This document shows, one piece after another, positions 1 through 64,000 of a stretch of DNA of 64,000 nucleotides (the stretch's first letter is position 1; every line of letters begins with the position of its first letter). Source of the DNA: Escherichia phage vB_EcoM_005. The notes beneath the pieces were generated by a model. The model saw only the letters and a list, made by a program, of their open reading frames with translations. It had not been told where the DNA came from and searched no databases. Position numbers and translations under genes: made by a program. The DNA lies in the sequence record MK295203. The stretch is one strand, 5' to 3'.

Positions 1-21
1 AATATTTATAAGGAGGCGACT

Positions 22-471
22 ATGGCTTACTCAGGGAAATTTAAACCTACAAACTTACAAAAATATAAAGGTGACTGGAAGAAAATCCAATATCGTTCCT
101 CTTGGGAAGCATGGTTTATGCGTTGGCTTGACAACCATCCTAATGTAGTCCAGTGGAATTCAGAAGAGGTAGTCATTCCTTACTTTTGCAATGCCGAAGG
201 AAAGAAAAGACGATATTTTATGGACTTCTGGGTTAAATTTGATACAGGTCAACAATTCTTTTTTGAAGTCAAACCTTTTAAAGAAACCCATGCTCCTGCT
301 GTTCCTGCTAAAATGACTACGGCTGCTAAAAAGAGATATATCAACGAACACTATACTTGGTCTGTTAATACCGATAAGTGGAAAGCAGCTAAATCTACAG
401 CAGATAAAATGGGTATCACGTTTAGATTGATTACCGAACATTCACTGAAAAAATTAGGATGGAAAGGATGA
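22..471 (+). CDS. head completion protein gp4-like (assigned by size and synteny)
   Basis: 149-aa ORF, SD aaggagg 8 nt upstream; sits upstream of gp2/gp3/gene 1 as in T4; sequence itself not recognised. Confidence 0.5.
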
Positions 472-1295
472 GTATATTTTCCTACATCAATGAGGCTACT
501 GAAACCACAAAGGGTTCCAAGCCTACTCGTTCAGAACAACAATGGATAGCATTAGGTGTCCAGTATGCCGAAGCTAAAGCAAAGGGCGTCTCGGCTAAGA
601 AATTCGCTGAAGATAAAGGCATTAAGTATTCTAGCTTTACATCTGCGATGTCTCGATACTCGAGTCGAATTAAAACTGCTGTACAGGTTGAAAAACTTCA
701 GAAGAAACCTGGCAATAAATTAACCAAAGCCGAACGTCAATTAATTTTGGTGAATAGTTTTAGAAAGAGTATTCGTGATAAGATTGCTAACGAAGGTGCT
801 GCTGTAAACAATAAATCAGCTAAATGGTTTACAGAAACATTAAAGAAAGGAATTCGCGGACACCAGGTATCTAAACCATCTCCTGGTAAGCTTTATGCTT
901 ATATCTATGATGCCAAACACAAGGATACCCTACCATACTGGGACAAATATCCTTTAATCATTTATCTTGGGTTAGGTAAGCATAATTTAATGTACGGGCT
1001 GAACTTACACTATATCCCACCTAAAGCACGACAGCAATTTCTGGAAGAATTGCTGAAGCAATACGCGAGTACGCCTACCATTACGAACTCGACTAAATTA
1101 AAAATCGATTGGAGCAAGGTAAAAGGATTCGCCGGAGCCGATGTGATGATTAAGGCTTATATCCCTGGAAATATCAAGGGACCTTTAGTAGAGATAAAAC
1201 CGTCTGATTGGGCTAATGTAATAGGATTACCACTTCAGCAATTTGTATCTAAAGGTAAGCGTTACTCAGCTCAGAAAGTATGGAAGAATTCATAA
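459..1295 (+). CDS. DNA end protector gp2-like (size and synteny)
   Basis: 278-aa ORF overlapping previous gene; T4 gp2 is about 274 aa and lies between 4 and 3. Confidence 0.5.
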
Positions 1296-1377
1296 TCTAT
1301 TATCCCGGCCAGTTATTGAATGGAACAGACCTAGGACCATTATACACTGTCTGGGACTTAAGCAATATAGGAACCCT

Positions 1378-1968
1378 ATGAACGGTTTATTTAACCAAAC
1401 TAACACTACTAACTTTATCTTAGAGGTTAGTGACGCAGGAATGACGCAGGCATTCAAATTGAACGTACAAGATGTAACACTACCGGGTATCCATATTCCG
1501 GTCTCAGACGTCCCAGGATCGACCCAGGGCATACATCGTGCTAAGCTGCCAGGTTCTACGGTAGAATTCGATCCATTGATTGTGAACTTTCTTGTAGACC
1601 GTGAATTGAAATCATGGCTTGACGTTTATAAGTGGATGTTGTCATTAAACAACTACGTAACACATGATTCAGAAGCCTGGCATCCTAAAGGTCAACCTGA
1701 AGCTATCACCCTCCACATCCTTGATAACAACAAACAAAAAATCGTAATGAGCATTCATTACTACGGTGGTTGGCCATCTGACCTCTCGGAAATCCAGTAC
1801 TCTTATAAAGAGGATTCTGACCCAGCGATAATCGCTACAGCAACATTCAACTTCAAATCGTTTGCTGTAGAAATAGATGGTACAATAGTTACAGGTCGTC
1901 CACAAATTGATTCGTATGCCGAACAACGTGTGGCTCGTATGTCTATGCATCCATCTATGAGAAAATAA
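1378..1968 (+). CDS. tail completion / sheath stabiliser gp3-like (synteny)
   Basis: ORF starting MNGLFNQ after agga SD; stop overlaps the ATG of gene 1. Confidence 0.45.
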   Translation: MNGLFNQTNTTNFILEVSDAGMTQAFKLNVQDVTLPGIHIPVSDVPGSTQGIHRAKLPGSTVEFDPLIVNFLVDRELKSWLDVYKWMLSLNNYVTHDSEAWHPKGQPEAITLHILDNNKQKIVMSIHYYGGWPSDLSEIQYSYKEDSDPAIIATATFNFKSFAVEIDGTIVTGRPQIDSYAEQRVARMSMHPSMRK

Positions 1969-2721
1969 TGAAACTAATATCAATTGTAGGAATCAAACGT
2001 AGCGGTAAGGATACCGTTGCTAACTATGTAATCGAAAATATGGATTCGGTAAAATTTCAGCTCGCAGGTCCTATTAAAAAGTATCTGGCCGAAGCCTATG
2101 AATACATCTCTGATGACCCTGTATTCGACCGTAGTTATATGCCTAAACTCGATTTTAACTGTTTTGAAGGTATCGGTTACGACCGTGAAGAAATCCTTCC
2201 TTTAAAACCATATGATGTTATTGATATCTTTGAAAATGCTATTGTCAAATTGAATAATATCCTTCCTATTCCAGGAATGGACGTTCGTACCGCATATCAT
2301 TATGGTCTTACCCCAGTCCAGTATCTGTCTGAAGAAACAAAAGACCGACTGTTTGAAGTAATAAATAAAAATAACAATTGGTCAGTACGTCGTCTCATGC
2401 AGACCCTTGGGACTGATATTATTGTTAACCAATTTGATAAGATGTATTGGGTTAAGTTGTTCGCTTTAGACTATTTTGATAAAATATACTCTGATGCGAA
2501 ATACTATGTCGTACCTGATGTTCGTCAAACACACGAAATTGATTCGCTCAGAGCGATGGGTGCTACGATTATTCATGTAGTTCGCGCTGAAACCGGTCAA
2601 GTACAAGACTCGCACATCACTGAAGCGGGTCTACCAATTTTACCTGGTGACGTTGTTGTTGAAAATAACGGCACTCTTTCTGAACTATACACCACTATTG
2701 ATAAATTATTAGGAAATAAAA

Positions 2722-2729
<8 letters not shown>
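1968..2729 (+). CDS. 1: deoxynucleoside monophosphate kinase (gene 1)
   Basis: P-loop GIKRSGKDT; strong match to recalled T4 gp1 (WSVRRLMQ.LGTD, MYWVKLFALDY, HITEAGLP). Confidence 0.9.
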
Positions 2730-3422
<693 letters not shown>

Positions 3423-3427
3423 AAAGT

Positions 3428-3456
3428 TGTTTACAAGGTCTATAGGCATGATACTA
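3428..3456 (+). promoter_or_regulatory. T4-type early promoter (GTTTAC -35, 17-bp spacer, TACTAT -10) with inverted repeat ggtctatag/ctatagacc
   Basis: aaaagttGTTTACaaggtctataggcatgaTACTATagacctatcaa; A-rich upstream. Confidence 0.7.
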
Positions 3457-3494
3457 TAGACCTATCAAAACAAACTAACCAAACGGAAATCAAA

Positions 3495-3719
3495 ATGAAA
3501 ACTTATCAAGAATTTATTACCGAAGCTAAAAGACATGAAGATGAACTGCCAATTGTTACAAAAACCTTTGATGGCACACTGGCTGATTTTAAAAAAGTCC
3601 CTAGTGATAAGCTTGCTAAATTGACTGGCTCTATCAATGAAAAAGGTGGCAAGGTCACGTTTTCTGCTGGCGGCATAGCCAATCTTAAAAAACTTTTGAA
3701 AGCCGCTGGCGCTGAATAA
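3495..3719 (+). CDS. internal protein (IP)-like with capsid targeting sequence
   Basis: N-terminus MKTYQEFITEA matches the T4 IPI/IPII/IPIII capsid-targeting signal cleaved by the prohead protease; small basic protein. Confidence 0.7.
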   Translation: MKTYQEFITEAKRHEDELPIVTKTFDGTLADFKKVPSDKLAKLTGSINEKGGKVTFSAGGIANLKKLLKAAGAE

Positions 3720-3720
3720 A

Positions 3721-3993
3721 ATGAAATCATACCAAGAATTTATCACTGAATCTATTCTTAATGAAGAAGTAAAAATTAACAAATCTGTTAAGACCGTGAT
3801 TGATAATATAAATCATCTCTATAACATTGATTTGACTAATCACGTGACTTTAGGCAATAAGCGAAACTTTTTTGTTTTTGATACTTCAGAACTTGACCAG
3901 AATCAAATTAACAATATTGAACGTTTTGCTAATGAAAAAGGACTGCGTCACGAAACGGCTGGTTATAAAAAGTATGCAATTTATCTAAAATAA
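3721..3993 (+). CDS. internal protein (IP)-like with variant capsid targeting sequence
   Basis: N-terminus MKSYQEFITES; immediately follows previous IP-like gene. Confidence 0.6.
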   Translation: MKSYQEFITESILNEEVKINKSVKTVIDNINHLYNIDLTNHVTLGNKRNFFVFDTSELDQNQINNIERFANEKGLRHETAGYKKYAIYLK

Positions 3994-3995
3994 TT

Positions 3996-4025
3996 GTTTA
4001 CAACGGGCTCTAGTGGTGATACTAT
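3996..4025 (+). promoter_or_regulatory. T4-type early promoter
   Basis: GTTTACaacgggctctagtggtgaTACTATagccctatcaa; spacer and downstream repeats partly palindromic. Confidence 0.65.
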
Positions 4026-4061
4026 AGCCCTATCAAAACAAATGAGTGATTGGAGAATAAA

Positions 4062-4247
4062 ATGAAACGTTGCGAATTAATTAGAAATGTTACTGCACTG
4101 GCCGCCGTTACTGCTTTTGGCTTTAGTATGTTTGCAGGATTCATGCTCGATATGCTTTCAACTTCCGAGAATATAATCTCTTTAGTAGTGGCATTTTTAA
4201 TTGGTTCAATCTCTTTTGTTATGGATAAAATCTCTAAAGGTGAGTAA
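4062..4247 (+). CDS. small membrane protein, hypothetical
   Basis: SD ggaga then ATG; two hydrophobic segments. Confidence 0.5.
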   Translation: MKRCELIRNVTALAAVTAFGFSMFAGFMLDMLSTSENIISLVVAFLIGSISFVMDKISKGE

Positions 4248-4248
4248 A

Positions 4249-4629
4249 ATGTATAAAGTGTATGCGGACTACCAAGCTAATCCATCCGAAAAACCAGATT
4301 GTCAAATTGGATGGGCGCATGACACCCTGCTTGAAGCGGTAGATGAAGCTCAAAAATTAGGGTATAGTTATGTAGATATTGTTCAACCAAATGGAACAGT
4401 TATTACTCTTGAAGAATTCAAGAATATCAAAACAAACTTTTTGCTCTTTGCTGGTGATAACTATTATCCTCGTGGCGGTTATGCTGACTTAATTGCAAAA
4501 GCGGCGTCTGAAGATGAACTACGCGATATCATTAAAGAAAACGAGAATAAGCCTCAATATGGGTCTAATCGTTTTGACTGGTGGCAAATTGTTAATGCCA
4601 ATACCCACACAATTGTAGACGAGGGTTAA
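4249..4629 (+). CDS. hypothetical protein
   Basis: 126-aa ORF MYKVYADY..., SD gtgag upstream, tightly packed with neighbours. Confidence 0.5.
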   Translation: MYKVYADYQANPSEKPDCQIGWAHDTLLEAVDEAQKLGYSYVDIVQPNGTVITLEEFKNIKTNFLLFAGDNYYPRGGYADLIAKAASEDELRDIIKENENKPQYGSNRFDWWQIVNANTHTIVDEG

Positions 4630-4914
4630 ATGCTATACGTTAAGGTTACTAATCCAGAGAATGGCTATAACTCCGATCAGGTTGCAGCTGAGTTGTTGAT
4701 TCGCAATTATGGCAAAGATGCTGTTCTTGATGTTCAACAGGTTAATATAGGACGTAGTTCAAGCGATGTTAAGCTCAAAGTTAACAGCCATCGTTATAAT
4801 TCTGTTAACTTTACTTTTTATACCGCAACTGAAAACGGATTGGTCGAATACGACATCTTTAAAAATCCTTTGAAGATTGCTTCTATTAAACTTGATTACA
4901 TTAATATGCTTTAA
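4630..4914 (+). CDS. hypothetical protein
   Basis: 94-aa ORF, start overlaps previous stop (TAAATG). Confidence 0.5.
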   Translation: MLYVKVTNPENGYNSDQVAAELLIRNYGKDAVLDVQQVNIGRSSSDVKLKVNSHRYNSVNFTFYTATENGLVEYDIFKNPLKIASIKLDYINML

Positions 4915-5043
4915 GAATTATGTGATATTATTACTCTATCATTAATACCCTCTATTACCAAAGGTTCTTCCCTCAAAGAACCTTTCATAATAGACAAGGT
5001 CTATTAATCAAACTTACTTTACTTAATTTTATTTGAGGTGTTT

Positions 5044-5310
5044 ATGTTAGTATTAAAATTAGCTTTTTATGACCCAGAAACCAAGACAACAACTACCAAA
5101 CGTTGTTCTATTTCATATGACTGCCAATTTGGCGAAGTTGAGACTGACGGCGAGCCCTTTATGGCAATTGCCGATAGCACATTCGCTAAACCAAAAATAA
5201 TTCCACTAGTTAACGCTGCGGCTTATCTGGTTGCTCCTGAAGAAATGACTTATCATACAATTCAGCACATGGCTAAAGACGATAATGCTCCTGCTGGATT
5301 TGTAATTTAA
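5044..5310 (+). CDS. hypothetical protein
   Basis: ORF after gaggtg SD; ends 5 nt before first tRNA. Confidence 0.45.
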   Translation: MLVLKLAFYDPETKTTTTKRCSISYDCQFGEVETDGEPFMAIADSTFAKPKIIPLVNAAAYLVAPEEMTYHTIQHMAKDDNAPAGFVI

Positions 5311-5315
5311 ATTAA

Positions 5316-5389
5316 GGCCCTGTAGCTCAATGGTTAGCAGCAGTCCCCTCATAAGGGAAAGGTTACCGGTTCAAATCCGGTCTGGGTCA
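5316..5389 (+). tRNA. tRNA with CAU anticodon (Met or lysidine-modified Ile)
   Basis: ggccctgtagctcaatggtt...ccggttcaaatccgg: acceptor stem, D-loop AATGG, T-loop TTCAAATCC, anticodon loop cuCAUaa; no encoded CCA. Confidence 0.7.
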
Positions 5390-5397
5390 TTAACTAC

Positions 5398-5472
5398 GTC
5401 CCGCTGGTGTAATGGATAGCATACGATCCTTCTAAGTTTGCGGTCCTGGTTCGATCCCAGGGCGGGATACCA
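5398..5472 (+). tRNA. tRNA-Arg (UCU)
   Basis: gtcccgctggtgtaatggatagc...ggttcgatcccagggcgggatacca: acceptor stem pairs, T-loop GGTTCGATCC, anticodon loop cuUCUaa, encoded CCA. Confidence 0.75.
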
Positions 5473-5707
5473 AATGAAGACTATTATATAGTCAAGCCGT
5501 CGTATGAAGGACTGATTACCAGCATTCACCGGCGCAACAAACAAGAAACCGGGTCGCTACCGGTAAGTCGTCGGACTGAAGTTCCCTGAATAAGGACTGG
5601 CATTAACAAATCTTTACGATCTGTTAACGTCCCCTTATCTCACAGCTGAAACGGCGCACCGAACACTTGCCTAGCAGGTGGAACCCCGACAAGGTTACCC
5701 TAGGTTA
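5473..5707 (+). ncRNA. candidate small stable RNA(s) downstream of the tRNA genes
   Basis: 235 nt, GC-richer than surroundings, no ORF over 30 codons, ends at a strong terminator; T4 encodes stable RNAs C and D at the equivalent position. Confidence 0.3.
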
Positions 5708-5708
5708 A

Positions 5709-5737
5709 AGGCCCTTCCGAAAGGTTGGGCCTTTTTT
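5709..5737 (+). terminator. rho-independent terminator
   Basis: aggcccttccgaaaggttgggcc + TTTTTT; identical 30-nt copy at 6853-6882. Confidence 0.75.
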
Positions 5738-5774
5738 GTATAAATAGATAAGTTAATTAACACAGGAAACAATA

Positions 5775-6248
5775 ATGAAAACTTACAATGAATTTTTGAA
5801 CGAAAGCGTTCTGACTGAAGCCTCCGCTTCAGATGTTCGCGCTGCAGCAACTGCTGCTATTAAAGCCGGTAAATATTCTTATAAAGATGCTTCTGATGAA
5901 TCTCGGTACAAGTTCTACGACGATATGAGAGCTGAAGGCTTTGTGGGTAACTATGTTACCACCGCCTGGAAAAGCATGGTTGCTTCTGGTGCAGCTTTCG
6001 AAAAAGCTTCTGGTAAACCCGCTCCTAAGGCCGACCCTAAAGCAGCACAAGAAAAAAATATTGCTAAAGGAATTATCTCTAAGTATGAAGCAATTCTTAA
6101 AGAGCTTTTAGTAATCAAAACAGAAGGCCAGAAACTGGCACGAGCACATAGCTTCAAAGATAATCCACATGCTCACGACTTAGAGTATGTTGAAGATATT
6201 CAGAAAATCATCAAAGACCGTATCTGGTCTGCTAAACAAATCAAATAA
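5775..6248 (+). CDS. internal protein (IP)-like with capsid targeting sequence
   Basis: N-terminus MKTYNEFLNESVLTEA; 157 aa, lysine/alanine rich. Confidence 0.6.
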   Translation: MKTYNEFLNESVLTEASASDVRAAATAAIKAGKYSYKDASDESRYKFYDDMRAEGFVGNYVTTAWKSMVASGAAFEKASGKPAPKADPKAAQEKNIAKGIISKYEAILKELLVIKTEGQKLARAHSFKDNPHAHDLEYVEDIQKIIKDRIWSAKQIK

Positions 6249-6250
6249 CG

Positions 6251-6273
6251 AAAGCCCCGTCTGGGGCTTTTTT
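6251..6273 (+). terminator. rho-independent terminator
   Basis: aaagccccgtctggggc + TTTTTT. Confidence 0.75.
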
Positions 6274-6292
6274 GGTTAACTTAGAGAAATAT

Positions 6293-6847
6293 ATGAAACT
6301 TTTAAAATATTTGAGTTGGGTTCTGTTGGTTCCACTGGATTTCATCTCTATGGTTCTGGCCGTTATCCTTGCGCCTTTTGTAGTTCCTTTCCATAATAAA
6401 AAGACCGGTAAATTGCCTTATGGCTTTGATTGGATGATGACATACGATAATCCAATTGACGGTGACAAAGGTCATATTAAACGTTGGGCTAAAATCAGGA
6501 AAATGCCGGGCGGTGTTTATCTCCAGAGGGTAGCTTGGCTATGGCGAAATAAAGCTTATAACTTTGCTTACCATAAACTTGGACGCGATTGTAGCTCAGA
6601 ATTCCATTATCGTGGTAATCCTGACGTTGAATCTGGTTCTCCTGATAAAGCTCATCATGGGTGGCTATGGATGTGGAATGATGAAGCATGGGGAGTCTTT
6701 GCTTCGGTTCCTTATCTTAAGGTTGGAGGTATTACCTTTTATCTTCGCGTGTACTGTGGTTGGAAACTTAAGAGTCTTTTGTCTCGTAAAATCCCTAAGG
6801 CTATGTTAGCCTTCCACATAAACCCGTTCCGGTTCTACAAGAACTGA
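6293..6847 (+). CDS. membrane protein, hypothetical
   Basis: N-terminal TM helix (LSWVLLVPLDFISMVLAVILAPFVVPF), Trp-rich soluble part. Confidence 0.5.
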   Translation: MKLLKYLSWVLLVPLDFISMVLAVILAPFVVPFHNKKTGKLPYGFDWMMTYDNPIDGDKGHIKRWAKIRKMPGGVYLQRVAWLWRNKAYNFAYHKLGRDCSSEFHYRGNPDVESGSPDKAHHGWLWMWNDEAWGVFASVPYLKVGGITFYLRVYCGWKLKSLLSRKIPKAMLAFHINPFRFYKN

Positions 6848-6852
6848 TTCTA

Positions 6853-6880
6853 GGCCCTTCCGAAAGGTTGGGCCTTTTTT
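6853..6880 (+). terminator. rho-independent terminator (repeat of 5709-5737)
   Basis: ggcccttccgaaaggttgggcc + TTTTTT. Confidence 0.75.
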
Positions 6881-6903
6881 GTTTCTAAAAGTTTAAAAAA
6901 GAT

Positions 6904-6932
6904 GTTTACACCTCCTTTAAACATGATACTAT
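6904..6932 (+). promoter_or_regulatory. T4-type early promoter
   Basis: GTTTACacctcctttaaacatgaTACTATagacctatcaa. Confidence 0.7.
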
Positions 6933-6967
6933 AGACCTATCAAAACAACAGAGTGAAGGAGAGTAAA

Positions 6968-7231
6968 ATGGATAATTATGGTGAATTGTTTAATTTCTTT
7001 ATGAAATGCGTTCCGGAAGAATTTGGTGCTACCGTTAACGATATTAAGGTTATCGGTCCTGAACATCCGGTATATGAAACGTATGCTGTAATGGGTAATG
7101 AAGACGGACAATGGTATACAATTAAGGTTGTGGTTAATATGTTCTCAGCTGAAGGTTATGCTAAATCGTCTACCAAAGTTTATCATGATAACGATTTTGA
7201 TGCGGAAGATTATTTCAATAATATGAAATAA
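6968..7231 (+). CDS. hypothetical protein
   Basis: SD aggag then ATG; 87 aa. Confidence 0.5.
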   Translation: MDNYGELFNFFMKCVPEEFGATVNDIKVIGPEHPVYETYAVMGNEDGQWYTIKVVVNMFSAEGYAKSSTKVYHDNDFDAEDYFNNMK

Positions 7232-7235
7232 AAAT

Positions 7236-7265
7236 GTTTACAACCCTCAGAGGACAGGGTATAAT
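7236..7265 (+). promoter_or_regulatory. T4-type early promoter with hairpin spanning the -10
   Basis: GTTTACaaccctcagaggacagggTATAATgtcctc; inverted repeat gaggaca/tgtcctc flanks TATAAT. Confidence 0.65.
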
Positions 7266-7307
7266 GTCCTCATGGATTATAAATCTTAACCAACTGAAGG
7301 AAATACT

Positions 7308-7901
7308 ATGAACACTTTAAAGAAAATCGTTGAATTCATCCGTTCTAAACTGGGTACTGCAATGGCTCAGAACCTGTCAATCGAAGACCAATACACCAAA
7401 GCTGCTTCTACCCTGATTGATAAAATCACTGAACTCCAGACTGCTCATGTTAAGTCTGTGAATGAAGAAAAACGTATTCGTGCGTTGGCTAATGAAAAAG
7501 ACCAGCTCGCTGCTTCTAAAGAACGTGAAATTCGTAAACTGATTGCCGAAGGCGCTGATGTCCAGGTACATGCTAAACTTGGCCTCCTTTATCGTCGTAC
7601 AGCTACTCAGCTTCGTAAGAAAGCTGATGATTATATCGAAATGCGTAATGAAATTAAACTGAAGGTTAAGGAACTTGATGACTCTCGTCAGGAACTGGCT
7701 GTTAAGCTCGAGTACATCCGTGAAACTCGTAATATGGCTGCCCTTGGTATTGCTACTGCTGATGATGTTGTTGAAATTGCTGCACTGACCAAGATTGATA
7801 TCGAAGACACCCTGATGCGTGTAGAAACGTTTAAAGGCCCACAAGTTGGAATGGATACGACTTCTGCTGATATCGAAGACTACATTAATTCACTTAAGTA
7901 A
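7308..7901 (+). CDS. coiled-coil protein, possibly PspA/IM30-like
   Basis: 197 aa, heptad-rich, charged; weak resemblance to phage-shock protein A architecture. Confidence 0.45.
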
Positions 7902-7906
7902 TGTTA

Positions 7907-7927
7907 CCGGGAGACTTCGGTCTCCCT
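7907..7927 (+). terminator. hairpin, weak terminator
   Basis: gggagacttcggtctccc followed by tattt. Confidence 0.45.
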
Positions 7928-7949
7928 ATTTGGAGGAGAGGAGAATATT

Positions 7950-8486
7950 ATGAGTTTATACGACGACCTGATATCAAATATTGATTGGTTTAAACATAGT
8001 GGTCTTTCACATGAAACTAATGCAGTTCTTTATAGAATTCGCCAAGACCTAGGTTATTCAAACGATTTCTTAAGCAGAACATCTAGCCGTGGGCATACTA
8101 CCAAATTACCCTTTATCTTTGCTTTAGCTGAGGACCTTTCTTTTGCAGATGCTTTAGAAATTATTGACCTTGAATTAGGTATACAACGTGTGGAGTTCGC
8201 TGGGCTACGCTATTCAGTATACTCTTTAAATGAACCAAGCGATTATAAACAGCTTGTTGATGCCGACGATGATTACCATTTAGTATGCTATTTGATGTTA
8301 GAAAATGGTGACCACTTTGGTATGGTCGACCGTCGCCCGAGTTATTCGGATATTAAAAATTACGATAAAGATGAGCTTATTATTTTGGCTAATGAGTATA
8401 CATCAGAGATTCGAAAACAACAACGGAAGCTTAATCGTTTTATTGCTGAATGCCGCGAATACGCTAAAGAGGTTCGTAATGTATAA
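7950..8486 (+). CDS. hypothetical protein (C-terminal FIAEC motif)
   Basis: 178-aa ORF, SD ggagga; ends ...NRFIAECREYAKEVRNV. Confidence 0.5.
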   Translation: MSLYDDLISNIDWFKHSGLSHETNAVLYRIRQDLGYSNDFLSRTSSRGHTTKLPFIFALAEDLSFADALEIIDLELGIQRVEFAGLRYSVYSLNEPSDYKQLVDADDDYHLVCYLMLENGDHFGMVDRRPSYSDIKNYDKDELIILANEYTSEIRKQQRKLNRFIAECREYAKEVRNV

Positions 8487-8832
8487 GCCTAGTAAAACCG
8501 ACCCTGGTTACGCATTAGCAGATTATGATATAGCTATTTCATTATTCCTCGGCATTGCTACTAGTATGGTTGCAGGGATAATTGGATTTCTTGTCGGCGG
8601 GATTATTAATGGTATGCCTCGCCATCCGTTTGAAGATATGAGCCTCGCGTGGATTTGGGTTCCAGCTTTAATAGGATACTTTATCCCAGTGGTCTTTGAT
8701 ATTACCCAAACCAATAAAATAAACAAGCCACGTAAAAAGAGATATGCTTTAGAGATGGCTAATTATAATGAGTATGTAAAACAAACCAAACGTAATGACC
8801 TTGAAACCTTTATTAAGGAATGTAAATCATGA
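8479..8832 (+). CDS. small membrane protein (C-terminal FIKEC motif)
   Basis: ATG overlaps upstream stop; two TM helices; ends ...ETFIKECKS. Confidence 0.5.
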   Translation: MYKPSKTDPGYALADYDIAISLFLGIATSMVAGIIGFLVGGIINGMPRHPFEDMSLAWIWVPALIGYFIPVVFDITQTNKINKPRKKRYALEMANYNEYVKQTKRNDLETFIKECKS

Positions 8833-9119
8833 ATAAAATTGAAATTGAAATCCCTGAATACAACAGCGCGCTGTCTGCAGAAAAGGCTATCTATGACCTG
8901 CTGGGTAAAGTAGACACCATCGAATCCAAATGTGAAGAAATCGCAGATGAATATGGTATTGAATTCAGCACAGGTGATTATGGTTCAGGCCGTACATATT
9001 ATCCTGTCGGTTATGAATGCTCCCAGTGGTTTAAAGATGAAATTGAAAACAACGGTGGTGAAGTTGAAAACGGCGTCGTTACAGTTGGTGCTTGGGTCTC
9101 CTCTTCAGCAATGTGCTAA
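8829..9119 (+). CDS. member 1 of tandem small-protein family (C-terminal GAWVSSSAMC)
   Basis: 96-aa acidic ORF; stop followed by taaGGAA and next start. Confidence 0.55.
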   Translation: MNKIEIEIPEYNSALSAEKAIYDLLGKVDTIESKCEEIADEYGIEFSTGDYGSGRTYYPVGYECSQWFKDEIENNGGEVENGVVTVGAWVSSSAMC

Positions 9120-9128
9120 GGAAACGCT

Positions 9129-9410
9129 ATGATGAATGATTACCGTAAAAATAAAGAACTGGCTGAAGCAGTAAATGATATCCATAAAGCTATTCGTCGT
9201 GCTGAGGAAATTGCAAACAAATATGAGACTCATTTTAATATATACCCTGCTCGCGGTATGGGCGGTGACTATTATTCTCCTGGCGCCTTGAAAGCCGACC
9301 TTGCCCACTGGGAAGAATACGGTGAAGCTCAGTATGCTATTGTAAACCAACATGATTACACTACCAGCCTAGAAAATGGTGGATGGGTGTCCTCTTCTTC
9401 TGAATGTTAA
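9129..9410 (+). CDS. member 2 of tandem small-protein family (C-terminal GGWVSSSSEC)
   Basis: 93 aa; same stop-SD junction tgttaaggaa. Confidence 0.55.
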   Translation: MMNDYRKNKELAEAVNDIHKAIRRAEEIANKYETHFNIYPARGMGGDYYSPGALKADLAHWEEYGEAQYAIVNQHDYTTSLENGGWVSSSSEC

Positions 9411-9419
9411 GGAATTATT

Positions 9420-9617
9420 ATGTCTCGTGAACTAGATTGTGCAATCCGTACTGCAGCCGCAGCTATTGAAAACGTTATCCAGATTTGTAAAGAAGAACGC
9501 GAAGAAGCTGATATCTATATCGATGGCGCTCGTGACCTAGAACGACATATCACGCTTTATAACGGTTGTATTACTATTAGTGGTACTTCCTGGGTATCAT
9601 CCTCTTACGAATGCTAA
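9420..9617 (+). CDS. member 3 of tandem small-protein family (C-terminal TSWVSSSYEC)
   Basis: 65 aa; junction tgctaaggaa. Confidence 0.55.
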   Translation: MSRELDCAIRTAAAAIENVIQICKEEREEADIYIDGARDLERHITLYNGCITISGTSWVSSSYEC

Positions 9618-9626
9618 GGAAATAAA

Positions 9627-9836
9627 ATGACTATTGATGAAATTGAAAAACAAATCCGCGAATTAGTACGTAAAGGCCAGTCCGTGGCTGACGAAACAGG
9701 TCAGCACTTCCACGCTGGAGGCGAAGAATATATTCCAGCTTCTAGTCCGGAATATGATGATTACGAATGGGCCCGTGATGATTACGGTATCCCAGATGGT
9801 GAAGGTTTCTGGTTTACATCCTCTATGTCTTGCTAA
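9627..9836 (+). CDS. member 4 of tandem small-protein family (C-terminal GFWFTSSMSC)
   Basis: 69 aa; junction tgctaaggtg. Confidence 0.55.
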   Translation: MTIDEIEKQIRELVRKGQSVADETGQHFHAGGEEYIPASSPEYDDYEWARDDYGIPDGEGFWFTSSMSC

Positions 9837-9846
9837 GGTGATAAAA

Positions 9847-10071
9847 ATGTCTGATATTAATGAATTAGAAAAAGCGGCACTTGAACTGGCTGCACTGTAT
9901 AAGAAAGTAAAAGATATGGCTTCTGCTCAGGATTTCCGTGTTGAGCTCGATGATTATGACGGTGAAGTTCGTCTCGAAGATTGGCTGAATAGCTCTTGTT
10001 ATGGTGAAGAAGCTGGTCGCACCTTCGTTGCTCAGGCCGATGGTAAAATCTGGTATCCTAGCTCATGCTAA
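9847..10071 (+). CDS. member 5 of tandem small-protein family (C-terminal KIWYPSSC)
   Basis: 74 aa from ATG at 9847; degenerate version of the tail motif. Confidence 0.5.
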   Translation: MSDINELEKAALELAALYKKVKDMASAQDFRVELDDYDGEVRLEDWLNSSCYGEEAGRTFVAQADGKIWYPSSC

Positions 10072-10292
10072 AATTAAAGAAAAGATACATTCGTAAAATA
10101 AATGGTCTTCGCGATTATGCTAAAGGTTGGCCATTAAGTATTATTATGGCTGATAGACACCCGCGTTATAATACTGAGATGACTTATTACAAAAAGTACG
10201 ATTCATATTGTCGGTCTAAAGCAGGTCGTTTAGATGGTTCTTATGAAGACTATTTCGGTAAAAAACCTACCCGTATTTCGTTAGGAAAATAA
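10065..10292 (+). CDS. hypothetical basic protein
   Basis: 75-aa ORF overlapping previous stop (ATGCTAA). Confidence 0.4.
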   Translation: MLKLKKRYIRKINGLRDYAKGWPLSIIMADRHPRYNTEMTYYKKYDSYCRSKAGRLDGSYEDYFGKKPTRISLGK

Positions 10293-10322
10293 TTTAATCA
10301 CACGGATGTGGTAGGAGGACTT

Positions 10323-10652
10323 ATGCATAAAGATTCAGTATTCAAATATCTTTTGAAAACAGATAAAGAATTCTATATGAATGGACAAGCTTTCTTGTTC
10401 GTTCGTGGTAAACGTGAGATGTTTTACAAATGCGACCTCTCAATGCACCATCATATGTATCACACCCATGGTGAGCCTATACTGGGGTTCTCTGGTGACG
10501 AAACCAGACATATAGCTATGTACTACGACCATTTTAAGCTCAATGATTGTGGTGACAACGCTCTGGTCTGGAATCCATCTTGGCGTCGTTGGGATACGGT
10601 AGACAACGATAAATTATTTTTAGAATATTGCAGAAGCGATGTACAACTCTAA
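10323..10652 (+). CDS. hypothetical protein (His/Cys-rich)
   Basis: SD aggagga then ATG; motif CDLSMHHHMYHTHGE suggests metal binding. Confidence 0.5.
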   Translation: MHKDSVFKYLLKTDKEFYMNGQAFLFVRGKREMFYKCDLSMHHHMYHTHGEPILGFSGDETRHIAMYYDHFKLNDCGDNALVWNPSWRRWDTVDNDKLFLEYCRSDVQL

Positions 10653-10695
10653 AAATACGTGTTACTATTACCCTACACAAACATGAGGAGAACAT

Positions 10696-10935
10696 ATGTG
10701 GTATTACGCTCCGATGTCCGATAAGTCTAATGAACCGCTACGCATTACTCGTGCCAGGTTTAAAAAGATTTATGGCTTTGCTTATAAGAAGTCTGATTAC
10801 GGTGTTCGTTTTGAAGATGCCCACTGTATCAATGACCCTTATGCAGAAGAAATTTCTAATGAGATAATTCCTATCATTAAGAATAATTCTGATGATATGT
10901 GGGAATTGCATAACGATTACGTCGCTGAAATTTAA
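10696..10935 (+). CDS. hypothetical protein
   Basis: SD gaggag; 79 aa. Confidence 0.5.
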   Translation: MWYYAPMSDKSNEPLRITRARFKKIYGFAYKKSDYGVRFEDAHCINDPYAEEISNEIIPIIKNNSDDMWELHNDYVAEI

Positions 10936-10954
10936 GTTTACTGAGGAAAATATT

Positions 10955-11818
10955 ATGATGTTAGTTATTGGTTCTCGTGCACTGCACCACGCTGGTCTGA
11001 TTGAAAGTAAGCATATCGAAAATTCTGATTGGGATTTCATTGCCGACCAAGGTTCATGGAACCATTTTAAAGCTCGGATGTTTGGTGCCCATGTTTCTGT
11101 GGATAATCCTGATGTCCAGGCTTTTAAATGCATGTACAACGGTAAAGAAACCTATTTTGAAGCATATATCGTTCGTGCTCTGACTAACGTACGAGAAATT
11201 ACCGGCGAGCTTCAAGACGAAGATTTCACCTCAAGTTATCGTCTCCTGAAATATGCCGAAAATCATATTAAAAAGGACCGTCTTACAGGTTTCTATTGGG
11301 CTACGCCTGATATCTGTCTGGCTATCAAAACCTCTCATCGTTTCCTGAAGAATAATCCTTTCTTCTTGAAAACTATGTCCCACATCAAATACCTTCGTAA
11401 TAAAGGTACCACCTTGAATGAAGAACTCCAGGAAATTATGCTGCAACGTCAAAAAGAAACGTTGAGCTATTCCCATCCTAAATTGGATGTAAACAAATCA
11501 TCGTTCTTTAATGATACCATGGAGAAGTTCGAGGCTTTGCCTGAAGCTATTAAATTGGCTGGTGTGTATGAAGAAACCTGTGTCCTGGCACTAGAACGTT
11601 CACAGGTTCCTAATGACTTCAATATTTCACCATCATTAAGTTTCTATATGGCTCTTGAGAAAGTGTGTACCTCAATCACTTCAGGTTGGTTCCGCACTTA
11701 TGCATGGGAAAACTACCAAGCTGTGGTTAATATGTACAAGACTTTAGGTGAAAGTGACTACATTGAACGATTTAAACGTAATCAACATCTTATTAAACCT
11801 TTCAAAAAGGCTGAGTAA
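10955..11818 (+). CDS. hypothetical protein
   Basis: 287 aa from ATG after actgagg SD; no confident family assignment. Confidence 0.5.
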   Translation: MMLVIGSRALHHAGLIESKHIENSDWDFIADQGSWNHFKARMFGAHVSVDNPDVQAFKCMYNGKETYFEAYIVRALTNVREITGELQDEDFTSSYRLLKYAENHIKKDRLTGFYWATPDICLAIKTSHRFLKNNPFFLKTMSHIKYLRNKGTTLNEELQEIMLQRQKETLSYSHPKLDVNKSSFFNDTMEKFEALPEAIKLAGVYEETCVLALERSQVPNDFNISPSLSFYMALEKVCTSITSGWFRTYAWENYQAVVNMYKTLGESDYIERFKRNQHLIKPFKKAE

Positions 11819-12468
11819 TGGGACGGCCTCTAAAAGATTTAACCGGACAGGTTATAAATGGTATTAAATTTTTATCGGTGGCCTATAAAGCCACCGGATC
11901 GCCAACCAAGTGGCTTTTATTGTGCCATTGCGGTGAAGAATTCGTTACCACCGCCTCTAGAATAAAAACAGGAAAAACAAAATCATGCGGCTGTGAAAGA
12001 TACCATTATTCCTTTATAAAGAATAGGTATACATATTCCTCATATTCTGCTATGATTGCTAGATGTACAGACCCTAAACATAAAGCCTATCCCGCCTACG
12101 GTGGTAATGGTATAGTTGTTTGTGACGAGTGGCTTCCTAAAGGAAAGAAAGGGTATTTAAAATTTGTCGAGGATATGGGCGAGAGACCTAAAGGGACTTC
12201 AATAAATCGAATAGGTTCTGTTAAAAGGTATAGCAAAGAAACTTGTGAGTGGGCTCCATTTACAATGCAATCATTTGACCAAAGAACGCGTCATGATTCA
12301 CCGGGTCCTATTTCAGGAGTTGTATATAGAAAAGATAGAAATAAATGGGTAGCTTCTATAACAGTAGAAGGCGAAGCCATAGGGCTATATTATGGTGATA
12401 CTGAAAGCGAAGCGATAGAGGCTAGAAAACAAGCTGAACTTAAATATTTTGGAAGATTTAAGTCATAA
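11818..12468 (+). CDS. HNH homing endonuclease with C-terminal AP2 DNA-binding domain
   Basis: Cys cluster CHCGEEF...CGC and C-terminal AP2-like GVVYRKDRNKWVASITVEGEAIGLYYGDTESEAIEARKQAELKYFG. Confidence 0.65.
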   Translation: MGRPLKDLTGQVINGIKFLSVAYKATGSPTKWLLLCHCGEEFVTTASRIKTGKTKSCGCERYHYSFIKNRYTYSSYSAMIARCTDPKHKAYPAYGGNGIVVCDEWLPKGKKGYLKFVEDMGERPKGTSINRIGSVKRYSKETCEWAPFTMQSFDQRTRHDSPGPISGVVYRKDRNKWVASITVEGEAIGLYYGDTESEAIEARKQAELKYFGRFKS

Positions 12469-12473
12469 AAGTT

Positions 12474-12502
12474 GTTTACAAGGTCTATAGGTGTGATACT
12501 AT
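12474..12502 (+). promoter_or_regulatory. T4-type early promoter
   Basis: near-identical to the 3428 promoter: aaaagttGTTTACaaggtctataggtgtgaTACTATagacctatcaa. Confidence 0.7.
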
Positions 12503-12539
12503 AGACCTATCAAAACAACAGAGTGAAATGGAGAATAAA

Positions 12540-12752
12540 ATGAAACTTTCTAACCAAGCAATCAACATGTTAAACGAAGTTCGTGCAGCTGGTGCTAAAT
12601 GCCTGATGGTTGACACTCGTGATGGAGACCTTCGTCAAGCATTTGGTGAATTGAAATCTGCTGACCTGGTTAAATGTTCAGTTGGTATTGGTAACGCACT
12701 TCGTGTATCCTTATCTCCTAAAGGTAAAATGTACTTTTTCAACAAAAAGTAA
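12540..12752 (+). CDS. hypothetical protein
   Basis: SD ggaga then ATG; 70 aa. Confidence 0.5.
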   Translation: MKLSNQAINMLNEVRAAGAKCLMVDTRDGDLRQAFGELKSADLVKCSVGIGNALRVSLSPKGKMYFFNKK

Positions 12753-12766
12753 GTGAGGAAAATATT

Positions 12767-13357
12767 ATGAACGGTCCAAAAACTTTTAATTCTCAAGCTC
12801 GTGCAGTCGGTGGTTTTGCTCAAGATATCAGTAATGATATGATTAAAAATGAGCCTATGTTCTTTAATTGCGATGCTTATTTTGCTCATAAACACGGCGG
12901 TCCTATTACTCGTAGCTTTATTGAAAACCTGCCTGAAGATTGGCAATGTGGCCCTGATATTGTATTTGATTCCCGTGTACACATGTTAATGCCTGGCTGG
13001 TACCCTGCAATTCCAGGCTTCCACCATGATGATGTACCACGTCCGGATATTCCGGTCGGCCAACACTTTATTACCGCAGGGCAGCCTGATTATGATAATC
13101 CTCGTTACCATTCTGAACATATTCTTGGTCTTGTTAACGCTGGAATTGAGTCCAATGAATTAACCAAGTGGGATGCTCCTGACCGCACGTTGCTCCAGTT
13201 TGATTGGCAGACGTGGCATACCGGTTCTCGTGCAGTAAGTAATGGTTGGCGCTGGTTTGGTCGTGTCTCTCGTAATACTGACCGTGTTAAAAAGATTACT
13301 AATGAAATCCGTGTTAATGCTCAAGTTTATCTGGAATTCCCTATGGAGGGCTGGTAA
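12767..13357 (+). CDS. hypothetical protein, possible Fe(II)/2-oxoglutarate oxygenase-like
   Basis: 196 aa; HHD and downstream WHTGSRAVS could be an HxD...H...RxS facial triad; weak. Confidence 0.45.
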   Translation: MNGPKTFNSQARAVGGFAQDISNDMIKNEPMFFNCDAYFAHKHGGPITRSFIENLPEDWQCGPDIVFDSRVHMLMPGWYPAIPGFHHDDVPRPDIPVGQHFITAGQPDYDNPRYHSEHILGLVNAGIESNELTKWDAPDRTLLQFDWQTWHTGSRAVSNGWRWFGRVSRNTDRVKKITNEIRVNAQVYLEFPMEGW

Positions 13358-13944
13358 TGGCCCTTTATGAACCTGGGTGTATGGGCATTGATGCAAACTT
13401 CATCCGTCGGTCGGAAAATGCTGGAATTATTATCCCAAGTGGTGAGAATATGATTATTAAAAAGTCCTGGCGAAATATCGATGACTGTGATGAAGGAATT
13501 TCAGCCAGTACAATAGATTGGTCAGGTTGTACTGCCGAAATGAAACAGCTTTTAATTGAGGAATATAAAATGGGCTATATTGTAAACGGCTGGCAAGCGG
13601 AACCACATAAAGAACAGACTCCAGACCCATTGATTTGTTATAGCAAAAAATACGGCTTCCGTGCCTGGAGTGATGAATACGACAAATTGGTGAGTTCTAG
13701 ATTCTATGTTTGGATGGGTATATTATTTTTCCCACTCCTAGGGTTTTTCCTGACAACAGATAATGACCTGCCTATTTGTGTATTCGCTTCAGCGATGTCT
13801 GCTGCTATCTTAGGTCTTATCGCATCATTTTTATGGACCTCTGTTATCGAAGTACCTTTTCGTATTTCTAAAGTTAAAAAGGTATATGACGATATCACTA
13901 AGAAAAATACATTAAACTCTTTTATTAAGGAATGCCGTAAATGA
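13357..13944 (+). CDS. membrane-anchored protein (C-terminal FIKEC motif)
   Basis: 195 aa; soluble N-domain then two TM helices; ends ...NSFIKECRK. Confidence 0.5.
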   Translation: MALYEPGCMGIDANFIRRSENAGIIIPSGENMIIKKSWRNIDDCDEGISASTIDWSGCTAEMKQLLIEEYKMGYIVNGWQAEPHKEQTPDPLICYSKKYGFRAWSDEYDKLVSSRFYVWMGILFFPLLGFFLTTDNDLPICVFASAMSAAILGLIASFLWTSVIEVPFRISKVKKVYDDITKKNTLNSFIKECRK

Positions 13945-14177
13945 GCATTGCAATTTATATTAAATCTGAGTCATGTGATTCTTATCTGTATTCCTATGAT
14001 ACCGGAACATCAGAAGAGAAAATTAAAGAAGACTTAGAAAGCGATATGGATATGTTCTGTCCTATTGGTGACTATATGCTTCAAGTGTCTGATAGTGAAA
14101 GTCCATCATCAGAAAATAGACTTCAAATTATTATGCAAGATATTTTTAAACAATCATGGGAACGAGACGATGAGTAA
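13941..14177 (+). CDS. small acidic protein, hypothetical
   Basis: 78 aa ORF overlapping neighbours by ATGA. Confidence 0.45.
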   Translation: MSIAIYIKSESCDSYLYSYDTGTSEEKIKEDLESDMDMFCPIGDYMLQVSDSESPSSENRLQIIMQDIFKQSWERDDE

Positions 14178-14619
14178 GAAAGCTAAGGAATTATCGGCAG
14201 GTATTTTGTTCATGACCGTTGATAAAGAACTAGTTATGGGTCGTGTAACAGGCTCTCGTAATCCAGAGAATATGCGTCATAAATGGGACATTCCTAAGGG
14301 TCATGTCGAACCAGGCGAAGAGCCTATTCAAGCGGCAATGCGCGAAACCGAAGAAGAGATTGGATTCACAGCATACGATCCTGCGTTCCTGAAAGACCTA
14401 GGTGAGTTCAAATATTCAAGCAATAAGAATCTACATCTGTTCTTATATACAGTGCCTGTGGAACACGAGCAGTTCAAGGATTGCAAATGTACGGCTTACC
14501 ATACGTTCCCTGATGGTCGTACTATTCCTGAATTCGATGCGTTCGCTTTGATTAAACGTCCGCAATGGGAATATGTCATGGGCCCGTCGATGTTTAAGGT
14601 TTTAGATTCGCTCTTTTGA
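14170..14619 (+). CDS. nudE: Nudix hydrolase NudE
   Basis: Nudix box GHVEPGEEPIQAAMRETEEEIGF; 149 aa; adjacent to lysozyme e as in T4. Confidence 0.85.
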   Translation: MSKKAKELSAGILFMTVDKELVMGRVTGSRNPENMRHKWDIPKGHVEPGEEPIQAAMRETEEEIGFTAYDPAFLKDLGEFKYSSNKNLHLFLYTVPVEHEQFKDCKCTAYHTFPDGRTIPEFDAFALIKRPQWEYVMGPSMFKVLDSLF

Positions 14620-14649
14620 TATAAATACCTCCTATACTCAGGAGGTATT

Positions 14650-15081
14650 ATGGATATTTTTGATATGTTACGTCAAGACGAAGGTCTTGATTTAAATCTT
14701 TATAAAGACACTGAAGGTTATTGGACTATTGGTATTGGCCAATTGATTACTAAGAACCCTTCTAAAGATGTTGCTCGTGCTGAACTTGATAAGCTTATGG
14801 GTCGAGTTTGTAATGGTCGTATTACTATGGCTGAAGCTGAACAACTCTTTAACCGATCGGTTGAAAATGCTCGTAGAGCTATTCTGCGTAATCCTAAATT
14901 GAAACCTGTTTATGATGTACTGGACGAAGTTCGTCGTTGTGCTTTAATTAACATGGTCTTCCAAATGGGTGAAGCAGGCGTAGCAGGGTTCACTAACTCT
15001 TTACGTATGCTCCAACAGAAACGTTGGAACGATGCGGCAGTTAACCTGGTTTATCGCAGAGAATGTAATTCCTGCATCTAA
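14650..15081 (+). CDS. e: lysozyme (T4 e-type endolysin) with divergent short C-terminus
   Basis: [26 protein letters not shown]...[30 protein letters not shown] matches T4 lysozyme incl. catalytic E11/D20/T26 equivalents; last ~10 aa ([10 protein letters not shown]) do not match T4 and protein is ~20 aa short. Confidence 0.85.
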
Positions 15082-15094
15082 AGAACTTTTGGCG

Positions 15095-15430
15095 ATGTTT
15101 GAATCTGAAGAGTTCACTGAAGAACTGAATGAGAACCTGACCCAGGCCACTCCTCAGGTTATTCGCGTTCGTAACGCTCTGCAGACAGGCATGCAGGCCC
15201 GCGTATCTAAGACTATGAAGCTGGCATTCACCACTTCTAAAAATGAAGACTATGGCGACGGTATTGCAATGAACACTGGACAGTATTATGTCGAGTGGAA
15301 TGGTGAAACCGGTACGGCTAAGATTCGTCAGACACGTGCAGCGGGTGGTAAAATGTTAGACCTTAAACTGAACGTTAAAGAGAAAGACGTCGCGGCTTTG
15401 TTCAAGAATTGGATGAAAACCTACAAATAA
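15095..15430 (+). CDS. hypothetical protein
   Basis: 111 aa from ATG at 15095 (longer track ORF from 15032 overlaps the lysozyme 3' end). Confidence 0.4.
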   Translation: MFESEEFTEELNENLTQATPQVIRVRNALQTGMQARVSKTMKLAFTTSKNEDYGDGIAMNTGQYYVEWNGETGTAKIRQTRAAGGKMLDLKLNVKEKDVAALFKNWMKTYK

Positions 15431-15459
15431 GTTTACATCTCCTAGAATTATGATAGTAT
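15431..15459 (+). promoter_or_regulatory. T4-type early promoter
   Basis: GTTTACatctcctagaattatgaTAGTATatc. Confidence 0.6.
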
Positions 15460-15512
15460 ATCTACAGTTACTTGAACAGACCAATTAAAATATTTACCTT
15501 TAAGGAACCAGT

Positions 15513-16109
15513 ATGAAAACGTATAAAGAATTTATCACCGAAGCTTCTGTAGGAAAGGTCCAAGGCATTAATAAAGATGAGTGGACTTACCGAGGAAACG
15601 GCGTTGACAAAATAGGAAACGGCTTTGACGCTAAAACAGCTCCTATTGAACGGTATTTAGCTACAAAGGCTTCCGATTTTAAAGCTTTCGCTTGGGAAGG
15701 ACTTCGCTGGCGTAACGACCTAAATATTGAAGCTGATGGGCTTAAATTTGGCCATATCCAAGATGTTGTTGCTAGTAACTTGGATGCAGCTTTTATTAAA
15801 GCCGACGGTGACCTTCGTCGCTGGAATTTAAAACTGTTCTCTAAACAGAAAGGTCCGGTATTTGTACCTAAAGCAGGTAAATGGACTATTGATAATAAAT
15901 TGGCTAAAGCGGTTAACTTCGCTGGTCTTGAATTTGCCAAGCACAAATCAGCATGGAAAGGTCTTGATACAATGGCTTTCCGTAAAGAATTTGCTGATGT
16001 TATGACTAAAGCCGGCTTTAAGGCAGAACTAGATACCTCTAAAGGTACGTTTAAAGACGCTAATATTCAGTACGCTTACGCCGTTGCTAATGCAGCCCGT
16101 GGTAATTAA
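15513..16109 (+). CDS. ipIII: internal protein III-like
   Basis: N-terminus MKTYKEFITEAS; 198 aa (T4 IPIII about 194 aa); located between e and denV as in T4. Confidence 0.7.
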   Translation: MKTYKEFITEASVGKVQGINKDEWTYRGNGVDKIGNGFDAKTAPIERYLATKASDFKAFAWEGLRWRNDLNIEADGLKFGHIQDVVASNLDAAFIKADGDLRRWNLKLFSKQKGPVFVPKAGKWTIDNKLAKAVNFAGLEFAKHKSAWKGLDTMAFRKEFADVMTKAGFKAELDTSKGTFKDANIQYAYAVANAARGN

Positions 16110-16137
16110 TAAAGCGATTTACCTTTAAAGGAAACAT

Positions 16138-16440
16138 ATGAAAACCTATCAAGAATTTATCACTGAAGCCCGCGTAACCGCAGGTAAATTAGAAGCCGCT
16201 GTAAATAAAAAGGCCCATTCATTTCATGATTTGTCAGATAAAGACCGTAAGAAACTTGTAAGCCTTTATATTGACAAAGAGCGTATTCTCGCTCTCCCGG
16301 GCGCTAATGAAGGTAAACAGGCCAAGCCTTTGAATTCTGTCGAAAAGAAAATTGATAACTTTGCTTCTAAGTTTGGTATGTCTATGGATGACCTTCAGCA
16401 AGCGGCTACCGAAGCAGCTAAAGCAATTAAAGGTAAATAA
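16138..16440 (+). CDS. ipII: internal protein II-like
   Basis: N-terminus MKTYQEFITEARV; 100 aa; leader shared with ipIII (tttacctttaaaggaa). Confidence 0.7.
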   Translation: MKTYQEFITEARVTAGKLEAAVNKKAHSFHDLSDKDRKKLVSLYIDKERILALPGANEGKQAKPLNSVEKKIDNFASKFGMSMDDLQQAATEAAKAIKGK

Positions 16441-16442
16441 CA

Positions 16443-16471
16443 GTTTACTTTTACAATAGCTGTGATATAGT
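16443..16471 (+). promoter_or_regulatory. T4-type early promoter
   Basis: GTTTACttttacaatagctgtgaTATAGT. Confidence 0.55.
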
Positions 16472-16500
16472 GTTCTCACACAAACATGGAGAACACTAAA

Positions 16501-16917
16501 ATGACTCGTATCAACCTTACCTTAGTATCTGAATTGGCTGACCAACACTTAATGGCTGAATATCGCGAATTACCACGTGTTTTCGGTGCAGTTCGTAAGC
16601 ATGTTGCTAATGGTAAACGTGTTCGTGATTTTAAAATTAGCTCTACTTTTATCCTTGGTACAGGCCATGTTACATTCTTTTACGATAAGCTTGAGTTCTT
16701 ACGTAAACGCCAAATCGAGCTTATAGCCGAATGTTTAAAACGTGGTTTTAATATCAAGGACACTACGGTCCAGGACATTAGTGATATTCCTCAGGAATTC
16801 CGTGGTGACTATACTCCACACGAAGCTTCTATTGCTATATCTCAGGCCCGTTTGGACGAAAAAATTGCACAACGCCCTACCTGGTACAAACATTATGGTA
16901 AGGCTATTTACGCTTAA
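16501..16917 (+). CDS. denV: endonuclease V, pyrimidine-dimer DNA glycosylase
   Basis: [41 protein letters not shown]... essentially identical to recalled T4 endo V over 138 aa. Confidence 0.95.
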
Positions 16918-16959
16918 TTAAATCCGTGATAGAATACTTCTATCAACTTAAGGAATAAT

Positions 16960-17259
16960 ATGAAAACTTATCAAGAATTTATTACAGAAGCCAAAGCTCC
17001 TAAAGCATTTCAAATTGGGGTTCAAGGCAATTTAGACCAAGAATATGTTGATGCTATTGTAGCAAGCCTCGGTAAACAGGGTGTACAAGTGGATTTGGTT
17101 GATTTTACCAAAGGTAATACTTTTAATATTGTTACGTCTAAAGGCTCTTTAGCTAAAGTTAAAAAGGCTTTTGGTGTAGCACAAGCCTACGAAATCGACC
17201 ACTCTGAATTAGAAAATAAAGGTCGCCAGAACACAATTAAAGGTTCTGGTTCTTTCTAA
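16960..17259 (+). CDS. internal protein (IP)-like with capsid targeting sequence
   Basis: N-terminus MKTYQEFITEAKAP; 99 aa; an extra IP relative to T4 at this locus. Confidence 0.6.
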   Translation: MKTYQEFITEAKAPKAFQIGVQGNLDQEYVDAIVASLGKQGVQVDLVDFTKGNTFNIVTSKGSLAKVKKAFGVAQAYEIDHSELENKGRQNTIKGSGSF

Positions 17260-17423
17260 TAAAGGCAAGCCGACCCTCTCCTCATGAACGTCGCGTCCTC
17301 TGAGTGATGGACCTTTCCCTACCTGTAATAAGGTCGAGCCCAAGTGCGGTAAAGGGTTTACATACGGATACATGGACGAATTATGTGCCAAGGAATGGCC
17401 CCACAACTTAAAAAGAGACAATT

Positions 17424-17969
17424 ATGAAAACGTTTTTAACCGGTAGTTATCTATCCCTGATGAATGCTTTTGCAAACCATTCTGATGCTAGAGTAGAACA
17501 CATTTGTAATAGTGGGTTTTATGTACCTGATTCACAAACCCTGTTTAAAGAATGCTGCACCTTAAAACTTGATGGTGGGCGCCAATCCGGTAAAACTAAA
17601 GCAGTATCCATTTTTGCCACAGAATGGTTAGCTAATGGCGGCTCTATTGTTATTTTATCTAATAACACAGCATATGCCAATGTTTCGGCTACTGCAATCC
17701 GAAAGGAATATTTTAATAACCATACAGAAAGTATTAAGTACCGTTTGTACACTGATTCTGTTCGTAGTTTTATTGGTAATACTGCATGCAAATTCCGTGG
17801 ATTATCGCTTTCACGTGTTCTGTATATAATTGATGAGCCTGTTAAAACACCTAATATGGATAAGATTTATGATGCCCATATAAAGGTGGTGCAACATTGC
17901 TGTCATGCATCATGTGTCGAAACCAATCAAACTGCGCGTCCTCTGTTCTTTGTGATAGGAATGCAATGA
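17424..17969 (+). CDS. P-loop NTPase-like protein, hypothetical
   Basis: Walker A-like GGRQSGKT; 181 aa; Cys-rich C-terminus. Confidence 0.45.
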   Translation: MKTFLTGSYLSLMNAFANHSDARVEHICNSGFYVPDSQTLFKECCTLKLDGGRQSGKTKAVSIFATEWLANGGSIVILSNNTAYANVSATAIRKEYFNNHTESIKYRLYTDSVRSFIGNTACKFRGLSLSRVLYIIDEPVKTPNMDKIYDAHIKVVQHCCHASCVETNQTARPLFFVIGMQ

Positions 17970-18262
17970 TGACTGATGAAGAACTTTTTGAGTTCTGTTA
18001 TTTCTCACGTAAGGTTCGAAGAGAGGACCTTACTAAAAATTTCGAGTATGCTTATTTCTATCCATTAGAATATGTATTCATGACAGGGCCCTTTAAGGGC
18101 TCTCGTTTTAGATGTCATGCTCCAAGCATCCGATTAATGAAACAGGTTCCTTACTTCACCCTCGAGTTCATCTCAGGGCCTTGTAAGGGTATTATTACTC
18201 GCAGTCTCTTAACTTATGACCAAGAGATTCATATGATTTCTGGCTGGAAGAAATATGTCTAA
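17966..18262 (+). CDS. hypothetical protein
   Basis: 98 aa from ATG overlapping previous stop (ATGA). Confidence 0.45.
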   Translation: MMTDEELFEFCYFSRKVRREDLTKNFEYAYFYPLEYVFMTGPFKGSRFRCHAPSIRLMKQVPYFTLEFISGPCKGIITRSLLTYDQEIHMISGWKKYV

Positions 18263-18473
18263 ATTGACAATTGAAGGCTCTGATGAAGCTCTGAAGATGT
18301 TTGTTGACTGGTTCCACGAACAGGGCGAACAAGGCTTTTTGGAATGTTGGGATGGCGGACAATGGAATGGTAAAGAAATTGTTTACCCGACTACGTATAT
18401 CTCTGTTCGTGGTGGATATGACGGCCTTCATTTGGTTGAATACGATATTGCATCTGATGAGGAAGTGAAATGA
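18255..18473 (+). CDS. hypothetical protein
   Basis: 72 aa, Trp-rich acidic. Confidence 0.45.
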   Translation: MSKLTIEGSDEALKMFVDWFHEQGEQGFLECWDGGQWNGKEIVYPTTYISVRGGYDGLHLVEYDIASDEEVK

Positions 18474-18748
18474 TTGAAGATATTAAGGGTTATAAGCCGC
18501 ATACCGACGATAAAATCAGTAAAGTGAACGCTATCAAAGATGCCGAAGTTCGATTAGGGCTAATCTTTAAAGCCTTGGAAGAAGAATATGTTGAAGCCTT
18601 TACATGCTCGGGTGTTGATAAAATGAGTGATGAAGAATTCAACCTCACCCATGAACGCCTAGCCCAGATTCGTACGGCAATAGAACGCTTGAAAGAAGCA
18701 AGCATGTGGGCGTGTCGTTCCGTTTTCCAACCCGAGGAAAAATACTAA
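18470..18748 (+). CDS. hypothetical protein
   Basis: 92 aa, ATGA overlap with upstream gene. Confidence 0.45.
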   Translation: MIEDIKGYKPHTDDKISKVNAIKDAEVRLGLIFKALEEEYVEAFTCSGVDKMSDEEFNLTHERLAQIRTAIERLKEASMWACRSVFQPEEKY

Positions 18749-18753
18749 AAGCA

Positions 18754-18782
18754 GTTTACATCTCCTGTAGACGTGATACTAT
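18754..18782 (+). promoter_or_regulatory. T4-type early promoter with inverted repeat (18761-18770 / 18794-18803)
   Basis: GTTTACatctcctgtagacgtgaTACTATaaacctatcaactacaggaga. Confidence 0.7.
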
Positions 18783-18810
18783 AAACCTATCAACTACAGG
18801 AGATTACAAA

Positions 18811-19269
18811 ATGTCAGAAATTAATTCAGAAGTATTCATCCGCCGCAACAAATTACGTCGTCAGTTCGAAACCGAATTCCGTGAACTGAATGCGTCCATC
18901 AAAAAAGCCGCCATTAAGAGCGGAGTCCCAGCCTTCTTTATTAAGTACTCTAATCACTTGTTGGACCGTGCTATCCAACGTGAAATCGACGAAAAATACG
19001 TTTTTGCTTTATTCAAGCAACTCCATAACCATGTTAAAGAAATCCACGAATTCTTAATCCAGGAACCTCTGCCTGATGTAGAATCCGAAATTGTCCCTGG
19101 TAAAGTGTATCGTCCATTGCGTCTCGAAATTACCGATAAAACCTTATGGCTAGGTATGACAGTAGACCGTAAACATCCTGATAAAGGATATTCCCTTAAA
19201 TGCCGTATGGCATTTGTTAACTCTAAACGTTTAGAAGGTAAAACCAGCACGAAAGTAATCTATCTTTAA
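18811..19269 (+). CDS. regB: endoribonuclease RegB
   Basis: SEVFIRRNKLRRQFETEFRE...HLLDRAIQREIDE.YVF...YRP.RLEITD..LWLG...LKCRMA matches recalled T4 RegB. Confidence 0.9.
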   Translation: MSEINSEVFIRRNKLRRQFETEFRELNASIKKAAIKSGVPAFFIKYSNHLLDRAIQREIDEKYVFALFKQLHNHVKEIHEFLIQEPLPDVESEIVPGKVYRPLRLEITDKTLWLGMTVDRKHPDKGYSLKCRMAFVNSKRLEGKTSTKVIYL

Positions 19270-19281
19270 TAATGAGGTCTC

Positions 19282-19821
19282 ATGAAAAAAGTATTAGCCA
19301 CTTTACTATTGACAGTTAGTATGTCTGCCCATAGCGTAGAGCCTACTTTCAGTAATGAACAACTCGATAATTTACATTATGCGTATGCTTTCGGTGAACA
19401 ATACCAAAAGTCGGGAAAGTTCAAAGAAAACCCTAATCAAAAAGGATTAGGATATATCATGGCCGGATTACTATGGCAGGAATCATCCGCCGGAATTAAT
19501 CAAGGTTTAAATAAAGATAAGCACCATGCTTATGGCATGTTCCAAAATTACTTGCCTACGTTAAGAAGTCGTGTTCAACAGGTAGGTTGGAAGATGTCAG
19601 ACAAAGAAATAATTCGTATGGTCCAAAAACGACAGAACAGTGCCTCTTGGGCCTACATTGAACTGTCTTATTGGATTGATGTTCACAAAGGTGACCTGAG
19701 AAAAGCGATTGCTTCTTATAATGCGGGCTGGAATGTCAAAGCAGGCAGTAAATATGCTTCTGAAGTTCTAGAAAAGGCCAATTACCTAAAATCTAAAAAG
19801 ATGTTTGAGGCGGTATATTAA
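19282..19821 (+). CDS. secreted lytic-transglycosylase-like protein
   Basis: signal peptide MKKVLATLLLTVSMSAHS; catalytic-type motif LLWQESSAG typical of SLT domains. Confidence 0.5.
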   Translation: MKKVLATLLLTVSMSAHSVEPTFSNEQLDNLHYAYAFGEQYQKSGKFKENPNQKGLGYIMAGLLWQESSAGINQGLNKDKHHAYGMFQNYLPTLRSRVQQVGWKMSDKEIIRMVQKRQNSASWAYIELSYWIDVHKGDLRKAIASYNAGWNVKAGSKYASEVLEKANYLKSKKMFEAVY

Positions 19822-20079
19822 ATGATTAAGCAGATGACTATAGCGCTTATGTTGATCGCTCCGGGAGTATTAGCGTCACAAGTTGATGATAGCAATAATT
19901 CAATTGTCGAGTATGCTACCCGTACAGTCCGAATGAAAGAGAAAACTCTTTCTAAAAGATACGAGCAACGTCTAAACGTTACTGAATGTATTCCATCTGA
20001 TAAAAAGTACAAAGAAATGTGCGCGTCTATGGTAGACAGACTCGTTGATTCTTACAATCGAGGATTAAACTCTAAATGA
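19822..20079 (+). CDS. secreted small protein, hypothetical
   Basis: signal peptide MIKQMTIALMLIAPGVLASQ. Confidence 0.45.
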   Translation: MIKQMTIALMLIAPGVLASQVDDSNNSIVEYATRTVRMKEKTLSKRYEQRLNVTECIPSDKKYKEMCASMVDRLVDSYNRGLNSK

Positions 20080-20543
20080 TTATCGATTATATTAAGGGCG
20101 ATATCGTCGCCCTGTTTCTTCAAGGTAATAATGTTGCACACGGGTGCAACTGTTTCCACACAATGGGTTCAGGTGTAGCCGGACAATTGGCTAAGGCTTA
20201 TCCACCTATTCTCTCTATCGATAAAACCACTTATTTAGGCAATTTGGAAAAACTTGGCACGTTTACTCAAGCCACAGGTAATAATGGCCAAATTTGCTAT
20301 AATTTATACACCCAATACGAACCAGGTCCTAATCTTGATTACGGTGCTTTAGTAAACTGTATGATAGAATTAAACCGTACCGCAAAGGGTCTTTTGTTTA
20401 AACCAAGAATTTATATTCCTCGCATCGGTTGTGGTATTGCTGGCGGTGATTGGGACAAGGTTTATCAATTGATTAATTTGTTTACTCCTGATATTAATTT
20501 AGTGGTGGTAGATTATGAAAGCCCATTACCCGCATCCGTTTGA
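20076..20543 (+). CDS. Macro-domain protein (ADP-ribose binding / hydrolase-like)
   Basis: 155 aa; N-terminal I.GDIV + NNVAHGCN, MGSGVAG and RIGCGIAGGDW resemble Macro-domain Gly-rich loops. Confidence 0.55.
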   Translation: MIIDYIKGDIVALFLQGNNVAHGCNCFHTMGSGVAGQLAKAYPPILSIDKTTYLGNLEKLGTFTQATGNNGQICYNLYTQYEPGPNLDYGALVNCMIELNRTAKGLLFKPRIYIPRIGCGIAGGDWDKVYQLINLFTPDINLVVVDYESPLPASV

Positions 20544-20727
20544 CCCTAAAAACAAAGCGGAAATTATTCGACGCTGGACCGAAACCCGAGTAACTAAATG
20601 CCCTATAAAAAGTCAACACAACACCGATAAATGGTATATCGGTGAATACGTTGAATATACTTTTATAGATAAAAATAAACGTAAACAGCATGTAGAAGAA
20701 TATTGCTTAAAGGTGCAATGGTTATGA
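20515..20727 (+). CDS. hypothetical protein
   Basis: 70-aa ORF overlapping neighbours. Confidence 0.4.
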   Translation: MKAHYPHPFDPKNKAEIIRRWTETRVTKCPIKSQHNTDKWYIGEYVEYTFIDKNKRKQHVEEYCLKVQWL

Positions 20728-20909
20728 GTCTGAGTAAAGAACAGAAAGATAAATTGTTTGAGCTTATCCACGAGCTTTTGGATGAGCATGCAGAAGCAAA
20801 CGCTTTTTACGATGAATATGGCCCTATAGATGCCGAACACCAGGAAGAATTCGCCAGTCGGTTTGATGAGAAAGAAAACGAATTAATTGCTTATGTAAAT
20901 AGTCTTTAA
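20703..20909 (+). CDS. hypothetical acidic protein
   Basis: 68-aa ORF (internal ATG at 20724 also possible). Confidence 0.45.
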   Translation: MLKGAMVMSLSKEQKDKLFELIHELLDEHAEANAFYDEYGPIDAEHQEEFASRFDEKENELIAYVNSL

Positions 20910-20918
20910 GAAGGTAAT

Positions 20919-21491
20919 ATGGCCCAACTTTATTTTCACTACGCAGCAATGAATTCCGGGAAGACCGCTTCATTGCTAACAGCCGCTCATAACTACAAAG
21001 AACGTGGTATGGGCGTACTCCTTTTAAAGCCTGCGATAGACAATAGAGAATCAAGCCATAGCATTTCGTCTCGTATAGGGATTAGCCAAGAAGCTAATGC
21101 AGTGACTCCGGATATGGACCTATACGAGTTCTATCGTTGGGCTGAATCTCAAAAAGATATCCACTGTGTGTTTGTGGATGAAGCGCAGTTCTTAGAACCT
21201 GTACAGATAAAACAACTGGCAAAGATAGTAGACAATTATAATGTTCCAGTTATGTGCTATGGACTAAGAACTGATTTTCAGGGTAAACTGTTTCCTGGCT
21301 CTGCTGAATTACTCGCTACAGCAGATAAACTCGTTGAGTACAAAGGTGTGTGCCATTGCGGCCGTAAAGCTACTATGACGGCTCGTATCCAAGATGGTAT
21401 CGCAATTAAGGACGGAGCCCAAGTTTCTATAGGTGGCAACGATTCTTACGTGTCATTGTGCAGGAAGCACTGGATAGAAATAACGAGTTGA
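20919..21491 (+). CDS. tk: thymidine kinase
   Basis: P-loop MNSGKT, VDEAQF, C-terminal zinc ribbon CHCG...C..H; 190 aa. Confidence 0.9.
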   Translation: MAQLYFHYAAMNSGKTASLLTAAHNYKERGMGVLLLKPAIDNRESSHSISSRIGISQEANAVTPDMDLYEFYRWAESQKDIHCVFVDEAQFLEPVQIKQLAKIVDNYNVPVMCYGLRTDFQGKLFPGSAELLATADKLVEYKGVCHCGRKATMTARIQDGIAIKDGAQVSIGGNDSYVSLCRKHWIEITS

Positions 21492-21553
21492 GGGTACTAT
21501 GGACCTAAATTCAAAGATTTTAATTCTAGCGTTCGCTGTGGCTATTTCTTATA

Positions 21554-21760
21554 TTGTTCTTTTGCCTATCATGGATGGTGTGGCTTACTAAAAGAGAGAT
21601 AGAGGTTGTAGCAGCGACGTATAATGCTAATAATAAAGAGTGTCCTAATAAAAATGGGATGGATTTAATTAAAGCGCATTATATGCTTTCCATTACCTCG
21701 CCTATACAGAGGAATTGGGTTGAATATAATTTTAACGACGTGTTCTATTCTTATTTGTAG
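21554..21760 (+). CDS. hypothetical small protein
   Basis: 68-aa ORF, hydrophobic N-terminus. Confidence 0.35.
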   Translation: MFFCLSWMVWLTKREIEVVAATYNANNKECPNKNGMDLIKAHYMLSITSPIQRNWVEYNFNDVFYSYL

Positions 21761-21871
21761 TAAGCTTAAAAAGCTATAAATAATAATACTAACCGTAGAG
21801 CTTTAGCTTTTGGTAATCGCTATCGGTTAAGGCCGAAAGGCAAATAGTATAAAACAACAAAGGACTTTTGT

Positions 21872-22186
21872 ATGGATATTTTCCGTACAGCGGCTTGTAT
21901 CCTTATGGCGGGATGTTTAAGCCCTACAGTTTCACTAGCAAATGATACCAATGATAAATTGATGGATGCGTTTGCTAGTAGTGCGATGCCTGTTTATGCG
22001 CAAATGAGTAGACCTAGCGTAAAGGCCTCCGAAGACTATTGGGCCTATGTTACGGCTTCCTGGAAGATTTCAAGTTGTCGGACTATAGAAGCGTGCTCAA
22101 TTGAAGGTCGTGCCATCGGAGAGCGTTATGCAAAACTATTCAGCCCATTTAGAAACCAAAAGCTATGCAAGACACAAAGCGTATGA
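21872..22186 (+). CDS. lipoprotein, hypothetical (possibly 5' part of a frameshifted gene)
   Basis: lipobox ILMAGC; overlaps the next ORF (22101-22436) in another frame. Confidence 0.45.
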   Translation: MDIFRTAACILMAGCLSPTVSLANDTNDKLMDAFASSAMPVYAQMSRPSVKASEDYWAYVTASWKISSCRTIEACSIEGRAIGERYAKLFSPFRNQKLCKTQSV

Positions 22187-22436
22187 CTTCTATTATGTAG
22201 AAGTTCAAGGACCTCTGGACCAATTTAGTGAGCAATATCTTGGATTCAGTGGCAAAGAATATAAAGCATCATTACCGTCTGCTTCAGACTTGCCTAAGGA
22301 CCCGGTAGATTTTCTTGACGAGCTTCTTAAAGCATCTGATAAAATCTATGGCACCCTTCCTAAGGCCATCCAGTCGACTTTGGACGATATCACTGGCGTC
22401 TTTTACCAGACTAAGTATTTGCTGACGTTAGAATAA
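22101..22436 (+). CDS. hypothetical protein (possibly 3' part of the same gene)
   Basis: ORF in +1 frame relative to 21872-22186; ends at terminator. Confidence 0.4.
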   Translation: MKVVPSESVMQNYSAHLETKSYARHKAYDFYYVEVQGPLDQFSEQYLGFSGKEYKASLPSASDLPKDPVDFLDELLKASDKIYGTLPKAIQSTLDDITGVFYQTKYLLTLE

Positions 22437-22438
22437 TC

Positions 22439-22467
22439 AAAGGTCCCACTTCGGTGGGACCTTTTTC
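22439..22467 (+). terminator. rho-independent terminator
   Basis: aaaggtcccacttcggtgggacc + TTTTT. Confidence 0.8.
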
Positions 22468-22475
22468 GTTTAGGT

Positions 22476-22504
22476 GTTTACATCCTCTAGGAACATGATA
22501 CTAT
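22476..22504 (+). promoter_or_regulatory. T4-type early promoter
   Basis: GTTTACatcctctaggaacatgaTACTATagacctatcaa. Confidence 0.7.
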
Positions 22505-22532
22505 AGACCTATCAACTAATGAGGAGAACAGT

Positions 22533-22769
22533 ATGAAACTTACAAGTACTACGGTTTCATTAGAATATGAAATCAACGGTCGTATCCTTGAGATTAAGAT
22601 ATTCGACGACCGAAGTATCTTCGCTGATTATCGAGGATACAGAATTCGTCTAGAAAAGGACGAGCTCAAGGAACCGTGGCTCCTTAAAGACACATTAAAG
22701 GGTTGTGGGTGTAAACTGAACACCACCCAGGCCCAAGAATTAATTTCTACCATCAACAAATACTGGTGA
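22533..22769 (+). CDS. hypothetical protein
   Basis: SD gaggag; 78 aa. Confidence 0.5.
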   Translation: MKLTSTTVSLEYEINGRILEIKIFDDRSIFADYRGYRIRLEKDELKEPWLLKDTLKGCGCKLNTTQAQELISTINKYW

Positions 22770-22773
22770 TATT

Positions 22774-22956
22774 ATGTTAACTACTGAACAGATTGAACAA
22801 ATCCTTAAACTCGCTACTGCTGTTGAACGCGATTCGTATGATATTGCAGTAGAACAATGTGAAGGCTATTCATATTCCGGAATAGAGCAGTGTAAACGAG
22901 ATTTGGCTAACTCTAAAGCAGCATTGGTTGGGTATCTTAATGAGTTGAAAGCATAA
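22774..22956 (+). CDS. hypothetical protein
   Basis: 60 aa. Confidence 0.4.
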   Translation: MLTTEQIEQILKLATAVERDSYDIAVEQCEGYSYSGIEQCKRDLANSKAALVGYLNELKA

Positions 22957-23000
22957 TGGCTGATGGCACAGGAGCATGAGATGATTTACTATCTTGAACC

Positions 23001-23186
23001 TTGGGCTTGGCTAACTTTGTTCTAGAACCTGAGACATTAGCCGGTTCTGGTGATGATATGACTGTTGAAGTGGTAGAATGGAATCTCATTAAAGGTGGGA
23101 TTGTTCTGGAACAAGATGACGAGGTCATTTATCTGGATGCAAGCCAAGTTGAAGAGCTTTATAGTATTTTAAAACACAACCGGTGA
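23001..23186 (+). CDS. hypothetical acidic protein
   Basis: 61 aa. Confidence 0.4.
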   Translation: MGLANFVLEPETLAGSGDDMTVEVVEWNLIKGGIVLEQDDEVIYLDASQVEELYSILKHNR

Positions 23187-23189
23187 TTT

Positions 23190-23372
23190 ATGAAAACCGA
23201 AGAAAAGCATTTAAAACTTGAAGAGCTTATCGAGATATATTCTGGAGCAGTGGCCAGATTTGAAACTGCGTTTTGCAATGATTACCCAGCTAGTGAATGC
23301 AGCAGGCTTTCTAAAGAAGAAGATGAAGCTCTTAAAGAGTTGTTAAATTTTATTAAACAAAATGTGAAATGA
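23190..23372 (+). CDS. hypothetical protein
   Basis: 60 aa. Confidence 0.4.
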   Translation: MKTEEKHLKLEELIEIYSGAVARFETAFCNDYPASECSRLSKEEDEALKELLNFIKQNVK

Positions 23373-23382
23373 GGAACGGAAA

Positions 23383-23844
23383 ATGATTATTGAAACATCT
23401 GGGCTGTTTGGTGACCTGACTGCTGAAGTAGTTGATAATGCAATTGTGCTTTCACAAGAAGACGATAAAATCGTACTGACTATCCAAGATATCAAACCAC
23501 TTTACGATTTAAAGGTTTTGGACAAACACGAATATCTTAAGGGTAGTTTTAGAGGTGTATTTGATATTAACGATGATATGTGGGCCCAGATTTATAACCA
23601 TGACAACGGGTTTAATTTGGAAACGGATGCAGAATGTCTAAGCATTAGTGATTCCGCTAATTTCTTTAAATGTATTTTTAAACTGTTCCAGGAAGAATGC
23701 AAGCCGGAAGTTGAATGGAAAGTCCCTGGCCAAGATGCGGTAATTCGTTCTATCGACGGTGAAAATGAAGTGGTATTTACTAAGGACGAGCTTAAAGTTT
23801 TAGTCTCTTATCTGAACTCTGTTATCCCAACTATGAACGCTTAA
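23383..23844 (+). CDS. hypothetical acidic protein
   Basis: 153 aa, SD ggaacgga. Confidence 0.5.
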   Translation: MIIETSGLFGDLTAEVVDNAIVLSQEDDKIVLTIQDIKPLYDLKVLDKHEYLKGSFRGVFDINDDMWAQIYNHDNGFNLETDAECLSISDSANFFKCIFKLFQEECKPEVEWKVPGQDAVIRSIDGENEVVFTKDELKVLVSYLNSVIPTMNA

Positions 23845-23853
23845 GGAAATATT

Positions 23854-24207
23854 ATGGTTATCAATACAAGGTGTTCTGTGCTTGCAGGTAGTACTATTTT
23901 CGGCTTAACTGTTGCAGGTGCCGGTATATTGGAGCAGTTCTTTGTATTGAGTACTCCTGTTGGTTTAAGTTTAGGTTTTATTTTAGGACTGGTTACACTG
24001 GCTCTTATTCTGGCGGTAGCTGTTGGTATTGTGTATTGTATAATGAGTTTCTGGGCCTGGTATGATTTACGTAAAGAAGAAAAAGAATGGGAACTAATTA
24101 AAGCTAAACGTGAAGGAAAGGAAATTAAAGAAAATATCGTTATTCAATATATCAAAGCTCGTAAATCTAAGGTCTGTCCGGTAATCCACTTCGAGGACAA
24201 AGAATGA
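23854..24207 (+). CDS. membrane protein, hypothetical
   Basis: three hydrophobic helices then basic tail. Confidence 0.5.
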   Translation: MVINTRCSVLAGSTIFGLTVAGAGILEQFFVLSTPVGLSLGFILGLVTLALILAVAVGIVYCIMSFWAWYDLRKEEKEWELIKAKREGKEIKENIVIQYIKARKSKVCPVIHFEDKE

Positions 24208-25115
24208 GAACAGTTATGAAAGGCTACTTCGGTAGCCACCTTTATGGAACAAGTACTCCGGAATCTGATGTCGATTTTAAAGAAATCTTTGTTCCACATC
24301 CGCGTGATATTCTGTTAGGTACGGCTATGAACCATACCAACCTGAATACGAATAACACAGCTTCTAAAAACACTAAAGATGATGTTGACCACGAGCTTTA
24401 CAGCCTGAAATATTTCTTTAAACTAGCGGCTGAAGGCGAAACCGTTGCTCTGGATATGCTCCACACTCCACCTGAATTGGTGGTTAAATCTGATTTACCT
24501 GATGTATGGAAATTTATCCAGGATAACCGTTCTCGGTTCTATACAACCAACATGAAAGCCTATTTAGGGTATGTCCGTAAGCAAGCTTCTAAGTATGGTG
24601 TTAAAGGTTCTCGGGTAGAAGATATCAAACACAGACTCCCTGAAAACGAGTTCTGTGAATGGGTATTCCATAACCACGAGAAAACAGGTCCTCAAACGTT
24701 CTATACTGTTCTTGGACGTAAGTACCAAACCACCTTGTCTTTAATCGAGCTCAAGCAATCTCTGAATAAGCTCGATGCGGAATATGGTGAACGTGCTCGT
24801 AAGGCTGAAGCCAATGAAGGTATTGACTGGAAAGCTCTGAGCCATGCTTATCGGGCTGGATACCAGTTGAAGGAAATCTATCAAACTGGTGACCTCCAAT
24901 ATCCTTTACGTACAGCACCGTTTATCCTTGAAATCAAACAAGGGCTTCATGCTTTTAAAGATGTACAGGCCGAACTTGAAGCTATCGTTGATGAAGTCGA
25001 AACTAATGCTATCTGGGCCGCTAAGAATGGTATGCCTGAGAAGGTAGACATGAAGTTCTGGGACAAGTTCGTCGAAGAGGTTTACCTAGAAAACCATAAC
25101 TCGTATTATAAATGA
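24204..25115 (+). CDS. Pol-beta superfamily nucleotidyltransferase (MNT/KNTase-like)
   Basis: N-terminal GSHLYGTSTPESDVDF = G-S-x3-G-x5-SDVD nucleotidyltransferase signature; 303 aa. Confidence 0.6.
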   Translation: MRTVMKGYFGSHLYGTSTPESDVDFKEIFVPHPRDILLGTAMNHTNLNTNNTASKNTKDDVDHELYSLKYFFKLAAEGETVALDMLHTPPELVVKSDLPDVWKFIQDNRSRFYTTNMKAYLGYVRKQASKYGVKGSRVEDIKHRLPENEFCEWVFHNHEKTGPQTFYTVLGRKYQTTLSLIELKQSLNKLDAEYGERARKAEANEGIDWKALSHAYRAGYQLKEIYQTGDLQYPLRTAPFILEIKQGLHAFKDVQAELEAIVDEVETNAIWAAKNGMPEKVDMKFWDKFVEEVYLENHNSYYK

Positions 25116-25116
25116 T

Positions 25117-25139
25117 AAAAGGCCTTCGGGCCTTTTTTG
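25117..25139 (+). terminator. rho-independent terminator
   Basis: aaaggccttcgggcc + TTTTTT. Confidence 0.8.
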
Positions 25140-25157
25140 GGTTTAGTGCAAAAAAGA

Positions 25158-25186
25158 GTTTACACCCTCGTAGAGCATGTTATTAT
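25158..25186 (+). promoter_or_regulatory. T4-type early promoter
   Basis: GTTTACaccctcgtagagcatgtTATTAT. Confidence 0.6.
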
Positions 25187-25223
25187 GGACCTATCAAATC
25201 TACTGAGTGAAATGGAGAATATA

Positions 25224-26204
25224 ATGTTAACTATCAAAATCAACAAAGGTATCTATCGCGGTAATGAAATCTCTGGTACGTTCATGAGTTCAGGTAAAAC
25301 CTGGTTCCCTAATAAAATTCATGAATCCGAAGCTCACCTCGGTGACGGCAAGGTATTCGTACAGATTGATGGTGTTGAACGTGGTGTATGGGTGTTCAAA
25401 TGTGACGTTGAAACGGAAGGTGCTGAAGCTCCTGTAGTGGTTACTGAATCCGCTGAAGAAATGAAGCATCGCATCAACAAACGTTTTAAAGTAATGAACA
25501 TGATGACTAACGGAATCATCGATGGTAAAATTCGTTCCCTTATCATCTCTGGTGCCGCAGGTATTGGTAAAACGTATTCTTTGGATAAAGCATTACAAAA
25601 TGCCCACGAAAATGAAACTATCGAATATAAATCAATCAACGGAAAGATTAGTGGAATCGGTCTTTACGAGCAGCTTTGGAATAACCGCGGCCCTAATAGT
25701 GTTCTTCTTATCGATGATGTTGATGTATTCTCTGATATGGATATCCTGAACCTGTTAAAAGCAGCATTGGATACCGGTGAAAAACGTAAGGTGTGCTGGA
25801 GCACTTCAAGTTCTTACCTCGATGATAAAAATATCGATAAAGAATTCGAATACGAAGGCACCATCGTGTTCATCACCAACGTTGATATTGACCGTGAATT
25901 AGAGCGTGGAACTAAACTTGCTCCACACCTCCAGGCTTTAGTATCTCGTTCAGTTTACTTAGACCTCGGAGTTCACTCGAACGAAGAGATTATGGTTCGT
26001 GTTGAAGACGTTATCCTGTCCACTGATATGATGCAAAATCGAGGTCTGACTGATGCTGAGACTTATCAAGCTTTAGCATGGATGAAGGCTAATGTATCTC
26101 GTCTTCGTAACGTATCATTACGTACAGCTCTTTATCTGGCAGACTTCATTGCCACCGATAAAAATGACTGGAACGAAATCGCTGAAGTTACACTTCTGAA
26201 ATAA
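25224..26204 (+). CDS. P-loop ATPase (AAA-like)
   Basis: Walker A GAAGIGKT, Walker B VLLIDDVD; 326 aa. Confidence 0.6.
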   Translation: MLTIKINKGIYRGNEISGTFMSSGKTWFPNKIHESEAHLGDGKVFVQIDGVERGVWVFKCDVETEGAEAPVVVTESAEEMKHRINKRFKVMNMMTNGIIDGKIRSLIISGAAGIGKTYSLDKALQNAHENETIEYKSINGKISGIGLYEQLWNNRGPNSVLLIDDVDVFSDMDILNLLKAALDTGEKRKVCWSTSSSYLDDKNIDKEFEYEGTIVFITNVDIDRELERGTKLAPHLQALVSRSVYLDLGVHSNEEIMVRVEDVILSTDMMQNRGLTDAETYQALAWMKANVSRLRNVSLRTALYLADFIATDKNDWNEIAEVTLLK

Positions 26205-26214
26205 AGGTGAAATT

Positions 26215-26556
26215 ATGTTCGAACAATTTAGTTACGACCTTATAAAAGCAGAGTTGAAGTACTCTAATGCCATGAAACAGTCCGTCGAGGACTATGATAA
26301 TGAATTTAAATACAAATTCGCCGAGAAGGTTTATAAAACTGATTGTGAAGAAGGAGACTATAAGAGACTGGCCTTGGCAGCTAAGACTCAGGCCTTAATA
26401 AATCTAGACCGCAAACAGGTAAAGTTGGCAGGCGACTTCCGAGGTGAACTCTGCGCCATCAGGAATGAATACCTTATTCGTATTAAACACCAACGGAAAG
26501 AGAACACCCAATCTGCGTGGTTTAGTGGACAATCAGGTGAAAAAAGTTTCTATTAG
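26215..26556 (+). CDS. hypothetical protein
   Basis: 113 aa. Confidence 0.5.
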   Translation: MFEQFSYDLIKAELKYSNAMKQSVEDYDNEFKYKFAEKVYKTDCEEGDYKRLALAAKTQALINLDRKQVKLAGDFRGELCAIRNEYLIRIKHQRKENTQSAWFSGQSGEKSFY

Positions 26557-26558
26557 TT

Positions 26559-26587
26559 GTTTACATCTCCAGTAGAAATGATACTAT
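26559..26587 (+). promoter_or_regulatory. T4-type early promoter with inverted repeat (ctccagtag / ctactggag)
   Basis: GTTTACatctccagtagaaatgaTACTATagacctatcaactactggagg. Confidence 0.7.
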
Positions 26588-26613
26588 AGACCTATCAACT
26601 ACTGGAGGTTATC

Positions 26614-27039
26614 ATGAACGCTAAAGATATTTTTTCACTGATTAATTTCAACAACGGTAATTTCAAATCTGAAAAACAAAGCAAGTTCTTTAACGACGTT
26701 GCTTGTGGTAATGAGATTACCGTATCTGGAGGAGAGATTTACAAAAGCCGTTGGAACTGGATTGTTATCATCGATTCAGTTGGTATTGTAGAGCTCTATA
26801 AAAATACTAACAAAAAACGTACTCTTCACTGGAGTCGTGAAACCAATCAATCTTATCAAGCTGAACGTAACAAACGTTTAATGCCTACTGAATCTGACCT
26901 GGCAAATGTTAAATCTGATATCGCTTATTTCGATAATCTGATTGCCGAGGAACAAGCGGTTATTGATAAGTTTGACGAAATCAAAGCTTGTAAAGAGATT
27001 CCTGAATTCATGGAGCGTTTAAAGACGGTTCTCGCATAA
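26614..27039 (+). CDS. hypothetical protein
   Basis: 141 aa. Confidence 0.5.
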   Translation: MNAKDIFSLINFNNGNFKSEKQSKFFNDVACGNEITVSGGEIYKSRWNWIVIIDSVGIVELYKNTNKKRTLHWSRETNQSYQAERNKRLMPTESDLANVKSDIAYFDNLIAEEQAVIDKFDEIKACKEIPEFMERLKTVLA

Positions 27040-27102
27040 ACGCTTTATACCAAGGATGGTATAATGGTTCTAGGTTCTTAATTACTTACTGAGGAAATTA
27101 TT

Positions 27103-27948
27103 ATGTCACAGGCAATTAATCAAATTCGTTCTGAAGTTAAAAAAGTTATTAAATTTGGTCGTATTCCACTGAATAAAGAAGTGGTTGAAAAGGTTTTGGC
27201 CATGATGTGGGAAAAGTTTGAAGTTTGTATTTCTGTAGATGAATTCACTAAAATCTTTGACAAGACTAAAGGTTTGTTTACGTTAGAAGACCGAGTCATG
27301 AAATCTCTTCACAGGGCCGGTATGTTGACTCGTGCTAACGCCAGAATTATTCTTAGAAATTATAACAAAGGCTATGACCTCTACGGTCGTTTAATCCCGG
27401 CGATGTCATTTGATGAAGTTGTTAAAGACCTTAATGCCAACCAACGACGTCTACTGGCTCTTGGCGCTCGCCTTGCAAAAGGTCTTGATAAACAAATGAC
27501 CTTTAAGACCAATGGTTCAGGCGATTGGATTATCTTTAGTATTGTTAACCACCCCAGAAATGAAAATGAGTATACTATTTCCCATTACAGTGGATGTCAA
27601 TACGACAACTGGAAGTTCCATCTGCGCTTAGCCCTGTCTGAATTAGAACAGCATGGTGTTCTTAGTTTTGGTGATGCCGAAACTGGAGTGGGTCAGCGTA
27701 TTAAACTTTATAAAATTAAAGACCTGGCTGAAGAGCCTTCAGAACAAGCTCCTAAACCGGAACCTGTGCCAGTGCGCAGCAATGAGAAGCATCAATCCCA
27801 GATTGAGTATTTTAGCAATTTGCTTACTTGCTTGAATGTTACAATCCAACAACAAGATGATGAGATTTTCCGACTCTCTGGTCTGAATGCTAAAGCTAAG
27901 GCTGAACGTCAAAAATATATCGATATCCTAAATCTTCTTAAGGATTAA
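27103..27948 (+). CDS. hypothetical protein
   Basis: 281 aa; leader actgaggaaattattatgtcacaggc shared with gene at 34276. Confidence 0.5.
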   Translation: MSQAINQIRSEVKKVIKFGRIPLNKEVVEKVLAMMWEKFEVCISVDEFTKIFDKTKGLFTLEDRVMKSLHRAGMLTRANARIILRNYNKGYDLYGRLIPAMSFDEVVKDLNANQRRLLALGARLAKGLDKQMTFKTNGSGDWIIFSIVNHPRNENEYTISHYSGCQYDNWKFHLRLALSELEQHGVLSFGDAETGVGQRIKLYKIKDLAEEPSEQAPKPEPVPVRSNEKHQSQIEYFSNLLTCLNVTIQQQDDEIFRLSGLNAKAKAERQKYIDILNLLKD

Positions 27949-27949
27949 T

Positions 27950-28165
27950 ATGGCTACTTTAATTATTGGTTCTATTTTTGGATACCTTGTGATAGGATTC
28001 ATTACTACCGTATTAATCCATAAATTCGATGGCCATTTTGAAAGAGGTGACAAGTATGATGCAGTATTCACTACCCTTGCATGGCCTATATTCTGGATTG
28101 TATGTATTGTTTTGGTAGTAGTGTGGCCTATGGCTAAATTCTATGAAAAATTATTTGGACTTTAA
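27950..28165 (+). CDS. small membrane protein
   Basis: two TM helices, 71 aa. Confidence 0.5.
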   Translation: MATLIIGSIFGYLVIGFITTVLIHKFDGHFERGDKYDAVFTTLAWPIFWIVCIVLVVVWPMAKFYEKLFGL

Positions 28166-28166
28166 T

Positions 28167-28949
28167 ATGAACATTAAAACACGTAAAGAATATTCTCGAT
28201 ATGATTTTGATACCACACGTCGTATCGCTATTGACCGTCTGGCAGACTTTGGCCATATTTGTAATGGTAATTATACTTATGGTGTAGGTCGTAAAGGAAC
28301 TTATATTGGTTCTTTGAACGATTATTGCCGTTGCCCGGCCCACCTGTTTGGTGCAACATTGCGAGCTAATATCAAAGACCTCTTGGCTACAGCAGGGCGT
28401 ATTTCTACGGTTCCTGTTAATATCAAAAATATTAATTTTACAGCTCGTAACCTGGTCATTAATATTTTGGCAGACGGTATTCAAGTTCGTTTCCGTCCTA
28501 CCTCAAAAGGTAATAAAGCCCTTCGTGAAGCATTTGAAACCGTTAATGTTAAACTAACTCGCGAATATCTTTTGTCTTACGCCCCTTATCAATCCCAACA
28601 AAAGGAACCACAAATGGAACGTCGTATCTCTATCTCTACATCTGCGGTATCATGTGACAGCGTAGGCCAGTATGCAGCCTATGACAAATTCAAAACCACC
28701 GCTGTGCCGAGTCCATTCAATTCCAAACCGTATCATTGGAAAATTGCACCTGATAATTCTATGGTGGTTACTAACCCTACGATGAAACCTATCGAGAAGT
28801 ATCATGAGGACTACATCCAGGAATCAATCCACCGTTTAAACGGTCAAATCGAAGATGAGAAAAAGAGTATCCAAGACGTATTGATTCGTATCAAGAACAT
28901 GGAACTCCAGCGTGACAAGCTCCGCGCGGCAGTATTAGCTCTAAAATAA
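28167..28949 (+). CDS. hypothetical protein
   Basis: 260 aa from ATG at 28167. Confidence 0.5.
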   Translation: MNIKTRKEYSRYDFDTTRRIAIDRLADFGHICNGNYTYGVGRKGTYIGSLNDYCRCPAHLFGATLRANIKDLLATAGRISTVPVNIKNINFTARNLVINILADGIQVRFRPTSKGNKALREAFETVNVKLTREYLLSYAPYQSQQKEPQMERRISISTSAVSCDSVGQYAAYDKFKTTAVPSPFNSKPYHWKIAPDNSMVVTNPTMKPIEKYHEDYIQESIHRLNGQIEDEKKSIQDVLIRIKNMELQRDKLRAAVLALK

Positions 28950-28950
28950 T

Positions 28951-28980
28951 GTTTACATCCAAGGATGGATGGAGTATAAT
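28951..28980 (+). promoter_or_regulatory. T4-type early promoter
   Basis: GTTTACatccaaggatggatggagTATAAT. Confidence 0.6.
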
Positions 28981-29008
28981 CCTTTTATCAACTACTGAGG
29001 AGAATATC

Positions 29009-29920
29009 ATGACTCGTACTGAATACATCAATGCCTTTACTACGTATATCACTGCTGCCACCCCTCCATTAACCCCATACGAGGTAATAGTTTCTAATAT
29101 CAATAAATGGGTAGACCAAATTGATGAAGCACTATCTGGTTGTTTCAAAGATGAAATCGAAAAGATTGCGAGTCGTTTGTTTATTTCTGATATCACGGAA
29201 ACTTTTAAAGGTTCTCGTTTGCTTTCACGCCTGGTCAATAAGGACATCCTTTCAGAGTTTGGCAAAGAGAAACATCCAGGTTCCAGCCATGTTGTTAGCT
29301 ATCAATGGTTTGGTGACGTTTTAAAAAGCTATGTCAAAATTAAAGGTGCCGATCCTAGTGGCCTATTTCCACAACGTTGGGCTGGTGAATTTAAGGCTAA
29401 CTCCGCATTAATTCTAAAAGCAGCAACCAAAACCTTTGTAAAGGGTGATTGTCGTACTATCCACCCTATGGCTAATTGCATGATTAAAACAAACAGCTAT
29501 AAAGGGAAGGTACTTATTTCTATTATTTGGTCGCCTAGTCGGAAACCTAAAGAAGTTGAAGTTTCGAAATACCACGATATTTCCTACAATACCCTGAATA
29601 TGGTAGAACAGGCTTTAGCTTTGATGGATACAGTAGAGAAATATGAGATTCAAGAAATCAAACACCACTTAGGCTGGAAAGGATATGAAGTTTTAGTAAC
29701 AGTTCGCGAAATCAAATGCCCTGTTCCAAAAACCGACGCTGAAATTTATCAAGAAAAATGTGAGGAAATTGTGAACACTGATAAAGAGCCTGCAACCTTA
29801 GAAGACCTGATTGATGAGCTGAATAGCCCGAGGCTATTGGCCTGTGCACAAATTACTAAATCCAAGTTACCAGAAGTCGTTGCGGACCGTCTTGAACAGG
29901 CTCTGGAGCTGCTGAAATGA
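29009..29920 (+). CDS. hypothetical protein
   Basis: 303 aa from ATG after actgaggag SD. Confidence 0.5.
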   Translation: MTRTEYINAFTTYITAATPPLTPYEVIVSNINKWVDQIDEALSGCFKDEIEKIASRLFISDITETFKGSRLLSRLVNKDILSEFGKEKHPGSSHVVSYQWFGDVLKSYVKIKGADPSGLFPQRWAGEFKANSALILKAATKTFVKGDCRTIHPMANCMIKTNSYKGKVLISIIWSPSRKPKEVEVSKYHDISYNTLNMVEQALALMDTVEKYEIQEIKHHLGWKGYEVLVTVREIKCPVPKTDAEIYQEKCEEIVNTDKEPATLEDLIDELNSPRLLACAQITKSKLPEVVADRLEQALELLK

Positions 29921-30249
29921 AACAACGTTTAGCTGAAGATATTGCTTCAACAACCAATACAGGTTTATTGGAATTTATTAAAGCCGAGGATGTTGAAGCT
30001 GAATTGGTTGGTAAGATTCATGGTGATGAGTATAGTGATGTCGTTAATTGGGACGCTGTGATGGCCATGGTTGAACGTCGTGAAAAAGCTTCTAAGAACG
30101 TTCCGAACTGTCCTATGTGTGGAACTGAACAGGTCCAGTTGGTTCAATGGCGGCATAATCCACTTCAGTATAAATGTCGCATGTGTAAACACAAATTTGA
30201 GCGAGACGAAAATGGCAAAGCGCAAAGAATATGTAGAGGCGGCCGATAA
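29917..30249 (+). CDS. zinc-ribbon protein, hypothetical
   Basis: CPMCG...CRMCKHKF four-Cys motif. Confidence 0.5.
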
Positions 30250-30448
30250 GGCGGTCCGCGAACTTACTCTAGCTTATTATAAAGAGCACGGTAAATTTCC
30301 TGACAGTTATTCAGTTTTAAAATCTGCTTTAACTCGCTCGTATAATAATATACTATCTGATGTGTATGATTTAAAATATGAGCACATGGAAAAATATGGA
30401 ACAGAACTTGACCGTTCTGAAGCATTCAAACAAATATTAGGAATTTAA
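30212..30448 (+). CDS. hypothetical protein
   Basis: 78 aa from ATG at 30212; overlaps upstream ORF by 38 nt. Confidence 0.4.
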
Positions 30449-30449
30449 A

Positions 30450-30614
30450 ATGGATGTGATGCCGGAAAAAGGTGTATTTGATGATGAGAAGATTGCTGAA
30501 CTCCTGGCTTCTCTTGGACGTGAATCTCAGGTAGGTTTGACTATGCCTCAGGTATTTGCTCCGGACGGAACTTCTATTGGTGGCTTTGACCAATTGCGAG
30601 CATATTTCAAATGA
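30450..30614 (+). pseudogene. nrdC: nrdC (phage glutaredoxin/thioredoxin) 3' remnant lacking the CxxC active site
   Basis: 54-aa ORF MPEKGVFDDEKIAELL...GLTMPQVFAPDG..IGGFDQL..YFK matches the C-terminal part of recalled T4 NrdC; upstream portion replaced by unrelated ORF. Confidence 0.6.
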
Positions 30615-30901
30615 TTGAATTAAATGAACAGACTATTTTTCTAGGTGATGGTACCGAAGATGACCTGGAATATAAACTATACGAATATATGGTTTGGCTG
30701 GCTAAAGCAGAAGGTATTGACTTTGCTGTAGCTCACCCGTATGGCGAGAACACCGTTGTAATCGGTGGCACTGCTTATGAAGTCCAATGGCAATACGTTG
30801 GGCTTGAATCCGAAGAATTTGAAGAAGATGAACACGGTGATTGGCACCCAGTCGGCCCTTGGTACTGGGAAGATGGTGAACCCGATTTTGAAGTAGCATA
30901 A
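30611..30901 (+). CDS. hypothetical acidic protein
   Basis: 96 aa, Trp/Glu rich. Confidence 0.45.
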   Translation: MIELNEQTIFLGDGTEDDLEYKLYEYMVWLAKAEGIDFAVAHPYGENTVVIGGTAYEVQWQYVGLESEEFEEDEHGDWHPVGPWYWEDGEPDFEVA

Positions 30902-31257
30902 AGGCCGTCTGATTGAACATTCGCTTTATGAACTTTCGGATTCAGGTTCTTTACCTGACCTAGAATCCGATTTGATTAAAGCTGCTGCTGACTATATCCA
31001 TTGGCTTGAAGCTCAACTTCGCTTTGCTGATAAGGCGTTCTGATGAAAACTAAATTAGTCTATACCGAAAAGTTGGATGGCAGTAAGGTCTGGAAACTTC
31101 TTATCAAAGGAAGTCCTACCGACCAGTTTATGGCCACCTGTGTAGGATTGTATACTCGCCCTACCAAAAAGATGATTCGTCAATTTAAACGGTTGCATCG
31201 TTCGTTCTATAATGTTTAATAAATACCTATATCTAATTATTATTAAAGGTATAGGTC

Positions 31258-32232
31258 ATGCAAGATTTCGGACATTGGGCGGTATTTGAAGAAACCGATA
31301 TTAAAAACCATATTGGATTTGTATACGTAATCACTTTTGAAGATGGCAAAAAATATGTAGGTGCTAAAAAGATTTGGAAACGAATTAAAGCTGCACCTTG
31401 CACATTTAAACGCGGCCCTAAAAAAGGATTTGAAGAATCTGATTGGAAAACCTATACCTCATCATCTAATGAACTAAACGCAATGATAGAAAAGGGTATA
31501 AGTCCTAAAGAGTACCTTATTGTAGGATGGTATCCTACTTGGGGTAAAACTCTTATGGCAGAAATGGAAATGCAATTAGCCAATGATGTTTTACGAGACC
31601 CTATGTGGCTTAACAAGCAAATTGGCGGACATTTCAACCCTAACTGCTTTGACGATTTAACCGCTGACGAAGTTGGCAAGTATATTAAATCTGGGTGGCA
31701 ATTTGGTCGTTCTAAAACAGAAAAACATTCTGTTACCTATAATTGCTCTAAATTTACTATATGGGACTATCAAGAAAATAAAGCAGTGGAAGTTCTAAAT
31801 CAAAATGAGTTTGCTCGTAATAATGATTTAAGTAGCAACCATCTAACTAGACTACTTCAAGGAACTCTCGACCTTATTAAAGATCGCTGGGGACTTCCAC
31901 CAGATATTGCTCGTCAGCGTTATAAATTTCAGGACGTTTCTTCAGGAACAAAATTTTTATCTAATTCTGAGTTAGAAGAATTTTACGGTATGACTCGCGG
32001 TCAGGCTAACAAAGCCGTTAAAGATGGAAGAGCCGTTAAATTGGTAGTCGAAAGCAAAGAAGACCACATTAAAAAACTTGGCTCTATCGAATTGGTAAAA
32101 ACCGAAAAGACAAAAGTTACGTCTCAAGTAATGCTTAACAGTTTTAAAGATATAGTTAATCCTATGACCACTGCCGAAAAATCAGAAATGATTGAATGGT
32201 TGGAAAGTTATATAACTTATTTGAAATCTTAA
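31258..32232 (+). CDS. GIY-YIG homing endonuclease-like protein
   Basis: N-terminal GFVYVITFEDGKKYVGAKK (GIY...YIG pattern) with downstream conserved R/E/N; 324 aa. Confidence 0.6.
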   Translation: MQDFGHWAVFEETDIKNHIGFVYVITFEDGKKYVGAKKIWKRIKAAPCTFKRGPKKGFEESDWKTYTSSSNELNAMIEKGISPKEYLIVGWYPTWGKTLMAEMEMQLANDVLRDPMWLNKQIGGHFNPNCFDDLTADEVGKYIKSGWQFGRSKTEKHSVTYNCSKFTIWDYQENKAVEVLNQNEFARNNDLSSNHLTRLLQGTLDLIKDRWGLPPDIARQRYKFQDVSSGTKFLSNSELEEFYGMTRGQANKAVKDGRAVKLVVESKEDHIKKLGSIELVKTEKTKVTSQVMLNSFKDIVNPMTTAEKSEMIEWLESYITYLKS

Positions 32233-32373
32233 TGAGGAAATCGCTTAAATGATTAATTTTTATGGCTATACATTTTATGCTTTAGCCGAATCTCTGAACG
32301 ATGCGGTTCGTATTATGGGTGTTGAGTATCCTGCTCAATGGATATTTGTTGTAACTAATACATGGACTATCGT

Positions 32374-32589
32374 ATGAACAAATTTCGTAATGCCGTTTCC
32401 GATATCCTGGCTAATATCACATTAGTTCTGTTTATCGTATGCCTTTTAATCCTGGCTATTCCGTTTGGATTGCTGTTCATGATTATTGGTGCTCTGAGTA
32501 CTGAAAAAGGTCTTGAAGGGTCCGAGTTCGACAAACGAATCCAGGCTGTTCATAGTGTTATTTCTAAAATGATGAAGGTGAAAGAATGA
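32374..32589 (+). CDS. small membrane protein
   Basis: single long hydrophobic stretch. Confidence 0.45.
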   Translation: MNKFRNAVSDILANITLVLFIVCLLILAIPFGLLFMIIGALSTEKGLEGSEFDKRIQAVHSVISKMMKVKE

Positions 32590-32885
32590 AACGTTTTGAA
32601 GAATATGTAGCTACTAATTGGACCGCATGGGACAAGTTTGGTGATGATTGGTACTTCCATGACTGTGACCTGAACCCGGAATTCTTTGTCGATAAGGAAG
32701 AAGACCTTAAAGACATCTATGCTCTGTCAGAGATTCATGGTATTAAACCAACCGTTTATTTCTCTTTCGATGACACAGGTTTTCTTGTACAGGTTTACGT
32801 CCCATACAACACTAATGATGACGAAGAAGTTATCAAAACTTGGGACTACCAAGGAGTTATTTCCTATGGACCAAAAGTTAACTAA
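32586..32885 (+). CDS. hypothetical protein
   Basis: 99 aa. Confidence 0.45.
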   Translation: MKRFEEYVATNWTAWDKFGDDWYFHDCDLNPEFFVDKEEDLKDIYALSEIHGIKPTVYFSFDDTGFLVQVYVPYNTNDDEEVIKTWDYQGVISYGPKVN

Positions 32886-33084
32886 AATCGAAATCTACGG
32901 TATCCCTGAGACAGTCATGGATGACAAGCCTCTTATAGTATCATTGGCCAAACGTGCCGGCTTCAAGAGCTTAGCGATACGCTATCCTGTCATATTTGTC
33001 GATAATAAGAAAATAGAAAATATTCCTGCCTTTAAGTCACTTTTGATTGAACTTGGTTATGACCGAGATTTAATTGAAGATTAG
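32866..33084 (+). CDS. hypothetical protein
   Basis: 72 aa from ATG after ggag SD. Confidence 0.4.
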   Translation: MDQKLTKIEIYGIPETVMDDKPLIVSLAKRAGFKSLAIRYPVIFVDNKKIENIPAFKSLLIELGYDRDLIED

Positions 33085-33085
33085 T

Positions 33086-33114
33086 GTTTACTTCCTCTCC
33101 TCACGTGTTATAGT
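33086..33114 (+). promoter_or_regulatory. T4-type early promoter with 13-nt inverted repeat (tctcctcacgtgt / acacatgaggaga)
   Basis: GTTTACttcctctcctcacgtgtTATAGTctatcctatcaacacatgaggaga. Confidence 0.65.
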
Positions 33115-33143
33115 CTATCCTATCAACACATGAGGAGAACATT

Positions 33144-33320
33144 ATGACTATCCAAGATAAAGAAATTAAAGTCAACCAGTATTATTCAATCAACGGCAAA
33201 GCTGTTCTAGTAACTGAAATATCTAGCCTGGATGTGTGGTATACCATAATTGACCTTAATATTAAAATGATTTGTGACCGTGGTGTATTTTGTTCGATAG
33301 CTAAGGAAATCAAATTATGA
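33144..33320 (+). CDS. hypothetical small protein
   Basis: 58-aa ORF after SD gaggag (below track threshold). Confidence 0.35.
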   Translation: MTIQDKEIKVNQYYSINGKAVLVTEISSLDVWYTIIDLNIKMICDRGVFCSIAKEIKL

Positions 33321-33571
33321 GCCTGAAATTACATTCAATGAAAAATGTCGTCACCCTTAATCTTGATGATGAACGTTTGATTTTTATCACCACCACAGAT
33401 AAAAATATTGAAATCGCTAACGGCCCGAAAACTTATTGCTGTCCTGTTAAGAATTGGAAACGCGTAACATTTCTTACTCTGGCCGAACGCCTGAAAGATA
33501 TTAAGTTAGATTTGGATGTCAAAGATGTCCAATATATTAAAAATCTTATTGGATACAAACTGCTGAGGTAA
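33317..33571 (+). CDS. hypothetical protein
   Basis: 84 aa. Confidence 0.45.
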   Translation: MSLKLHSMKNVVTLNLDDERLIFITTTDKNIEIANGPKTYCCPVKNWKRVTFLTLAERLKDIKLDLDVKDVQYIKNLIGYKLLR

Positions 33572-33573
33572 CT

Positions 33574-33867
33574 ATGGGTAAAACTATTCGTCGTAAAGAA
33601 TTGTCTGTAAAAGATTTTTATTATTCTGGACGCCGTAAAGCACCGGACGGCGTAAGTCAGGATTTGGTTGAAGAAAATATCTTCCGTTCTGACAAGTGGA
33701 AACGTATGAGAGGCGTTGATTCCGAAGTTAAGAATGAAATGAACCGCCAACTTCGTAAAGAAGTGAGAAAGCTGAAAAAAGATGTTTACAACGACGATGA
33801 ACCTGATTACAATACTTCTCATCGAGTTGCAAAACGTAAATCAAACGAGTGTTATCGTTACAGCTGA
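33574..33867 (+). CDS. hypothetical basic protein
   Basis: 97 aa, Lys/Arg-rich. Confidence 0.45.
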   Translation: MGKTIRRKELSVKDFYYSGRRKAPDGVSQDLVEENIFRSDKWKRMRGVDSEVKNEMNRQLRKEVRKLKKDVYNDDEPDYNTSHRVAKRKSNECYRYS

Positions 33868-34006
33868 GGAAAATATGAATATTAAACGAATGCTTTTTAA
33901 GCAAGGGTTATATACTTTAAATTCTGCTCCAAAAGGCGATACAACCAAGGGGTCAGTAAATGACTGGGTTAAATTCATTGATGAAAATGGCAATTGGAAA
34001 ATTTAA

Positions 34007-34207
34007 ATGAATCCTGAATCTAAATTATCACAGCGAATTGCTGAAGCTCGTCGTCAGTTCTTTGAAAATATGATGGCTCAAGGTATTGATGACGAAGTTT
34101 TTCTGAACTGGTTTTGGAATCACAAATATTCAGCTTGTTCAGGCGCTTTGTTAATTTCCGCAGCAATGATGTATGAAGGCTGGAAAGGTGCTAAAGCACA
34201 AAAATAG
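34007..34207 (+). CDS. hypothetical protein
   Basis: 66 aa. Confidence 0.4.
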   Translation: MNPESKLSQRIAEARRQFFENMMAQGIDDEVFLNWFWNHKYSACSGALLISAAMMYEGWKGAKAQK

Positions 34208-34236
34208 TTTACAAACTCTTGGGACCAGAGTATAAT
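34207..34236 (+). promoter_or_regulatory. T4-type early promoter with hairpin around -10
   Basis: GTTTACaaactcttgggaccagagTATAATggtcc; ggacca/tggtcc inverted repeat. Confidence 0.6.
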
Positions 34237-34275
34237 GGTCCTACGGATTATAACTTTAAAACTGAGGAAATTATT

Positions 34276-34605
34276 ATGTCACAAGCTATTAAAAACGTAC
34301 TGAACTCTTTCGCTTTCGATAAAGTAAACGAACTGATGAAAACTGGTTTTGTAACTCCTCAGGTTCTTGACCAATGGGTTGCTGAACTGTTACCAATCAT
34401 GCACTCTAAAGACCAGAAAATTGGTAAGAATGGTATTCGTGAAATCCTGGTTCAATATATCCTTGATGAATTCGATGTCGCAGCCTTTGGTGTCGAATCT
34501 AAAGCTTGGGCCCCTGGTGAAATCTCTGATAAAACTATCCGTCGTATGAAGAACCAGCGTAAGAAAAAATTCGTTGACCTTAAAATTGTTAAGGCGGCGA
34601 AATGA
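34276..34605 (+). CDS. hypothetical protein
   Basis: 109 aa; leader shared with 27103 gene. Confidence 0.5.
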   Translation: MSQAIKNVLNSFAFDKVNELMKTGFVTPQVLDQWVAELLPIMHSKDQKIGKNGIREILVQYILDEFDVAAFGVESKAWAPGEISDKTIRRMKNQRKKKFVDLKIVKAAK

Positions 34606-34868
34606 TTAAAATAAAACTCTCTAATTACGATAAAAACTTGGAAATGATTGCTATGAAAGAAGAACTCCTGAATGATGTCCGCTTTACAGGTTATGCAGTT
34701 CAATTTAATGGTGATGGGGTTCTTCAAATTGAAGGCGACCACTTTATTATTGAATACGAATTTAAACAGTATTGGCTTTACGCGAAGGACGAAGTTGGCG
34801 GTGTTGATTACGTCGACGAGTTCGATAACCTAGATGATGCCTTGGAAGGAGCTCGATTCCTACAATGA
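34602..34868 (+). CDS. hypothetical protein
   Basis: 88 aa. Confidence 0.45.
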   Translation: MIKIKLSNYDKNLEMIAMKEELLNDVRFTGYAVQFNGDGVLQIEGDHFIIEYEFKQYWLYAKDEVGGVDYVDEFDNLDDALEGARFLQ

Positions 34869-35128
34869 AACCCATATCCACCACCCTCGCCTACGAAGGT
34901 CTCGGATTTTTCTTAATAGATAACTGTATGGATGTTGAGTTTGTTTGTGGTGAGACTTCTTTAGTATGGAAGTCTCATATTTCCAAATACAACCATCGTG
35001 AATATCCAGGTCTTTTTAAAGAATTTTGTGGATATATGTCTGAACACGGGTGTACTGATACAATTTCTTATTCCGAGTTCATACAAATCCTTGAAACAGT
35101 ATTTCAGGCTTATTGCTTACTCCGTTGA
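34865..35128 (+). CDS. hypothetical protein
   Basis: 87 aa. Confidence 0.45.
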   Translation: MKPISTTLAYEGLGFFLIDNCMDVEFVCGETSLVWKSHISKYNHREYPGLFKEFCGYMSEHGCTDTISYSEFIQILETVFQAYCLLR

Positions 35129-35194
35129 TGCTTTAAAAGGGTCTTCAAATACTATGATATAATAGACCTATGATTTGAGTTATCTGAGGTAACA

Positions 35195-35752
35195 ATGACC
35201 AAAATTAAACTGACTAAAAATAATTATGTAAATAACAAGGAGCTTCTTAAAGCTATTACAAGTTGGAAGCAGGAATTATATGCTAATACCGACCCTAATA
35301 AAATCATTAGACAAAATGATACTATAGGATTGGCTATTATGCTTATAGCAGAAGGCCTCAGCAAGCGTTTCAACTTCTCAGGATATACCCAATCTTGGCG
35401 GCAGGAAATGATAGCTGATGGAATCGAAGCTTCGATTAAAGGTCTTCACAACTTCGACGAAACAAAATATGACAACCCACATGCATATATCACTATGGCT
35501 TGTTTTAATGCCTTCGTTCAGCGTATCAAAAAAGAACGTAAAGAAATGGCAAAGAAATATAGCTACTTCGTCCATAATGTCTATGACAGCAATGATGACG
35601 ACATGGTAGGTATTGCAGATGAAACCTTTATCCAAGATATCTACGACAAAATGACTCAGTATGAAACCTCTTTAACTAAAGCACCAGGGTCTGATAAGAG
35701 TGCCGAACCTAAAGTTGGTGAACTGGATTTTTTATATGGAACATCAGATTAA
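35195..35752 (+). CDS. 55: late-transcription sigma factor gp55
   Basis: [79 protein letters not shown] strongly matches recalled T4 gp55. Confidence 0.9.
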
Positions 35753-35966
35753 TATCACTCCACTTTTAGATGGAATGGAAGACTTCGAAGCACTCCCTTA
35801 TTTTATTAAATTGATATTACGGGATGTTAAAGGCCTTCCTATTGATATTGACCCACTTAACGTCAGGAATATTGAATTCACTTCTCCTGACAATAACGTA
35901 GATTATCGTTATCATGTTGAGAACGCTAATTTCTACTTCACTATTGAATTGACTCCAAAGGATTAA
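35736..35966 (+). CDS. hypothetical protein
   Basis: 76 aa from ATG overlapping the gp55 3' end. Confidence 0.4.
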
Positions 35967-35967
35967 T

Positions 35968-36279
35968 ATGCAAAGCCATGACATTTCTCAATTGACTGAT
36001 GAGCAAATTGAAGAAGCCCAGCAACGTTTAGAAGAGCACAATATTAAAGAAGCTAATTCTCAAGCGGCTAAGATTCTTAAGAAGAATGCTCGTGAAATCC
36101 GTCGTTTAAATCTCCATGCCCAAGGCGCTGTACTTGAAAACAACTTTGAAGCATATAAGTACGCTTTAATTAAATTACGTGGTATTTACCGTCAACCTGT
36201 TACTGATGAACTTGTTCAATTGATGTGGGAATCTACCCGCAAACAAATTTGGGAAATCGTCAATGGCTCTAGTAAATAA
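35968..36279 (+). CDS. hypothetical protein
   Basis: 103 aa. Confidence 0.45.
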   Translation: MQSHDISQLTDEQIEEAQQRLEEHNIKEANSQAAKILKKNAREIRRLNLHAQGAVLENNFEAYKYALIKLRGIYRQPVTDELVQLMWESTRKQIWEIVNGSSK

Positions 36280-36463
36280 ACCCTTTAAACGGCTTCTTAT
36301 TGGAGCCGCCTTTAGACTTCGCTCATACGGTAATATCTGTATTAAGCAGTCCGAAACCGAATACAAAATGATGGGCCAATATTCTGATGGTATTTTTAAG
36401 ATTGAGCCTGTAGCCAAGGTTTGGGTAGATTCGCACCAACTTAAGAAATGGTGGCAACGATGA
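36263..36463 (+). CDS. hypothetical protein
   Basis: 66 aa. Confidence 0.4.
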   Translation: MALVNKPFKRLLIGAAFRLRSYGNICIKQSETEYKMMGQYSDGIFKIEPVAKVWVDSHQLKKWWQR

Positions 36464-36684
36464 TAACATGGACAGGTGGCTAATGAAAGACGAATACGAA
36501 AAAGTTTAAGAGGTTGTATGAATGACGAATTCGATGGATTTTGATAAGATTAAATCTGACAAAAACGAGATGATTCTTCAATTTGAAGCCGCTCGTATTA
36601 AAGCAGAAAACGAAGGTACTATTACATATAAGCCTATCAAGTTCAGGTCTTCTCATGAACCTCTGTATGGTGTATTAGTTGGTA

Positions 36685-36707
36685 AAGGAGCTTAGGCTCC
36701 TTTTTTG
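36685..36707 (+). terminator. rho-independent terminator
   Basis: aaaggagcttaggctcc + TTTTTT. Confidence 0.75.
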
Positions 36708-36735
36708 CTTTCTGAATGGATGATAAAATAAATCT

Positions 36736-37491
36736 ATGAAATACATCACATACCTGACAATATATTCCGGGACTAAGCTTCCACCGTTTTATATAGGGTC
36801 TACCACTTTGGAGAAGCATTTAAAAGGATACCACGGGAGTGTCCTTTCTAAAGCATATAAAGAAATCTATAAAAATGAGCTTTTAGAGCACCCAGAATTA
36901 TTTGACTCATGTATTGTAAGTGAACACCCTACAAGAGAAGAGGCTTTAGAAGCTGAAAGAATGTACCAGTTAAGAACCGATGCGGCCCAAAATCCTCTAT
37001 TCTTTAATAGGGCTGTCGCAGCTCCTAAAGGATTCTTTGGGCTTTCGCTACCTAAAGAGCAACACCCTCTTTACGGCTCTCATAATGCTAAAGGGTATAT
37101 TCATTCCTATAATCCTGTTACATTGGAACAAACCTTTGCACCTACAGTCCCCGAAGGATATGTAGAAGGTCGTTCACCTAATTATAAAGCATCTAGTCAT
37201 AATAAGGGCAGGAAGTGGTATAACAATGGTGTTGACAAAGGATTATTTGTAGAAGGAAAACAACCCGAATCTTGGGTTCTTGGTGGTTTTCTAACCGATG
37301 AGCATAAGAAAAACTTGAAAAGAACTGATGGGATATATGACGGCAATTATCACAATTTAGTTTATAAAATTTTTAAGCCTACCGTTACAATTGTTAGACC
37401 TAAGAAAATCTGGGTTAATGACGGCATAAAAAGCTTTATGATTTCTGAGATAGAATTTAATAGTGAAATACATTATAAAGGTAGATTATGA
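36736..37491 (+). CDS. GIY-YIG (Seg-like) homing endonuclease
   Basis: N-terminal YITYLTIYSGTKLPPFYIGST (GIY...YIG), downstream conserved Glu/Asn; 251 aa; lies between 55 and 47 where T4 carries a-gt. Confidence 0.6.
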   Translation: MKYITYLTIYSGTKLPPFYIGSTTLEKHLKGYHGSVLSKAYKEIYKNELLEHPELFDSCIVSEHPTREEALEAERMYQLRTDAAQNPLFFNRAVAAPKGFFGLSLPKEQHPLYGSHNAKGYIHSYNPVTLEQTFAPTVPEGYVEGRSPNYKASSHNKGRKWYNNGVDKGLFVEGKQPESWVLGGFLTDEHKKNLKRTDGIYDGNYHNLVYKIFKPTVTIVRPKKIWVNDGIKSFMISEIEFNSEIHYKGRL

Positions 37492-38510
37492 AAATTTTGA
37501 ATATAGGCGATTTGCATATCGGAGTAAAAGCCGACGACCCCTGGATTCAAGAAATCCAGCTTAACGGTATTAAACAGGCGGTAGAATATTCTAAAGCAAA
37601 CAATATTGATACGTGGATTCAATATGGTGATTGGTTCGATGTACGCAAGGCTATCACCCATAAATGTATGGAATTTAATCGTGGTCTAGTGGAAATTATC
37701 AGTGATGCAGGTATTAAAGTCCACGTTATAATTGGCAACCACGATGCAACGTTTAAAAATAGCATAACTCCTAATGCGGTTTCTGAACTTCTTACTCAGT
37801 ATGAAAATTTTACTATTTACGAGAAACCTACTACGGTTAACTTTGATGGCACTGAAATTGATTTGATTCCATGGATGTGTGAAGAAAACACGACTGATAT
37901 CATGGACCATATCAAAAATACTACTGCAGATTTCTGTATAGGTCACTGGGAATTAAATGGTTTCTATTTCTATAAAGGAATGAAATCTCACGGTTTAGAA
38001 CCTGATTTCCTTAAGAAGTATAAGCAAGTATGGTCTGGCCACTTCCACACCATTTCCGATGCAGCAAACGTTAAGTATATTGGTACGCCATGGACCCTGA
38101 CTGCAGGTGATGAAAATGACCCTCGCGGCTTCTGGATTTTCGATACAGAAACTCATAAGATGGATTTTGTCATCAATGAAACCTGTTGGCACCGTAAGAT
38201 TCATTATCCTAACGCGACTATCGATTACAAAGATTTTACAAATATCGCAGTTCGTGTTATAGTCGATAAAATCGATGACGGGCTTACTAAGTTCGAATCT
38301 GAACTTGAAAAGGTTGTCCACTCTTTACGTATTGTGTCTAAGGTAGATAACAGTGTTGATATCGATGATTCTGAAGAGGAAGATGAAGTCAAGTCCCTCT
38401 TGGACATGATGTATGATTATATCGATGCCCTTCCTGACGGCCACACTGAAGACGATGTTAAAGCCCTTAAGACTATGGCTGCACAACTTTATAATGAGGT
38501 TACACGATGA
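37488..38510 (+). CDS. 47: recombination endonuclease subunit gp47 (Mre11-like)
   Basis: calcineurin-like phosphoesterase motifs GDLH, GDWFD, GNHD, GHWE/GH.H; 340 aa; followed by gp46. Confidence 0.9.
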   Translation: MKILNIGDLHIGVKADDPWIQEIQLNGIKQAVEYSKANNIDTWIQYGDWFDVRKAITHKCMEFNRGLVEIISDAGIKVHVIIGNHDATFKNSITPNAVSELLTQYENFTIYEKPTTVNFDGTEIDLIPWMCEENTTDIMDHIKNTTADFCIGHWELNGFYFYKGMKSHGLEPDFLKKYKQVWSGHFHTISDAANVKYIGTPWTLTAGDENDPRGFWIFDTETHKMDFVINETCWHRKIHYPNATIDYKDFTNIAVRVIVDKIDDGLTKFESELEKVVHSLRIVSKVDNSVDIDDSEEEDEVKSLLDMMYDYIDALPDGHTEDDVKALKTMAAQLYNEVTR

Positions 38511-38770
38511 CTTTAGACGAATTCAAAAAATCAGGCCTCGAACTAGAACACGACTGTATCGTTATTGATGACGATGGACAGCCTAGTACAATCAAGTTCT
38601 GGTTCGAGGCCGTGAGCACCCGTGATACCAACGAGCTTATTAAAGTCTATGTTGCCACCGATTGGGCTGTGGAATTTAGCTTTAATGTAATGGTAGATGA
38701 TACTCCAGAAACATTAATCCATATGGCTGAATCATGCATCAAGGATGCTTATAACGATGAAGACTTTTAA
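38507..38770 (+). CDS. hypothetical protein
   Basis: 87 aa between 47 and 46. Confidence 0.45.
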   Translation: MTLDEFKKSGLELEHDCIVIDDDGQPSTIKFWFEAVSTRDTNELIKVYVATDWAVEFSFNVMVDDTPETLIHMAESCIKDAYNDEDF

Positions 38771-40241
38771 GTTAAAGAAAGTAACGTATAAAAATATTAT
38801 GTCGGTAGGCCAGCAACCTATTACAATCCAACTTGATAAGGTCCAAAAGACCTTAGTCACCGGTAAAAATGGCGCTGGGAAATCTACGTTCCTTGAAGCC
38901 GTTACATTTGCTCTGTTCGGTAAGCCTTTTCGTGATGTTAAGAAAGGGCAATTAATTAACTCAAGTAATAAGAAAGACCTTTTGGTCGAACTGTGGATGG
39001 AATATGATGGCAAAGAATACTACATCAAACGTGGGCAAAAACCCAACGTTTTTGAAATCTCTTGTGACGGTGAACGTCTTGATGAATCTGCCAGCAGTAA
39101 AGACTTCCAAGCGGAATTTGAACAGCTTATCGGAATGTCCTACACAAGCTTCAAACAGATTGTCGTACTTGGTACAGCAGGGTATACCCCTTTCATGGGT
39201 TTGTCGACCCCTGCGCGAAGAAAGCTCGTCGAAGACCTCTTAGAGGTTTCTGTATTAGCGGATATGGATAAGCTGAACAAATCTTTGATTCGTGAGACTA
39301 ATAGCCAAATCCAAGTAATCGACGTTAAACAGGATTCTATTACCCAGCAAATTAAAATTTATAATGACAACGAAGAACGTCAGCGTAAATTATCCGGGGT
39401 CATCGTCGATGATGACCCTAGCGACTCTATGAGTGACCTGAGTAATAAAGGATTTGCAATCAAGAATGATATGGCAACCTTTACTAAGGTCGTGAAATTA
39501 TACGAAACCGGCGGTAGTTGTCCTACATGTATGCAAGGATTGGAAGAGCACGGAAATATCCTTACTAAAATTAAGGATAAGAATTTTGAGCTTCAAAAAT
39601 CTTTGGATAAGATTAATGAGCAGTACCAAGAACTCAAGCTCATTAAGGACCAAGTAACCGAACAACGTAATAAAGCGTTGGCTATTAAATCTCAGATAGC
39701 TACTCATAAGCAACAAGCCATTACTGCCGTAGAGAAAGCTAAAAAAGTTAAAGTATTAATCGACCAAGCAGCTGCTGAGTTCGTAAGTAATGCCGAAGAG
39801 ATTGCCGCGCTTCAAGCAGAGCTTGATAAAATCGTCTCTACCAAATCGTCCTTAGTAATGGAAAAATATCATCGTATTATGGAAGCCGACTACGTCTTTA
39901 CACTGGACGAAGAGTTCAATGAGACGATTAAATCACGTGGACGTGAAGACTTTAGTTATGCTTCATTTTCACAGGGTGAGAAAGCACGTATTGATATCGC
40001 ACTACTTTTTACATGGCGTGATATTGCTTCTAAGGTATCAGGTGTTAATATCAGCACGTTAATTCTTGATGAGGTATTTGACAGTGCTACTGACGCTGAA
40101 GGCGTTAAGACCATTGCAACCATCTTGAATAGCCTTGAGGATACGAACGTGTTCATTATTTCTCACCGAGACCATGACCCACAAGCTTATGGCCAGCATC
40201 TTCAAATGAAGAAAGTTGGACGATTCACGGTGATGGAATGA
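38757..40241 (+). CDS. 46: recombination endonuclease subunit gp46 (Rad50/SbcC-like ATPase)
   Basis: Walker A GKNGAGKST, coiled-coil middle, signature/Walker B FSQGEKARIDIALLF...LILDEVFD; matches recalled T4 gp46 ends. Confidence 0.9.
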   Translation: MKTFKLKKVTYKNIMSVGQQPITIQLDKVQKTLVTGKNGAGKSTFLEAVTFALFGKPFRDVKKGQLINSSNKKDLLVELWMEYDGKEYYIKRGQKPNVFEISCDGERLDESASSKDFQAEFEQLIGMSYTSFKQIVVLGTAGYTPFMGLSTPARRKLVEDLLEVSVLADMDKLNKSLIRETNSQIQVIDVKQDSITQQIKIYNDNEERQRKLSGVIVDDDPSDSMSDLSNKGFAIKNDMATFTKVVKLYETGGSCPTCMQGLEEHGNILTKIKDKNFELQKSLDKINEQYQELKLIKDQVTEQRNKALAIKSQIATHKQQAITAVEKAKKVKVLIDQAAAEFVSNAEEIAALQAELDKIVSTKSSLVMEKYHRIMEADYVFTLDEEFNETIKSRGREDFSYASFSQGEKARIDIALLFTWRDIASKVSGVNISTLILDEVFDSATDAEGVKTIATILNSLEDTNVFIISHRDHDPQAYGQHLQMKKVGRFTVME

Positions 40242-40429
40242 GTGATTTTATAACAGGCCAGCATCTGTTGGCCGTTCCTGAACTAAAGCGGTATGTTTTA
40301 GTTAATAACTTCTCTGGAGACGAACATCTTGTTACTGAAGATTATCTCCGAAATGCTTTTAAGTCAGAGTATGATAGAATCATGTCGAACAGGAACCCTG
40401 CCTGGTTCGTTTATGAATACTTTGATTAA
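40238..40429 (+). CDS. hypothetical protein
   Basis: 63 aa. Confidence 0.4.
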   Translation: MSDFITGQHLLAVPELKRYVLVNNFSGDEHLVTEDYLRNAFKSEYDRIMSNRNPAWFVYEYFD

Positions 40430-40491
40430 ACGTTAAGTGCTTTAAAATATTGATTTATAATACATCTACCAACCAAATGAGAGAAAATATT

Positions 40492-40905
40492 ATGTTTGCC
40501 AACGCTATTACTGTTAAAGATATCCAAGTTAAAACCATTCGTACTGATTCCAACCCACATAATCAAAACCGTATCCGTAAATCATGGGTACTGAATATTG
40601 ATACCAACTCTGCACGTCGCCTGCAATCTCTTCCACAAGAAACTAAGTTCATGCTCTACGGTATCATTGATAACGACGTATCCGATAAGTGGGTAGAAAT
40701 TATGCGTCGCCACTATAATGATTCACTGGCCGCAGGTGCTAAACTGGTTATCGACCGTGATGGTTCTGAACGTCTCGAAGATGATTATTGCGTAGATTTT
40801 GACGAACAACTGCTTGAAGCTGGTGCTATTGTTGCTTCCCAGATTCCAGAGTATATTGAATCTCTGCCTGAATCCATTCGTAAACAAATGATCGTTATTG
40901 CTTAA
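40492..40905 (+). CDS. rpbA: RNA polymerase-binding protein RpbA-like
   Basis: 137 aa directly upstream of gene 45 as in T4. Confidence 0.6.
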   Translation: MFANAITVKDIQVKTIRTDSNPHNQNRIRKSWVLNIDTNSARRLQSLPQETKFMLYGIIDNDVSDKWVEIMRRHYNDSLAAGAKLVIDRDGSERLEDDYCVDFDEQLLEAGAIVASQIPEYIESLPESIRKQMIVIA

Positions 40906-40933
40906 TTAATTTTTGACTTGATAAGGAAACATT

Positions 40934-41632
40934 ATGAAATTCTCTAAAGAAACTCTGAACATTCTGAAAAACTTCTCCGGTATTAACCCAGGTATCATGC
41001 TTAAACCTGGTAACACTATTCTAACTCGTTCAGTAACGGGTGCAAGTTATGGTGAAGCTACTGTAAATGACACCTTTGATATCGAAGCCGCAATTTATGA
41101 TTTGAACGGCTTCTTAAGTATTCTGTCATTGGTATCTGATAGTGCTGAAGTTTCGGTAAGTGAAGACCAAACCACTTTAATTATTAAAGACCAACGTTCA
41201 ACTATTAAGTGGCCTATTGCCGACCCAAGCACAATTGCATTCCCAAGCAAAGCTATTCCGTTCCCAGTGGCTGAAGTTATTTTTGACCTTAAAGCTGAAG
41301 ATTATCAACAGTTGATGCGGGTGTCCTCTGGACTGAGTATTGATACATTTGCTATTACTGTAGACAATGGTAAAATTGTAATCAATGGTTACAAACAAGT
41401 TGATGATAAGGACCTGGCACGCCCATTGTATTCCTTAGTGGTTGCAGACCATGATGGCCCTGAATTCAAATTCATTATTAACAAAACTAATATGAAAATG
41501 ATGCCGGCCGATTACCATGTTCTGTTATGGGCACGCGGTGAAGGTCAGGACGCTCGTTTCGCTGCTAAGTTTGAAGGTTCACAAGCTTCTTACGTATTAG
41601 CTATGGAAGCAGGCTCAAGCCACTCGTTCTAA
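40934..41632 (+). CDS. 45: sliding clamp gp45
   Basis: NFSGINPGIMLKPG..ILTRSV.G..YGEA...D..D.EAAIYDLNGFLSILSLV matches recalled T4 gp45; 232 aa. Confidence 0.95.
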   Translation: MKFSKETLNILKNFSGINPGIMLKPGNTILTRSVTGASYGEATVNDTFDIEAAIYDLNGFLSILSLVSDSAEVSVSEDQTTLIIKDQRSTIKWPIADPSTIAFPSKAIPFPVAEVIFDLKAEDYQQLMRVSSGLSIDTFAITVDNGKIVINGYKQVDDKDLARPLYSLVVADHDGPEFKFIINKTNMKMMPADYHVLLWARGEGQDARFAAKFEGSQASYVLAMEAGSSHSF

Positions 41633-42096
41633 TGTATATATGTTATCATAATACGATAACCAACACTAAAACCAAGTGTGTCTATCATTATTTTGGTAGA
41701 CACCGTGTTACTGCTGAAGAATACTACGGTACAGGTAAGTTTGTTAAGAAATGCAAACGAGAAAATGCTATTACTCCAGGTCTTTGGGAGTTTTGTGTTG
41801 AAGTTATCCATACAGTGGATACGTTTAAAGAAGCCAAGATTATTGAAGAAGAGCTTGTTAAAGAAGGCATATCAAAATATGGTATCCTTTGTGTTAATAA
41901 GAATCCTGGTGGTGATGGCGGTGTGGATTACCACACCGAAGAATCTAAACGTAAAATGTCAGAAACTAGAACAGGAAAATCAAGAATATTTTCCGAAAGT
42001 CATAAAGAAAATTTAAGTAAACGAGCCAGAAAATACTCTGATGTTTGGTCCGAACCTGTATATTCAAATCTTAAAACCATTTGGCTGGAAACAGGT
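41632..42096 (+). mobile_element. GIY-YIG endonuclease-like module, in-frame with downstream gene 44 (no stop codon)
   Basis: CVYHYFGRH...YYGTGKF (GIY/YIG), FCVEVIH..EAKIIEEELV, NKNPGG, then NUMOD3-like HTEESKRKMSETRTGKSR...SESHKENLSKRARKY; ATG overlaps gene 45 stop. Confidence 0.55.
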
Positions 42097-43068
42097 ATGT
42101 TATTAAATGGTTTAACTATTAATGAAAACGACTTCATGTGGGAACAGAAATATCGTCCAGGTACTTTATCTGAGTGTATTCTGCCTGCGCATGATAAAGA
42201 AACCCTCCAAGCCATTGTTAATAAGGGCCTAATCCCTAACATTATCCTAGTCTCTGCTTCACCAGGCACAGGTAAAACTACCGTAGCTAAAGCATTGTGT
42301 GCTGATACAAATTCAGATATGCTGTTTGTTAACGGTTCTGACTGCCGTATTGATTTCGTTCGTAACGAACTTACTCGTTTTGCATCTTCTAAATCTATCG
42401 AAGGTAAGCGTAAGGTAATTGTTATCGACGAATTCGACCGCGCTGGTGTTGCTGAAGCTCAACGTCACCTTCGTTCGTTCTTAGAAGCCTATTCCTCAAA
42501 CTGTTCTGTAATTATTACAGCAAACAATATTGATGGTATTATCGGTCCACTTCAATCCCGTTGTCGTGTTATTAAATTTGGTGAAGCCACTCCAGCCGAC
42601 CAAACATCCATGATGAAAGAAATGATTCATCGTGCTGTAGCAATCTGTAAAAACGAAAATATCGAAGTCGAAGACCTTAAAGTTATTGCCGCTTTAGTTA
42701 AACAAAACTTTCCTGACTTCCGTAAAACAGTTAACCAACTGGACCGTTACTCATCCAGTGGTAAAATCGATACAGGCATTTTGAGTATTGTAATGAATAC
42801 CAATTCGCCTATCGATGAAGTAGTGGCTGCACTTAAAGATAAAAACTTTAAAGAACTCCGTGCATTAGCTCCACGCCATGTCAATGACTATTCCAACTTT
42901 ATTATGTCACTGGCTAACGAACTCTATGGTAAATTGCCTGGACCAAGCATTGTTAGAATGTATGAAATTGTCGGTGAAAATAACCAATACCACGGTATTG
43001 CGGCTAACCCAGAAATTCACATGACTTATCTGTTCATCCAACTTGCTCTGGAGCTCCAATGGCTATAA
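42097..43068 (+). CDS. 44: clamp loader large subunit gp44 (coordinates from internal ATG)
   Basis: EQKYRPGTLSECILPAHDKET, Walker A SPGTGKTT, VIDEFDR, SRC motif QSRC; near-collinear with recalled T4 gp44. Confidence 0.9.
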   Translation: MLLNGLTINENDFMWEQKYRPGTLSECILPAHDKETLQAIVNKGLIPNIILVSASPGTGKTTVAKALCADTNSDMLFVNGSDCRIDFVRNELTRFASSKSIEGKRKVIVIDEFDRAGVAEAQRHLRSFLEAYSSNCSVIITANNIDGIIGPLQSRCRVIKFGEATPADQTSMMKEMIHRAVAICKNENIEVEDLKVIAALVKQNFPDFRKTVNQLDRYSSSGKIDTGILSIVMNTNSPIDEVVAALKDKNFKELRALAPRHVNDYSNFIMSLANELYGKLPGPSIVRMYEIVGENNQYHGIAANPEIHMTYLFIQLALELQWL

Positions 43069-43631
43069 GTCTTTTTGATGATGACGTTGAACTGAACGAA
43101 CATGAAGTTGCTTGGAAACAACGTAACGATGCTGCTATTCAAGCCTTGGCCGATTCATTTAAAGAAAAGGCTGAAAACGAATTGTTTGCCATTATGAACG
43201 ATATCACATATGGTAAGAACCAACGTAACTTGGCTCAGTCGGAAAACTACAATCAATTTTGGCTCGATAATAGTTTGAGCCAACATGTGGATTGCATTAT
43301 GCAGGCTGCAATGGTTAACTGTTTGAAACTTGATGACCAAAGTCATTTCAACTATCTTTTACATGCCGTTCCTAAGGGTAAGAGATTTGGTAAATGGGCT
43401 AAGGCCCATGATGATGAAGTTAGTGTAGTTTTTATTACTCGTTTATTGATGAAATACCATTCAATTAATAATGATGACGCTTATCGTTATCTCGAGACTT
43501 ATAAAATTAAAGGCCATCTTCCGGCAGTGCTTAAGAAGATGAAAGGGTTGGTTACTGACGAATTCCTGAAATCCGTAACCAAAAATGTTAAAGAACAAAA
43601 AGACTTGAAAAAGAAAGCATTGGAATGGTAA
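43059..43631 (+). CDS. 62: clamp loader small subunit gp62
   Basis: 190 aa, overlaps gene 44 stop, position between 44 and regA. Confidence 0.85.
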   Translation: MAISLFDDDVELNEHEVAWKQRNDAAIQALADSFKEKAENELFAIMNDITYGKNQRNLAQSENYNQFWLDNSLSQHVDCIMQAAMVNCLKLDDQSHFNYLLHAVPKGKRFGKWAKAHDDEVSVVFITRLLMKYHSINNDDAYRYLETYKIKGHLPAVLKKMKGLVTDEFLKSVTKNVKEQKDLKKKALEW

Positions 43632-43637
43632 ATTAAA

Positions 43638-44000
43638 ATGATTGAAATTACTCTGAAACAACCTGAAGACTTCTTGAAAGTGAAAGAGACCCTAACTCGT
43701 ATGGGTATCGCTAATAATAAAGAAAAGAAACTATATCAATCCTGCCACATTCTGCAAAAGCAAGGGCTATATTATATCGTCCACTTTAAAGAGATGTTGC
43801 GTATGGACGGCCGTCAAGTTGATATCGATGGTGAAGACTACCAACGTCGTGATTCAATTGCCCAGCTTCTTAAGGAGTGGGGACTGATTGATATTGTAGA
43901 TGAATCTGAACTGTTCGAAATCACCAATAACTTCCGTGTCATTTCCTTTAAGCAGAAAAATGACTGGGAACTACTGTCTAAGTACACCATTGGTAATTAA
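43638..44000 (+). CDS. regA: translational repressor RegA
   Basis: 120 aa; MIEITLKQPEDFLKVKETLTRMGIANNKEKKLYQSCHILQKQGLYYIVHFKEMLRMDGRQVDID matches recalled T4 RegA. Confidence 0.9.
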   Translation: MIEITLKQPEDFLKVKETLTRMGIANNKEKKLYQSCHILQKQGLYYIVHFKEMLRMDGRQVDIDGEDYQRRDSIAQLLKEWGLIDIVDESELFEITNNFRVISFKQKNDWELLSKYTIGN

Positions 44001-44120
44001 TATGATTCTTGAAATTTATAAGTTACTACATCCGGGACAGCAAGTCTTCCAGGCTATGATTAGAACTAAAGACGAATATGGCAATCCGTCTATTAAACGT
44101 TTTACAATAGAAATTTAAGC

Positions 44121-44142
44121 AAAGGGACTTCGGTCCCTTTTG
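44121..44142 (+). promoter_or_regulatory. hairpin upstream of gene 43: terminator and/or gene 43 translational operator
   Basis: aaagggacttcggtcccttt then tgg; lies ~55 nt upstream of the gene 43 SD. Confidence 0.5.
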
Positions 44143-44199
44143 GAGTATAATGATTCATCAACAAACAAAAGACAATCACTCGTCTATAAAGGAAATGAA

Positions 44200-46812
44200 A
44201 TGCAAGAATTCTATTTGACAGTCGAACAAATCGGTGATAATATTCTCGAACGTTACATCGATAAAAATGGTAACGAACGTAGTCGTGAAGTTCCTTACAA
44301 GCCTACAATGTTTATGCATGCTAATCCAGAGCAAGCCGTAAAATACATTGATATCTATGGTAAGGGTTGTGTTAAGAAAGAATTCGACTCTATGCGTGAT
44401 GCATCCCAATGGATGAAACGTATGGACGATATGGGTCTCGAAGCCCTGGGTATGGACGACTATAAATTAGCCTATTTGTCTGATACCTATCGTAAAGAAA
44501 TCAAATACGATTCTTCTAAGATTCGTATTGCTAACTTCGACATCGAGGTAACATCTCCTGATGGATTCCCTGAACCAGCTCAGGCTAAACATCCTATCGA
44601 TGCCATTACCCACTACGACTCGATTGACGATAAATTCTATGTATTCGACCTTTTAGTTTCACCTTATGGTACCGTTGAAGAGTGGTCTATTAAAATCGCT
44701 GAGAAACTCCAAGAAGAAGGTGGTGACGAAGTTCCACAAGAAATCATTGACAAAATCGTTTATCTTCCGTTTAATTCCGAAGAAGAAATGATGCTTGAGT
44801 ATCTGAATTTCTGGCAGCAGAAAACTCCTGTTATTTTGACTGGTTGGAACGTTGAGTCGTTTGACGTACCATACGTTTATAACCGTCTGAAAAATCTGTT
44901 TGGTGAGAACACTGCTAAGCGATTAAGCCCACACCGTAAGACTCGTGTTAAAGTTATCGAGAACATGTATGGTGCTCGTGAAATTATTACACTGTTCGGT
45001 ATCTCTGTTCTGGATTATATCGACCTTTATAAAAAATTCAGCTTTACCAACCAGCCTTCTTATTCTTTGGATTATGTTTCTGAATATGAATTGAAAGTAG
45101 GTAAGTTGAAATATGATGGTCCAATCTCCAAGTTACGTGAGACGAACCACCAACGATATATTTCCTATAACATTATCGACGTATATCGTGTAGTGCAGAT
45201 TGATATGAAACGCCAGTTCATTCTTCTGAGTTTGGACATGGGTTATTATGCTAAGATGCAGATTCAGTCGGTGTTCAGTCCAATTAAGACTTGGGACGCT
45301 ATTATCTTTAATAGCCTTAAAGAACAAGGCAAGGTCATTCCACAAGCTCGTTCACACGTGGTCCAACCTTATCCTGGTGCTTTCGTTAAGGAACCTATTC
45401 CTAACGCATACAAATATGTAATGAGTTTTGACCTTACATCTCTGTACCCGAGTATTATTCGACAAGTGAATATAAGCCCAGAGACCATCGCAGGCACATT
45501 CGCTAATGCACCGATACATGAATATATTGCCGGAACAGCTCCGCGTCCTAGCGACGTCTACAGTTGCTCTCCTAACGGCATGATGTACTATAAAGACCGT
45601 GATGGTGTGATTCCTACAGAAATCACTAAGGTGTTCTTACAACGTAAAGAACATAAAGGTTATATGCTTGCAGCTCAACGTAATGGCGAGTTAATTAAAG
45701 AAGCATTAGAAAATCCTAATCTGTCAGTTGATAGTCCACTGGATATCGATTATCGTTTTGACTTCTCTGACGAAATCAAAGCCAAGATTAAAACGCTGTC
45801 AGCACCTTCTTTAAAAGAAATGTTGTTCAGAGCCGAACGTACTGAAGTCGCAGGTATGACTGCTCAGATTAACCGTAAGTTGCTTATCAACTCCCTTTAT
45901 GGTGCACTTGGTAACGTATGGTTCCGTTACTATGACCTCAGGAACGCAACTGCAATCACACTGTTTGGTCAAATGGCCCTCCAATGGATTGAACGTAAGG
46001 TTAACGAATATCTGAACAGCGTGTGTAAGACTGAAAATCAGAAGTTCGTGCTCTATGGTGATACTGACTCCATTTATGTTAAGGCAGATGCAATCATCAA
46101 TAAAGTAGGCGAAGATAAATTCCGTGACACTAACCACTGGGTCGACTTCTTAGATAAATTTGCACGTGAACGTATGGAACCGGCTATTGATGCAGGCTTC
46201 CGTGAGATGTGCGAGTACATGAACAACAAACAACACTTGATGTTCATGGACCGAGAAGCTATCGCAGGTCCTCCACTTGGTTCTAAAGGTCTTGGTGGAT
46301 TCTGGACAGGCAAGAAACGTTATGCACTTAACGTTTGGGACATGGAAGGCACTCGTTATGCCGAACCACACTTGAAAATCATGGGTCTCGAAACTCAGAA
46401 ATCAAGTACACCTAAAGCGGTTCAGAAAGCTCTGAAAGAATGTATCCGTCGTATGCTTCAGGAAGGCGAGGCATCTTTGCAAGAATATTTCAAACAGTTT
46501 AATAAGGAATTTAACGAACTGGACTATGTAAGCATTGCAGCAGTATCCAGTGCTAACAACATCGAGAAATATAATGAAGGCGGATTGGTATATGTACTGC
46601 CACTTAAAGAAGGCAACCCATTCGGTGAAGCCTGTATGGCATGGCCGTCAGGTATTGAACTTCCGATTCAGATTCGTGACCAAGTCCTCCGTTGGATGGA
46701 CTACAACGTACTGTTCCAAAAGACCTTTATCAAGCCTCTGACTGGTTTTACCGAGTCTGCTAAAATCGACTACGAGAAAAAAGCAACATTATTTGACATG
46801 TTTGACTTTTAA
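44200..46812 (+). CDS. 43: DNA polymerase gp43 (family B)
   Basis: exo motifs FDIEV, YNIID; pol motifs DLTSLYPSII, KKRY (GKKRYALNVWDMEG), YGDTDS; very close to recalled RB69/T4 gp43. Confidence 0.95.
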   Translation: MQEFYLTVEQIGDNILERYIDKNGNERSREVPYKPTMFMHANPEQAVKYIDIYGKGCVKKEFDSMRDASQWMKRMDDMGLEALGMDDYKLAYLSDTYRKEIKYDSSKIRIANFDIEVTSPDGFPEPAQAKHPIDAITHYDSIDDKFYVFDLLVSPYGTVEEWSIKIAEKLQEEGGDEVPQEIIDKIVYLPFNSEEEMMLEYLNFWQQKTPVILTGWNVESFDVPYVYNRLKNLFGENTAKRLSPHRKTRVKVIENMYGAREIITLFGISVLDYIDLYKKFSFTNQPSYSLDYVSEYELKVGKLKYDGPISKLRETNHQRYISYNIIDVYRVVQIDMKRQFILLSLDMGYYAKMQIQSVFSPIKTWDAIIFNSLKEQGKVIPQARSHVVQPYPGAFVKEPIPNAYKYVMSFDLTSLYPSIIRQVNISPETIAGTFANAPIHEYIAGTAPRPSDVYSCSPNGMMYYKDRDGVIPTEITKVFLQRKEHKGYMLAAQRNGELIKEALENPNLSVDSPLDIDYRFDFSDEIKAKIKTLSAPSLKEMLFRAERTEVAGMTAQINRKLLINSLYGALGNVWFRYYDLRNATAITLFGQMALQWIERKVNEYLNSVCKTENQKFVLYGDTDSIYVKADAIINKVGEDKFRDTNHWVDFLDKFARERMEPAIDAGFREMCEYMNNKQHLMFMDREAIAGPPLGSKGLGGFWTGKKRYALNVWDMEGTRYAEPHLKIMGLETQKSSTPKAVQKALKECIRRMLQEGEASLQEYFKQFNKEFNELDYVSIAAVSSANNIEKYNEGGLVYVLPLKEGNPFGEACMAWPSGIELPIQIRDQVLRWMDYNVLFQKTFIKPLTGFTESAKIDYEKKATLFDMFDF

Positions 46813-46814
46813 GT

Positions 46815-46843
46815 GTTTACATACCACATGGAACGTGGTAGTA
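46815..46843 (+). promoter_or_regulatory. T4-type early promoter
   Basis: GTTTACataccacatggaacgtggTAGTATccttcctatcaa. Confidence 0.6.
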
Positions 46844-46875
46844 TCCTTCCTATCAACTACTTAGAGGAAATTACA

Positions 46876-47112
46876 ATGGAAGCTTTAATCGTTAGTGCTG
46901 GTGTTTTAGGATTCGGTTCTCTGGCTATTATGTTCATTGGTTACTTTTTACCATGGATTTTAGCTCTTCTGCGAGGCACTCGTAGTAATGTAGGAATTTT
47001 CTTCCTTAATCTCCTGTTAGGTTGGACGATGATTGGTTGGGTAGTGGCTTTAATCTGGGCTATCGCTGCTGAACGTAAATCAAATGCACAAATCATTATT
47101 GTTAAACAGTAA
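46876..47112 (+). CDS. imm: Imm-like small membrane protein (superinfection immunity family)
   Basis: 78 aa, two TM helices (LIVSAGVLGFGSLAIMFIGYFLPWILALL / GIFFLNLLLGWTMIGWVVALIWAI); directly after gene 43 as T4 imm. Confidence 0.55.
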   Translation: MEALIVSAGVLGFGSLAIMFIGYFLPWILALLRGTRSNVGIFFLNLLLGWTMIGWVVALIWAIAAERKSNAQIIIVKQ

Positions 47113-47121
47113 GGGAATCCA

Positions 47122-47622
47122 ATGAAAAAGTTAATTATCGCAATGAGTATGCTCCTATCAGGTTGCGCAGTCCAATATGGTGATGCAGTTTCGGCCGATG
47201 AAGTTGGTAAAGCTCGTATCGCAGCTGAACAGAAACAATTCGATGGCGAAATGAAATTCCGTGCAGGTTCAGGACTTGTGTATACCCGAGCTAATAATCA
47301 ATGTGGTAATAACTGTGCAAAATATGCTCAACATGAAATCGAATTCCAACGTGAACAAGAGTCCAAGCGTGAAGCGGTACTAGCCAAACACCAGGCAGAA
47401 ATGAAGCGCCAAGATGATTTGTATAAAAAGCAGAAATTGTATGCGATGTGCGTAAACCATATCAATCTACAGATTTCTATCCATGAGGCCCGTTATTACG
47501 AAATGCTCGAAACCGAGAGCTTTGATAAGGCCCGTGATTATAAGAAACAAATCAATAAGCTCAAGACCAAAGTGCCGGCAGCAATAGAACAGTGTATCGA
47601 AATCGGTAAAGATAAGATTTAA
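47122..47622 (+). CDS. lipoprotein, hypothetical
   Basis: signal peptide with lipobox LLSGC; coiled-coil rich mature part. Confidence 0.5.
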   Translation: MKKLIIAMSMLLSGCAVQYGDAVSADEVGKARIAAEQKQFDGEMKFRAGSGLVYTRANNQCGNNCAKYAQHEIEFQREQESKREAVLAKHQAEMKRQDDLYKKQKLYAMCVNHINLQISIHEARYYEMLETESFDKARDYKKQINKLKTKVPAAIEQCIEIGKDKI

Positions 47623-47682
47623 GCAGTATCAATTTATTAAAAATAGTGTATAATGTACCTACATTCACTTGAGGAACAGATA

Positions 47683-49356
47683 ATGAAAAAGGTTGTTATT
47701 TTAGGCGCAGGTCTTGGCTCACGGTTGTATCCAATTACTAACGAAATCCCGAAGGTATTGGTTAACTACAAACAACATACAGTACTAAAACATTTATATG
47801 ATTTGTATAGTAACCAATCAGATGAAATTATTCTGGTTATTCACAGCAAATTTAACGACCTCGTTAAAGGCTATATTAAATCCATTAACATGATTAATAG
47901 TGATAAGCCTAAATTCACTATTCGTAACGTAGATGTGGCCAATGGTTCAGCTCATGCTATCGATTGCATTGCTGAAGATATCATTGGCCATAACGTCCTG
48001 TTTAACTGGTGTGACATCATTCCTGAGGGTCATAAAGTTGAGTGGGATAACGACTACTGTTATACCTACGGGACTGACTGTCGTTTTACATTTGAAGAAC
48101 CGTACTTGCGTGAAATTGGTACTGGCGGTGGCGTGGTTGGTTTGTATCAGGTGGCTAATTGGACAGGTTTCGACCGTTCTAATTATGGTGAAGACCTTGC
48201 CGATAACCTAGATTCAATGGTCTATTTGACTGAACGTAAGCTAGACTTTGTAGTTGATGTCGGTGACAAATTGAAACTGGCTAAGGCCCATGAAGAATCC
48301 GAAATTAACCGTGAATTTAATAAATTAGAGTTCACTGAGAATCTGGCTATTAAAGTACCAACTAACGAATTAGGTAAAGAAATCCAATCTAAAGAAATCA
48401 ATTGGTATAATTCTATTGATTCTGAATTTGTTCCGAGCATTGTAGACTTTGCTCCAGGCGAATTCATTAAAATGGAACGTATCTTTGGTCGCACCATGGC
48501 AGATGCCTACCGGTTTATGTCTAAAGAAACTAAAGTCCTCATGGTTTATAAGGTCATTAGTGCATTACGTTCATTCGGTGGAACTATCGATAACCCATCT
48601 GATGAGCAATGGTATTCCGATGTTAAGAAAGAAGTATTGGACAAGGTCCTGATTCGTAATGCTTCTATTGCCGGATTGATTGAAGGCTTTGCTCCACAGG
48701 GTATTACCCATGTCAATGACTTTAAGGTAGGCGACCCTGAAAAACTTCTTCGTCATGCACTAGAAATTCTGTCTGAACATAAAGAACCGTACCAACTTAT
48801 TCATGGCGACCCGCACTACAGTAATATTATGTTGTCTGACGAAGGTGATATTAAAATCATCGACCCACGTGGTTATTTTGGTAATAGTTCTAAAGGCCCT
48901 GCGATTTATGATGAAGCTAAGGTGCTTTATTCTATCGATGGTTATGACAAATTTAACTCTGACCCTCTATGGGGTGGCTTAACCCGTAACGGAACTCGTG
49001 TATTCGTTGATATTGAAAAGGTCATGCCTTTAGACGATATTCCGATGTGTACATTTAAGCACAAGCTCTGGATTGCTGTTATCTGGATGGCATTGGCAGG
49101 TTACTTTAAAAATAACCCTCTGAAAGCTCTGGGTGCTTATTACAATGGGCTATATCAACTGAGCGTGCTGCTGAAGCGGCATCCTCGTAAGCGTAAGCTT
49201 ATCACAGGTGAATTTGTCGATGAAGTTCGTGACCCTATTACGGCTCAAATTATCACTCGTTGTCCTGATAAGTGGGTTTTGCTTGACCAAGAAACTGGTG
49301 TAAAATATAAACCTACAGGTTCTACTGAACTCCACAAACAATGGAAGAAAATTTAA
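47683..49356 (+). CDS. bifunctional sugar/alcohol-1-phosphate nucleotidyltransferase + kinase (LicC/LicA- or MurU/AmgK-like fusion)
   Basis: N-terminal VILGAGLGSRLYPITNEIPKVLV (nucleotidyltransferase G-x-G-x-R-L loop); C-terminal HGDPHYSNIML and IKIIDPRGYFG (protein-kinase-like HGD...N and IDxE/D motifs of choline/aminoglycoside-type kinases). Confidence 0.7.
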   Translation: MKKVVILGAGLGSRLYPITNEIPKVLVNYKQHTVLKHLYDLYSNQSDEIILVIHSKFNDLVKGYIKSINMINSDKPKFTIRNVDVANGSAHAIDCIAEDIIGHNVLFNWCDIIPEGHKVEWDNDYCYTYGTDCRFTFEEPYLREIGTGGGVVGLYQVANWTGFDRSNYGEDLADNLDSMVYLTERKLDFVVDVGDKLKLAKAHEESEINREFNKLEFTENLAIKVPTNELGKEIQSKEINWYNSIDSEFVPSIVDFAPGEFIKMERIFGRTMADAYRFMSKETKVLMVYKVISALRSFGGTIDNPSDEQWYSDVKKEVLDKVLIRNASIAGLIEGFAPQGITHVNDFKVGDPEKLLRHALEILSEHKEPYQLIHGDPHYSNIMLSDEGDIKIIDPRGYFGNSSKGPAIYDEAKVLYSIDGYDKFNSDPLWGGLTRNGTRVFVDIEKVMPLDDIPMCTFKHKLWIAVIWMALAGYFKNNPLKALGAYYNGLYQLSVLLKRHPRKRKLITGEFVDEVRDPITAQIITRCPDKWVLLDQETGVKYKPTGSTELHKQWKKI

Positions 49357-49739
49357 TGTCGCATCGAGTAGAAAATAAGCCCCATTTATGTTTTGACATC
49401 GATAATACAATCACGGTTTGGAACCATGACCGTGATTACGAAAACTTTAAACCGGACACCGAAATGGTGTCCATGATTAATAAGCTTTATGATGAAGGGT
49501 ACGAGATTACATTGTTCACTGCTCGTGGTATGACTTCATGTGGCCCTGGTCGAATCTTGGTTGAAGTAGTTCCTGCATTGGTTAAGAACCTTGAAAAGAT
49601 TGGATTGAAATATCATAATCTGCTTACACATAAGCCGAGTTATACTTTTATCATCGATGACCGAGCAATCCGTCCTGACCACTTTAAAGAAATGGTTCGT
49701 GAAGGAACTCTTGAAACCTATAAGGCATATCATCCATGA
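49356..49739 (+). CDS. HAD-superfamily phosphatase
   Basis: motif I FDIDNTIT (DxDxT), motif II TLFTARG; 127 aa; TAATG overlap with upstream gene. Confidence 0.6.
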   Translation: MSHRVENKPHLCFDIDNTITVWNHDRDYENFKPDTEMVSMINKLYDEGYEITLFTARGMTSCGPGRILVEVVPALVKNLEKIGLKYHNLLTHKPSYTFIIDDRAIRPDHFKEMVREGTLETYKAYHP

Positions 49740-50272
49740 AACCAAAAATCATTGTTATCGACGGCCCGGATAATTCCGGGAAGTCCACTTTAATTGAATC
49801 ACTTTTATCTGATAAGAAATATCGTCTTATTGATTTTCCTAAAAAGATTAACGGTAAATGCATTTCATTAGGGACCGATAATGACAAGGCTTTAGTCGAG
49901 ACGTTGTATAAGTTTTTAGACCCTAATTTTGTCTACATCTTAGACCGTGGGTATCCTAGTAATATTGTTTACTCGGGATTCCTTCGTGGTGAAATGGACC
50001 CTTATGTAGAACTGGAAGATTGGAAAGGGTTTAAATCTGAATTCAATATTATTGAGGTTATTTTAACCCGTAACCCATTAGATGAAGACTTCGAAGATGA
50101 CCTTATTAAATTAACCAAAGATGAGTTCAACCTAACTATCCGGCAGTATGAAACATGTTTTGAAAACGTGTTTAAAATCTTAAATCACGACGGCCATAAT
50201 AATTTGCTTAATGTTGATATGGTAGAATTAAAACGTCTGAATGAATATATTGAAAATAAGGTGAATAAATGA
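49736..50272 (+). CDS. P-loop kinase (thymidylate/deoxynucleoside kinase-like)
   Basis: Walker A IVIDGPDNSGKST, downstream DRGYPS; 178 aa. Confidence 0.55.
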   Translation: MKPKIIVIDGPDNSGKSTLIESLLSDKKYRLIDFPKKINGKCISLGTDNDKALVETLYKFLDPNFVYILDRGYPSNIVYSGFLRGEMDPYVELEDWKGFKSEFNIIEVILTRNPLDEDFEDDLIKLTKDEFNLTIRQYETCFENVFKILNHDGHNNLLNVDMVELKRLNEYIENKVNK

Positions 50273-50967
50273 AACACATTACCGCTGTTAGTTTTGAAAA
50301 CGCGTTTAAGCAAATGAACGAAGAAATCCTGGAAGCTCCACAGTTTGCAGTTGATTCTCGTATCGGCCGTTGTTATGAAATTGGTTCTGCTTCGGTAGAA
50401 GTACTGGATGCAAGCACCTATAAATTCACCGACCCTCGTATTAATCGTATCAACTATGATTATGCCGAATCTTTCTGGAAATTTATGATTTCTGGTGGTA
50501 CTGATGCCGCCGAAGCATTTAAGGAATACCCTAATGTTGCTAAGTTCATTGATAAGCCGAAAAGTGACGTATTGCCTGCAAACTTCAACACTTTCTATGG
50601 ACCTCGAATTGTGGCCCAACTCCCAGCCCTACTTAAAGAGCTTAAAGAAAAGCCTAACTCGAGACGAGTTGTGTTCCAAATTCTCCAAGAACAAGACCAA
50701 GCTCTCCTTGATTCTGACGAATCCTTAGAATATCCGTGTACCGATTCGGTAACATATTATATTCGTGATGGACGTCTGTATGCACACACTCATATGCGTT
50801 CACAGAACTGTGCTATCGTTATGCAGCTGGATTTCTATCTGCAGGGTAAACTGATGGCCTTTATTGCTGAACAGTGTGGTGTTGGTCTGGGTACGTATTC
50901 CCATACTATGGTTAGTGCACACGTGTTTGAACGTGATTTTGACTACGTTCGAGGATTCCTGAAATGA
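50269..50967 (+). CDS. 42: dCMP hydroxymethylase (gene 42; thymidylate-synthase fold)
   Basis: active-site region EYPCTDSVTYYIRDGRLYAHTHMRSQN aligns with recalled T4 gp42 MCTNTVQYLIRDKKINAVVNMRSND; Cys followed by Thr rather than TS-type PCH. Confidence 0.75.
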   Translation: MKHITAVSFENAFKQMNEEILEAPQFAVDSRIGRCYEIGSASVEVLDASTYKFTDPRINRINYDYAESFWKFMISGGTDAAEAFKEYPNVAKFIDKPKSDVLPANFNTFYGPRIVAQLPALLKELKEKPNSRRVVFQILQEQDQALLDSDESLEYPCTDSVTYYIRDGRLYAHTHMRSQNCAIVMQLDFYLQGKLMAFIAEQCGVGLGTYSHTMVSAHVFERDFDYVRGFLK

Positions 50968-51758
50968 GTCTGTTTATCGTTCCTATTTTCAGTATGCGTA
51001 GTTACGAAACAGGTGAATATGCCGTCCTTAAGGACGGTAATTTTCAACTCCATTTAAACCGTGCTCGCCCAGGTGATTATCTGGCTTATCCTAGAAATTC
51101 GAGCGATATCAAAGAATGTATTGAATTGTTTCCTGAACTGAATTTTGTGCCACTTTGGTATAAAGAAAATGCTTATGAAACTCGTAAACATTTTTGGTCT
51201 GAAAATGAGTTCGTCGTTGATTCATTAATTGAATACTATGACTGTTCAGGCTTAGTAACCGATATCACAGGTTATGATGGCACTCAGACTGTACAATTCA
51301 ACTTTAACATTACAATGGACCCTGAAGTTCCTCGTTATTATATCGATGAGTTTATTGATATCGACGTGTCTTCAGTTGAACGTTCGATTTATACTACAGT
51401 CCTGAATCAATGCCAGAAAGACGTCCTGGTGTCACGAGGTGCGTCCTCTGATAAGATTTTTGTAGACCAAAAGGTAATTAATCCCGCAGTAATTGAGCGT
51501 TACTCTGAAGGTCTAGCGCCTATTAAAATTGATGGTATTTTCCATCCATTCCGTATCTCAGATAAATGCTACCAATTCGAAAGAGTTGTAGACCAAGCTG
51601 CGGCCGTATATTATCAGATTCTGAAATCAAGACCTCATATCATTTATCATGAGAATCCTGGTTTAGTATTCCATCCTGGTCTGGCTGAATTCATTTATTT
51701 CGGTGCCCACATCCATTCTGAGCACGAAATGCCAAGTTATGAGGACGTAGTATGCTAG
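50964..51758 (+). CDS. hypothetical protein in the position of T4 beta-glucosyltransferase; candidate DNA sugar transferase
   Basis: 264 aa between gene 42 and uvsX; no similarity to recalled T4 b-gt; acidic DID motif. Confidence 0.4.
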   Translation: MSLFIVPIFSMRSYETGEYAVLKDGNFQLHLNRARPGDYLAYPRNSSDIKECIELFPELNFVPLWYKENAYETRKHFWSENEFVVDSLIEYYDCSGLVTDITGYDGTQTVQFNFNITMDPEVPRYYIDEFIDIDVSSVERSIYTTVLNQCQKDVLVSRGASSDKIFVDQKVINPAVIERYSEGLAPIKIDGIFHPFRISDKCYQFERVVDQAAAVYYQILKSRPHIIYHENPGLVFHPGLAEFIYFGAHIHSEHEMPSYEDVVC

Positions 51759-51883
51759 GTCCTTTATTGCTTTTTATAATTTTGTTATTATTCTCTTTCG
51801 GAGCCTTGTTATTATTATGCTGGCTCGAGAAACGAGAAGTCCGGAAGATAGTCGATAAGGCTATCAACCGAGGAATAAAATAA
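51752..51883 (+). CDS. small membrane protein, hypothetical
   Basis: 43-aa ORF MLGPLLLFIILLLFSFGALLLLCW... below track threshold. Confidence 0.3.
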   Translation: MLGPLLLFIILLLFSFGALLLLCWLEKREVRKIVDKAINRGIK

Positions 51884-51960
51884 CGCTGTAAATGTGAAGT
51901 GATATAATTACCCTATCTTAAAACGTGAGTAAAATATAATGGTGCCTATGGAAAAATATA

Positions 51961-53133
51961 ATGTCCGATTTAAAATCCCGTTTGATTAAAGCTTCTACTT
52001 CTAAAATGACTGCCGACCTGACCAAATCTAAATTGTTTAATGGTCGTGACGAAGTTCCTACTCGTATCCCTATGCTGAATATTGCATTAGGTGGTGCGTT
52101 GAATGCAGGCTTACAATCAGGTTTGACAATCTTTGCTGCTCCATCTAAACACTTTAAAACGTTGTTTGGACTTACCATGGTTGCGGCATATATGAAGAAA
52201 TATCCAGACGCAATTTGTTTGTTCTATGACTCTGAGTTCGGTGCTTCAGAATCTTATTTCCGTTCGATGGGTGTTGATTTGGAACGTGTGGTTCATACAC
52301 CAATCCAGTCGGTCGAACAGCTTAAAGTTGATATGACTAACCAGTTAGAAGAAATTACTCGTGGCGAAAAGGTTATTATCTTTATCGACTCCATTGGTAA
52401 TACTGCTTCTAAGAAAGAAACCGAAGATGCTTTGAACGAGAAAGTTGTAGGTGATATGACTCGTGCTAAGTCACTGAAATCTCTGTTCCGTATCGTAACA
52501 CCTTATCTGACCATCAAGGATATCCCTTGTGTAGCAATTAACCACACTGCTATGGAAATTGGTGGAATGTATCCTAAAGAGATTATGGGTGGCGGTACTG
52601 GTATTCTGTACTCTGCTTCTACCGTGTTCTTTATCTCTAAACGTCAGGTTAAAGATGGTACTGAGCTCACTGGTTATGACTTCACACTGAAGGCTGAGAA
52701 ATCTCGTACGGTTAAAGAGAAGTCAACGTTCCCTATCACCGTTAACTTCGAAGGTGGCATTGACCCGTTTAGTGGATTGCTTGAAATGGCTACTGATATC
52801 GGCTTTGTCGTGAAACCTAAAGCAGGTTGGTATAATCGTGCATTCCTTGACGAAACCACGGGTGAAATGGTTCAAGAAGAAAAAGCATGGCGTGCTAAAG
52901 CTACCGATTGTGTTGAGTTCTGGGGACCGCTGTTTAAACATGCTCCGTTCCGTGAAGCAATCGAGAATAAGTATAAGCTTGGTGCAATTAATTCTATTAA
53001 AGAAGTTGACGATGCAGTGAACGACCTTATTAACTCTCGTGTCTCTAAGAACGTTGCTGTTAAATTAGGTGGAAATACCCAAAGCGCCGCTGATATCGAA
53101 AACGATTTAGAAGAGATGGATTTAGATGACTGA
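51961..53133 (+). CDS. uvsX: recombinase UvsX (RecA-like)
   Basis: MSDLKSRLIKASTSKMTADLTKSKLFN...IPMLNIALGG; Walker A-like GLTIFAAPSKHFKT; 390 aa. Confidence 0.95.
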   Translation: MSDLKSRLIKASTSKMTADLTKSKLFNGRDEVPTRIPMLNIALGGALNAGLQSGLTIFAAPSKHFKTLFGLTMVAAYMKKYPDAICLFYDSEFGASESYFRSMGVDLERVVHTPIQSVEQLKVDMTNQLEEITRGEKVIIFIDSIGNTASKKETEDALNEKVVGDMTRAKSLKSLFRIVTPYLTIKDIPCVAINHTAMEIGGMYPKEIMGGGTGILYSASTVFFISKRQVKDGTELTGYDFTLKAEKSRTVKEKSTFPITVNFEGGIDPFSGLLEMATDIGFVVKPKAGWYNRAFLDETTGEMVQEEKAWRAKATDCVEFWGPLFKHAPFREAIENKYKLGAINSIKEVDDAVNDLINSRVSKNVAVKLGGNTQSAADIENDLEEMDLDD

Positions 53134-53455
53134 TTTATCTGATTTAGATAATTTCGTTAAAGATACCGAAGAGGGTCCTAGTGACCCTCGGTATTATGAG
53201 AAATCATTAGATATAATCCGTAAGTCAATGGGTTCTGTTAAGCAGGAAATTATGCTTACTTTACCCGATGGCACTGCTCACATCGTTTATGTGATGAATA
53301 TTGTTATTGAGAAAGATGGAAAAGTGTCGGTTGATTTCGGAACACCTTCCGAAGACCGAAAAGAAGAGCTAGCGCTTCATGTAGAAAAATGTGTTACAAT
53401 GCAAATACAAGAAGAACTGGATAAAATTAAATCTAAGAGGTGGTGGAAATGGTAG
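53126..53455 (+). CDS. 40: gp40-like head vertex assembly protein (synteny)
   Basis: 109-aa ORF between uvsX and 41. Confidence 0.5.
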   Translation: MTDLSDLDNFVKDTEEGPSDPRYYEKSLDIIRKSMGSVKQEIMLTLPDGTAHIVYVMNIVIEKDGKVSVDFGTPSEDRKEELALHVEKCVTMQIQEELDKIKSKRWWKW

Positions 53456-54881
53456 AAACTATTTTGGCTCAACTGCTAGGCAATAGTGATTATTTCACTA
53501 AGGTCTGGCCTTATATGAATGATTCTTATTTTGACCAGGGTCCTGCAAAGACCCTTTTCAAAGAAATTAAAAAACACGTCAATGAATATAATGCAGTGCC
53601 TTCTAAGAACGCATTGAGCATTGCATTAGATAACAGTACGCTTTCAGAAGTTGAACATCAGGGCGCTAAAGAGCTTTTAAGTTCACTGAATGCCGGACCT
53701 GAAGACCAAGAATGGTTGGTTAAAGAGACGGAGAAATACGTTCAGAAAGCAGCGATGTATAATGCAACTTCAAAAATCATTGAAATCCAAACTAATGCCG
53801 ACCTTCCGGTTGAGCAACAAAATAGAAAACTTCCAGGTATTGGTGCTATTCCTGGATATCATGCGTGATGCATTATCGATTTGTTTCGATTCTGAATTAG
53901 GTCATGACTGGATGGATGACTATGAAGAACGATTCAAAAGTTATTCCGATAAAGCACGTAAGGTTCCGTTCCGTCTTAATATTCTGAATAAGATTACCAA
54001 GGGTGGTGCCGAGTTTGGTTACTGAAAACGTATTGTTGGCAGGAACAAACGTAGGTAAGTCTCTTGGCCTGTGTTCATTGGCTGCTGATTACCTTCAATC
54101 AGGTTACGATGTTCTTTATATCTCCATGGAGATGGCAGAGGAAGTATGTGCTAAGCGTATAGATGCCAACCTTCTGGATGTATCGCTGGATGATATCGAT
54201 GATGGTCATGTCTCTTGGCCTGAATATAAAGCTAAGATGGATAAATGGCGTTCAACTGCTACCTTAGGTCGTTTAAAGATTAAACAGTATCCTACTGGTG
54301 GTGCTAATGCCGATACCTTCCGTGCATTATTAAACGAATACAAGCTCAAACAAAACTTTGTGCCGCAGGTCGTTATCGTCGACTACTTGGCCATTTGTGC
54401 ATCGTCTCGTACTAAAGTTTTCTCTGAAAACAGTTACGGATTGATTAAGATGGTAGCCGAAGAACTACGTGGACTGGCAGTAGAGAAGAAATTATTGTTG
54501 TGGACAGCAGCCCAGACTACTCGTGGTGCGAACGTTGCGGCCGAAATCGATATGGCTGATATTGCTGAATCATTTGGTATTGCACATACTGCAGACTTCA
54601 TGTTAGGTGTGGTCGAGACAGAAGAGTTTGCTCAGATGGGTATGCAAATGGTTAAGCAGCTTAAATCTCGTTACGGCGATAAGAGCTACTACAACAAATT
54701 TAAGATTGGCGTTAAGAAAGGAAACCAACGTTGGTATGAAGTTGAAGACGATTCCAACCCAGGCCCGGTGAACACTGTTCGTGAGGCTACAGGTGAGATG
54801 AATCGTCAAGCCGAGGTCAATCGTCAGACGCGTGTTAATAGAAGTGATTTAGACGATTTAGCAGCATCTATCAAATTTTAA
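53440..54881 (+). pseudogene. 41: replicative helicase gp41 (DnaB-like), split across three frames by two +1 shifts
   Basis: segments 53440-53868, 53870-54025 and 54003-54881 each align with consecutive parts of recalled T4 gp41 (..GAIP|DIMR.. and ..GGAE|TG.. junctions); Walker A GTNVGKS in third segment. Confidence 0.85.
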
Positions 54882-54902
54882 GGAGCTTCGGCTCCTTTTT
54901 TG
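54881..54902 (+). terminator. rho-independent terminator
   Basis: aggagcttcggctcct + TTTTT. Confidence 0.8.
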
Positions 54903-54910
54903 TTTTAAGG

Positions 54911-54939
54911 GTTTACATCTCCTATAGGCATGATACTAT
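54911..54939 (+). promoter_or_regulatory. T4-type early promoter
   Basis: GTTTACatctcctataggcatgaTACTATagacctatcaa. Confidence 0.7.
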
Positions 54940-54963
54940 AGACCTATCAACTTGGAGAACAAA

Positions 54964-55281
54964 ATGAAAACCATCGATTGCAAAGCAGAACATAAAGTGT
55001 ATTACCATGGAAGTTGTAGTGTTGCTAATATCGGTAATATGCTTTGTCCTCCTGAGGAAACAGGAGTTCTGTCTGAAACCGGTCGTAAGAAAAACCTAAA
55101 TCGTGTGTTCTTTACTGAAGATATCGGTTTGGCTAAGATTTATGCAGGACGCGCAGCTCGTTCAGTGGGAGGAGAACCTCGTCTTTATCGTGTAATTGCT
55201 CCGGTAGATGTGGTTTGTTTAAATGATACTAAAGGCGCCACAGTTTATCATGCTGAATGGGCCTTCTGTGAGGAAATCTAA
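54964..55281 (+). CDS. hypothetical protein
   Basis: 105 aa, SD ggaga. Confidence 0.5.
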   Translation: MKTIDCKAEHKVYYHGSCSVANIGNMLCPPEETGVLSETGRKKNLNRVFFTEDIGLAKIYAGRAARSVGGEPRLYRVIAPVDVVCLNDTKGATVYHAEWAFCEEI

Positions 55282-55476
55282 ATGCCCGAATCAATTAAAG
55301 TAAAATTTGTCGGCCATTTCGCCAACGGTGATACTGCTACCAAAGAAGTTTCAGTACGTGAAAATGATATTGTGTGGGTGGCCACTCAATTCGCTGAAGT
55401 CAATGGCATTCTAGTCAAGGCCTACGTCGACGACGTAGAAGTTTATGAACACGATGCTCGCATTGAGGAAATCTAA
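55282..55476 (+). CDS. dmd: Dmd-like antitoxin (inhibitor of RnlA/LsoA)
   Basis: 64 aa; VWVATQFAEVNGILVKAYVDDVEV resembles recalled T4 Dmd core; position right after gene 41. Confidence 0.55.
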   Translation: MPESIKVKFVGHFANGDTATKEVSVRENDIVWVATQFAEVNGILVKAYVDDVEVYEHDARIEEI

Positions 55477-55617
55477 ATGGAAGAATTTGAATGTGTAGTA
55501 TGTGGCTGTTCAGTCTATGAAGACCAAGCGGTATTTGATGCTTGGGATAACGCAACCTGTTTAGACTGTGACGGCGAATTCGAAGAAATTGCCCATAAAC
55601 ATGAAGGTGAGGAATAA
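55477..55617 (+). CDS. small zinc-ribbon protein
   Basis: 46-aa ORF with CVVCGC...CLDCDG. Confidence 0.35.
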   Translation: MEEFECVVCGCSVYEDQAVFDAWDNATCLDCDGEFEEIAHKHEGEE

Positions 55618-55857
55618 ATGAATATTACCTTAATGAAACCAACTCCCAGTTCTTTTTGGAACAAATCTTTTGGTAAGCATAATATGTTTATCCAACGTAC
55701 TGTAAGCAACTGGGAACTGGTTCTTTCAGTCGGTCACAACGATTATGAACAAGAATACGTAGAGTTCTTCGAATTTCCTGTGAAGCCTACTAAGCGTCAG
55801 ATTCGTCAGACAAAACGTAAATTCCGTAAAATTTATTTGGAAGATTCGTTAAAATAA
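55618..55857 (+). CDS. hypothetical protein (KPTKRQIRQ tail; paralog of 56645-56866)
   Basis: 79 aa. Confidence 0.45.
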   Translation: MNITLMKPTPSSFWNKSFGKHNMFIQRTVSNWELVLSVGHNDYEQEYVEFFEFPVKPTKRQIRQTKRKFRKIYLEDSLK

Positions 55858-55858
55858 A

Positions 55859-55888
55859 GTTTACAACGGTCTATGGTAGTGATACTAT
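55859..55888 (+). promoter_or_regulatory. T4-type early promoter
   Basis: GTTTACaacggtctatggtagtgaTACTATagacctatcaa. Confidence 0.7.
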
Positions 55889-55916
55889 AGACCTATCAAC
55901 TAACGAGGAGTTAAAA

Positions 55917-56210
55917 ATGAAAAAGTTATTAATCGCAGCAATCCTTACAGTAGCATCATGTGGCACGGCTCCAGTAACTGCCGGATTGGATAAAGACCTT
56001 TGTGAATGGTCTATGACTGCAGACCAAGAATCGGTTGAACATCAGATTTATGCCGATATCATGAACATCACTAAACGCGACCGCCCTGATATGGCTAAAG
56101 AAGTGTCAGACCAATTAGCTTCAGGTGGTGTTATGCAATATAACTATGTTTTGTATTGCGATGCCAATTTCGATAACAAAAATATCGTTAAAGAGGTGAC
56201 AGATGAATAA
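55917..56210 (+). CDS. sp: Spackle (Sp) periplasmic protein, superinfection exclusion
   Basis: 97 aa, signal peptide ending ASCG; DKDLCEWSMTADQ...IMNI.KRDRP.M...SGGVMQYNYVLYCD.NF.NKNI matches recalled T4 Sp. Confidence 0.75.
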   Translation: MKKLLIAAILTVASCGTAPVTAGLDKDLCEWSMTADQESVEHQIYADIMNITKRDRPDMAKEVSDQLASGGVMQYNYVLYCDANFDNKNIVKEVTDE

Positions 56211-56643
56211 GATTAACAGAAATTTAGTTATCAAAAAACTTTGTTGTAAAAATCCAAATGCACAAGCATACAGGATGTTTTGGAGCGACGACCACCAATA
56301 CCTGGGTTATTTTCTTGTTGATAGTGATGATAGAATTACAATGGCCCATAAACTTCTTAACAGAGAATTAAACCATTGGCAAGAACTTATTGCGGTGAGG
56401 TCTAAATTATTTTCATGTAATGCAATGCATCAATTGGTTTATTTTTTCGCTGAAGGTATTCCTGACAAGGTTGAGTTTGATGGATTCGAATTTAAAGATA
56501 TCTTCCCGGACAACGAATTGAACGACTGCGTTAATATGGATATCCCTAGCAAGTACATCAAAAATAGTCTGTTGAAAATTCTGGAAGCCCCGGTTTATTC
56601 AATTGATGACCAAATTTTTAATGCTTTTATGAATCGAGGTTAA
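56203..56643 (+). CDS. hypothetical protein
   Basis: 146 aa. Confidence 0.5.
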   Translation: MNKINRNLVIKKLCCKNPNAQAYRMFWSDDHQYLGYFLVDSDDRITMAHKLLNRELNHWQELIAVRSKLFSCNAMHQLVYFFAEGIPDKVEFDGFEFKDIFPDNELNDCVNMDIPSKYIKNSLLKILEAPVYSIDDQIFNAFMNRG

Positions 56644-56644
56644 T

Positions 56645-56866
56645 ATGTTTGTCTTAACTCAATTCTCTAAAGCAGTGTATAGTTACTCTTGTCAATGGGA
56701 AGTCTTTATCGATTCTCCTTCACCTAAGTACGGTGTTTTTGGACGAGTAACTACTCAAGCTTATGTTGCACGGCCTACTAAGCGTCAGATTCGTAAACTT
56801 AAAAAGGCTCATCGCCAACTGATTAAAAGAAGGGAACAATATGAGTGCAATGTGTACGGGCTCTAA
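56645..56866 (+). CDS. hypothetical protein (RPTKRQIRK tail)
   Basis: 73 aa. Confidence 0.45.
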   Translation: MFVLTQFSKAVYSYSCQWEVFIDSPSPKYGVFGRVTTQAYVARPTKRQIRKLKKAHRQLIKRREQYECNVYGL

Positions 56867-57032
56867 GATTTCTGTATTCGAGTTATTCGAAGAATATGAA
56901 ATCGTATCAAAAGACCAAGAAGCTATCCATATTATTGCTGGTGATGGTGTGACTTGGATTATTCCACTGTACCACGAAGATACCTATGAAGTCACTGATG
57001 CAAATGGTGATAAAGCTATTTTCGTAATATAA
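56841..57032 (+). CDS. hypothetical protein
   Basis: 63 aa. Confidence 0.4.
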   Translation: MSAMCTGSKISVFELFEEYEIVSKDQEAIHIIAGDGVTWIIPLYHEDTYEVTDANGDKAIFVI

Positions 57033-57048
57033 ATAAGGCCAGGAGCCT

Positions 57049-57210
57049 ATGAAATCTTTTAAAGAAGTTATGAACGAAGATATGGTCGCAGGCGATGCAG
57101 GTGGTAATCCTACTGCTATTGCCTCCGGAACTACCTCAGGCGCAGTCGTCAACAAAGGGCCTGAACAAATCCCATCTAAAAAGCGTAAAGAAAAATCCGA
57201 AAACGAATGA
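57049..57210 (+). CDS. hypothetical small protein
   Basis: 53-aa ORF after SD aggag; in same frame as the downstream endonuclease fragment, separated by a single TGA. Confidence 0.35.
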   Translation: MKSFKEVMNEDMVAGDAGGNPTAIASGTTSGAVVNKGPEQIPSKKRKEKSENE

Positions 57211-57246
57211 TATAATGGCTCTATTAATTTAGAGTATGATAAGTAC

Positions 57247-57777
57247 ATGGGTTCAGGAGGGCCTTTAAGTAGGGCAAAGGAAAAATACGGGCTGGAAAAT
57301 TTCGAAAGAGAAATTCTAGAGTTTTTCCCTAATGAAGACCTAATGAACGAAGCTGAGGCAGCTATAGTAACTAAAGAATTTATTAAAAGACCCGATGTTT
57401 ATAATGCTGTGCCGGGCGGCAGAAGTTTTAGAGTAGGCCCGACGGAAAATTATGATTCTAAACGGCATTCAGAAGTCCAGATAAAAAGCTGGGATAATCC
57501 TGAAAAAAGGGCCAAGCAAGCCAAAACTATAAAAGCTATCGCATGGAAAGAATGGGATAATTTAGAGGAAGTAAAAATCCGACATAAAGAATCCTGCAGT
57601 AAAGCACAAAGAAAACATAAAGCCTGGAAAGATTATAATGTATTAAAAGAGATTTGGGTTAAATTAGGAAAACCTGGATACGGTAGGTTTAATAATGAAT
57701 TAATTAAGCTTGGTTACGAAAAAAGAAATTACCAAAGAATGGTAGATGCTTTTAATAAAGAGGAAGAACTAGTATGA
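57247..57777 (+). pseudogene. GIY-YIG homing endonuclease, N-terminally truncated
   Basis: begins at the YIG half (KYMGSGG...GLENFEREILEFF) with no GIY strand upstream; C-terminal module shared with the two HNH endonucleases. Confidence 0.5.
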
Positions 57778-58041
57778 GTTTTGTAGACAGAGAATTTGCT
57801 TTAAGAGCTTTTCAAACACTGCCAAAATTTAGACAAGTTACCGGAAGCGATTTTAAGCTTAACGCAAGGTGCCCTATTTGTGGTGACTCACAGAAAGACG
57901 AACATAAAGCTCGTTTTTGGGCTTATCCTGTGAATGATGGTGGCATTATGTTGCACTGCTTCAATTGCGATGCTAGTTTAGGAATTAAGAAGTATCTATA
58001 CGAATACGAGCCTGATTTATATCGTTAAGATGCCTGTCATC

Positions 58042-58245
58042 GAAAAGCTTAATTTCTGTGAACGATTAGATAGAATGCCAAACGACCATCCTATTATCAA
58101 ATATGTGACACTACGTTGCATTCCTGAAAACAAATGGAATCGTGAAAAGCTTAATTTCTGTGAACGATTAGATAGAATGCCAAAGGACCATCCTATTATC
58201 AAATATGTAACACTACGTTGCATTCCTGAAAACAAATGGAATCGC
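58042..58245 (+). repeat. tandem duplication, 2 x 102 bp (in-frame, 34 codons)
   Basis: 58042-58143 and 58144-58245 differ at ~3 positions. Confidence 0.9.
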
Positions 58246-58248
58246 TTA

Positions 58249-58597
58249 TGGTTTACTAAAGAATGGCCGGCATTGGTGAACTCTGTCAATCCAGGGACCT
58301 ATTCTAAATTGAAATGCCTGAGCCTCGTTTGGTTATTCCAATTTTCAATAAGAATAAACAAATTGAAAGTTTTCAGGGTCGAGCCTTACGTAAAGATGCT
58401 CCACAAAAATATATTACAATACGTTGTGGTTTACTAAAGAATGGCCGGCATTAGTTAACTCTGTGAATCCAGGGACCTATTCTAAAGAAATGCCTGAACC
58501 TCGTTTGGTTATTCCAATTTTCAATAAGAATAAACAAATTGAAAGTTTTCAGGGTCGAGCCTTACGTAAAGATGCTCCACAAAAATATATTACAATA
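58249..58597 (+). repeat. tandem duplication, 2 x ~172 bp, copies differ by a 2-nt indel
   Basis: 58249-58421 and 58427-58597; first copy has ctaaattgaaatg vs ctaaagaaatg. Confidence 0.9.
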
Positions 58598-58693
58598 AGT
58601 TGGTGTGGGTAATGGAAGGCCCTATTGACTCTTTGTTTGTTCCGAATGCAATAGCAATTACTGGCGGGTCGTTGGACTTGGCTATGGTTCCAT

Positions 58694-58788
58694 GTAAAGA
58701 AACTCGTGCCTGGGTAATGGACAATGAACCCCGCCATCCGTTGTAAAGAAACACGTGCCTGGGTAATGGACAATGAACCCCGCCATCC
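58694..58788 (+). repeat. tandem duplication, 2 x 46 bp with 49-bp period (frameshifting)
   Basis: gtaaagaaac(t/a)cgtgcctgggtaatggacaatgaaccccgccatcc at 58694 and 58743. Confidence 0.9.
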
Positions 58789-58817
58789 TGACACAATTAA
58801 GCGTATGCAACGATTAG

Positions 58818-59471
58818 TTGATGCTGGCGAAAGGGTTCTATTCTGGGACAAGAGGAAAATTAAGAGGTTCTAAGCGGTCTTTATCATATTATACGGAAGA
58901 ACACCATGTTATACCTAGATGTATGAATGGTTCTGATGATAAAAACAATTTAGTTGCTTTATTGCCAAGAGAACACTTTGTAGCTCATAGGCTTTTAACA
59001 AAAATATATCCCGAAGTAAAAGGTCTACATTATGCTGTTAATTTAATGAGATATAATAAAGGAGTTAAATTAACTAGTAGAACTATAGCCACGTTAAGAG
59101 AAAATAACGCTAAAGCATTTTCAGGAAAAAATAACCCGATGTTTGGTAAACCTTCCTGGATTAGAGGGATGAAAACTCCTGAAGAAACTAAAGCCAAAAT
59201 GCGCCTGGCTCATAAAGATAAAATTATATCTGATGAAGCCAAGGCCAATATGAGTAAAGCTAGAAAAGGAAGATTTAGTGGTAAAGATTCCCCTAGATAT
59301 GGTTTGCCAAATCCTAGGCGTGGAGAAATATGGAATAGTTACGATATGCTTTATGAATTATGGGTTTACAATAATAAACCTAAACGCACCAAATTTAATA
59401 AAATAGCTGTTGATAATGGATATCCTGATATTTGTTATCGACGAATGATAGAAAACTTTAATAGGAAATAA
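58818..59471 (+). CDS. HNH homing endonuclease (Mob-like); 5' end uncertain
   Basis: HNH motif EEHHVIPRCMNGSDDKNNLVALLPREHFVAH; NUMOD-like repeats; track ORF start overlaps primase-derived sequence. Confidence 0.65.
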   Translation: MMLAKGFYSGTRGKLRGSKRSLSYYTEEHHVIPRCMNGSDDKNNLVALLPREHFVAHRLLTKIYPEVKGLHYAVNLMRYNKGVKLTSRTIATLRENNAKAFSGKNNPMFGKPSWIRGMKTPEETKAKMRLAHKDKIISDEAKANMSKARKGRFSGKDSPRYGLPNPRRGEIWNSYDMLYELWVYNNKPKRTKFNKIAVDNGYPDICYRRMIENFNRK

Positions 59472-59475
59472 TATA

Positions 59476-59613
59476 ATGGCATTTTTTAACGAATGTAGTG
59501 GTTTGATTTCTGGTGTTGATAAAGCTGAGGAAGCTTATTTTAATGCTCTGATTCACGAAGATAATTTATTTATTCGCTTTAATCTAACAGTTTATAATTA
59601 TCTAACTTATTAA
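59476..59613 (+). pseudogene. dCTPase (gene 56) N-terminal fragment
   Basis: MAFFNECSGLISGVDKAEEAYFNALIHED then unrelated tail; 54 nt identical to the start of the next copy. Confidence 0.6.
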
Positions 59614-59636
59614 TGAATTGAAAAAGGAAAAATATA

Positions 59637-60056
59637 ATGGCACACTTTAACGAATGCGCAAACCTGATTGCTGGTGTTGATAAAGCTGAGGAAGCTTATT
59701 TTAATGCTCTGATTCACGAAGATAAGGACCCTCTGCAGGTTATGTTGCGTGAACAGAAAGATTGTATTGACGATGAATTCCGTGAACTTCTGACTTCCCT
59801 CGGTGAAATGTCTAAAGGTGAGAAAGATGCATCTGCTGTATGGAAAAAATGGAAAGCCCGTTACCCGGAAGCACAAGCCAAACCTATTTCAGAAATGTCT
59901 CCTGAAGACCAGCTTGAAATTAAATTTGAACTCATTGATATTATGCACTTCGTATTCAATATGGCTATTGGCTTGAATATGTCGGCTGAAGAAATGTTTA
60001 AACTTTATTACCTGAAAAATAAACACAACTTTGAACGCCAGGACAATGGATATTAA
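59637..60056 (+). CDS. 56: dCTP pyrophosphatase gp56 copy A (MazG-like), apparently lacking a middle segment
   Basis: MAHFNECA..I.GVDKA...DPLQVML then REQKDCIDDEFRELLTSLGEMS.GEK.ASAVWKKWKARY...EMSPEDQLEIKFEL.D..HFV.NM..GL.M.AEE.FKLYYLKNK.NF.RQD.GY, matching recalled T4 gp56 ends. Confidence 0.75.
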   Translation: MAHFNECANLIAGVDKAEEAYFNALIHEDKDPLQVMLREQKDCIDDEFRELLTSLGEMSKGEKDASAVWKKWKARYPEAQAKPISEMSPEDQLEIKFELIDIMHFVFNMAIGLNMSAEEMFKLYYLKNKHNFERQDNGY

Positions 60057-60106
60057 TTTCAAATCCGTTCTTAAAGAAAAGTTCCCGCAATGGGAACTTT
60101 TAGAAG
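60008..60106 (+). repeat. 99-bp direct repeat, copy 1 (3' end of dCTPase copy A plus junction)
   Basis: identical to 60430-60528. Confidence 0.9.
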
Positions 60107-60480
60107 ATAAACCTGAATATAACCGTCATCCTGATGACTTGGCTACTGCAGGTGAAGTTGTTGATTGGTTGCGCAATCAGAAAGATTATATTGATGATGA
60201 ATTCCGCGAACTTCTGACTTCTCTTGGTGGCATGAGCAATGGCGAAAAAGATGCGAGCGCTGTATGGAAGCCTTGGAAAGCTCAACATGCTGAACGTCGT
60301 GAAACCCTGATTAACGATTTGTCTCCTGAAGACCAGCTCGAAATTAAATTCGAAATGATTGATATTCTGCACTTTGTTCTGAATATGTTCCAAGGTCTTG
60401 GACTGACTGCTGAAGAAATCTTTAAACTGTATTACCTGAAAAATAAACACAACTTTGAACGCCAGGACAATGGATATTAA
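60046..60480 (+). CDS. dCTP pyrophosphatase gp56 copy B (diverged paralog/allele), lacking the N-terminal segment
   Basis: YNRHPDDLATAGEVVDWLRNQKDYIDDEFRELLTSLG... ; ~75 percent nt identity to copy A body, identical 99-bp 3' end. Confidence 0.7.
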   Translation: MDINFKSVLKEKFPQWELLEDKPEYNRHPDDLATAGEVVDWLRNQKDYIDDEFRELLTSLGGMSNGEKDASAVWKPWKAQHAERRETLINDLSPEDQLEIKFEMIDILHFVLNMFQGLGLTAEEIFKLYYLKNKHNFERQDNGY

Positions 60481-60528
60481 TTTCAAATCCGTTCTTAAAG
60501 AAAAGTTCCCGCAATGGGAACTTTTAGA
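60430..60528 (+). repeat. 99-bp direct repeat, copy 2
   Basis: identical to 60008-60106; runs into the start of the HNH ORF. Confidence 0.9.
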
Positions 60529-61311
60529 GGTCATGATTACTTAAAAATTATAGATAAGTATAAACTAAACGTCCATACCAAATCTAAAACTGAAGCTCAT
60601 CATATACTTCCGAAGTGTGCATTTCCAGAATACAGCGATTTTAAAATCTCTCCTTGGAATAGGGTGTATCTTCCTATATACCAACACATATATGTTCATT
60701 ATCTTTTGTGCTCAACTAAGGTGTCGGGTTTGCTTAATGCATTCCAGAGAATGACACTAACAAATAGTGCCCAGTTTAAGAAGCTTTCTGATTTAGAGAA
60801 AGACCTTACTATTAAGTTATGGGCCGATAAACGTGGGGAGTGGATAGAGCAAGACATTCTCCGTAAAAGAAAATCCTTTATGTATTCTAATTTTGATTTC
60901 TGGTATAATGACTGGATTTCGCGGGATATGCCTCGCTATCGAAGATATTGGGGAGTTTTGGTTGAAGAAAATAATCCGGAAGTTTTAGGTACCCACAAAA
61001 ATAGTTTATTGACAGTGGTAAAAGATTTTTGTTTGAGATACGCAGAAGAACATAATTTATCTGAAGAAGAAGTTTTGAGTCTTCAAAAATTAAAACAGTC
61101 TTCAGAAAAAGCTTTAAAAGATAAAGGAAAAACTTTAAGTAAAACTGCTAGAGGCAATCAACTCAAATGGAATTATGAAACTGAGCTTAGGAATTTATGG
61201 ATTGCTAATAACAAACCAAAATATGTGAATTTCAGAAAGCTAGTGGTTAGCTTAGGCTACCCGGATGAAAATTATATAAACATGATAAAGAGGTTTGAAA
61301 ATGGGTTCTGA
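60514..61311 (+). CDS. HNH homing endonuclease (Mob-like)
   Basis: HNH motif EAHHILPKC...NRVYLPIYQHIYVHY; C-terminal module similar to the 58818 endonuclease; ATG lies inside the 99-bp repeat. Confidence 0.65.
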   Translation: MGTFRGHDYLKIIDKYKLNVHTKSKTEAHHILPKCAFPEYSDFKISPWNRVYLPIYQHIYVHYLLCSTKVSGLLNAFQRMTLTNSAQFKKLSDLEKDLTIKLWADKRGEWIEQDILRKRKSFMYSNFDFWYNDWISRDMPRYRRYWGVLVEENNPEVLGTHKNSLLTVVKDFCLRYAEEHNLSEEEVLSLQKLKQSSEKALKDKGKTLSKTARGNQLKWNYETELRNLWIANNKPKYVNFRKLVVSLGYPDENYINMIKRFENGF

Positions 61312-61456
61312 GATGTTGCTTTGGGCCATAGTCTTCCTTTTATTCTTAATTGGGTTGGGGATTTATAGAATTACTGGCCTATTAGAACGACAGTTTAAAG
61401 ATGGCCAGTAATTAAGTTATAAATACACCTGTAATTAAACAACAAAGGAGTTAATT

Positions 61457-61690
61457 ATGGGTGGTTTCGTTAATATCAAAACCTTTACGCATCCGGCCGG
61501 TGAAGGTAAAGAAGTTAAAGGTACCGAGGTTTCTGTCCCGTTTGAGATTTATTCAAACGAGCACCGTATTGCAGACTCTCATTATCAGACTTTCCCTTCA
61601 GCCGTTGCAGCCTACTCAACCGTAGTGACTGATGCTGCTGACTGGAAGACCAAAAACGCGGCGATGTTTACGCCAACTGATATTGTTTAA
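61457..61690 (+). CDS. soc: small outer capsid protein Soc
   Basis: GFVNIKTF....G.KEVKGTEVSVPFEIYSNEHRIADSHYQTFPSAVAAYSTV matches recalled T4 Soc (YVNIKTF...AHYQTFPSEKAAYSTV). Confidence 0.8.
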   Translation: MGGFVNIKTFTHPAGEGKEVKGTEVSVPFEIYSNEHRIADSHYQTFPSAVAAYSTVVTDAADWKTKNAAMFTPTDIV

Positions 61691-61693
61691 TTA

Positions 61694-61720
61694 TAAGGAA
61701 CCTTCGGGTTCCTTTTTTTG
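61694..61720 (+). terminator. rho-independent terminator
   Basis: aaggaaccttcgggttcctt + TTTTTTT. Confidence 0.8.
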
Positions 61721-61729
61721 GTTTTAAGG

Positions 61730-61759
61730 GTTTACTTTTTAGGAAGGTTGTGTTAAGAT
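61730..61759 (+). promoter_or_regulatory. T4-type early promoter (weaker -10 TAAGAT)
   Basis: GTTTACtttttaggaaggttgtgtTAAGAT. Confidence 0.45.
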
Positions 61760-61785
61760 GGTATTATCTTATAGAGGAGAACACT

Positions 61786-61995
61786 ATGTTAAATCGTTGG
61801 ATTAAACCAAATAAAACTTTGGATGAAATTATCGCTAATCATGTATTGAAAAAGTACTTTTATACTCCTTGGTATACCGAAGTTATTGTCCATTCATTTA
61901 TGATGCATGAAGACGGTTCTATCGAATTTAATGCCGAAATCCGTCACGAGACTGATGATATTGATAAGGTTGAATTTAAACGAGGTTTCTTATGA
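61786..61995 (+). CDS. hypothetical protein
   Basis: 69 aa from ATG after gaggaga SD. Confidence 0.45.
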   Translation: MLNRWIKPNKTLDEIIANHVLKKYFYTPWYTEVIVHSFMMHEDGSIEFNAEIRHETDDIDKVEFKRGFL

Positions 61996-62321
61996 TTCGT
62001 TGGCTTAAGAATTTTTTCAAGATTACCCCTGGCGAAGGGCCGGTTCCTATTAGTCCATCAGACGTTAAGTTAAGGGAATATGTTTATGTGGGCGATGGTA
62101 TGATGGAAGAAGTTATCCGTCAACCTGAAAAAGCCGGTAATGTAGGCCCGGGTGCCCTTCCTTTGAATTCTAAAAAGTTTAAAGAGCATCTAGAAGCTCG
62201 TCGCACAAGCCATATTGATACTACTCCTATTATGGTTGCGGCTGCTGTCAGTTCTTGGACCGGTGATTCGTCTTATTCTGACTCAGGAAGCTGTGGCTCA
62301 TCGTCCGGCTCGTGTGATTAA
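61992..62321 (+). CDS. hypothetical protein
   Basis: 109 aa, Ser/Gly/Cys-rich C-terminus. Confidence 0.45.
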   Translation: MIRWLKNFFKITPGEGPVPISPSDVKLREYVYVGDGMMEEVIRQPEKAGNVGPGALPLNSKKFKEHLEARRTSHIDTTPIMVAAAVSSWTGDSSYSDSGSCGSSSGSCD

Positions 62322-62521
62322 TGAAACCTTTATCATGGCTTAAAGATTGGCTAGACCGTCCTGGCGATTATCTTGATGACGGGTGGTTAGACCAAGCCAA
62401 TGCAGAAATGAAACGTGACTCCGAAGAATGGATTCTTAAAGGTATCCGTGAAGAACGTGAAAAGAAATTAGAACGCGAAGCCCTTAGGATTATGCGTGAT
62501 ATCTATGGGGATAAATCATGA
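62321..62521 (+). CDS. hypothetical protein
   Basis: 66 aa. Confidence 0.4.
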
Positions 62522-62671
62522 CTATTAAAGAGGCTGAAGAACGTGCTAAAGAGGCATTGGATTTGCTTCTTAAAATCGGTAGTAAAATGATGGAAGAAAA
62601 CGAGAAATACATCCAAGAAAATAAAATTCCGGATGGCCCTTTAGTAGGTAAACTAAGAAGAGGAAAACATA

Positions 62672-63064
62672 ATGAAAGTCTATGAACTAGAATTCTTTGT
62701 TCGTGATTCTGCCAGACAAACACGTCCTTATGATGCTACGCCGTGTCTTATCCTTGTCGATAATGGTACGAATTCTATAACCCAGTTAGAAACACGATTA
62801 AAAGATATTTGTTATCGTTATCCGGCAGACCCATATACCGAAGGAACAATGGACCTTTTCTATAAAGATACCGATAGAATGTCCAATGAACGTCTTAAAG
62901 GCCGTACTTATCTGATTTCCGCTACCGAAGACCTTACTGAAGTCGAACGTCAGATTTGGAAACACTTTGATATTGGATTGCGCTTTACCATGACTGAAGA
63001 CGCTATTTTTGATGCTAAGGTACGAGCTCGTATGTACGAATACGGTCCTATCGGTGGTTACTAA
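62672..63064 (+). CDS. hypothetical protein
   Basis: 130 aa, SD gaagagga. Confidence 0.5.
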
Positions 63065-63252
63065 TGGACTTATTTGATATGTTTGTCATTCCGGACCCTG
63101 AGCCTGAAACAACTCAGGAGCCGCCTGTTGACCTTGTCAACGAACTTGATATTATTATACAGAAGCATGGTTTTAAGTTGCCTAAAGATGCTCTTAGCGA
63201 CCTAGCTTCTTATTACTTAGACCCTCCACCCTGGGCCCCTTGGGTAAAATAA
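63064..63252 (+). CDS. hypothetical acidic protein
   Basis: 62 aa. Confidence 0.4.
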   Translation: MDLFDMFVIPDPEPETTQEPPVDLVNELDIIIQKHGFKLPKDALSDLASYYLDPPPWAPWVK

Positions 63253-63254
63253 AG

Positions 63255-63283
63255 TTTTACACCTCCTCCCTTCATGTTATAAT
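63255..63283 (+). promoter_or_regulatory. T4-type early promoter with inverted repeat (acctcc / ggaggt)
   Basis: TTTTACacctcctcccttcatgtTATAATgacctctaaatcactggaggt. Confidence 0.6.
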
Positions 63284-63307
63284 GACCTCTAAATCACTGG
63301 AGGTCAT

Positions 63308-63877
63308 ATGAACATCGAACAAAAATGTCTTTATCAAGACCGAATCAATTCCAAATTCTCAAAACACGAACAGAATCTTTTAGAAAAATGTCTGGATGCT
63401 AAAAAGGACCCTAACTTCCATTACGACCTTGATAAGCTAGTTCGTAAGCATGTTACTTCAGCGGTTCCGGTAGAGCTTTATCGTGGGATTACCCCTATGG
63501 AACTTGAGCAACTTGAAGTTCTTTCTGTTGGGTGTCAGTGGTCTCCTGGCCGGGTTACTTCTTTTAGTACACAATACTCTCAGGCTCGTCAGTTCGCAGG
63601 GGCATGGGAATATGGAACCAGAACCATTTTAAGTCTCAGGAATGCTCCATTCATTTTTGACTACTATAACCATGCTATCGACCTTGTTCTTGCAGGGAAT
63701 GTGGATGAGCTTGAAATAGATGAAACCCGTATCGACCTCTACGATATGGTAGAAACTGAATGTGAGTTCATGGTCTCTAGCCTATCACGATTTGAGATTG
63801 TTGAAATCGAAACCATCAAAAGAGACCCGTACGAAATCGAGTACAAAACAATTCATTTAAAAATGTTGAATTTTTAG
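63308..63877 (+). CDS. ADP-ribosyltransferase, ModA/ModB-like (R-S-E class)
   Basis: candidate catalytic triad elements LYRG (Arg), SFSTQ (Ser-x-Ser) and ETECEF (E-x-E); 189 aa; located after soc as mod genes in T4. Confidence 0.55.
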   Translation: MNIEQKCLYQDRINSKFSKHEQNLLEKCLDAKKDPNFHYDLDKLVRKHVTSAVPVELYRGITPMELEQLEVLSVGCQWSPGRVTSFSTQYSQARQFAGAWEYGTRTILSLRNAPFIFDYYNHAIDLVLAGNVDELEIDETRIDLYDMVETECEFMVSSLSRFEIVEIETIKRDPYEIEYKTIHLKMLNF

Positions 63878-63906
63878 TTTACAGGCAAGGAAGCTTGTGG
63901 TACTAT
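63877..63906 (+). promoter_or_regulatory. T4-type early promoter
   Basis: GTTTACaggcaaggaagcttgtggTACTATctttctatcaa. Confidence 0.6.
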
Positions 63907-63931
63907 CTTTCTATCAACTGAGGAGAATAAT

Positions 63932-64000
63932 ATGTTATATCCAAGCCATAAATTAGCAGAATTTATCAACAACGCCAAATGCGACGATTTCCGTGAGAAT
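63932..64000 (+). CDS. start of next gene (partial, runs off window)
   Basis: SD gaggag then ATG; 23 codons visible. Confidence 0.4.
   Translation, partial: MLYPSHKLAEFINNAKCDDFREN

Follow-up and report, generated by a model that had tools for sequence, protein, structure and literature searches.

Between imm and uvsX, Escherichia phage vB_EcoM_005 (sequence record MK295203) carries five co-oriented genes in the genomic neighbourhood that holds the glucosylation genes of T4, which raises the question of which base and which sugar they would serve. The window, the 64,000-nt stretch of DNA that was analysed, is a Dhakavirus sequence with about 96% nucleotide identity to phage IME08. ORF analysis of the window found the five overlapping ORFs (47683-51758) to be real, with successive overlaps of 16, 4, 4 and 4 nt. 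The cluster and its flanks comprise:

46813-47112: Imm_superinfect gene, upstream flank (PF14373, E 1e-17)
47122-47622: lipoprotein-like ORF, 166 aa, after imm
47683-49356, + strand: fusion gene, predicted bifunctional sugar-activating enzyme of the AfhE / RB69 ORF53_52c type
49341-49739, + strand: HAD-family phosphatase gene, AfhF / RB69 gp51 type
49736-50272, + strand: Tmk-like kinase gene, RB69 gp45 / DLP3 gp78 type
50269-50967, + strand: predicted 5-hydroxy-dCMP synthase gene (ThyA superfamily), RB69 gp48 / HY126 type
50964-51758, + strand: GT-B-fold transferase gene, orthologue of "arabinosyltransferase 1", RB69 gp46:47 and DLP3 gp79
51752-51883: hydrophobic ORF, 43 aa, before uvsX
51961-53133: uvsX, downstream flank

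Gene content between imm and uvsX

The first-pass annotation had placed the five genes tightly between imm and uvsX. They do lie in that interval, but the 166-aa and 43-aa ORFs intervene and the fit is not flush. Domain searches of the cluster proteins, which it had proposed, upheld its assignments (NTP_transferase with APH, HAD-like, P-loop/Tmk-like and ThyA family). By tblastn, all five genes have RB69 orthologues at 37-79% identity, and RefSeq notes relate them to RB69 orf052c, 051c, 045c, 048c and 047c. RB69-type arabinosylation was the correct lead; the accompanying statement that the enzyme set was inferred rather than recognised is outdated, the orthologues having been described in RB69 in 2018, with IME08 gp43 named (PMC6024577). 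As the first-pass annotation had claimed, no homologue of T4 a-gt or b-gt was detected by tblastn anywhere in the window; where T4 has a-gt, the window carries an HNH homing endonuclease ORF (36736-37491). The proposal of a cytosine hypermodification module in place of T4 glucosylation is supported.

The cluster is therefore real but already described, a stripped-down Dhakavirus version of the RB69-type set. The cytosine arabinosylation cluster of RB69 and HY126 was published between 2018 and 2026, Lee et al. 2026 already named Dhakaviruses as carriers, and a syntenic cluster occurs in several genera, Dhakaviruses among them (PMC13326640). The HY126 enzymes were characterised biochemically by He et al. 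2026, as related in PMC13326640. The region probably encodes an arabinosyl-5-hydroxycytosine pathway in its Dhakavirus form. What was observed is gene content, fold, orthology and the diagnostic residues; all enzymatic activities, the identity and number of the sugars, and whether the first transfer occurs on DNA are inferred. No nucleoside or chemical analysis of any Dhakavirus DNA was found in the literature.

The predicted modified base and its precursors

The 232-aa product of 50269-50967 belongs to the ThyA family by domain search and its gene occupies the position of T4 gene 42. The first-pass annotation had called it the dCMP hydroxymethylase "42" and had the phage keep the hmC pathway. 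A gp42-type enzyme would then make hydroxymethyl-dCMP, and the cluster would decorate the hmC of the DNA with a non-glucose sugar, arabinose or another, in keeping with the arabinosyl-hmC reported in the 2018 RB69 paper. This reading is highly improbable, as it is already contradicted by the sequence. The protein is 78-79% identical to RB69 gp48, compared with 26% to T4 gp42 and 18% to E. coli ThyA, and matches PDB entries 9iqu/9iqc/9ir2 with E 1.5e-125 versus 4.7e-6 for T4 gp42 (1b49). Its identity to the solved flavin-dependent 5-hydroxy-dCMP synthase is ~79%, and the aligned 9iqu sequence is almost identical to that of RB69 gp48. Where E. coli ThyA has Asp169, the motif MRSQN supplies the diagnostic Asn; the protein retains the catalytic Cys as well as Asp at the N177 position. 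Of nine further homologues tested, all produced 5hodC, as this D169N signature had predicted (PMC13326640). The 2018 linkage assignment is moreover wrong according to two 2026 papers, in which the sugar is joined to 5-hydroxycytosine through an ether bond (PMC13326640, PMC13390438). The "42" label was rejected, and the protein is predicted to be a 5-hydroxy-dCMP synthase orthologue; the acceptor would therefore be 5-hydroxycytosine.

The other two genes named with "42", gene 1 and gene 56, are present in sequence outside the cluster:

1968-2729, + strand: gene 1 dNMP kinase (Pfam DNMK PF21448, E 7.8e-90; 98% to IME08 gp1)
59461-60480, + strand: gene 56 dCTPase region, which would supply dCMP (tblastn with IME08 gp56; Pfam)

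The gene 56 region is mosaic or duplicated in the window. Searching with IME08 gp56 by tblastn recovered an N-terminal fragment (59461-59565), a copy with 61% identity and a 34-aa gap (59631-60053) and a C-terminal copy with 80% identity (60076-60477), and both ORFs of the region match Pfam dUTPase_2. The 178-aa product of 49736-50272 is a predicted P-loop, thymidylate-kinase-like nucleotide kinase (PHROG 761 thymidylate kinase, E 1.4e-39; 37% identity to RB69p045), carries a Walker A motif GPDNSGKST and a DRGYPSN motif, and has YorR (2axp) as a weak PDB match.

In the nucleotide branch, dCMP from gp56 would be hydroxylated at C5 by the ThyA-family enzyme in a flavin- and O2-dependent reaction. 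The gene 1 product is expected to convert 5hodCMP to 5hodCDP, RB69 gp1 being active on 5hodCMP (PMC13326640). With the possible participation of the Tmk-like kinase, and then of host NDP kinase, 5hodCTP would form and be incorporated by the phage polymerase instead of dCTP.

Proposed sugar activation and transfer

The 557-aa fusion protein joins an NTP_transferase domain (residues 3-100, E 2.4e-8) and an APH domain (residues 346-417, E 9.6e-6) in one chain, both Pfam matches lying above the gathering score, and PHROG 4098 covers it at full length. The start at 47683 was favoured because GAGGA lies 8 nt upstream and because the earlier ATG, at 47653, shares bases with a TATAAT hexamer. A length of 557 aa is also what gene callers assign on eight public contigs. 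The protein is colinear with RB69p053 (44%) and RB69p052 (41%) by tblastn and conserves the motifs ILGAGLxxRLYPIT, IPKVLVNY, NWCDxIP, IHGDPxxSN and IDPRGYFG, so that both domains retain catalytic motifs. The N-terminal domain is a predicted sugar-1-phosphate nucleotidyltransferase and the C-terminal domain a predicted APH/choline-kinase-like sugar kinase. The 132-aa product of the next gene is HAD-like (phmmer against PDB: 9iqw, E 3.9e-55; 1xpj, E 2.7e-12), is 63% identical to RB69p051 and has its DxDxT motif as CFDIDNTIT; it is predicted to convert arabinofuranose-1,5-bisphosphate to arabinofuranose-1-phosphate.

A role for these two proteins in the cell envelope (decoration of the LicC or MurU type, or capsule synthesis) rather than in DNA modification has next to no likelihood. 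Among characterised sequences, the N-terminal domain is indeed closest to heptose, choline and MurNAc nucleotidyltransferases, and the phosphatase resembles the capsule biosynthesis phosphatase family (NCBIfam TIGR01689, E 1.6e-14, below the family cutoff). Translational coupling, however, links both genes to those of the cytosine hydroxylase and the transferase, and arabinosylated DNA has been chemically demonstrated in phages with syntenic clusters.

The earlier inference of an activated non-glucose sugar, made by kinase, phosphatase and nucleotidyltransferase activities, was right in its logic, and the order of the steps is now known: the kinase acts on arabinose-5-phosphate, the HAD enzyme follows, and UDP-arabinofuranose is then made. 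Within the window, tblastn detected no homologue of RB69p003, RB69p055 or the U32-family protein. Because the phage isomerase is absent, the pathway would draw on arabinose-5-phosphate of host origin (KdsD/GutQ). The C-terminal kinase would phosphorylate it at C1 to the 1,5-bisphosphate, the HAD phosphatase would remove the 5-phosphate, and the N-terminal nucleotidyltransferase would produce UDP-arabinofuranose.

The fusion protein is nevertheless only 42-46% identical to its counterparts in all phages with proven arabinosylation. Identities are bimodal: at least 72% inside its own clade, which takes in Dhakavirus, Marfavirus (80%) and Proteus phages (72%), against 42-46% outside it. Given this separate clade and the absence of the isomerase from the Dhakavirus and Marfavirus clusters, the sugar could differ: another pentose phosphate (ribose, xylose) or another nucleotide carrier would give a new glycoform of the same 5-hydroxycytosine, and a Thanatos protein is reported to act in vitro on xylose-1-phosphate. 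Such a glycoform is unlikely. Identity to the RB69 enzymes is much higher for the phosphatase (63%) and the transferase (about 65-69%), which argues for the same sugar, and catalytic motifs are conserved in both fusion domains. For Kdo synthesis, E. coli and Klebsiella form arabinose-5-phosphate themselves, which renders a phage isomerase dispensable.

The last ORF had been proposed as the transferase. Its product is 69% identical to RB69p047 and 48% to RB69p046 (tblastn), and structure-based searching, also proposed earlier, supports the assignment: an AlphaFold model of an intact orthologue (pLDDT 95.6) has UDP-sugar GT-B enzymes as top Foldseek matches (including 3c4q, 6kih and 9v0l), of which 3c4q and 6kih coincide with those published for RB69 gp46:47. 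When intact, the protein is thus predicted to be a GT-B-fold glycosyltransferase. The length of 264 aa is anomalous, as the 99 homologues found range from 241 to 381 aa and the closest has 297 aa. Near 51602-51607 the window copy lacks 99 nt in frame, which costs the protein roughly residues 215-247, with the near-invariant TDPN motif and K246 among them; these 33 residues span two strands predicted for the C-terminal Rossmann domain. A true inactivation in this genome, leaving bare 5-hydroxycytosine in virion DNA, would fit these losses but is very unlikely. Scattered over the window are at least 17 more gaps specific to it, 99 nt long except for a few near 100-112 nt; one of them falls within the essential DNA polymerase gene, and the deletion is therefore most likely a sequence artefact. 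Two +1 frameshifts are present in gene 41 as well, and a comparison of IME08 with Bp7 shows no such gaps in either. In each of the eight public contigs that encode the identical ThyA-like protein, the transferase has 297 aa, the polymerase 903 aa and gp41 476 aa.

The single GT-B transferase (297 aa when intact) would place arabinose on the 5-hydroxyl, and because a second transferase is absent, mono-arabinosylated 5-hydroxycytosine is expected. In the phage collection, homologues of RB69p003 are limited to Mosigvirus, Acinetobacter phages and one Tegunavirus. The literature found reports no in vitro activity of transferase 1, and individual transferases are inactive on 5hoC DNA. Mono-arabinosylated Thanatos, with its single transferase, serves as a model for transferase 1 (PMC13326640).

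Relation to known systems

The clusters of RB69 and HY126 (Mosigvirus; RB69 gp45-gp55 plus gp3; HY126 Afh genes) occupy the same slot, from the DNA polymerase gene to uvsX. Shared with the window are the synthase (79%), HAD phosphatase (63%), transferase 1 (about 65-69%), fusion enzyme (41-44%) and Tmk-like kinase (37%), the D169N signature and the partner genes 56 and 1. Relative to RB69, the window lacks the isomerase (gp55), the U32-family protein (gp50), gp49 and the second arabinosyltransferase (gp3). The Tmk-like gene precedes the synthase gene in the window, whereas in RB69/HY126 it follows the transferase gene; the fusion enzymes fall in different clades, and the predicted product is mono-arabinosylated rather than mono- plus di-arabinosylated.

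Klebsiella phage Marfa (Marfavirus) has the gene order of the window (polymerase, fusion, HAD, Tmk-like, synthase, transferase, uvsX), an 80% identical fusion protein and, likewise, no phage isomerase beside the polymerase gene. Its Tmk-like and synthase genes are, however, separated by one of the U32 family, and imm and the lipoprotein ORF are missing upstream. Shewanella phage Thanatos, likened by descriptions, has a pentose-cytosine cluster in which TH1_060 (561 aa) is the fusion protein, TH1_062 the ThyA homologue and TH1_063 (300 aa) the single GT-like protein, although its host and phage lineage are distant from those of the window.

T4 glucosylation (gp42, a-gt, b-gt) follows the same logic of a dCTPase, a ThyA-family enzyme acting on dCMP, the gp1 kinase and a GT-B transferase, although a-gt and b-gt have no sequence-level homologue in the window. 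T4 makes hmC with a folate cofactor and uses host UDP-glucose, whereas the window is predicted to make 5hoC with flavin and O2 and to use phage-made UDP-arabinofuranose.

Layout and identity of the five-gene cluster

The window comes from a Dhakavirus, a genus of T4-like phages. Nucleotide comparison with the phage collection gave IME08 as the best match to the region 47600-51800 (96% identity over the full length), with about 50 other records, among them Bp7, JS98, JS10, QL01 and WG01, at 94-97%. The gene order of the IME08 RefSeq record is DNA polymerase, imm, a hypothetical ORF, five RB69-like genes, uvsX, 40 and 41, and the five are noted there as similar to RB69 orf052c, 051c, 045c, 048c and 047c, in that order. 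In the window, neighbouring ORFs of the cluster overlap by 4-16 nt each.

Open reading frames of the cluster (coordinates, strand, description)
47683-49356, +, fusion protein with NTP_transferase and APH-type kinase domains
49341-49739, +, 132-aa HAD protein with a DxDxT motif
49736-50272, +, 178-aa P-loop thymidylate-kinase-like (Tmk-like) protein, PHROG 761
50269-50967, +, 232-aa ThyA-family protein, PF00303
50964-51758, +, transferase (264 aa in the window), PHROG 3891

The start at 47683 chosen for the fusion protein in the first-pass annotation is the better one, with GAGGA 8 nt upstream; the earlier ATG, at 47653, coincides in part with a TATAAT hexamer. Gene callers place the protein at 557 aa on eight public contigs. 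Predicted promoters and terminators between 46.7 and 52.1 kb were no more numerous than in shuffled sequence.

Two further ORFs border the cluster. The first, between imm and the fusion gene (47122-47622, 166 aa), opens with MKKLIIAMSMLLSGC, which has the character of a lipoprotein signal and includes a lipobox. Dhakaviruses share this ORF, whose match is PHROG 1754, a family of unknown function; its product may act together with Imm in superinfection exclusion. The second, of 43 codons (51752-51883) and identical in IME08, runs across the transferase stop codon before uvsX; its peptide product is strongly hydrophobic (MLGPLLLFIILLLFSFGALLLLCWLEKRE...).

This system has been described before, with Dhakaviruses named among its carriers. 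RB69 DNA contains arabinose, the base then being called arabinosyl-hmC, and the polymerase-uvsX module was named as the likely UDP-arabinose pathway (Thomas et al. 2018, PMC6024577); the gene set was later followed through Tevenvirinae in a 2021 survey. In the corrected structure the sugar sits directly on C5, via an ether oxygen derived from 5-hydroxycytosine, and the hydroxylated nucleotide is produced by a ThyA homologue that uses O2 and a flavin cofactor (Lee et al. 2026, PMC13326640; the Durham collection paper, PMC13390438). Dhakaviruses are among eleven further groups with a syntenic cluster (Lee et al. 2026, PMC13326640). The literature search turned up no chemically analysed Dhakavirus DNA. 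In the RefSeq annotations of IME08, Bp7 and Marfa, the cluster genes carry the labels 'thymidylate synthase', 'phosphoheptose isomerase', 'thymidylate kinase' and 'hypothetical'. The HAD phosphatase is misnamed 'phosphoheptose isomerase', the 5-hydroxy-dCMP synthase is misnamed 'thymidylate synthase' or 'hypothetical', and in one GenBank record the transferase is called 'RNA polymerase binding protein'. These present names are misleading and the cluster annotation is open to correction.

Predicted 5-hydroxy-dCMP synthase and sugar-activating enzymes

The 232-aa protein is a ThyA-family member, with a PF00303 match above cutoff (E 4.8e-14). A four-way alignment was made of this protein, RB69 gp48, T4 gp42 and E. 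coli ThyA. The catalytic Cys (ThyA C146) is invariant among the four. At the position of ThyA Asp169, the window protein and RB69 gp48 both carry Asn (MRSQN), where T4 gp42 (MRSND) and ThyA (QRSCD) have Asp. This replacement has been proposed as diagnostic of 5-hydroxy-dCMP synthases and was validated on nine further homologues (Lee et al. 2026, PMC13326640). The best solved relatives, PDB 9iqu, 9iqc and 9ir2, match residues 1-231 with E 1.5e-125, and T4 dCMP hydroxymethylase (1b49) scores only E 4.7e-6. Identity is 78-79% to RB69 gp48 and 26% to T4 gp42. Judged by its sequence, the protein is of the ThyA-family 5-hydroxy-dCMP synthase type, predicted to hydroxylate dCMP with flavin and O2; that it is a gp42-type dCMP hydroxymethylase is contradicted by the 26% identity, the weak 1b49 score and the Asn in place of Asp.

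Both Pfam domains of the fusion protein, NTP_transferase (residues 3-100) and an APH-type kinase (346-417), score above threshold. It is colinear with RB69 ORF053c and ORF052c, at 44% and 41% identity (tblastn), which represent one gene split by a sequencing error, IME08 gp43 being a full-length homologue (Thomas et al. 2018, PMC6024577). Nucleotide-binding motifs (ILGAGLxxRLYPIT, IPKVLVNY) and kinase motifs (IHGDPxxSN, IDPRGYFG) are kept in comparison with Marfa, a Bragavirus and RB69, and a PDB search returned no closely related solved structure. The protein is thereby assigned to the AfhE type (RB69 ORF53_52c, DLP3 gp82), a predicted arabinose-5-phosphate kinase/UDP-arabinose pyrophosphorylase. 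The 132-aa protein, with its HAD motif in CFDIDNTIT, matches PDB 9iqw (E 3.9e-55), is 63% identical to RB69 gp51 (RB69p051) and is a putative AfhF-type HAD phosphatase (RB69 gp51, DLP3 gp81). As relayed in PMC13326640, AfhE of phage HY126 converts arabinofuranose-5-phosphate to the 1,5-bisphosphate and later forms UDP-arabinofuranose, with AfhF removing the 5-phosphate between the two AfhE steps (He et al. 2026).

The first-pass annotation had read the five genes as a cytosine hypermodification module that builds an activated sugar and transfers it to hmC made by a '42' dCMP hydroxymethylase. The module and its pathway logic are largely borne out. The base is wrong, the D169N replacement and the RB69 gp48 orthology indicating 5-hydroxycytosine, and the enzymes it had called unrecognised are orthologues of published RB69 and HY126 enzymes.

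The putative transferase and irregularities of the window sequence

The last ORF is 69% and 48% identical to RB69p047 and RB69p046, respectively (tblastn), matches PHROG 3891 (E 1.8e-136) and is the orthologue of RB69 gp46:47 (DLP3 gp79), DNA arabinosyltransferase 1, one gene that a sequencing error splits in RB69 (PMC13326640). Searches of PDB (phmmer), Pfam and NCBIfam returned nothing for this protein, so the predicted fold alone was informative. The structure search that the first-pass annotation had proposed was run on P0001, an intact 297-aa orthologue 98% identical to the window protein over shared residues. Its AlphaFold model (pLDDT 95.6, pTM 0.90) led Foldseek to GT4 enzymes and UDP-GlcNAc 2-epimerases with probability 1.00, including MshA (3c4q) and sucrose-phosphate synthase (6kih), which are also the reported matches of RB69 gp46:47 (PMC13326640). 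The intact transferase is thus modelled as a GT-B fold of two Rossmann domains, like UDP-sugar enzymes. Arabinofuranose transfer to 5-hydroxycytosine by transferase 1 is still treated as a hypothesis in PMC13326640.

Homologues of the transferase (99 found) span 241-381 aa, the closest having 297 aa. Relative to these, the window gene is missing 99 nt near 51602-51607, which removes residues ~215-247. Two predicted strands are lost with them, as are the near-invariant TDPN motif and K246, leaving the window protein without an intact C-terminal domain. Loss of these 33 residues would probably abolish activity. In each of the eight public contigs with an identical ThyA-like protein, the transferase has 297 aa, the polymerase 903 aa and gp41 476 aa; exact look-up of the 264-aa form found no database record. 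A natural loss-of-function variant was considered for this deletion and rejected, given that gaps of the same size occur throughout the window. The deletion is probably an artefact of the window sequence, because about 17 sites show equal-sized net gaps against IME08.

Net 99-nt gaps relative to IME08 (approximate window positions)
Before ~29.5 kb, compared with IME08 only: 13142, 19927, 22138, 23752, 23869, 24613, 27012, 28545
From ~29.5 kb, also seen against Bp7: 29880, 30452, 32919, 39397, 39875, 44016, 46586, 51601, 62809

Such gaps do not occur between IME08 and Bp7 when these are compared with each other, and one of those in the window costs the DNA polymerase, an essential protein, 33 residues close to its C-terminus. 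The scattered gaps are probably an assembly or data artefact. All are multiples of three and are therefore invisible to ORF scanning; such systematic dropouts alter the apparent lengths of many window ORFs and can mislead their reading. Gene 41 (53440-54881) carries two single-base insertions relative to IME08, at 53854 and 54019, which split the replicative helicase into three overlapping ORFs of 142, 111 and 292 aa, where relatives have one 476-aa gene.

Other irregularities were observed outside the cluster. A 112-nt gap relative to Bp7 at ~42101, within a 478-aa ORF (41632-43068), seems to have joined the clamp-loader gene 44 to a hypothetical ORF that precedes it, and Gp44 domains cover residues 200-476 only. 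The gene 56 (dCTPase) region (59461-60480), flanked by two homing-endonuclease-like ORFs, is mosaic: besides an N-terminal fragment it contains one copy of 139 aa, which is 61% identical to IME08 gp56 and has a 34-aa gap, and a further, C-terminal copy at 80% identity. The arrangement suggests either duplication driven by a homing endonuclease or a chimeric assembly.

Homing-endonuclease-like ORFs
31258-32232, SegE-type GIY-YIG
36736-37491, PHROG HNH/homing endonuclease, in the slot of a-gt and mobB in T4
58818-59471, Pfam NUMOD3 with a sub-threshold HNH match, flanking gene 56
60514-61311, PHROG homing endonuclease, flanking gene 56

A reduced gene set and the proposed pathway

The absence of the T4 glucosyltransferases, as first read, held on searching: the best tblastn matches to a-gt and b-gt in the window spanned 20-36 residues, at E 0.028 and E 5.2, and no larger window ORF contains a glycosyltransferase Pfam domain. 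A hidden glucosyltransferase in the a-gt slot was rejected, the ORF there (36736-37491) being an HNH homing endonuclease.

The window does not hold the full Mosigvirus-type cluster. No homologue of the isomerase gp55, the U32-family gp50, the second arabinosyltransferase gp3 or gp49 of RB69 was found in it by tblastn. Homologues of gp3 in the phage collection are confined to Mosigvirus, Acinetobacter phages and one Tegunavirus, and the organism counts of gp55 homologues are too small to include the ~50 Dhakavirus or 25 Klebsiella records; at the RB69 gp3 position, the IME08 record shows nothing but an unannotated gap of 580 nt. These distributions indicate that Dhakaviruses lack gp3 and gp55 homologues. 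Marfa has the gene order of the window plus a U32 gene, and likewise has no isomerase. In a Bragavirus whose fusion protein is 46% identical, an additional ORF adjoins the polymerase gene; the annotation relates this ORF to a Mosigvirus protein, and it may encode the arabinose-5-phosphate isomerase.

The 'peptidase' gene of the RB69 cluster (gp50; 5493-6662 of L002, the RB69 sequence) and Marfa cluster (8787-9947 of L008, the Marfa sequence) is a Pfam Peptidase_U32 member (E ~1e-11), present in both and absent from Dhakaviruses. The characterised bacterial U32 proteins TrhP, RlhA and UbiU/UbiV take part in hydroxylations that need no O2, among them the one that yields 5-hydroxycytidine in rRNA. 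By analogy, the phage protein might provide an anaerobic route to 5-hydroxycytosine; no link between U32 proteins and arabinosyl phages was found in the literature. The five-gene Dhakavirus set represents a natural minimal version of the pathway and suggests that isomerase, U32 protein and second transferase are accessory.

Identity to the fusion protein is bimodal: Dhakavirus homologues reach at least 95%, those of Marfavirus 80% and those of Proteus phages 72%; all others, among them every phage with proven arabinosylation, stand at 42-46%. The Dhakavirus protein lies in a separate, divergent clade, with no accompanying phage isomerase. On the simplest reading of the cluster, Dhakaviruses draw arabinose-5-phosphate from the Kdo pathway of the host and attach a single arabinose; a different sugar is less likely. 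As the modification determines which restriction, CRISPR and glycosylase defences are escaped or triggered, the expectation of arabinosylated 5-hydroxycytosine in Dhakaviruses, rather than hmC derivatives, bears on phage therapy choice, sequencing, cloning and defence-system assays.

The 178-aa thymidylate-kinase-like protein (PHROG 761, E 1.4e-39) is 37% identical to RB69 gp45. Its gene occurs together with those of the hydroxylase and first transferase in every cluster examined (RB69, DLP3, RL38J1, Marfa, the Bragavirus and the window), and is present although gp1 is also encoded. The kinase could conceivably phosphorylate a glycosylated mononucleotide, in which case 5hodCMP would receive its first sugar ahead of replication and arabinosyl-5hodCTP would be what the polymerase incorporates, but we consider this unlikely. 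The experiments of PMC13326640 cannot, by its own account, separate a pre- from a post-replicative route, and transferase activity on 5hoC DNA was not seen there. Pre-replicative sugar addition, if true, would set these phages apart from T4, in which glucosylation is post-replicative.

Follow-up and report, generated by a model that had tools for sequence, protein, structure and literature searches.

A Dhakavirus orthologue of the fused nucleotidyltransferase-kinase AfhE at the head of a putative DNA arabinosylation cassette

Described relatives and analogues

The closest described relative of the enzyme analysed here is AfhE of phage HY126, with its counterparts RB69 gp52:53 (ORF53_52c) and DLP3 gp82; the biochemistry of AfhE was reportedly described by He et al. 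in Nat Chem Biol in 2026. A 2026 NAR article (PMC13326640) relays that AfhE is reportedly a bifunctional D-arabinose-5-phosphate 1-kinase and UDP-arabinofuranose pyrophosphorylase, the product of which feeds the arabinosylation of 5-hydroxycytosine in phage DNA. With reference to the in-vitro experiments of He et al., the article has AfhE convert Araf5P to Araf1,5P2, which AfhF then dephosphorylates, and it names the Dhakaviruses among the phages carrying the cluster. Published mentions of the family go back to 2018 and cover a Dhakavirus member, gp43 of phage IME08 (PMC6024577). With such a fused enzyme, T4-like phages can produce UDP-arabinose, which is not among the nucleotide sugars of their enterobacterial hosts, and arabinose on cytosines helps the phages to evade restriction enzymes and CRISPR-Cas.

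In its logic, the route proposed below is identical to the synthesis of ADP-heptose by HldE, GmhB and GmhA, although the enzymes of the two routes are not homologous. In the heptose route an isomerase, a bifunctional kinase/transferase working via a bisphosphate and a HAD phosphatase that removes the distal phosphate are used; HldE joins a ribokinase-fold kinase and a cytidylyltransferase-type transferase in the opposite domain order, and serves a heptose with ADP as the carrier. The two folds of the fused enzyme (an APH/choline-kinase-type kinase and a small RmlA-like nucleotidyltransferase) are also those of the pairs LicA+LicC and AmgK+MurU, but in these pairs each activity resides in its own protein, the choline or MurNAc acted on is unphosphorylated, no phosphatase step is involved, the identity is 10-20% and the gene context is unrelated. 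In its chemistry, MtnK (PDB 2pui) comes nearest to the proposed kinase step, since it phosphorylates C1 of a 5-substituted pentofuranose, and it shares the fold of the kinase domain. Unlike the fusion, it is not joined to another enzyme and serves methionine salvage; the identity is 13% and the TM-score about 0.4. Finally, Fkp of Bacteroides fragilis and AFKP80 of Leishmania, the latter using D-arabinose, are bifunctional sugar-1-kinase/GDP-sugar pyrophosphorylases, in which one polypeptide likewise performs C1 phosphorylation and nucleotide-sugar synthesis, but with a GHMP-fold kinase, on free sugars (true salvage), with a GDP carrier and on the pyranose form.

The window, that is, the whole stretch of 64,000 nucleotides analysed here, originates from a Dhakavirus (a JS98/Bp7/IME08-like T-even phage). 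Its fused protein was aligned end to end with XAN60479.1 of HY126 (557 against 562 aa, 43% identity, E 2e-144) and over the full length with Bas46_0146 (43% identity, E 4e-142), which is annotated as a 'putative enzyme involved in UDP-arabinose biosynthesis'. Synteny and the description in PMC13326640 suggest that XAN60479.1 is AfhE itself. The order nucleotidyltransferase, kinase, tail is shared with the HY126, RB69 and DLP3 proteins. As in HY126, the gene is located between those for DNA polymerase and UvsX, the same HAD phosphatase comes next, and the cassette includes a ThyA homologue and a glycosyltransferase. The Dhakavirus locus differs from that of HY126 in its diverged enzyme and in lacking a phage isomerase, a U32-like protein and a second arabinosyltransferase. 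We consider it quite likely that the gene is the Dhakavirus orthologue of AfhE, RB69 gp52:53 and DLP3 gp82 and that the whole explanation, including the arabinose pathway, applies to it.

Gene start, integrity and domains

The gene is a complete CDS of 557 codons plus stop in the list of open reading frames, in which its ORF spans 47653-49356 on the plus strand. Its features are as follows.

47683..49356, plus strand: AfhE-like bifunctional enzyme CDS (ORF list, orthologue identity, PHROG 4098, purifying selection against Bp7)
47671..47676, plus strand: ribosome-binding site GAGGAA, 6 nt 5' of the ATG at 47683, read directly from the sequence
47683..48297, plus strand: sugar-1-phosphate nucleotidyltransferase domain, residues 1-205 (Pfam PF00483, PDB profile matches, Foldseek, secondary-structure boundary of the model)
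47704..47754, plus strand: nucleotide-binding signature GAGLGSRLYPITNEIPK, residues 8-24, with G10, R14 and K24 invariant
48004..48024, plus strand: NWCDIIP segment with D111 (invariant column and coordinates)
48250..48267, plus strand: VVDVGD segment with D192, G194 and D195 (invariant columns and coordinates)
48298..49182, plus strand: small-molecule kinase domain of the APH/choline-kinase fold, residues 206-500 (PF01636, PHROG 21938, domain model, Foldseek)
48802..48825, plus strand: catalytic loop HGDPHYSN, residues 374-381, with H374, G375, D376, S380 and N381 invariant
48856..48882, plus strand: Mg-binding segment IIDPRGYFG, residues 392-400, with I393 to G400 invariant
49183..49353, plus strand: C-terminal tail of 57 aa, residues 501-557 (short beta strands, model pLDDT 70-86)

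Judged from the sequence, the start at 47683 (MKKVV...) is better than that at 47653, because it is preceded by the GAGGAA ribosome-binding site and because MKK is the N terminus of all homologues across genera in the alignment. The upstream ATG at 47653 falls within a TATAAT box (47649-47654, read directly). The longer start is annotated in the GenBank entries for close relatives; as a real gene, this longer ORF was ruled out by the ribosome-binding site and the N-terminal conservation. The first-pass annotation had already begun the gene at 47683, and the three motifs that it quoted were located at the positions listed.

When the gene was compared with that of phage Bp7, 49 of the 56 nucleotide differences fell at third codon positions and only four amino-acid changes resulted, a pattern that indicates strong purifying selection. 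Scans for promoters and terminators yielded no signal that exceeded the shuffled background. The PHROG 4098 profile matched residues 1-557 (E 4e-269), and the AlphaFold2 model of the whole protein reached a pLDDT of 92.5 and a pTM of 0.88. A chimeric origin of the fusion was ruled out, since no domain stands out in its identity to HY126 (48%, 43% and 47%). Pfam, PHROG 4098, AlphaFold2 and Foldseek bore out, far beyond what chance would give, what had been proposed at first, a sugar-1-phosphate nucleotidyltransferase and a small-molecule kinase in one polypeptide. The sizes proposed for the two parts (about 230 and 250 aa) were slightly off, the nucleotidyltransferase taking up about 205 aa and the kinase about 295 aa, with the tail in addition.

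In the N-terminal domain, Pfam NTP_transferase (PF00483) matched residues 3-100 (E 2.4e-8, 34.3 bits, cut-off 21.2). The PDB profile matches comprised HddC, LicC (1jyk, E 6.8e-11), GDP-mannose pyrophosphorylase and RmlA, and the Foldseek matches GalU, RmlA, HddC and MurU (4y7t). The GxGxR...PK signature and the acidic metal ligands are present, with D111, D192 and D195 invariant. D111 would be a metal-binding Asp of the nucleotidyltransferase, a role that we presume by analogy with RmlA-type enzymes, and the VVDVGD segment probably forms the second metal site or the sugar-phosphate site. When PDB sequences were searched with the family profile, matches were to the nucleotidyltransferase domain only, and no solved AfhE-like structure came up. 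GlmU, the label used in several GenBank records, was ruled out: in the PDB profile search it matched the N-terminal domain only weakly (E 0.006), and the C-terminal half has a kinase fold, not that of a left-handed beta-helix acetyltransferase.

For the C-terminal domain, Pfam APH (PF01636) matched residues 346-417 (E 9.6e-6, 26.0 bits, cut-off 23.2) and PHROG 21938 residues 207-499, and the domain modelled alone had a pLDDT of 93.7. APH(2''), choline/ethanolamine kinases, LicA (4r78), glucosamine kinase and 5-methylthioribose kinase were found with Foldseek. The invariant residues include K224 and E238, probably the Lys-Glu pair of the ATP site, as well as H374, D376, N381 and D394, the last of which is equivalent to the Asp in the DFG motif of protein kinases. 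Both folds and the full set of catalytic residues are therefore present. An unrelated C-terminal fold or a loss of the catalytic Asp/His residues, which the first-pass annotation had named as evidence against its reading, was not encountered; together with these six positions, G10, R14, K24, D111, D192 and D195 do not vary in the family. The C-terminal tail is conserved in the T4-like phages and absent from the bacterial and distant viral homologues: the bacterial matches stop at about residue 497, and the distant ones span only 87-89% of the query.

The cassette and the wider family

The gene opens a five-gene cassette, in which neighbours overlap by 4-16 nt according to the ORF list. The four genes that follow it are these.

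49341..49739, plus strand: AfhF-like HAD phosphatase, 132 aa, with an FDIDNT motif; its first 16 nt are shared with the 3' end of the fusion gene (PHROG 1238; 64% identical to the phosphatase of Bas46)
49736..50272, plus strand: thymidylate-kinase-like P-loop protein, 178 aa, counterpart of RB69 gp45; 4-nt overlap with each neighbouring gene (37% identity to the Mosigvirus cassette counterpart)
50269..50967, plus strand: thymidylate-synthase homologue, predicted 5-hydroxy-dCMP synthase, 232 aa (PF00303, 79% identity to the Bas46 protein)
50964..51758, plus strand: putative DNA arabinosyltransferase, 264 aa, which would use the UDP-sugar (60% identity to Bas46_0141, PHROG 3891)

At these identities, all four are orthologous to the members of the Mosigvirus arabinosylation cassette. 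The role given to the phosphatase is taken from PMC13326640, which also describes fold searches in which the phage HAD matches GmhB-type phosphatases. The ThyA homologue has the active-site stretch RSQNCA[IV]VMQLDF in common with HY126 and Bas46. Alignments with E. coli ThyA place a two-residue gap in this stretch; only if the register is left ungapped, so that the spacing from the Cys to the specificity residue is kept, does N180 fall at the position of the published D169N signature. In this particular phage, the glycosyltransferase has lost 33 aa in frame, a deletion absent from every other Dhakavirus record that may inactivate it; this is a small new point.

No arabinose-5-phosphate isomerase (SIS) was matched by tblastn in the 64-kb window, nor in the whole Bp7 genome (E<=1). 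The clade of Dhakavirus, Marfavirus and Proteus phages is the only T4-like branch in which the phage isomerase, the U32-like protein and the second transferase are all missing. The Dhakavirus cassette is hence a minimal one, with a single transferase and without an isomerase, and this is modest new information. The same clade is the most divergent T4-like branch of the enzyme, with 42-49% identity to all other members, which are 47-81% identical among themselves. Nevertheless, it retains 60 of the 60 invariant columns of the family and differs from otherwise conserved columns at only seven positions, all of them conservative hydrophobic changes and none polar or charged.

The first-pass annotation had called the fusion unusual, and in this it was mistaken. 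Fusion is the norm in what is a large family: it was found in 366 phage records, none of which covers less than 80% of the query. Among bacteria, the species-representative genomes that carry it number at least 536, one example being the chromosome of Trichodesmium erythraeum; these homologues were recovered with the IIDPRGYFG motif as the seed. Still larger four-domain proteins (HAD+SIS+NT+kinase) were also detected. A SIS gene lies directly upstream of the fusion in a jumbo-phage-like contig, and within 6 kb of it in 42 of the 80 bacterial loci. The four-domain fusions and the nearby SIS genes constitute an independent genomic link to arabinose-5-phosphate isomerase. The HAD of the window was matched in only three of the 80 loci of the bacterial collection, two of these on phage-like contigs, and the small ORFs that follow the fused gene in the bacteria Trichodesmium and Sporofaciens proved not to be AfhF homologues. 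Since the gene belongs to the described AfhE/RB69 gp52:53 phage family, the original observation is correct and ordinary; before 2018 it would have made a promising lead.

Proposed pathway and alternative readings

By the route favoured here, the C-terminal kinase would transfer a phosphate from ATP to the hydroxyl at the anomeric C1 of D-arabinofuranose-5-phosphate, so that arabinofuranose-1,5-bisphosphate is formed. The AfhF-like HAD phosphatase, encoded by the overlapping downstream gene, would take off the 5-phosphate, and the N-terminal nucleotidyltransferase would then form UDP-arabinofuranose from arabinofuranose-1-phosphate and UTP. The ThyA homologue of the cassette would make 5-hydroxy-dCMP, and the glycosyltransferase at the cassette end would attach the sugar to 5-hydroxycytosine once the phage DNA has been replicated. 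Hypermodified in this way, the DNA would resist restriction enzymes and CRISPR-Cas. For the Dhakavirus protein these enzyme activities are predicted, being taken from the AfhE literature.

As the Dhakaviruses encode no isomerase, their arabinose-5-phosphate would come from the host enzymes KdsD and GutQ, with which E. coli itself makes this compound for Kdo synthesis. Because the host has isomerases of its own, the one found in other phages is an accessory to the pathway and not to the enzyme. We infer that the Dhakavirus sugar is arabinose, that its carrier is UDP and that the substrate is drawn from the host; no chemical analysis of Dhakavirus DNA was found in the literature search. The minimal cassette therefore predicts dependence on host arabinose-5-phosphate and mono-arabinosylated DNA.

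Arabinose had been listed among the candidate substrates at the outset, a guess in the right direction. The accompanying statement that substrate specificity is unreadable no longer holds, as the gene context and the characterised orthologue now supply it. Nucleotide specificity is not legible in the sequence itself. The initial description of the enzyme as one of salvage is probably wrong, because the reported route runs from the sugar-5-phosphate through the 1,5-bisphosphate and the 1-phosphate to the UDP-sugar, with AfhE acting on arabinose-5-phosphate and the separate HAD phosphatase acting next, as relayed in PMC13326640.

A phosphatase-first order is the form in which salvage would survive: the HAD or the host would yield free D-arabinose, which an anomeric kinase (as AmgK or NahK) would phosphorylate for direct activation of the 1-phosphate. 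Table 1 of PMC13326640 keeps this older step order for the RB69 and DLP3 proteins, with the labels 'Phosphorylates Ara to Araf1p' and 'dephosphorylates Araf5p to Ara'. The structural neighbours of the kinase include enzymes acting on unphosphorylated sugars (glucosamine kinase and 5-methylthioribose kinase), and the two step orders are not separable by gene content alone. However, this order is improbable in view of the text of that article, where, after He et al., AfhE forms the bisphosphate and AfhF follows, and of the invariant basic residues K321, R325, R396 and K413 of the kinase domain, which might hold a phosphate.

The same architecture might also serve another substrate in the clade of Dhakavirus, Marfavirus and Proteus phages (e.g., ribose-5-phosphate) or another nucleotide carrier, and lead to a different glycosyl-5-hydroxycytosine. 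According to the literature, 5-hydroxycytosine bears different sugars in different phages; moreover, this clade is the family outlier, the enzyme, at 43% identity, is far more diverged than its neighbours (60-79%), and the isomerase is missing from the Bp7 genome altogether. Such a change is nonetheless very improbable given the retention of every invariant column, the few and conservative clade-specific changes, and a transferase and a phosphatase 60-64% identical to those of phages shown to bear arabinose. Furthermore, E. coli has arabinose-5-phosphate of its own, made for Kdo synthesis, and about half of the bacterial homologues likewise have no adjacent isomerase. Taken more broadly, a shift of either substrate or supply in this branch, to another pentose phosphate or to nothing beyond the small, Kdo-dedicated arabinose-5-phosphate pool of the host, is unlikely. 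If the host pool were used, phage DNA modification would depend on host KdsD and GutQ, and if a different pentose phosphate were activated, a glycosyl-5-hydroxycytosine of an undescribed kind would result.

A fusion of a choline kinase and a phosphocholine cytidylyltransferase of the LicA/LicC type, or a MurNAc-recycling enzyme of the AmgK/MurU type, acting on host envelope precursors, can be dismissed as far-fetched, since LicC, MurU and LicA, although among the sequence and structure matches, resemble the domains at the level of the fold only, the gene is part of a DNA-modification cassette with orthologues tied to arabinose, and no choline or muropeptide genes are nearby.

With the AfhE-like reading preferred, the practical value for the window lies in the annotation of the gene and of its phosphatase partner. 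In public records, the former appears as a 'hypothetical protein' and the latter as a 'phosphoheptose isomerase'.

The fused gene and its domains

Genes of the window
47653-49356, + strand, ORF (from the ORF list) holding the fusion gene
49341-49739, + strand, HAD-type phosphatase of 132 aa, with the DxDxT motif FDIDNT
50964-51758, + strand, putative DNA arabinosyltransferase of 264 aa (PHROG 3891)

The nucleotidyltransferase-kinase fusion read from the sequence in the first-pass annotation was confirmed, and the motifs quoted for it were found at residues 8-24, 374-381 and 392-400. The proposed start at ATG 47683 was also borne out. In the sequence, GAGGAA (47671-47676) stands before this codon, the upstream ATG 47653 falls within a TATAAT box, and the MKK encoded from 47683 is the N-terminus in all homologues of other phage genera; hence, a protein of 557 residues was assigned. 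Compared with the Dhakavirus Bp7, the gene showed 56 nucleotide differences, 49 of them at third codon positions, and only four amino-acid changes, which at the sequence level indicates a real gene under purifying selection.

Pfam profiles assigned residues 3-100 to NTP_transferase (E 2.4e-8) and residues 346-417 to APH (E 9.6e-6), both exceeding the curated cut-off, and the whole protein (residues 1-557) matched PHROG 4098 (E 4e-269), labelled ‘unknown function’. An AlphaFold2 model was obtained from 44 homologues (pLDDT 92.5, pTM 0.88), and the Foldseek matches of its N-terminal half in the PDB were GalU, RmlA, HddC and MurU. Residues 206-557, modelled separately (pLDDT 93.7), matched APH(2''), choline/ethanolamine kinases, LicA, glucosamine kinase and 5-methylthioribose kinase, with TM-scores of 0.45-0.55 and identities of 10-16%. 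In the family alignment, the catalytic residues G10, R14, K24, D111, D192 and D195 of the nucleotidyltransferase domain and K224, E238, H374, G375, D376, N381 and D394 of the kinase domain were invariant. The domain assignment is correct; neither an unrelated C-terminal fold nor a loss of catalytic Asp/His residues was found.

The C-terminal tail (residues 501-557, window 49183-49353) consists of short beta strands with the consensus TKxPxKWxLxDxETGxxYxP. These 57 residues are common to the T4-like phage versions and missing from the bacterial and distant viral homologues.

Relatives in phages and bacteria

The fusion protein was matched by tblastn in 366 of 50,697 phage records, each over at least 80% of the query.

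Identity of phage homologues to the fusion protein (tblastn)
Dhakavirus: 95-100%
Klebsiella Marfa-like phages: about 80%
One Proteus phage: 72%
Mosigvirus (RB69-like), Acinetobacter, Serratia, Yersinia and Shewanella T4-like phages: 42-47%
Some jumbo phages: 24-28%

In 50 Dhakavirus records (JS98, JS10, IME08, Bp7, QL01, WG01 and MX01 among them) the gene was 95-97% identical in DNA and annotated as ‘hypothetical protein’. The full-length orthologue of the Mosigvirus-type phage Bas46 (43% identity, E 4e-142) is annotated as a ‘putative enzyme involved in UDP-arabinose biosynthesis’. The orthologue of phage HY126 (XAN60479.1), probably AfhE itself, likewise aligned over the full length (E 2e-144), with identity evenly spread over the nucleotidyltransferase (48%), kinase (43%) and tail (47%). 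Several GenBank records name the protein GlmU, mannose-1-phosphate guanyltransferase or UDP-glucose dehydrogenase.

RB69 ORF053c and ORF052c have been described as one gene of 561 residues, with a proposed role in UDP-arabinose synthesis and with the Dhakavirus IME08 gp43 named as a full-length homologue (Thomas et al., 2018, PMC6024577); the same proteins were listed across Tevenvirinae in a 2021 comparative study. Arabinosylated 5-hydroxycytosine has been shown in the DNA of RB69 and DLP3, the ThyA homologue was identified as a synthase of 5-hydroxy-dCMP that depends on flavin, and Dhakaviruses are listed as carriers of the cluster (Lee et al., 2026, PMC13326640). The AfhE-like family is already described, annotated and biochemically characterised, and its Dhakavirus member has been in print since 2018. 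The remaining value lies in an improved annotation and in a prediction that can be tested, namely a dependence of Dhakaviruses on host arabinose-5-phosphate.

The fusion had been regarded as unusual, a view not borne out by a bacterial scan with one genome per species, in which at least 536 genomes encoded the fused protein (25-28% identity, residues 1 to about 497). Two examples have an adjacent SIS or SIS-CBS isomerase gene:
L055, 4810-7497, fusion homologue on the chromosome of Trichodesmium erythraeum IMS101
L057, 6001-8099, fusion homologue of Sporofaciens musculi

Such a gene was present within 6 kb in 42 of the 80 retrieved bacterial loci (L010-L089), and this linkage suggests a nucleotide-arabinose-type pathway for glycans. 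Genes for an ABC exporter, a TylF-type methyltransferase and radical-SAM enzymes also occur nearby.

Furthermore, metagenomic proteins of 922-946 aa on AT-rich contigs (P0068, P0079, P0094 and locus L008, 14-2854) carried HAD_2, SIS isomerase, nucleotidyltransferase and kinase domains in a single chain, which would comprise the whole route from ribulose-5-phosphate to nucleotide sugar. In a 316-kb phage-like contig, a SIS gene lay directly upstream of a fusion homologue (32% identity). These four-domain fusions, the contig and the bacterial SIS linkage independently support the link to arabinose-5-phosphate. A sulfotransferase gene adjoins one of the four-domain genes.

The cassette and the proposed order of steps

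The gene order was regA, DNA polymerase gp43, imm, a lipoprotein-like gene, the fusion gene, the HAD-type phosphatase, a thymidylate-kinase-like P-loop protein, the thymidylate-synthase homologue, the PHROG 3891 protein and uvsX, with mutual overlaps of 4 to 16 nt among the five genes starting with the fusion gene. The neighbouring cassette genes have orthologues in Bas46, at identities of 64% (phosphatase), 79% (ThyA homologue), 60% (glycosyltransferase) and 37% (P-loop protein). The label ‘phosphoheptose isomerase’ on the phosphatase in RefSeq and PHROGs is a misnomer.

The stretch RSQNCA[IV]VMQLDF of the ThyA homologue was common to the window, HY126 and Bas46. In ungapped register (Cys157+23 and Cys157+31 as ThyA 169 and 177) the published D169N signature would fall on N180, a mapping that is not certain because BLAST and MAFFT place a two-residue gap there instead.

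In the proposed route, the kinase domain would phosphorylate arabinose-5-phosphate at C1, the product of the overlapping HAD gene would remove the 5-phosphate, the nucleotidyltransferase domain would make UDP-arabinofuranose, and the transferase would attach the sugar to 5-hydroxycytosine in DNA. The ADP-heptose pathway (GmhA, HldE, GmhB) follows the same logic, although the folds are unrelated. An order in which the phosphatase acts first and the kinase domain then works on free arabinose, an earlier proposal still kept in Table 1 of PMC13326640, is improbable: as He et al. are summarised in that paper, AfhE turns arabinofuranose-5-phosphate into the 1,5-bisphosphate, from which AfhF, a phosphatase dependent on Mg, yields the 1-phosphate. 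The same report leaves the salvage role first suggested for the fused enzyme unsupported.

Dhakavirus peculiarities

Searches of the window and of the complete Bp7 genome recovered neither a phage-type arabinose-5-phosphate isomerase nor a counterpart of RB69 gp50, the U32-like protein, and Bp7 also had no homologue of the second arabinosyltransferase (RB69 gp3/Bas46_0103). The Dhakavirus cytosine-arabinosylation cassette is minimal, without these three proteins, and Dhakavirus DNA is expected to carry mono-arabinosylated 5-hydroxycytosine. The slot held by the isomerase gene in Mosigviruses is filled by imm and the lipoprotein-like ORF (166 aa, window 47122-47622; PHROG 1754, ‘unknown function’).

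A changed substrate was considered because of this reduced cassette and because, of all branches, that of the Dhakavirus, Marfavirus and Proteus-phage enzymes is the most diverged: its identity to all the other enzymes is 42-49%, whereas these reach 47-81% with one another. Nevertheless, use of a different sugar is very improbable, since this clade keeps every invariant family column and, among the otherwise conserved columns, differs at only seven, each time by a conservative hydrophobic substitution, and since E. coli itself produces arabinose-5-phosphate, for Kdo synthesis.

Additionally, the putative arabinosyltransferase showed, against Bp7, a clean in-frame 99-nt deletion with its junction near 51608, taking out 33 aa (EGSRLYITDPNDSFKREDYRPDVEIIKFKPSKVE). 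All 52 Dhakavirus records with a match lack the deletion, as each matches in at least two pieces (610 nt versus 511 nt of query); the deletion may either inactivate the putative transferase or be an assembly artefact. A segment of ~125 nt (window about 51750-51885) separates the end of the transferase gene from uvsX and is present in IME08, JS98 and JS10 and absent from Bp7, WG01 and MX01; it codes for a hydrophobic peptide of 43 aa (MLGPLLLFIILLLFSFGALLLLCWLEKREVRKIVDKAINRGIK) that starts at an ATG overlapping the stop codon of the transferase gene.

Follow-up and report, generated by a model that had tools for sequence, protein, structure and literature searches.

Protein gp41 of phage T4 is a DnaB-like replicative helicase, and in T4-type phages its gene belongs to the conserved uvsX-40-41 neighbourhood. 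In the genus Dhakavirus (the JS98/IME08 group), the annotations of KIT01, WG01, and SHP1 show gene 41 as one ORF of 1431 nt and 476 codons, while JS98 has the same ORF with a later start. Two ways are known of reading a protein across an interruption of the frame that bear on the locus described here, namely, programmed +1 ribosomal frameshifting of the prfB/RF2 type and translational bypassing, which T4 uses in gene 60. Sequence records, in turn, may carry join artefacts arising from de Bruijn-graph assembly or gap closing. In the record considered here, gene 41 is cut into three frames by two extra bases, and these bases are very probably of the latter origin.

The whole stretch of DNA that was analysed (64 kb, hereafter the window) comprises the region of replication and early genes in a T4-type phage belonging to Dhakavirus. 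Its best public DNA matches are KIT01, IME08, and WG01, with 96–97% identity. The T4-type neighbourhood is present in the window, where the genes follow in the order uvsX (51961–53133), gene 40 (53126–53455), gene 41, a small ORF, and dmd. Contigs encoding an identical UvsX or an identical 557-aa protein share only 92–97% DNA identity with the window and are free of the lesions described below. As to the tRNA genes, only two (Met-CAT and Arg-TCT) are found in the window, at 5316–5472, while IME08 has three (Arg, Asn, and Met) at the matching place.

Gene 41 of the window (53449–54881) is 1433 nt long, compared with 1431 nt in every relative. The first-pass annotation, made from the letters alone, had proposed that the homology to T4 gp41 is continuous and jumps frame twice because of two single-nucleotide insertions. 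Alignment with KIT01, WG01, SHP1, and JS98 indeed shows exactly two of them, and the positions and expected codons (P D I and G T E) given at that stage are correct. Instead of a single uninterrupted ORF for gp41, the window contains three ORFs in three frames, and the helicase is encoded in three colinear pieces in frames 1, 2, and 0 (Table 1). Since the pieces taken together follow T4 gp41 colinearly, the match cannot be ascribed to chance similarity. Insertion 1 is ATTCC[T]GGATATC at 53853/53854, with CCT+[G]+GAT being an equally good reading; all relatives have CC(G/A)GATATC at this site. Insertion 2 is TTTGG[T]TACTG at 54019/54020. The annotation had put about 160 bp between the two insertions; they do bracket a block, but its actual size is 165 nt.

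Table 1. Positions of the gene 41 pieces, of the related 165-nt blocks, and of the deletion joints in the window.
Feature	Position	Strand	Frame	Remarks
ORF 1 of gene 41	53440/53449..53868	+	1	
ORF 2 of gene 41	53690..54025	+	2	
ORF 3 of gene 41	54003..54881	+	0	
Gene 41 codons 1–135 (gp41, DnaB-like replicative helicase)	53449..53853	+	1	tblastn with WG01 gp41, 99% identity
First extra base	53854	+	+1	G after CCT, or T at 53853 within CCGGAT
Gene 41 codons 136–190	53855..54019	+	2	exactly 165 nt (55 codons); tblastn with WG01 gp41, 100% identity
Premature TGA ending ORF 1	53866..53868	+		4 codons past insertion 1
Second extra base	54020	+	shifted further by 1	T in GGT[T]ACT
Premature TGA ending the middle ORF	54023..54025	+		1 codon past insertion 2
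Gene 41 codons 191–476 and stop	54021..54881	+	0	tblastn with WG01 gp41 (54021–54878), 100% identity
165-nt block in small ORF (WG01_102-like, 92 codons), codons 31–85	21590..21754	+		alignment
165-nt block in primase (gene 61), codons 118–172	58144..58308	+		tblastn comparison
gp43, joint of the private 99-nt deletion	46586..46587	+		equivalent of RB69 residues 797–829 removed
Deletion joints 1–6	13142/13144, 15049/15050, 19927/19929, 22138/22140, 23752/23754, 23869/23872			
Deletion joints 7–12	24613/24614, 27012/27013, 28541/28543, 29883/29885, 30452/30456, 32919/32923			
Deletion joints 13–18	39397/39399, 39875/39876, 44016/44018, 46586/46587, 51604/51608, 62809/62813			
Further deletion joints	11520/11522 and 59744			listed beside the 18

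Removal of 53854 and 54020 restores a 1431-nt ORF encoding a 476-aa protein, which aligns end to end (residues 1–476) with residues 1–475 of T4 gp41 (PDB 8DTP; E 7.6e-208). The DnaB_C domain (Pfam PF03796) is recognised in the gene 41 product with 44.8 bits at a cutoff of 27, and the Walker A motif AGTNVGKS is encoded at approximately 54036–54059, in the third piece. When the repaired gene is compared with 12 relatives, 40–75 synonymous codon differences are found and only 1–3 non-synonymous ones, of which one is the ATG-versus-GTG start codon. For the 165-nt block (codons 136–190), the same comparison gives 1–11 synonymous codon differences (1–9 in 11 of the 12 relatives) and no amino-acid change, except one in a single relative (L010). 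The SNPs private to the window number 10 in gene 41, which is within the range of other strains (0–16). Eight of the ten are synonymous third-position changes; the remaining two are in the start codon and in CCT at codon 135, the latter depending on where insertion 1 is placed. The divergence being synonymous only, gene 41 must therefore have been under selection up to “now”; judging from this pattern of substitutions, the repaired gene was under strong purifying selection until the two bases appeared. Because this selection lasted until their appearance, the insertions are either extremely recent or not real. Synonymous recoding in silico, as a source of 100% protein identity combined with about 96% DNA identity, has been considered and rejected: non-synonymous changes do occur in neighbouring genes, other strains have the same variants, and the number of private SNPs is normal.

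Two further features of gene 41 deserve mention. The start codon at 53449 is ATG in the window and GTG in all 12 aligned relatives. Besides, divergence from the closest relatives rises from about 1% before insertion 2 to about 4% within 20–50 nt after it. This rise, at 54020–54070, is suggestive of a switch of the source strain (haplotype) at the joint, and natural mosaicism could give the same picture.

The insertions are private to the window. Both are absent in the 12 aligned relatives, including eight contigs whose UvsX is 100% identical to that of the window, as well as in MN04, Ec2-ASingh, and three IMG/VR contigs, namely, those with gene 41 complete in the fetched locus. Every relative inspected has one complete gene 41 ORF, of 476 aa in the close ones. 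Searches with exact and degenerate patterns for the insertion 1 allele gave no matches in IMG/VR, JGI metagenomes, and GTDB genomes, and a pattern search for the insertion 2 allele gave none in JGI metagenomes; the uninserted allele, used as a control, was found six times, in six IMG/VR contigs. No record of the truncated 139-aa product was found, a 33-mer specific to the strain had no match in IMG/VR, and a literature search retrieved no paper describing a frameshifted gene 41 in Dhakavirus.

Comparison of the whole window with IME08 and WG01 places the two insertions among many other lesions. Three unrelated genes (gene 41, a small ORF, and the primase gene) each hold an out-of-frame block of exactly 165 nt, or 55 codons. 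In the WG01_102-like small ORF (window 21589–21755), single T insertions are located after codon 30 and after codon 85. In the primase gene, the block is bounded by the joint of a tandem duplication on the left and by a TT insertion (58309–58310) on the right.

Primase gene 61 as a whole is shredded across 57774–58852 and has lost its 3′ end. About 84 nt after codon 84 are replaced by one base. Codons 118–151 lie in a 102-nt tandem duplication (58042–58143 and 58144–58245) with three differences between the copies, which are thus 98% identical. It is followed by a tandem duplication of about 178 nt (58246–58423 and 58424–58599), the copies of which end in 99 identical bases, and a 49-nt duplication is present at 58688–58785. 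The dCTPase gene 56, in turn, is represented by two partial, diverged copies at 59637–60056 and 60031–60480. Copy 1, with 62% identity to WG01 gp56, is 34 codons short; copy 2, with 92% identity, is missing its first 39 codons. The last 98 bases of copy 1 recur unchanged in the corresponding part of copy 2. The identical ends of 99 and 98 bases in the primase and gene 56 duplications suggest an overlap length of about 99 nt. Genes 61 and 56 are flanked by three ORFs resembling homing endonucleases (57247–57777, 58818–59471, and 60514–61311), of which the middle one bears NUMOD3 motifs and shares 99.4% DNA identity with the mobE region of IME08. Most of the duplications are likewise located in the region of these three ORFs.

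The most numerous lesions are deletions of constant size. Relative to both IME08 and WG01, 18 deletions private to the window amount to net 99 nt each and two to net 102 nt; they strike the genes for the gp43 DNA polymerase, gp46 (twice, with joints at 39397 and 39875), lysozyme e, NrdC, NrdH, gp56, Vs, and others. For the gp43 joint, 47 phage records match; in each of the best 12, the alignment falls into two pieces that together span 399 nt and, consequently, these 12 hold the 99 nt that the window lacks. As a control, WG01 was compared with IME08 over the same region, and twelve larger length differences were found, none of them of 99 or 102 nt. At 14 of the 20 deletion joints, there are 1–3 bases matching no relative, the 3-nt fillers being GAT, GAT, CGT, and TGT. 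If all joints are taken together, i.e., the deletion fillers and the insertions at the 165-nt blocks, the stray bases are almost exclusively G or T (about 28 of 31 letters). Two deletions, in nrdC (30452) and nrdH (32919), start directly after the ATG start codon, and each is then followed by GAT. When positions are numbered from the start codon of each gene hit, the deletion starts cluster at 4, 4; 16, 17; 107, 109; 371, 374; 399, 400, 400, 401; and 642, 642; random placement would produce far fewer coincidences of this kind.

Two simple sources of the deletions have been discarded. Lost lines of a sequence file would not produce the 99-nt gaps observed, since the spacings between joints are not multiples of 99 or 100. 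Nor have the deleted segments been moved elsewhere in the window, as just a part of one segment, from the gene 56 region, is found again.

Taken as a whole, the window cannot be a faithful genome, since a phage with all these lesions could not replicate. The geometry of the gene 41 lesion is found again in other, unrelated genes of the record and in none of the relatives. As the two insertions are part of window-wide, join-type defects that no working phage could carry, they are to be regarded as a flaw of the record rather than as biology. Thus, with high confidence, though on comparative sequence evidence, the two extra bases would be an artefact of assembly or processing and not mutations of a replicating phage. 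The suspicion of sequencing or assembly errors raised by the first-pass annotation is borne out by the privacy of the insertions, by purifying selection on the repaired gene, and by the occurrence of lesions of the same type throughout the window. It should be refined in one respect: these are not random read errors of the homopolymer type but one instance of a systematic join artefact, which manifests itself in three out-of-frame 165-nt blocks, in tandem duplications, and in the loss of 99 or 102 nt at twenty places.

According to the scheme we propose, a natural Dhakavirus genome would have been stitched together from short assembled pieces with faulty joins. At most of these joins, exactly 99 nt would be lost, often with 1–3 non-matching bases left behind; at some, sequence would be repeated in tandem; and at a few, only one or two stray bases would be added. 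Gene 41 would contain one short piece of 165 nt with a stray base at each end, and for this reason its parts would lie in three frames. The 99-nt unit of the deletions and the identical tails of the duplicated sequences suggest that a graph assembler had produced contigs overlapping by 99 nt; the cause is probably the ordering and concatenation of such de Bruijn-graph contigs, and the source sample probably held more than one closely related strain, i.e., a mixed phage population. Another post-processing step making joins of the same kind is possible, as is deliberate or accidental editing after assembly, the outcome of which would be indistinguishable. Whichever of these versions applies, the frameshifts in gene 41 belong to a record-wide artefact. 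The underlying SNP pattern of the window is natural, and the abnormal part is the set of joins.

Some observations do not follow simply from overlapping contigs, namely, the constant size of the 165-nt blocks and the recurrence of deletion starts at certain gene coordinates. We know of no standard artefact that explains them. A variant in which the joint bases represent SNP alleles of co-assembled strains (the bubble model) accounts for the net loss of 99 nt, but the codon phases do not fit: only 3–4 of the nine single-base joints are at third codon positions, in comparison with about 80–90% for real SNPs.

A further irregularity is seen at 41632–43068, where a single ORF of 478 codons has an N-terminal part of about 160 residues fused onto the clamp-loader protein gp44. 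This putative N-terminal part is homing-endonuclease-like by eye only. In relatives, genes 45 and 44 are separated merely by a short spacer. Either one more faulty join or a genuine endonuclease insertion may account for the fusion.

Programmed recoding, in which two +1 ribosomal frameshifts or short bypasses would yield full-length gp41, might be suspected from the stop that follows soon after each insertion (4 codons and 1 codon, respectively), as in stop-stimulated +1 sites, and from the precedent of bypassing in T4 gene 60. However, the contexts CCU GGA UAU CAU GCG UGA and UUU GGU UAC UGA contain no codon able to re-pair in the +1 frame, so that no shift-prone P-site codon is available at CCU-G, GCG-UGA, GGU-U, or UAC-UGA. 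There is no Shine-Dalgarno-like stimulator upstream of either insertion and no significant RNA structure at or after either site (fold z-scores −1.54, −0.63, +0.43, and +1.12). The window encodes no frameshift-suppressor tRNA, only ordinary tRNA-Met and tRNA-Arg genes, and the shift sites are conserved in none of the 12 aligned relatives, MN04, Ec2-ASingh, or the three IMG/VR contigs. Moreover, the block in the primase gene is closed by a +2 insertion, for which another mechanism would have to be assumed. The earlier judgement against programmed frameshifting is thus supported by the lack of shift-prone motifs, RNA structure, and suppressor tRNAs alike, and recoding has been rejected as extremely improbable. 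A helicase that is genuinely split and works as separate polypeptides, for instance with a C-terminal ATPase fragment initiated at GTG 54003, would profit from the fact that the third ORF keeps the whole DnaB_C domain with the Walker A motif. We find this hardly credible: no usable ribosome-binding site is properly spaced upstream of GTG 54003, the N-terminal domain and the linker would be parted from the ATPase domain, the arrangement occurs in no relative, and the synonymous-only divergence argues for a single full-length ORF as the selected state.

It is also conceivable that the insertions are real and very recent mutations in a defective genome, either a variant that is not viable or a genome that stems from a mixed or metagenomic population and is propagated by co-infecting helpers. 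The underlying sequence is that of a natural strain, with SNPs shared with relatives and a normal private SNP load, and the lesions are younger than any selection that can be detected, in keeping with mutation in the very recent past. Such a genome, however, would also have had to acquire the in-frame losses of exactly 99 or 102 nt, about 20 in number, that affect polymerase, gp46, lysozyme, and further genes; its primase gene would have been shredded as well, and blocks of one and the same size would have been put out of frame in three places. Lesions of fixed size are absent in natural relatives, as follows from the comparison of WG01 with IME08, and we know of no mutational process that yields fixed units of 99 and 165 nt. 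A defective genome is therefore unlikely. That both insertions are real in a viable phage, by way of two +1 recodings at non-slippery sites or of working helicase fragments, has only a minute probability; if true, it would mean a new way of expressing an essential replication gene.

For the biology of the phage, the artefact in the record is of little consequence: the real phage almost certainly has one uninterrupted gene 41 of 476 codons and makes a normal gp41 helicase. It is the use of the data that is affected, as the 64-kb stretch should not be taken at face value. At least 20 genes in the window carry private deletions, frameshifts, or duplications, and calls of pseudogenes, split genes, recoding, or domain loss made on it are likely artefacts, including the gap of 33 residues in the thumb of the DNA polymerase and the missing N-terminus of thioredoxin NrdC. 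Without the reads, the window is unfit for mining pseudogenes, split genes, or domain losses. On the other hand, a fixed 99-nt unit combined with tandem near-identical copies provides a usable signature to flag similar records.

The product of gene 41, once the two bases are removed, resembles T4 gp41 and other DnaB-like helicases in its end-to-end alignment, its DnaB_C domain and Walker A motif, and its uvsX-40-41 neighbourhood; as written in the record, the gene differs from that of T4 in that two 1-nt insertions, found in no relative, distribute it over three frames. With programmed +1 frameshifting of the prfB/RF2 type and with gene 60 bypassing, it shares the stop soon after each shift point, but it has no slippery codon or matched take-off and landing codons, no stimulator, no hairpin, and no conservation. 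The likeness to join artefacts of de Bruijn-graph assembly or gap closing is closer: a lost unit fixed at 99 nt, two larger tandem duplications whose copies end in 98–99 identical bases, a divergence of a few percent between copies, as between co-assembled strains, stray bases left at the joints, and lesions private to the record. The window differs from such artefacts in that its out-of-frame blocks repeatedly measure 165 nt and its deletion starts cluster in gene coordinates.

Follow-up and report, generated by a model that had tools for sequence, protein, structure and literature searches.

Interleaved natural alleles in the scrambled primase gene 61 of Escherichia phage vB_EcoM_005: a very probable artefact of joining mixed-population fragments

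The gene 61 locus and its neighbors

The sequence analyzed here is a 64,000-nucleotide stretch of Escherichia phage vB_EcoM_005 (sequence record MK295203), referred to below as the window. It belongs to a T4-like phage of the genus Dhakavirus and is 95 to 99% identical to IME08, E33, QL01, Bp7, and JS98. Outside the junctions listed in the following sections, the window resembles a coherent, distinct Dhakavirus (95 to 99% identity to relatives), and no panel genome was closer than about 99% outside mobE. The gene order at the locus, 61.1 - 61 - mobE - 56 - soc, is shared with the gene 61 (58/61) locus of IME08, E33, QL01, and JS98, where it reads 61.1 - 61 - (mobE) - 56 - soc. Pieces B to G of the region described below share 97 to 100% nucleotide identity with that locus, but the relatives have a single unbroken primase and here it is scrambled. 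The spacer between genes 61 and 56 is variable among relatives and holds mobE, a gene for a 497-amino-acid GIY-YIG protein, a methyltransferase gene, or nothing; in some relatives, segF-type or HNH genes follow gene 56.

The gene had been assigned at first pass to primase gene 61, and this assignment held for a T4-like Dhakavirus, with fragments of the region matching Pfam DNAG_N and phrog_47 DNA primase. The region was mapped by k-mer diagonals and junction alignments onto the unbroken primases of IME08 (locus L001, 2547-3578) and E33, which served as the reference; for the alleles, each piece was compared with related loci, at first 8 and later 17. Relative to the intact 342-codon primase of the dhakaviruses IME08, E33, and QL01, the primase region is a chain of seven pieces (A to G), which lie among their neighbors as follows.

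57235-57777, + strand: Seg-like GIY-YIG homing endonuclease gene fragment, between 61.1 and 61 (PHROGs phrog_314, E = 1.6e-19)
57774-58025, + strand: piece A, primase codons 1-84, zinc-binding region (phrog_47 DNA primase)
58026-58142, + strand: piece B, codons 113-151, IME08-like allele (IME08 L001 2885-3001, 98.3%)
58144-58421, + strand: piece C, codons 118-209, E33/QL01-like allele, with TT at 58309-58310 (reference 2901-3176)
58425-58598, + strand: piece D, codons 152-209/210, IME08/AnYang-like allele (reference 3004-3177)
58599-58739, + strand: piece E, codons 228-275, TOPRIM EGPID motif (reference 3232-3373)
58742-58852, + strand: piece F, codons 260-296, ending ...FWDK (reference 3327-3437)
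58853-59471, + strand: piece G, mobE-type HNH homing endonuclease gene without its first 38 nt (IME08 L001 3876 onward, 99.4 to 100%)
59476-60483, + strand: gene 56 (dCTPase), three different alleles in tandem, directly downstream of mobE
59476-59564, + strand: gene 56 allele 1, 5′ end of the mobE-carrying type (100% to L021)
59567-60056, + strand: gene 56 allele 2, AnYang-like, with a 99-nt excision at 59745 (96% to AnYang)
60104-60483, + strand: gene 56 allele 3, QL01-like, 3′ two-thirds (96.8% to QL01/L019)

Primase gene 61 as a chain of jumps

Followed from its 5′ end, the region runs through codons 1-84, skips 83 nt to codons 113-151, steps back 101 nt to codons 118-209 (with the additional TT), steps back 173 nt to codons 152-209, skips 54 nt to codons 228-275, steps back 47 nt to codons 260-296, and finally skips 438 nt to enter mobE at codon 13. 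Backward jumps appear as repeats and forward jumps as deletions. The first-pass annotation had recorded the duplications and missed the forward jumps of 83, 54, and 438 nt among them. The 83-nt deletion (codons 85-112) lies at 58025/58026 between pieces A and B, and the 54-nt deletion (codons 210-227) at 58598 between pieces D and E. The 438-nt deletion at 58852/58853 runs from primase codon 297 through the last codon, 342, and the 61/mobE spacer to the first 38 nt of mobE, which are also lost, so the primase C terminus is missing, as had been noted.

The claim that the primase is truncated where the HNH endonuclease begins stood in part. The primase-like frame does end after ...FWDK at 58852, but the endonuclease gene does not start there, since mobE has lost its own 5′ end. 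Alignment by tblastn covered MobE residues 12 to 218, and matches to HNH, NUMOD3, and phrog_655 were found.

The primase junctions share 0 to 3 nt and are either blunt or carry a stray T, TT, CGT, or GT, such as the GT at 58740-58741 between pieces E and F. Six of the nine piece boundaries that could be placed unambiguously fall on codon boundaries (roughly P = 0.04). This is no more than suggestive of a protein-guided process, but the 99-nt excisions found elsewhere in the window are of mixed phase.

Tandem repeats and reading frames

Three tandem duplications had been reported in the primase, and Tandem Repeats Finder placed all three: array 1 at 58042-58244 (period 102, 2.0 copies, 98% match, score 392), array 2 at 58249-58602 (period 176, 2.0 copies, 96% match, 1% indel, score 657), and array 3 at 58693-58788 (period 49, 2.0 copies, 97%, score 185). 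A second repeat search recovered the same three pairs. These arrays were the only tandem repeats with a score of ≥60 that Tandem Repeats Finder detected in the whole 64-kb window, and they are thus far beyond chance.

The details given for each duplication were also borne out. The 102-nt unit is in frame, and the open reading frame at 58030-58437 carries EKLNFCERLDRMP.DHPIIKYVTLRCIPENKWNR twice. The duplication first described as about 172 bp long, with copies differing by a 2-nt indel, corresponds to the period-176 array, in which copy 1 contains the 2-nt insertion TT at 58309-58310, so that the spacing is 178 and then 176; this TT was found in no relative compared. The 46-bp duplication with a 49-bp period corresponds to array 3.

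An intact T4-type gp61 is encoded by a continuous open reading frame of about 342 codons, with a zinc-binding N terminus, a TOPRIM core, and a C-terminal region. Here, the primase frame is broken at seven places, and at least five short open reading frames in shifted frames span the region. No second primase copy was found within the 64-kb window.

Comparison with the gene 61 locus of close relatives, which had been proposed as a check, gave one uninterrupted primase of 342 to 343 codons in every one of about 50 genomes and in 10 further loci. The latter are independent loci (NCBI, Logan, and ENA) with an identical UvsX, and all 10 have a 342-amino-acid primase, a 476-amino-acid gp41, and a 903-amino-acid gp43. 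The junction of the 176-nt repeat had no exact match in viral, genome, or metagenome contig collections, and neither the scrambled open reading frame, the Seg-like open reading frame, nor one neighboring open reading frame had an exact match in the protein index.

Allelic origin of the repeat copies

The pieces alternate between two alleles, with B and D resembling IME08/AnYang and C and E resembling E33/QL01. Piece B was at most 95.7% identical to panel genomes other than IME08. Piece C was 98.2% identical to E33/LQ5/QL01/L019 compared with 95.7% to IME08, and piece D was 98.9 to 99.4% identical to IME08/AnYang/L022 compared with 97.7% to E33. Piece E showed 100% identity to E33/LQ5/QL01/L019 and only 91.5% to IME08. 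Piece F was 100% identical to two loci from Logan/NCBI (L021 and L022).

In the reference, piece D follows directly on piece B, with B ending at 3001 and D resuming at 3004. Piece C shares 101 nt with piece B and 173 nt with piece D, and this overlap with both neighbors gives rise to both the 102-nt and the 176-nt repeats. Given the adjacency of B and D, and with C being the same stretch of the other allele, the two apparent duplications reduce to a single interleaving of two alleles. Piece F similarly re-covers 47 nt of piece E, which accounts for the 49-nt repeat.

The repeat copies differ at nine sites, every one of them a third codon position in the primase frame (chance about (1/3)^9 = 5e-5), and at least seven of the nine have both alleles segregating among known dhakaviruses. 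As read from these positions, the copy differences are of the kind filtered by selection in functional genes, unlike sequencing errors or decay after duplication. The copies show that at least two primase haplotypes contributed to the region.

These observations bear directly on replication slippage or unequal recombination, which had been put forward as one source of the near-identical copies. Under that explanation, the repeats would have arisen in situ by slippage or unequal crossing-over in a single genome, followed by decay of a dispensable gene. The copies are indeed arranged head to tail and, at 94 to 98% identity, look superficially young. However, direct repeats are absent at the boundaries, where only 0 to 3 nt are shared and stray T, CGT, or GT residues occur. 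All copy differences are synonymous and most are alleles of other phages, whereas random decay of a pseudogene would give the reverse pattern, and since the copies carry synonymous natural alleles, a simple origin by slippage or by unequal crossing-over in a single genome is excluded. Moreover, a single inserted fragment of another allele accounts for both the 102-nt and the 176-nt repeats, and the interleaved deletions are left unaccounted for. In-situ duplication is therefore regarded as extremely unlikely.

Damage elsewhere in the window

A megablast walk along the window against IME08, E33, and AnYang identified about 21 sites, unique to the window, at which exactly 99 to 100 reference nucleotides are missing. 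Their junctions lie on the window near the following positions.

11521, 13143, 15049, 19929, 22139, 23753, and 23870
24613, 27012, 28544, 29883, 30454, 31660, and 32920
39398, 39875, 44017, 46586, 51605, 59745, and 62810

Larger losses, of about 209 nt each, were found at two more sites, 18747 and 38759. The excision junctions are blunt, and most carry one stray G or T that matches neither flank. Genes hit include those for gp43 polymerase (near codon 816), gp46 (twice), nrdC (codons 2-34), and nrdH, and some excisions span gene boundaries. In a direct search, the 99 nt absent at 46586 were retained in 49 of 49 relatives covering the query.

Three simple accounts of the excisions were considered, and the first two were rejected. 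Dropped fixed-width lines or blocks would leave a periodicity, and none was detected for moduli of 50 to 6000 in either window or reconstructed source coordinates. Insertions or errors in IME08 are contradicted by the agreement of E33 and AnYang and by the 49 of 49 relatives that keep the 99 nt at 46586. A simple model of polymorphic "bubble" sites at single-nucleotide polymorphisms was unsupported; relatives are invariant at the bases adjacent to the excisions, and neither flank has the stray base.

A +G at 53854 and a +T at 54019 break the essential helicase gene 41 into three frames; these insertions were found in no other genome examined that covers gene 41. A clear switch of parental allele at the two frameshifts was not found. 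A like pair of +T insertions occurs at 21589 and 21754, exactly 165 nt apart; the gene 41 insertions are likewise exactly 165 nt apart, and a further 165-nt piece lies at 58144-58308. Immediately downstream of mobE, the three gene 56 alleles in tandem generate repeats with spacings of 161 and 424 nt.

The uniform excisions raise the question of an alteration made after assembly, by deliberate or accidental corruption or by simulation, in which 100-nt blocks were excised, bases inserted, and fragments shuffled. Replacement of a uniform 100 nt by a single G or T at irregular positions resembles a programmed edit rather than sequencing noise, and the +1 pairs 165 nt apart (21589/21754 and 53854/54019), together with the 165-nt piece at 58144-58308, have the same character. 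Against this, a simple editing script would copy exactly, and copies with different natural alleles need real data from more than one variant. The excision positions also lack the fixed-width-line or block periodicity already looked for. Alteration after assembly, in which case the structure would come from neither the phage nor the assembler, is considered very unlikely, although some of the damage may have been introduced at that stage.

Origin of the scrambled primase

The scrambled primase is very probably an artefact, produced when fragments from a mixed population were joined into a chimera or when the sequence was later corrupted, rather than a biological rearrangement. This assessment draws on features observed directly in the record: how the region divides into pieces, which alleles the copies come from, how bluntly the pieces are joined, and how many other errors the window contains. 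Mis-assembly of reads from a heterogeneous population had been the other source proposed at first pass, and it is the one favored here, in view of the different alleles in the copies, the window-wide excisions, the gene 41 frameshifts, and the tandem gene 56 alleles.

In the proposed course of events, short fragments from at least two, and probably three, co-occurring Dhakavirus variants would have been placed in reference order and joined end to end, with their overlaps and gaps left as they were. Where fragments overlapped, a tandem duplication would result whose copies carry the alleles of two variants; where fragments failed to meet, sequence would be missing. The 61.1-61-mobE-56 locus would be affected most, as variants differ structurally there in whether they carry homing endonuclease genes, and mixed-population assemblies fragment into small pieces at sites of this kind. 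The joining may have been carried out by assembly or scaffolding software or by some later processing step. The fixed loss of 99 to 100 nt points to an algorithmic constant, for example, a k-mer overlap or a read length. However, the primase jump sizes (83, 101, 173, 54, 47, and 438 nt) depart from the 99- to 100-nt rule seen elsewhere, and one simple algorithmic cause thus cannot account for all of the damage. In the real phages, the 342-codon primase is most likely intact.

A documented class of assembly error, false heterotype duplication (Rhie et al. 2021, PMC8081667), yields duplications in which the copies bear variants specific to different haplotypes. In such duplications, both haplotypes are linearized and seen as a partial tandem gene duplication, the copies differ by haplotype-specific variants, and the error arises where haplotypes diverge most. 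The primase region agrees on each count. Its copies carry variants of different haplotypes, it lies at a locus that varies in structure among relatives, flanked by homing endonuclease genes that some have and others lack, and other independent assembly errors occur in the same sequence (the excisions, gene 41, and gene 56). The published cases come from diploid vertebrate assemblies and involve large blocks, usually with gaps between them, whereas the pieces here measure 111 to 278 nt, derive from a mixed population of phages, and abut with no gaps between them, interleaved with stray bases and missing sequence.

The main value of the finding is as a warning. Annotated at face value, the region would be taken for a primase pseudogene or for rampant slippage beside homing endonucleases, and the whole sequence needs re-assembly before gene-level inference. 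Three checks for false duplications in mixed-population phage assemblies follow from the case: synonymous differences between copies at known polymorphic positions, switches between parental alleles, and uniformly broken essential genes elsewhere in the sequence.

Comparison with genuine rearrangements in T4-like phages

A real rearrangement would require a mixed infection in which a break made by a homing endonuclease was repaired by replication (break-induced or synthesis-dependent) that switched templates forwards, backwards, and between two genomes, leaving a primase pseudogene. Several features of the locus would suit this course. The Seg-like GIY-YIG and mobE HNH genes flank the region, the spacer between genes 61 and 56 carries variable cargo in relatives, and two parental alleles are present among the pieces, as co-infection would give. 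Tandem amplification driven by a homing endonuclease is genuine in T6 (PMC13096335), and conversion of flanking sequence along with the endonuclease gene is typical of homing (PMC2988022). However, repair at the primase cannot explain about 21 excisions, the gene 41 frameshifts, and three gene 56 alleles. Six template switches within 830 nt, together with truncation of both flanking endonucleases, would be extraordinary; microhomology of the kind reported in T6 is missing from the junctions, and no second occurrence was found in any collection searched. On balance, a real rearrangement of this kind is judged very unlikely.

The biological reading in its full form, a natural Dhakavirus whose primase was shredded by template switching between co-infecting genomes and which replicates without a primase of its own, has a very slim chance of being correct. 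Viable T4 primase mutants are known from laboratory work, with gene 61 mutants showing DNA delay, and a phage without primase is thus not impossible. If true, the region would be the fossil of a microhomology-independent, multi-template break repair in a T4-like phage.

The closest biological parallel, SegB in T6 (PMC13096335), likewise places tandem repeats beside a homing endonuclease gene in a T-even-type phage. In T6, the 718-bp unit includes the endonuclease and a tRNA, the junctions have microhomology, many copies are present, and the amplification was confirmed by a PCR ladder and long reads and confers a selective benefit. The vB_EcoM_005 arrangement, known from assembled sequence, has two copies only, of different alleles, no microhomology at the junctions, and a destroyed gene. 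Amplification by a homing endonuclease would be expected to give several identical copies of a unit carrying the endonuclease or cargo, joined at microhomology, but the units here are internal primase fragments of 47 to 176 nt.

Free-standing homing endonucleases are also known to create genes in pieces, as in T4 39/60 with mobA and in Aeh1 nrdA, which is split by mobE (PMC2988022). Those cases resemble the present one in that homing endonuclease genes lie near the interruption of a T4-like phage gene for replication or nucleotide metabolism. There, no coding segment is lost and the separate parts come together as an active protein; here, the primase lacks codons 85-112, 210-227, and 297-342, has other codons twice, and is broken in frame. 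A functional split gene would retain all segments, each with an open frame and its own start, which does not describe the region.

The Seg-like endonuclease and the divergent primase 5′ end

By tblastn, the Seg-like open reading frame upstream of the primase was 35% identical to a homing endonuclease of an Aeromonas phage and 28% identical to T4 SegA, and no DNA match to the gene was found in the phage collection. Its alignments begin near query residue 10, and the fragment lacks its 5′ end, which would hold the first of two GIY-YIG motifs. Upstream, IME08-like sequence breaks off at 57234/57235. The missing 5′ part, about 25 codons plus spacer, might fit another 99-nt excision. At its other end, the Seg-like stop codon overlaps the primase start codon (ATGA).

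Within primase piece A, 57782-57979 is a divergent allele, and the first 206 nt of the primase have only 70 to 73% DNA but 82 to 83% protein identity to all Dhakavirus primases. From 57980, identity jumps to 98 to 100%, and 57980-58025 is ordinary Dhakavirus sequence. Together, the Seg-like gene and the recoded primase 5′ end fit what is expected for a free-standing homing endonuclease whose flank has been co-converted and resists cleavage (PMC2988022). This new Seg-like endonuclease upstream of a primase with a recoded 5′ end, in a hot spot for homing endonucleases, is probably genuine biology, and it is an ordinary addition to an already known kind.

The scrambled stretch as a whole lies between two homing endonuclease genes, a setting in which breaks and recombination during co-infection are expected; this speaks against an artefact, and a biological origin is conceivable.

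Uniform excisions across the window

Approximately 21 blunt excisions, each of exactly 99 to 100 nt, were identified in the window by comparison with every relative examined, and at most of the junctions a single extraneous G or T was present. Genes struck by these excisions included those for the gp43 polymerase, gp46 (twice), nrdC, and nrdH, among others. Two larger losses were found in the same comparison.

Junctions of 99- to 100-nt excisions (approximate positions): 11521, 13143, 15049, 19929, 22139, 23753, 23870, 24613, 27012, 28544, 29883, 30454, 31660, 32920, 39398, 39875, 44017, 46586, 51605, 59745, 62810
Larger losses of ∼209 nt each: 18747 and 38759

The positions of the window junctions were irregularly spaced, and a search for periodicity among them found none. 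Excisions of such uniform size are the signature of an algorithmic error.

Frameshifts in gene 41 and recurring lengths

53440-54881: gene 41, essential replicative helicase, broken into three frames

The frame breaks in gene 41 result from two 1-base insertions, a G at 53854 and a T at 54019, which were absent from all other examined genomes covering this gene; the resulting fragments shared 99 to 100% protein identity with gp41 of the related Dhakavirus IME08. The separation between the two insertions is exactly 165 nt. This length recurs in a second, window-specific pair of T insertions (21589 and 21754, exactly 165 nt between) within the homologue of IME08 orf95, and likewise in the primase gene, where the stretch from the stray T at 58143 to the TT at 58309 (58144-58308) spans 165 nt. 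Other piece lengths that recurred were 111 nt (two instances) and 116 to 117 nt (two instances).

Three alleles of gene 56 in tandem

Between 59476 and 60530, gene 56 (dCTPase) is present as three distinct natural alleles in tandem, which accounts for the repeats spaced 161 nt and 424 nt apart.

Allele 1: 5′ end, mobE haplotype
Allele 2: AnYang-like copy carrying a 99-nt excision
Allele 3: QL01-like 3′ part

The triplication of gene 56 is an artefact of the same type as the scrambled primase gene.

Homing endonuclease genes flanking genes 61 and 56

57235-57979: Seg-like GIY-YIG homing endonuclease gene and recoded primase 5′ end, between 61.1 and 61
60514-61311: second ORF encoding an HNH homing endonuclease (265 aa; phrog_655)
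60077-60101 and 60501-60525: 25-nt palindromic hairpin, AAAAGTTCCCGCAATGGGAACTTTT

The Seg-like gene is new, its product sharing ≤35% protein identity with anything in the phage collection. Its stop codon overlaps the primase start (ATGA), and the primase 5′ end that follows is recoded, with 70 to 73% DNA identity and 82% protein identity. Together, these features are probably a real homing cassette accompanied by the tract that was co-converted with it; the cassette lacks its 5′ end, being cut at 57234/57235.

The second HNH ORF was inserted immediately 3′ of the gene 56 stop codon, and 11 nt of the end of gene 56 are repeated on its far side. Its best DNA matches were phage DK-13 (∼90%) and Tequatrovirus phages (∼84%), rather than most Dhakaviruses. 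The hairpin lies in both copies of a 125-nt repeat, where gene 56 ends and the HNH cassette starts; it may serve as a terminator or be a structure associated with an endonuclease.

In independent genomes and contigs of Dhakaviruses (L015 to L024, loci encoding an identical UvsX protein), the spacer between the primase gene and gene 56 is a hot spot for cargo, with the following contents.

Variant: mobE, 218 aa
Variant: LEM-3-like GIY-YIG protein, 497 aa, and two small ORFs
Variant: 186-aa ORF and D12-class adenine methyltransferase
Variant: empty

In one of these contigs, L020, the DNA polymerase gene 43 was also interrupted by inserted ORFs.
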